12,845 nt of DNA from positions 1 through 12,845 of the forward strand of contig JAHLWP010000065.1 of NCBI GenBank assembly GCA_019057865.1, read 5' to 3'. The stretch is from Promethearchaeota archaeon. GTDB lineage: Archaea > Asgardarchaeota > Lokiarchaeia > Sigyniarchaeales > SOKP01. Both the position numbers and the translations under genes were made by a program. Under the pieces are notes generated by a model. It worked only from the letters and a program-made list of their open reading frames with translations. It was not told the origin of the DNA and did not search any database. Every line of letters starts with the position of its first letter. Position 1 is the stretch's first letter. Positions 1 through 12,845 of this stretch are shown one piece after another.

Positions 1-50
1 CTTAATTTTTCTAGGATTAATTTAAATTAGAAATTCAATTCCTAAATAAT

Positions 51-485
51 ATGAGTAAAAATCCAATCAAAAAAGGGGATATCCTTAAAATTTATACAGA
101 TGGTGCTGCTCGTGGTAATCCCGGTCCGGCTGCCTTTGCTTTCCTATTCGTTCATAATGATGAGATTATACATGAAGGAAGCAATTACATCGGAACTGCC
201 ACCAACAACACCGCGGAATATCAAGCTATTATCAACGCGCTAAAAACGGCTGAGAGGTTCCATAGGGGGCACCTACAAGTCTATTCCGACAGCAACTTAG
301 CCGTACAGCAAATCAATAAAAAATGGAAAATCAATGAGCCGCACCTGTCGAAGCTGTGTAGCGAGGTGTACCGGCTCTGCGAGAAATATGAAAAGGTGGA
401 GTTTTTCCATGTCGGCAGAAGTAATCCTTATATAAAACGATGCGATACATTATGTAATGAGCGATTGAATGCAGAAGGGTTTTAA
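51..485 (+). CDS. rnhA: Ribonuclease HI (archaeal-type RNase HI family)
   Basis: Motifs YTDGAARGNPG, TNNTAEYQA, YSDS and C-terminal CDTLCN supply the D-E-D-D catalytic set; 144 aa. Confidence 0.92.
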   Translation: MSKNPIKKGDILKIYTDGAARGNPGPAAFAFLFVHNDEIIHEGSNYIGTATNNTAEYQAIINALKTAERFHRGHLQVYSDSNLAVQQINKKWKINEPHLSKLCSEVYRLCEKYEKVEFFHVGRSNPYIKRCDTLCNERLNAEGF

Positions 486-682
486 AAACAAATATATCAT
501 AATTAATTTTTCTTATTAGAAAATTGAAAGAATTAAGTGCCTAAGAAGAAAGTTTGTTGTTATGGCTCTCTTTTTTTCTACTACTTTTTGTTAATAAACA
601 TATTCGAGACTCTAAAAGAATTATTATACTCAAATGAACTCACTACAATAATAATGATTGGTAGTTATGTACCGTTTTTATT

Positions 683-1246
683 TCAATTCTTCTCTTTTTC
701 TATATTACTTATATCAATTCCAAGTTGATACGCTTCTTCTAATTGATCTTGGCACATATTAATTGGAATATCTTTTTGTTCATCTTTATTATAGGTACAG
801 CATGTAATTATGAATAATTTGATGTTAAAAAATGGCGTTATCCGTTCAAAAAATGCAACTGTTGATTCACAGTGATGACGATAAGTAATTATGACTACAA
901 ATGTTTTGTTTCCAAAATCTTCCCAAGCAAGGGCTTCCATTCTATCGAACACTGTTTTTAATTGAGCCGTCATATACCCCCAATACATAGGAGTGGCAAA
1001 AACTATTGTATTTGCTTTTTTATATGCAGAATAAATTTCTTCCATATCATCTTTTATAGCACAGCTATGATTTACTGAAGTTGCGCATGTTAGACATCCT
1101 TGACATGGTTTAATATTTAATTCGTTGGTGTAAAAATGTTTTACTTCCTTATCTCCATTATAATTCAATCCTCTTATGAAATAATCAACTAAAGTATCTG
1201 AGTTTCGATTTTTTCTAGGGCTACCATGGAATATTATAGTTTTCAT
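683..1246 (-). CDS. Flavodoxin family / iron-sulfur flavoprotein (Isf-like, NADPH-dependent FMN reductase fold)
   Basis: N-terminal GSPRKNRNS FMN-phosphate loop, CQGCLTCx7C Fe-S motif, FATPMYWG..TAQLKTVFDR. Confidence 0.9.
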   Translation of the reverse strand: MKTIIFHGSPRKNRNSDTLVDYFIRGLNYNGDKEVKHFYTNELNIKPCQGCLTCATSVNHSCAIKDDMEEIYSAYKKANTIVFATPMYWGYMTAQLKTVFDRMEALAWEDFGNKTFVVIITYRHHCESTVAFFERITPFFNIKLFIITCCTYNKDEQKDIPINMCQDQLEEAYQLGIDISNIEKEKN

Positions 1247-1390
1247 AACAATAAACTCTCTTTCTAAAAATATTTTTATTATCCACTAAATTTTTGCTTA
1301 TTTATAAGAATTTGTTAGTAAAAAGTTTAATAAACCAGATATTATGGAAAAATCATATAATTTTCAAAAAAATTTTTTTCCTGTGAGTTT

Positions 1391-1933
1391 TTACCTAACA
1401 AGAATTTCGGTTTTCTTAGTTGTCATTCTATTTAACATTATCCGGGTTAATAGTGCGAAGGATTTTTTAACATTTTCACCAGTTTTGCTGGAACATTCAT
1501 AAAATTCTTTCAGATCCATCATTTTAGCAACTCTCTGTCCTTCTCTATAGGTGATTTCTCTATAATCATCTAAATCAGATTTAGCCCCAATTAAAATAAT
1601 TGGAAATCTTGGGGTCGTCCCATTTATTTCTGATAACCAATCGCTAATATGAGAAAAGGAACCGTAATTTGTTATGTCATACATTAAAATCCCGCCCATA
1701 GCACCATAAATATATTCAGGAAAAATGAATCGAAATCTCTCCTCACCAGCAAAGTCCCAGATTAATAACTTTATTACCAGACCATCCATTTCTAAGACTT
1801 TAGTTTCAAAATCTACTCCAATTGTCTTGCTCGAATCTGAGATAAATACATCAGTTATGAATCTCTTTCTTAATGTAGTCTTACCACATCCAGCATCTCC
1901 GAAAATAACTACTTTGAAAAGTACATCATACAT
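1391..1933 (-). CDS. Rab-like small GTPase (Ras superfamily, Asgard type)
   Basis: G1 GDAGCGKT, switch I TIGVDF, G3 WDFAGEERFR, G4 GAKSD, G5 CSSK; no C-terminal Cys prenylation motif. Confidence 0.93.
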   Translation of the reverse strand: MYDVLFKVVIFGDAGCGKTTLRKRFITDVFISDSSKTIGVDFETKVLEMDGLVIKLLIWDFAGEERFRFIFPEYIYGAMGGILMYDITNYGSFSHISDWLSEINGTTPRFPIILIGAKSDLDDYREITYREGQRVAKMMDLKEFYECSSKTGENVKKSFALLTRIMLNRMTTKKTEILVR

Positions 1934-2342
1934 GTTAATCCTAATTAATCTCCTTATTATTTTTTAATCTCCTTACTCTATAGGGACTTGAAAAGTGTGA
2001 TATTTCTGTTACATTTTTACACACAACAACCCAAAACCCATTCCCTAAATATTGTATAAATACGCACTTTTTATTTTATAAAAATGCAATGATAAACATA
2101 ATAACATTCCTATTTAAATCTTTCTTGGATTATTAACCAGTATTTCATTTTTTTCCCAAAAATTAATGGAAAATTGTGTTATTGCAAGAAATTTCGTCGT
2201 TATTCCTTTTTGTCCCATGAATTGAGGGAAAATGATTTTTTAGATTCTACATTTCCAAACTTGTATATTTCAATACAGGAAAAGTTGCTGAACTTATTAC
2301 TCTTAATCATTAAAATTAAAACAATTATAAATTTAATTTTAA
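1738..2342. repeat. Direct repeat copy 1 (about 605 bp): 5' third of the Rab-like gene plus its upstream intergenic region
   Basis: Aligns to 4545-5148. Manual count gives 14 differences in 196 coding nt and about 33 in about 409 non-coding nt. Confidence 0.97.
2310..2342. promoter_or_regulatory. Inverted repeat TTAAAATTAAA-N11-TTTAATTTTAA enclosing a TATA-like TTATAAAT; likely promoter of the downstream gene
   Basis: Seen directly, nearly conserved at 5116-5148, and coincides with the right end of the duplication. It lies 45-60 nt upstream of the 2400 and 5193 starts. AT-richness lowers its significance. Confidence 0.45.
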
Positions 2343-2399
2343 CATAAACTTAATTTATAGTCTTATTATTACAATTCCAAATACGAATTTAGCAAAAAT

Positions 2400-3146
2400 A
2401 TGAAAATTATATTTTTAGGAACTAATGGCTGGTATGCAACAGATTTAGGAAATACTACTTCTACATTAATATGTTCTGATGAATTTTATATTTTATTAGA
2501 TGCGGGTGATGGAATTTATAAAATTGATCAATATATTGATGAAGAAAAACCAATTATTTTACTACTTAGTCATATTCATTTGGACCATATAATAGGACTT
2601 CATGCGTTTGCAAAAATCCATTTTAATCAGAAAATTAAGATTTATGGCTATAAAGGAACAATTATGGGGTTAAACTTGATCATAAAGCATCCCTATTCAT
2701 CTCCCTTTGCTGAATTACCACTAAATATCCAAGTTCATGATTTAGATGAAGGAAAACATAACATTGGGTTTCCAGTTACGTGTAGGCTGCTTGTTCATGC
2801 AGATCAATGTTTAGGATATAGATTAGAACTAGAAAATAAAATCATTACATATTGTACTGATACTGGTTTATGCCAAAATTTATTTGAACTTGCTAAAGAT
2901 GCTGACATATTTATTACAGAATGCTCATATAAGCCTGGTCAAGAAGAATGGGGATGGCCTCATCTTAAACCCGAAGAAGCTGCTGAAGTAGCAGTGAAAT
3001 CAAAAGTAAAAAAACTTATTCTAACTCATTTTGATGCTAGTTCTTATAAAACTATAAAGGATAGGAAAAAGGCTGAAGAAAAAGCTAAAGCACGATTCCC
3101 AGAAGTAATGGCAGCTTTCGATGGCTTAGAACTAGCTATAGATTAA
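2400..3146 (+). CDS. Metallo-beta-lactamase fold hydrolase, RNase Z/BN-like (phosphodiesterase)
   Basis: FLGTNG, LLDAGDG, SHIHLDHIIG (HxHxDH), CTDTG, TECSY..HL, LILTHF motifs. Confidence 0.88.
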   Translation: MKIIFLGTNGWYATDLGNTTSTLICSDEFYILLDAGDGIYKIDQYIDEEKPIILLLSHIHLDHIIGLHAFAKIHFNQKIKIYGYKGTIMGLNLIIKHPYSSPFAELPLNIQVHDLDEGKHNIGFPVTCRLLVHADQCLGYRLELENKIITYCTDTGLCQNLFELAKDADIFITECSYKPGQEEWGWPHLKPEEAAEVAVKSKVKKLILTHFDASSYKTIKDRKKAEEKAKARFPEVMAAFDGLELAID

Positions 3147-3148
3147 GT

Positions 3149-3250
3149 CTTTTTTTAAAATTTAGAAGCGTTATAAATAAACTTAACCCAAGTGGAAGGT
3201 TATTAGATATAGGGTGTGGGTCAGGGAATTTAATCGACTCTATTTTGTAA
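3149..3250 (+). pseudogene. Remnant of a class I SAM-dependent methyltransferase
   Basis: Frame reads LFLKFRSVINKLNPSGRLLDIGCGSGNLIDSIL*. It contains the canonical motif I LDIGCGSG but has no start codon and stops soon after the motif. Confidence 0.7.
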
Positions 3251-3468
3251 TTTTAGGAATAAAAGGGCTTAATAAATTTTCATTACACAGTTTTATTTTG
3301 CTTAAGATAAGATTTATGAATATAATTAGGACAATATTTAAATTTCAAAATTATTATTCTTTCTAATTTAGATATTCCCGAATAAAAATGAATTGTTAAA
3401 TACTAAAAAAACTATTTATTTAATAATTCTAAAATCATATAAGAAATTATCCAAAAGATAGACTAAAT

Positions 3469-4479
3469 TTGAGGGTATTAATTCTTAGTCATTTTAATCT
3501 TATTAAGGGACCTATAAACGTTTTGAAAATTCCAGAAGACTTTGTATTTAATGGCCTTAAAACTATTCCTAAGCATCTAAATTTAGATGAAAAGGGTTTC
3601 TTTATTTATGACTATGAAACTTTTAAAACAGCTAATTTAAAATTTACAGTACCAAGTATAATGGAGAGGGTGGAATATGAAGAGCTTATGATTTCTGTGG
3701 TAATTATCAATGAAAATATATCTCCAAAAATTTTCCAATCGATTTTAAAAAAATTTAAAGAAGAACTTAAAAATATTAAGAATTTATATAAGGGTCTATA
3801 TAATTCTTCTGAGGAGAGCGCTGCTAAATTTCTTGAAATAAAAGAAGTTTTGCTTAAATATTACCAAGCTATAAAGGATATGAAGGGGATACAATTAAAT
3901 ATTGATCTAAATTACAATTTTCCATGGGGGACGCATATATGTTATTTTTACCAAAAAAAAGAAGATCTCATGGACATAATAATACCCTATATCAAAAAAG
4001 GGTTAGAAGACGATCAGTTTTGTGTCTGGGTTACTTCAGAAGATCTTAATGAGAAAGAAGCTAAAAAGAAATTAAAATCTGAAATAAAAAATTATAATGA
4101 ATTCTTGAAAAAAGGGCAAATAGAAATCTTTCCTTATACAGAATGGTACCTTAAAGATGGAGAATTCAACTTCCAAAGAGTTCTCGATGGATGGGTTCAA
4201 AAATATAATTATGCATTATCCCATGGTTTTGCTGGTATCAGAGTAACAGGCAATACTGCATGGATTGAAAAAAAGGACTGGAAAGATTTTTCTGATTATG
4301 AAGAAGAAATTAATAACGTTGTAGGAAACTATCGGATGATTGTCTTATGTACTTATTCTGCTGAAAAATGTGGTTTTAATGAGATTTTAGGAGTTATGAA
4401 AACCCATCAAGTTGCCACAATTAGAAAAGAAGGAAAATGGGAGATTCTCCAAAGATATAATAATTCACTTTTTAATTAA
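3469..4479 (+). CDS. Two-domain protein: N-terminal longin/uDENN-like domain plus C-terminal MEDS sensory domain
   Basis: C-terminal half PWGTHICYFYQKKEDL..GIRVTGN..YEEEIN..IVLCTY is typical of MEDS. N-terminal LILSHFNLIKGP resembles the 'lils.Fd...GP' start of uDENN/longin domains, which is a weaker call. TTG start. Confidence 0.75.
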   Translation: MRVLILSHFNLIKGPINVLKIPEDFVFNGLKTIPKHLNLDEKGFFIYDYETFKTANLKFTVPSIMERVEYEELMISVVIINENISPKIFQSILKKFKEELKNIKNLYKGLYNSSEESAAKFLEIKEVLLKYYQAIKDMKGIQLNIDLNYNFPWGTHICYFYQKKEDLMDIIIPYIKKGLEDDQFCVWVTSEDLNEKEAKKKLKSEIKNYNEFLKKGQIEIFPYTEWYLKDGEFNFQRVLDGWVQKYNYALSHGFAGIRVTGNTAWIEKKDWKDFSDYEEEINNVVGNYRMIVLCTYSAEKCGFNEILGVMKTHQVATIRKEGKWEILQRYNNSLFN

Positions 4480-4494
4480 ATAATCATTGAGCTA

Positions 4495-4740
4495 TTAATT
4501 AGTAGTATTGGCTACATTTCTAATCGCAATACAACTACCAGATTTCTCCTCACCAGCAAAGTCCCAGATCAATAACTTTATTACCAGACCATCCATTTCT
4601 AAGACTTTAGTCTCAAAATCAACTCCAATAGTCTTGCTAGAATCTGATATAAATACATTAGTTATGTATCTCTTTCTTAATGTAGTTTTACCAAAACCAG
4701 CATCCCCGAAAATAACTACTTTGAAAAGCACATCAAACAT
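4495..4740 (-). pseudogene. Truncated paralog of the Rab-like GTPase (G1-G3 only)
   Basis: First 65 codons are about 93% identical to 1738-1933. Homology ends after WDFAGEE and is followed by 16 unrelated codons; G4 and G5 are missing. Confidence 0.9.
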
Positions 4741-5148
4741 GTTAATCCTATTTTATCTCCTAATTATTTCTTAATCTCCTTACTCTATAGGGACTTTAAA
4801 AGTGTAATATTTCTGTTATGCTTTTACACACAACAACCCTAAACCCTTCCCTAAATGTTGAATAAATACGCACTTTTTATTTTATAAAAATACAATGATA
4901 AACATAATAACATTCCTATTTAAATCTTTCTTCCATTATTAACCAGTATTTCACTTTTTTCCCAAAAATTAATAGAAAATTGTGTTATCGCAAGAAATTT
5001 CGCTGTTATTCCTTTTAGTCCCGAGAATTGAGGGAAAAAGATTTATTTGATTCTTCATTTCCAAACTTGTATATTTCAATACAGGAAACGTTACTGAACT
5101 TATTATTCTTAATCATCAAAATTAAAACAAGTATAAATTTAATTTTAA
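4545..5148. repeat. Direct repeat copy 2 of 1738-2342
   Basis: Offset 2807/2806 nt with one 1-nt indel; about 92% identity by manual count. Confidence 0.97.
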
Positions 5149-5192
5149 AATATAATAAAAATAAAATATCGAATAGTATTAGGTAATAAATA

Positions 5193-5771
5193 ATGATGAA
5201 AGCGTTATTATTTAATGGTTATTCAGATAATGATTCTGATGCTGAAATGATTGGTTCCCTAATAGTACAAGAACTTAATAGAAATGGATTTGAGGTAGAA
5301 CAAATCTTATTAAGAGACGCTAATGTTGCAGCTTGTCAAGGTTGTTTTGATTGTTGGGTAAGAACACCCGGAGAGTGTAAAATAGATGATTATGGGCGAG
5401 ATACTGCTAAAAAAATGGTTCAGAGCAGTCTGATCATTCATTTTACACCAATCACATTTGGAGGATATTCCTCTGAGTTGAAAAAAGTAATAGATAGGTT
5501 TATACCAACAATATTACCGTTCTTTACAAAAAGACATGGAGAAACTCATCATAACCATCGCTATGAAAATAGGGGCTCGATTATTGCTATAGGAGTCTTA
5601 GACAAACCAGATGATGAAAAAGAAGCCATATTTAAAGAATTAGTATATCGCAATTCACTTAATATGGGTGCACCTGTTCATGAAGCGATTATATATACAA
5701 AAAACCAAAGTAAAACCGATTTTATAAGTGAATTTGCTACAATTTTAAAGAAAGTGGAGGGAACAATATGA
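5193..5771 (+). CDS. Flavodoxin family protein with Fe-S motif (Isf-like)
   Basis: CQGCFDCWVRTPGECKIDD (Cx2Cx2Cx7C) and TPITFGGYSSELKKVIDR. The start may be the second ATG at 5196. Confidence 0.88.
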   Translation: MMKALLFNGYSDNDSDAEMIGSLIVQELNRNGFEVEQILLRDANVAACQGCFDCWVRTPGECKIDDYGRDTAKKMVQSSLIIHFTPITFGGYSSELKKVIDRFIPTILPFFTKRHGETHHNHRYENRGSIIAIGVLDKPDDEKEAIFKELVYRNSLNMGAPVHEAIIYTKNQSKTDFISEFATILKKVEGTI

Positions 5772-6448
5772 ACAATAATAAAAAAGCACTTCTTTTAATC
5801 GGTAGCCCAAAAGGCGAAAATAGTACCTCAGCATCTCTTGGAAATTATTTAACCTCAAAATTAGAGGAATCTGGGATGACCACTGAAAAAGGATTTATCC
5901 ATCGAATGGTAAACCGAGAAGAAAAAATAAAGGAACTCTTTGAAATGATTGATAAAGCAGATCTAATAATTCTTTCATTTCCTTTATATGTAGATAGCTT
6001 ACCAGCTCCCGTGATTAAAGCAATGGAATTAATCAAAGAAGAAAGAGACAAATTAGAAAGGAAAAAAACTAAAGATTTTATTGCGATATGCAATAATGGT
6101 TTCCCTGAAGCGTCCCAAAATATGACAGCACTTCAGATTTGTAGAATTTCCTCTAAAGACTGTGGTTTTGTATGGAAAGGTGGAATTGCCATCGGTGGAG
6201 GAGCTGCAATTAACGGCATTCCGCTAAAAGAAAGAGGAGGCATGGTAAGACACATCATCAATGGATTAGACTTAGCAGCTGACTCTTTAAAGGATGGTAA
6301 AGAAATCCCTCAAGAAGCTATTGACTTAATATCAAAAAAGTTTATACCAGCTACTCTTTATAGAACTTTTGGAAACTTAGGATGGAGATCACAAGCCCGA
6401 AGATATGGTGTAAGAAAAAAATTAAAAGACAAACCTTATTCTAATTAA
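5768..6448 (+). CDS. NAD(P)H-dependent oxidoreductase / flavodoxin-fold protein
   Basis: IGSPKGENSTS, ADLIILSFPLYVDSLPA, NNGFPEA motifs. ATGA overlap with the upstream gene suggests translational coupling. Confidence 0.85.
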   Translation: MNNNKKALLLIGSPKGENSTSASLGNYLTSKLEESGMTTEKGFIHRMVNREEKIKELFEMIDKADLIILSFPLYVDSLPAPVIKAMELIKEERDKLERKKTKDFIAICNNGFPEASQNMTALQICRISSKDCGFVWKGGIAIGGGAAINGIPLKERGGMVRHIINGLDLAADSLKDGKEIPQEAIDLISKKFIPATLYRTFGNLGWRSQARRYGVRKKLKDKPYSN

Positions 6449-6629
6449 GTTTAATACTGTATAGTACTACTAATCTGATTAAAAAAGGAACTGTCCTTAC
6501 AGGATTATTTAAAATTTAGTCTTATGGTTTATTTTTTATTAATTAATTAGAAAACCCTAAATCTATGCTTAAAGGAAATTTGAGTAAAAGTTACTAATTT
6601 CATCAATCATTAATAAAGGAATCTTTAAA

Positions 6630-7409
6630 CTATAAATTGTTTTGTATAAGTTTATGGAGAAAATAGCCGATACCTAAATAACTTATTTCTATTGATTTTT
6701 CCTTTTTATCAACAGGATTAGGATAAAGGTTAATCGCAGAAATTTTTTCTAATTTTTGAATAAATCCATTTATAGCACCTCGGGATATAGTAGAATTGCG
6801 TCTAGATTCCAATGCTTCTTTTATATCTTCTAATGAAACATACTTTTTTCGATTGGTTAATAATGTATTCTCATTGAATGATAATTCTAGTCGAAAGAAT
6901 TCATTATAATCATGATAATCATCAAAGAAAAGCTCTAAAAATTCAAATTGCTTCTCTGTTAAAGAAGGAAATGGAACTGTGATTAATTCTACGTTAGAGT
7001 ATATCCCCACTTCTTCATTCTTTTCATAAATAAAATCTCCATGAATGATTCGAGTATTCGTAATGGAACATGCGCTATAAAACCAAATATCCATATAACG
7101 TAATCCTCCAGATATATTTACAGTAATATTATCAAATCCGTTGAGTTTTTGTTGGTAAATAAGATGAATTAATTCTGCAATGGGTTTTGTTTGGATGTGA
7201 AAATCGAGTTTCGCATTCTCAACCTCAATCCGCCGTTCTTTATAATAGTTATTTAATTCATCCAATACTTTTTTAGCTTCAAGTGTTCCTGGAAGTGGTT
7301 GTCGTTCAGTTATGAAAATCACTTTATGAACGATTTCTTTATCAATAGAAAATATTAATTTTGAAGTTGTATGTCCCACTAAAATAAGTTGACAATACTT
7401 TTCAGTCAT
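6630..7409 (-). CDS. Csa3-like transcription regulator: N-terminal CARF domain plus C-terminal MarR-type winged HTH
   Basis: Rossmann beta1 LILVGHT, CARF motif ITVNISGGLR, linker FPSLTEKQFEFL, HTH SLEDIKEAL..ISRGAINGFIQKLEK and wing NPVDKKEKSIEISYLG. No cas genes or array in the window. Confidence 0.8.
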   Translation of the reverse strand: MTEKYCQLILVGHTTSKLIFSIDKEIVHKVIFITERQPLPGTLEAKKVLDELNNYYKERRIEVENAKLDFHIQTKPIAELIHLIYQQKLNGFDNITVNISGGLRYMDIWFYSACSITNTRIIHGDFIYEKNEEVGIYSNVELITVPFPSLTEKQFEFLELFFDDYHDYNEFFRLELSFNENTLLTNRKKYVSLEDIKEALESRRNSTISRGAINGFIQKLEKISAINLYPNPVDKKEKSIEISYLGIGYFLHKLIQNNL

Positions 7410-7422
7410 TCCAAATCATCCT

Positions 7423-7535
7423 ATATTACTAATTACATTACAAATTAATAAATTAGTTCTTTGTTTATAGTTAAAATTACTTTCTCATAAACATGTATAT
7501 TATATAGAATATATGACCATAAAAAAGTATATAAA
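7423..7535. promoter_or_regulatory. Divergent promoter module copy A: minus-strand TATA (about 7444-7451), imperfect palindrome 7492-7515, plus-strand BRE/TATA AAAAAAG-TATATAAA (7521-7535)
   Basis: About 84% identical (97/115 columns, manual count) to 11202-11316, with a canonical archaeal BRE-TATA arrangement. Confidence 0.75.
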
Positions 7536-7579
7536 TGAGGATGGGTTTGTGATCATGTAATTTTCAATTTTTCAAACAA

Positions 7580-7750
7580 GGAAGAGAAAAAAATAGGGTC
7601 AAAACCATGACCTCTTACTACCAAAAGGCAACCTTGCTTTTCAAGGGGTATTCCCGATTGGAGGATACTCCTTTTTCACCCTAGGGGGAGGGAATAAGGG
7701 AATCATGGATAATCTCAAGCTTTGAGATTGCCCTATTTTCACTTCTTTCC
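7580..7750 (+). ncRNA. Candidate structured RNA or long 5' leader (nested multi-stem), family unrecognised
   Basis: 43% GC (73/171) amid very AT-rich intergenic DNA. Stems: 7590-99:7730-39, 7605-10:7703-08, 7612-17:7695-7700. Hairpins: 7624-41, 7643-73, 7711-29. G-U pairs favour the + strand, and it lies downstream of a BRE/TATA. Confidence 0.55.
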
Positions 7751-7784
7751 TAATAACATCCACAAAAATATAGTGATAAAAAAT

Positions 7785-8099
7785 ATGGGAAGAGCATTTG
7801 GTATAGTAGCAATGATCTTTGGCTCGATTAGTATACCAATTTGCGTGGCAATAGGGGCTATTAGTTCTATAATTAATTTCTATAGTTTATTACTGGGAAT
7901 GCCTGACATCCTAGCTCTATTTTTTATAATAGGTTGTCTAATACCTGCCATCGCAATTATCTTCGGGATAATCGGTATTATTAAAGATGATACTAAAGGA
8001 CTTGCAATAGCTGGGCTGATCCTTGGAGCCATCGCTTTAATTTTAGGTCTAATTATAAGTTTTGTGCTTACCAATTTGTTTAGGGGATTTATGCCATGA
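7785..8099 (+). CDS. Small integral membrane protein (3 predicted TM helices, DUF4190-like)
   Basis: AFGIVAMIFGSIS..AIIFGIIGIIKDDTKGLAIAGLILG pattern. ATG 7785 is preferred over TTG 7722, which lies inside the structured element. Confidence 0.75.
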   Translation: MGRAFGIVAMIFGSISIPICVAIGAISSIINFYSLLLGMPDILALFFIIGCLIPAIAIIFGIIGIIKDDTKGLAIAGLILGAIALILGLIISFVLTNLFRGFMP

Positions 8100-8104
8100 A
8101 ATAA

Positions 8105-8112
8105 CTTTTTTT
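8105..8112 (+). terminator. Oligo-T archaeal terminator candidate
   Basis: CTTTTTTT a few nt after the stop codon at 8099. Confidence 0.4.
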
Positions 8113-8376
8113 CGGTGAAAAATGATAAAATACAACATATATTGCTCTAAATCACGACAAAAGAAAAAACCTTGTTAGTCCAAATATGATTTAATGAAAA
8201 AAATCGTAAATATTCATAGAATTTCTACTATTCCTTCATTACCATTTAGTTTAGCGTAAATTTCAGTTATCAATTTTTTCTCCAGAAATCAAAAGACTAT
8301 AATATGATGAATATTATTATACCAAGTAGTAAGAAACAGTTATCCGATAAAAAAATTTACATTTAGAGTTGTTATT

Positions 8377-10296
8377 ATGGGGATTGAGAAGAATAATGAA
8401 GATCAACTGGAAAAGGAAAAGTTAGAAAAAGAAGCACTTGAAAATGAAAAGCTTGAAAGAGAAAGATTTGAAAAAGAACGAATTGAAAAACAGAAAATGG
8501 AAAATAAATTATATCCTAATAACTCGCTTTTTATGATCCCTAGTTGGAGTGATTTATTAGGCTATCCCATATTAGGAACCTATGTTCATCATCCAGTCTC
8601 AAAAATAGAAACAGATGCCGTTATATTTTTCAGTGGTTATGATTATTCAATTGAAACCAAAAAAGGAACACTTCATTACTTATTTGGCCTAGGGTATTAT
8701 TTCCTTAAATTTGAATTAGAATCTGGCAAATATGTGACCGACAATAGAATCCTAACAGGATTAGTATTATCAGACTTTGTTTATGATCAAATGGCTACTT
8801 CAAGAAATATCACTTTAGAAGAGGATCGAGACGTAATTATAGCAGAGAAAGTGATAAGAATCCCTATTGATTTGTCTAATAAATCAGAGGATCACTTAAC
8901 CTTTATAAAAGGTGCATTGATGAGAAATGTTTTCATACCTTATAAAGATATATTTTTAGAGATGATGGAAAAAATACGTAAGGATGATTCCTATCAAATC
9001 TCAATTGAGGGCCATAAGATTTTAAGTTCACATTGGGACTTTTATAACCAAATTTTAGTTTCTGATAAAATGCGTGCCAATCCTGATTCTTCTTACCTGA
9101 ATCCAACGGCAGGATTAGATGGGATTAACTTTGCGGCCGATACGCTTCTAGAAGAAACAATATCTCACATAAATCTTAGCATTATTGATGATAATATTAA
9201 AACTTTGAAAAGTATTTATTCTAATCTTGAGTTTGATCCTATGTATCTATTCTCTATAATAGAAAAGGCGGCCTTAATGTTAAGTTCGGGTATGCCACCA
9301 ATCTCTTCGAAACAGATAGACTCGGTCACTAAAAAAACCTCTAAAGAATCGATCTTCGCTTCAGCAGAAGATCGCCTTTATTCGTTTATCAGTTGGCCAA
9401 TACAATTTAAAAGAAAAGCAAAAAAAGAACCCAAAGTATTACCTAGACTCGTAGAGCAACCCTCAGATTCGGACCTAATTGATATCCAAAGTTCCGATAT
9501 TGGAACCATGCCAATACAAAAAATGACACAGGAAGCTTTTGAATTGGAAACTTTAAAATCTGAAAAGGTTGAACTTAAAACATTACCTATCCCACCTAAA
9601 CCAGATATTACCCAAATACTTTTATATATAAAAAAAGTAATTGAAGAAAATTATGAAATGCAATCTATTGGACAGGCTTTTGAACTCGCGAGGGAAACTG
9701 CAAGGCAAATGGGTGTGAGCTCAACCACATTGCATCAGAAAAAAATCTGGGAAATGAGTAAATATGCTAATATTTACATTAAAAAAGAACAAGGTTTTGG
9801 ATTACCAGAAAAAGAAAAAGTGGATTTAATTCGAAAATTAGACGAATGGCTTTTTGAAATTGAAGAAAATGAAAGATTGGAAAAAGAAAAATTAGAAAAA
9901 GCTCGTTTAGAGAAAGAAAGATTAGAAAGGTTAGAACAAGAAAGAATCGAAAGAGAAAAACAAGAGAAGGAAAGAAAAGAAAGAGAGCGTCTCGAACGAA
10001 TTCGTCTAGAAAAAGAAAGACTAGCACAAGAAAAATTAAAAAAAGAACAATTGGAGAAAATTGAAAGAGAGAAACAAGAGAGACTAAGATTAGAAAGGGA
10101 ACATTTAGAAAGGGAAAAACAAGAACAAGAAGCTATTGAAAAAGAAAAACAGGAACTTGAAAGATTAAAACAAGAAAGAAAACAAAAAGAAAAAGAAGCG
10201 AAGCTAGAAGCAAAAAAGCGAAAAAAGTTAGATAAACAAAAGAAAAAAATAGAAAAAAAGAAGTTAAAGGAACAAGAAAAATTGAAAAACCTCTGA
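8377..10296 (+). CDS. Hypothetical protein with a globular core and E/K/R-rich helical N- and C-terminal tails
   Basis: 639-aa ORF; about 40 N-terminal and about 145 C-terminal residues consist of EKERLE-like repeats. Confidence 0.85.
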   Translation: MGIEKNNEDQLEKEKLEKEALENEKLERERFEKERIEKQKMENKLYPNNSLFMIPSWSDLLGYPILGTYVHHPVSKIETDAVIFFSGYDYSIETKKGTLHYLFGLGYYFLKFELESGKYVTDNRILTGLVLSDFVYDQMATSRNITLEEDRDVIIAEKVIRIPIDLSNKSEDHLTFIKGALMRNVFIPYKDIFLEMMEKIRKDDSYQISIEGHKILSSHWDFYNQILVSDKMRANPDSSYLNPTAGLDGINFAADTLLEETISHINLSIIDDNIKTLKSIYSNLEFDPMYLFSIIEKAALMLSSGMPPISSKQIDSVTKKTSKESIFASAEDRLYSFISWPIQFKRKAKKEPKVLPRLVEQPSDSDLIDIQSSDIGTMPIQKMTQEAFELETLKSEKVELKTLPIPPKPDITQILLYIKKVIEENYEMQSIGQAFELARETARQMGVSSTTLHQKKIWEMSKYANIYIKKEQGFGLPEKEKVDLIRKLDEWLFEIEENERLEKEKLEKARLEKERLERLEQERIEREKQEKERKERERLERIRLEKERLAQEKLKKEQLEKIEREKQERLRLEREHLEREKQEQEAIEKEKQELERLKQERKQKEKEAKLEAKKRKKLDKQKKKIEKKKLKEQEKLKNL

Positions 10297-10375
10297 GTCA
10301 TTAGATAGGGAAATCTAAATAAAATAGTAGAATAAAAAATTTTAAATTCAAAATTAGGAAATGAGGTATTAGAAT

Positions 10376-11116
10376 ATGAGTGAAAAAATAGACCTATTAA
10401 TTATTACGAATAATACTGGTTTTAATAAGAAATGCTCTGACTTTATTGAATTGTTAATGTCCCGAGATTATTCCTTTGATATATTAAATCCTGCTGTAGG
10501 AACAGTAAAGGCATACAAAAGGGAGAACTTCTATAGCTATAAAGTTATTCTTTTACATCGCCTTATTACAGATGATAAAGGATTTTATTTAAAATTAATT
10601 GATTTCTTGAAGAGCGGTGGTGGGGTTTTCATAACATACACTTCCTTGGGGCTCTTTGGTGAACTAGATACTGTTTTCAGAGAATTTTGCGAAACTTTTT
10701 TTTCCAGTAGATATCAGAAAGATTTGTTATTTGATACAAGAGATTTTTTAGAACGAATTGAAACTATAGTAGTGAAAAAGGAAAATATAAAAAATATTAA
10801 TGAATCTGAACTTCTTCAAAAATTATATCAGCAAGTTTCGAAAATCGTCTTAGGAAGACCTATAAGAATTTATCCAAAACATAATCCCCCAAAAGCATAT
10901 CCCATTATAAATACTAATCCCTCAACGCAATTAGAAAATAAAACTGTTCAATTTGACGTAGAACGAGTAGGAACAAATGCAATTTGCGGTTTTATGGATT
11001 TTAGTACCAATGGAAAATTATGTGTTATTTCTGGATTTGGATTATGGAATGATCTCTTTAATCTTTTAGATAATCGAATCTTTATCAGTAATATTCTTTC
11101 ATTTTTAATAAAATGA
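10376..11116 (+). CDS. Hypothetical protein, class I GATase-like fold (GIFT/IFT52/DUF4350-like)
   Basis: LIDFLKSGGGVFIT and C-terminal GKLCVISGFGLWND..DNRIFISNILSFL patterns. SD-like GAGGT upstream. Confidence 0.6.
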   Translation: MSEKIDLLIITNNTGFNKKCSDFIELLMSRDYSFDILNPAVGTVKAYKRENFYSYKVILLHRLITDDKGFYLKLIDFLKSGGGVFITYTSLGLFGELDTVFREFCETFFSSRYQKDLLFDTRDFLERIETIVVKKENIKNINESELLQKLYQQVSKIVLGRPIRIYPKHNPPKAYPIINTNPSTQLENKTVQFDVERVGTNAICGFMDFSTNGKLCVISGFGLWNDLFNLLDNRIFISNILSFLIK

Positions 11117-11154
11117 CATGTATCGCGTTTAATGATAAAAACTAAATTCGGGAA

Positions 11155-11184
11155 TTAAGAAAGGTTTTGAAAATATATAGCCAT
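11155..11184 (-). pseudogene. Vestigial start of a Csa3-like regulator paralog
   Basis: ATG sits at the position homologous to 7409. ATGGCTATATATTTTCAA resembles ATGACTGAAAAGTATTGTCAA, and the frame stops after 9 codons. Confidence 0.4.
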
Positions 11185-11201
11185 TCTACACATCATTATG
11201 A

Positions 11202-11316
11202 ATATTTCTAATTACAATTCAAATTTATAAATTAGTTCTTTGCTTATAGTCAAAATTATTTCCTAGTAAACATGTATGATATATAGTATATATATGATCA
11301 CGAAAAAGTATATAAA
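11202..11316. promoter_or_regulatory. Divergent promoter module copy B (palindrome 11271-11296, BRE/TATA CGAAAAAG-TATATAAA 11301-11316)
   Basis: Direct repeat of 7423-7535. Confidence 0.75.
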
Positions 11317-11373
11317 AGAAAAATATTAAATATGTAATTTTTAAAAAAAGTGCAATTAAGGTAAATAAAATCC

Positions 11374-11475
11374 ATGAAATCCACAACCAAAAAGACAATT
11401 TTCCTACTATTGGGTATTGTTTTTCTATTTAGTCTACTTTTTAATCTACCAAGTGGGAGGTCTATTGAGAGATAG
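11374..11475 (+). CDS. 33-aa hydrophobic peptide MKSTTKKTIFLLLGIVFLFSLLFNLPSGRSIER (small membrane peptide or truncated secreted-protein start)
   Basis: ATG downstream of promoter copy B with SD-like AAGGT; basic N-terminus plus hydrophobic core. Not in the supplied ORF track. Confidence 0.5.
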   Translation: MKSTTKKTIFLLLGIVFLFSLLFNLPSGRSIER

Positions 11476-11684
11476 CGGTATATATCTCCAATGGCTAGAA
11501 GTATTTGCCAAAAATCATGAATTTTGTGCCTCCTTCCTACTTCATTACAAATTAAAAAATCATTTAGAAAATAATCAACATTACTGGCTACAGCTCTACA
11601 TTAATCAAGCTGAAGAAAATGGTGATATTCTATTAATTAGACAGCCTGTAATCTCCTGTTACAGGAAGAAATAACATTTTAATA

Positions 11685-12176
11685 TTAATCCTTTAAAACT
11701 TCAAATCTTTCACATTTCCACCCCAATTGATAAAAAAAATCCCATACTAATTGATACAAAAATACAAAAATCCCCTTTCTCCTGATAATATTTTTGTACA
11801 TTGACTTTTTAACTGCTTTTAATTCTATCATTTTGTCTGAAAATTGTCTATTCCGAGATAAAAGTAATATTCCGATTTTACAACCTTTTCCTATTCTAAA
11901 TGCAGCTTTTAAATCATGAGTAAGTTTTTCTGGTTCATGATAAACAATTGCAGAGTTAAGAATTTTATATGATATACTCTTATTCTTTATTCTAAAATCT
12001 AATTCAGCATCGACCCCAAATGGTACTTTTTCATTGAAATAATAGCCTTCAATTAGAGGTAATATCTCTTTTTTTAGACCAATTCCTGGTGTAAAAATCA
12101 CATCTAAAAAGAGGGTGTCTTTAATAATTTTAAAAGTGATTCTTCTATCTTTAATGTTTGACTTCCAATTAAACAA
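11685..12176 (-). pseudogene. N-terminally truncated family 2 glycosyltransferase
   Basis: YYFNEKVPFGVDAELDFRI..YKILNSAIVYHEP matches the GT2 C-terminal acceptor region. There is no N-terminal nucleotide-binding part, and the TTG start is directly preceded by an in-frame TAA. Confidence 0.6.
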
Positions 12177-12187
12177 TTAGTGGACTT

Positions 12188-12502
12188 TCATATATCAAAC
12201 TTTTCTCTTAATGTTTCAAAATCTTTAGCTGGGTAATAAAATCCGGGATAATCTCTAATTTCAGAGAGCCTTGGCACTAAACTTACATCAATTTCTTGCC
12301 ATTCATAAGTCTCTGTCTCAGGGAAATTATCTGGGATTATAAATCTATCGATATTAAACTGATAATCCCCACGCTGGTTCTGAACTAGCATTAGCGCTAA
12401 TGCTTCTTCTTGTTCGGTAACTTTATCTTTACCTAACCTAAAAATAGATAATGTGTAATATTTCAAACCTGTTCCATCAATAAAAACCATTTCTTTTCCC
12501 AT
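12188..12502 (-). CDS. Hypothetical protein
   Basis: 104-aa ATG-initiated ORF with plausible composition; no recognised motif. Confidence 0.65.
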   Translation of the reverse strand: MGKEMVFIDGTGLKYYTLSIFRLGKDKVTEQEEALALMLVQNQRGDYQFNIDRFIIPDNFPETETYEWQEIDVSLVPRLSEIRDYPGFYYPAKDFETLREKFDI

Positions 12503-12606
12503 TTGAACATTAATTTAATTGCAATTTTCTTTTCCTATATATTAATTAAATAATTTCAATCCTTTAAAGTAATTTTAGATCTTTCACATATTTTAATTAT
12601 ACTAAT

Positions 12607-12845
12607 TTAAAAGGGTATTGTTTTATTTAACTCCGGAATTAAGACTTTAATATTCGAGTTTTGAAAGAATCTCTCAAAAAACATTGTATGTTCGGTGTGA
12701 ATTGGAATCACATATTTAGGGTTAACCTCATATATAAAATTTATTAAGTCATGCGATGTAGCATGACCCGAAGCGTGAATCCTATAAGCAGGAATTCCAA
12801 TATCCAACAATTTATTACAGATTGTATTTGTATTATCATAAAATT
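12607..12845 (-). CDS. C-terminal part of a beta-CASP / RNase J-like metallo-beta-lactamase nuclease (5' end outside the window)
   Basis: IHASGHA..VNPKYVIPIHTEH (RMMBL motif). The frame stays open from 12810 to the window edge. Confidence 0.85.
   Translation of the reverse strand, partial: FYDNTNTICNKLLDIGIPAYRIHASGHATSHDLINFIYEVNPKYVIPIHTEHTMFFERFFQNSNIKVLIPELNKTIPF

Follow-up and report, generated by a model that had tools for sequence, protein, structure and literature searches.

The segment between positions 7580 and 7750 on the + strand of the window (the whole stretch of 12,845 nucleotides that was analysed) is a genuine conserved folded RNA of one Loki-type Asgard lineage, absent from the catalogues. 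As both of its ends form the cut signal of archaeal tRNA introns, the bulge-helix-bulge (BHB), the element is probably cut out of the leader of a message and closed into a ring. This BHB register constitutes the most informative feature of the element.

The minimum-energy fold of the + strand of 7580-7750 was −61.4 kcal/mol (z −4.13). None of 200 shuffles folded as low, and a z of −4 was reached by none of 120 random windows of the same genome. The − strand folded more weakly (−54.2 kcal/mol, z −2.83). A first-pass annotation made from the sequence had described here a GC-enriched, multi-branched RNA-like element on the + strand, different from tRNA, SRP RNA, RNase P RNA and known riboswitches, and this description held up well: its GC content is 43%, compared with 21% upstream and 30% in the whole window; every helix that was listed is present as part of the + strand minimum-energy fold; and an Rfam search of 7580-7750 gave no match. 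The + strand was confirmed by the many G-U cells in the alignment of homologues, in addition to the better fold and a BRE/TATA promoter upstream. Each genome carries one copy of the element at the same type of locus, and no second copy was found in this genome; being single-copy, it is not the MITE that had been considered as another identity for it.

Searches with both flanking proteins and with DNA yielded 28 distinct full-length homologues, located either in genomes that belong to a single Promethearchaeota genus or on metagenome contigs, with identities of 54–99% (mean 72%) and a mean folding z of −3.4; all of them are of one origin, and counts over them do not represent independent events. 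In a 25-sequence alignment the structure kept 91% of the cells paired, whereas slid-alignment controls kept 38–60%, and 16 pairs had changed on both sides. The compensatory changes that carry this signal lie in three helices: the outer stem (99% of cells paired, 4 of 8 pairs changed on both sides), a long hairpin at 7643-7673 on the + strand (8 of 10 pairs changed on both sides) and a side hairpin at 7716-7730 (+), whose family register YAAGC:GCUUR is complete in 23 of 25 sequences, with 98% of cells paired. The other inner helices of the first-pass annotation are real in this copy, several of them being clade-specific rather than family-wide: CCAUGA:UCAUGG is complete in only 4 of 25 homologues, the AAAGGCA hairpin in 3, and CUCUUA:UAAGGG and an 8-bp register of the side hairpin in one each. 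A partial divergent homologue (L313:1-112), from which the long hairpin is deleted, retains the core word together with the side hairpin and the 3' part of the BHB. Of the 135 genomes of this Promethearchaeota family, 6, all from one genus, gave full matches to covariance models, compared with none of the 150 that were sampled throughout the phylum, and viral contigs matched neither the neighbouring CARF protein (see below) nor the element pattern. A search of genome contigs by sequence pattern was too loose, its matches being mostly due to chance.

The outer stem and the next one also exist as annotated, except that they had been drawn as two plain helices, missing the BHB register. In this register the outer helix is formed by 7580-7585 and 7744-7749 (5–7 contiguous pairs in 28/28 homologues), the central helix by GAAA at 7586-7589 and UUUC at 7737-7740 (4/4 paired in 28/28), and the inner helix by 7593-7598 and 7731-7736 (4–6 bp in 24/28), all on the + strand, with the 5' arm of the latter overlapping the first of the words in common with a multicopy RNA family of about 122 nt. 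The first bulge, AAA at 7590-7592, varies between AAA, AAG, AAU and GAG, and the second, ACU at 7741-7743, carries 11 changes at its positions 2 and 3. The closing stems are a canonical + strand BHB in all 28 homologues (24 hBHBh' and 4 hBH by the published rule), always with a 4-bp central helix flanked on opposite strands by two 3-nt bulges, both located on its 3' side. EndA grips the first base of the bulge (PMC12397907), and this base is A in 27 of 28 homologues for bulge 1 and in 28 of 28 for bulge 2. Cuts predicted from this geometry at 7591/7592 and 7742/7743 would release an intron or circular RNA of 151 nt (7592-7742 on the + strand; 138–152 nt in homologues), which folds at −47.8 kcal/mol when circular folding is applied.

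Parsimony placed 16 of the 18 changes in the BHB within the six bulge bases among its 16 positions (p 0.021, a value of modest strength that is uncorrected for the roughly three registers tried). The register was fixed after the data had been seen, and runs of A and U permit several. Nine homologues were gathered after the BHB idea arose, and all nine fit. Moreover, no indel was found in any homologue within the run of seven purines and the 3' half of the BHB, whereas other runs of the element have indels. As controls, such a motif was admitted by 2 of 260 random long-range stems of the genome and by none of the 31 members examined from the ~122-nt family; a published chance rate, obtained with looser rules, is 5–7% (10.64898/2026.10.13.758758). 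The bare pattern is common (2,411 matches in the genome), and the proportion of such matches with formed helices (71 of 500) was left unused because it is biased by windows cut at the motif ends. An earlier register, AAAA/UUUU (intron 7593-7741), was discarded as it gave 18 full motifs compared with 24 for GAAA/UUUC, and a nested mini-intron inside the long hairpin was also rejected. The BHB conformer lies 3.6 kcal/mol above the minimum fold in this copy (0.4–6.6 in homologues, mean 3.5), with values of 2.2 and 0 kcal/mol for the control conformers of a 23S intron and the 5S ends, respectively. The key BHB pair has a probability of 0.01–0.07, and the register of the outer helix is degenerate in this copy, with a mean pair probability of 0.11. 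On the basis of this geometry we consider it likely that the element is processed at the BHB.

The enzymes for such processing are encoded by the host, which carries two EndA subunit genes (PF01974, on C71 and C69) and one RtcB gene (PF01139, on C75), and BHB-shaped inserts are found elsewhere in its genome, in rps12, 23S, 5S and tRNA genes. A 30-nt insert in rps12 (contig C27:24866-25219, L296) restores the reading frame when removed, and another one of 30 nt lies in the 23S gene (contig C16, near 341). The 5S gene (contig C63, near 32438, − strand), which an Rfam search of the genome did not find, is permuted between BHB halves and contains a nested BHB insert of ~30 nt. A genome-wide scan for BHB inserts of ~30 nt gave no clear length peak.

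Upstream of the element, a promoter was recognized at 7514-7555 (+), with a TGAYCA box at 7514-7519, BRE at 7521-7527, TATA at 7528-7535 and a second box, TGATCA, at 7550-7555 (+), near the inferred start at ~7557-7562. The TATA box precedes the BHB central helix by 51–53 nt (58–60 in the clade of this copy) in all 28 homologues. Divergent from the RNA, a gene on the − strand (6630-7409) encodes a CARF-wHTH regulator (HFX_2341/Csa3-like), whose Pfam match to HFX_2341_N is below the cut-off (E 3e-6), with weak matches to Csa3_N, MarR and TIGR01884 and no convincing match among solved structures. The gene adjoins the 19 homologues that were reached by way of its protein, and most of those reached from the downstream gene. 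L264 and L265 lack it; retention of the promoter without the CARF gene was seen in two homologues. Relatives of this protein encoded at five other loci (L103, L110, L087, L108 and L114) face other genes across a similar divergent promoter, namely cas3, an OLD/MADS-like ATPase gene and other apparent nuclease genes, suggesting that the genes opposite these relatives are defence-island cargo. As the relatives precede cas3 and the OLD/MADS-like ATPase gene, the CARF-HTH protein would be expected to control the divergent promoter here too, and the TGATCA-type boxes constitute its possible operator. The genome also contains a gene with a SMODS domain, as well as a weak Cas10-like match.

The gene downstream of the element on the + strand (7785-8099) encodes a hydrophobic DUF4190-like membrane protein of 104 aa, with a Pfam match below the cut-off (E 0.002), and is the usual but not obligatory neighbour. 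In other homologues the gene at this place encodes a CBM96, ParB or zinc-ribbon protein, and in one homologue nothing co-oriented is found nearby. Given that the downstream gene varies, the RNA is tied to the promoter and not to the cargo.

The explanation that we favour, with moderate confidence, is that a tRNA-type leader intron gives rise to a structured circle with a job of its own. According to this scheme, the transcript would start at the promoter shared with the CARF-HTH regulator, which would control it, and would then fold, so that EndA could cut after the second base of each bulge. A ligase, probably RtcB, would close the inner 151 nt into a circle, and ligation of the exons would leave a short leader on the downstream cargo gene. 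The circle would finally bind a partner through its best-conserved inner word (7618-7631, +; consensus CCAAAAGRCAA), which is common to the core of the ~122-nt family and is a candidate antisense site. The partner could be the ~122-nt RNA itself, bound by pairing, or the same protein that this RNA binds. That the circle or its precursor would be the selected product is argued by the covarying helices and invariant words inside it, at the same time that the downstream gene varies.

An alternative that we find rather unlikely is that the element stays unspliced and acts as a linear small RNA or leader whose ends pair across a 3x3 loop and whose pyrimidine tail is a terminator; its BHB register would be incidental, and the ~122-nt family would have it as a derived relative. 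This would fit with the loop form being the minimum-energy fold, with the U-rich 3' end and with the two words that occur in the same order in the ~122-nt family, itself devoid of BHB. Nevertheless, the drawing with a 3x3 loop leaves 13 cells unpaired compared with 4 for the BHB register, shows no concentration of changes (p 0.43) and requires that the supposed 5' loop bases never change while the supposed pairs do, and the spacing is strictly fixed. If splicing does take place, its purpose could be the control of the downstream gene, in such a way that translation is turned on by removal of the stable fold and of an upstream start codon, a role that has been suggested for HVO_1309, with the circle as waste. 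An ATG, GTG or TTG is indeed found at the same place in 24 of 28 homologues, 42 nt separate the predicted 3' cut from the start of the downstream gene, and HVO_1309, a gene with a leader intron of this type, is down-regulated under endA repression (PMC7714728). We regard this purpose as improbable, since a disposable intron needs neither invariant inner words nor covarying inner helices, and the gene to be controlled changes among homologues or, in one of them, has no co-oriented counterpart nearby.

The switch behaviour proposed by the first-pass annotation fared worse. It relied on a local hairpin, GGTCA-aaacca-TGACC at 7597-7612, that exists in this copy and excludes two of the long-range stems, and conservation of unpaired purine-rich words could also be expected from a riboswitch-like leader alternating between both forms. 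However, the hairpin is complete in only 1 of 28 homologues, has a pair probability of ~0 and costs 8 kcal/mol, and is a chance feature of this copy; as, in addition, Rfam holds no match and the downstream genes belong to no common pathway, a riboswitch is very improbable. Hardly credible is, finally, that the element is the folded mRNA of a small peptide, in the style of type I toxins, or a mobile miniature element, despite the pairing of its 5' and 3' ends, the short ORF and the homology to the signal-peptide-coding start of a CBM96 gene family. Changes in this ORF are distributed by codon position as 41/29/29, most of them alter the residue, and its length ranges from 5 to 47 codons; it is under no protein selection, and a mobile element is at odds with a single copy at a fixed locus.

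With respect to known systems, the portions of the literature surveyed name only two archaeal BHB introns that do not belong to precursors of tRNA or rRNA, those of the crenarchaeal cbf5 pre-mRNA (as cited in PMC7714728) and of the HVO_1309 5'-UTR of Haloferax volcanii, the latter being a 46-nt intron cut by EndA that gives a circular product (Schwarz et al. 2020, PMC7714728). The element resembles HVO_1309, its nearest precedent, in having a tRNA-type BHB in an untranslated leader, predicted here and experimental in that case, and differs from it in its longer intron (138–152 nt), in its multi-branched interior with covariation and invariant words, and in having a variable downstream gene and a promoter shared with a CARF-HTH gene. 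It shares with cbf5 and with archaeal tRNA and rRNA introns the same 3-4-3 motif and the predicted enzymes but, unlike them, lies outside a coding region or stable RNA, with exons that form only a short hairpin leader. No RNA with an independent function is known to be released from the cbf5 or the HVO_1309 intron. Literature searches, the scope of which left most subscription papers outside, returned no description of the element.

Functional RNAs do arise from BHB processing, such as the box C/D guide from the tRNA-Trp intron of haloarchaea and the circular SRP RNA of Thermoproteus. The predicted circle would resemble these and the permuted 5S in that the excised circle is the conserved product. 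In contrast to them, the element has no intact C/D boxes, which together with a longest rRNA match of 8–9 nt, as in shuffles (the 23S being only partly assembled), led us to reject a C/D or H/ACA guide, and it shows no similarity to mature 5S; a profile match to the doubled 121-nt mature 5S circle, sought in a test of low power for a permuted 5S paralogue, was not obtained. Two other candidates were dropped, a SECIS because AUGA is not conserved and a K-turn because several homologues, among them this copy, have lost its GA pairs. If the scheme is true, a conserved, structured circle made by EndA and RtcB would exist in the closest prokaryotic relatives of eukaryotes, in parallel to eukaryotic tRNA-intron circles and to the non-spliceosomal mRNA splicing of XBP1/HAC1. 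It also provides two exact predicted junctions and a means to approach the strand, and the partners, of the ~122-nt family.

At other loci, the start of a secreted CBM96 gene occupies the same place behind the same promoter, and the identity between its leader and signal-peptide codons and the initial ~105 nt of the RNA reaches ~60%. Copies of the RNA group in a single clade, separate from the CBM96 coding copies. The element is, then, a structured RNA of shared ancestry with a signal-peptide-coding sequence. Most starts of CBM96 coding alleles pair with the linkers of the ~122-nt family better than >99% of 3,540 start regions, a result that would also be expected from shared ancestry alone. 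At 11202-11475 the window carries a duplicate (84%) of the promoter region 7423-7538 and, behind it, a stop-broken start of the CBM96 family from 11374 onward.

The ~122-nt family was found through weak model matches, and its 26-nt core occurs in 93 of the 135 genomes of this Promethearchaeota family, as against 0 of 265 other genomes searched. Four copies are located in this genome (C9:86849, C36:343, C43:23876 and C64:8254), with members also at L315-L344, and no Rfam match was obtained. Roughly one member in four has a flank that repeats the purine-rich linker in inverted orientation, and beside one member lies a fragment of a group II intron (RF02012, L315:1584-1763). The family has a GACUCCUG closing stem of its own and two hairpins, all lacking in the element, and no BHB, for which it showed no enrichment (17 observed, 19 expected). 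Both have two short words in common, in the same order, and 33 of the 34 members scored higher against the element profile than 99% of shuffles, these scores being low (1.7–12.8 bits, shuffle maximum 9.1). Full membership of the element in the family was rejected, as it keeps just 11–14 nt of the 26-nt core plus one word.

Tests of the strand of the ~122-nt family favoured the one opposite to that displayed in promoter-like sites (10 vs 2), in A-C against G-U cells (8 to 4) and in folding, which was better for the opposite strand in 23 of 34 members, whereas a test of U-runs pointed the other way. The family is thus probably read from its opposite, pyrimidine-rich strand, which would make the element antisense to its U-rich linker. 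The word at 7618-7631 can form a 14-bp duplex with that opposite strand, and the changes A>G or C>U, compatible with wobble pairing, account for 33 of its 35 variant cells; counted by distinct types of change the figure is 5 of 6, compared with 46% elsewhere, which is only suggestive. On average, the predicted gain on dimer formation is −8.5 kcal/mol when the partner is the opposite strand and 0 when it is the displayed one. It is ~0 in the clade of this window, where the word is locked in a local hairpin; a more open site is predicted for homologues such as L063 and L074. The shared words and the probable strand of the family raise the idea of the circle as an antisense decoy. In its complete version, a regulator-controlled circular RNA made from a leader intron would cover the U-rich linker of the ~122-nt RNA, its origin being the 5' end of an mRNA for a secreted protein, in which the same sites occur, a proposal that we put forward as speculative and doubtful. 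The logic of such a decoy would be that of sponge RNAs, eukaryotic (ciRS-7/CDR1as) or bacterial and derived from mRNAs (SroC), in which a stable RNA offers a site complementary to a small regulatory RNA; the element has no homology to them, a different predicted biogenesis and one or two sites. The word GGGCGAAAT was also detected outside long ORFs on contigs C11, C57, C61, C79, C87, C27 and C54, in two cases with the core word, possibly representing another related set of RNAs or targets of the ~122-nt family.

Other features of the window include a duplication (92%) of a small Rab/Ras-like GTPase gene and its upstream region (1391-2334 and 4495-5140), the second GTPase copy being shortened to 81 aa, and a fragment at 11487-11640 of a separate protein-coding family that has several copies in relatives of the genus. 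Between 8377 and 10296, the window encodes a protein of 639 aa without Pfam match, which carries 15-bp repeats of E/K/R pentads at both ends.
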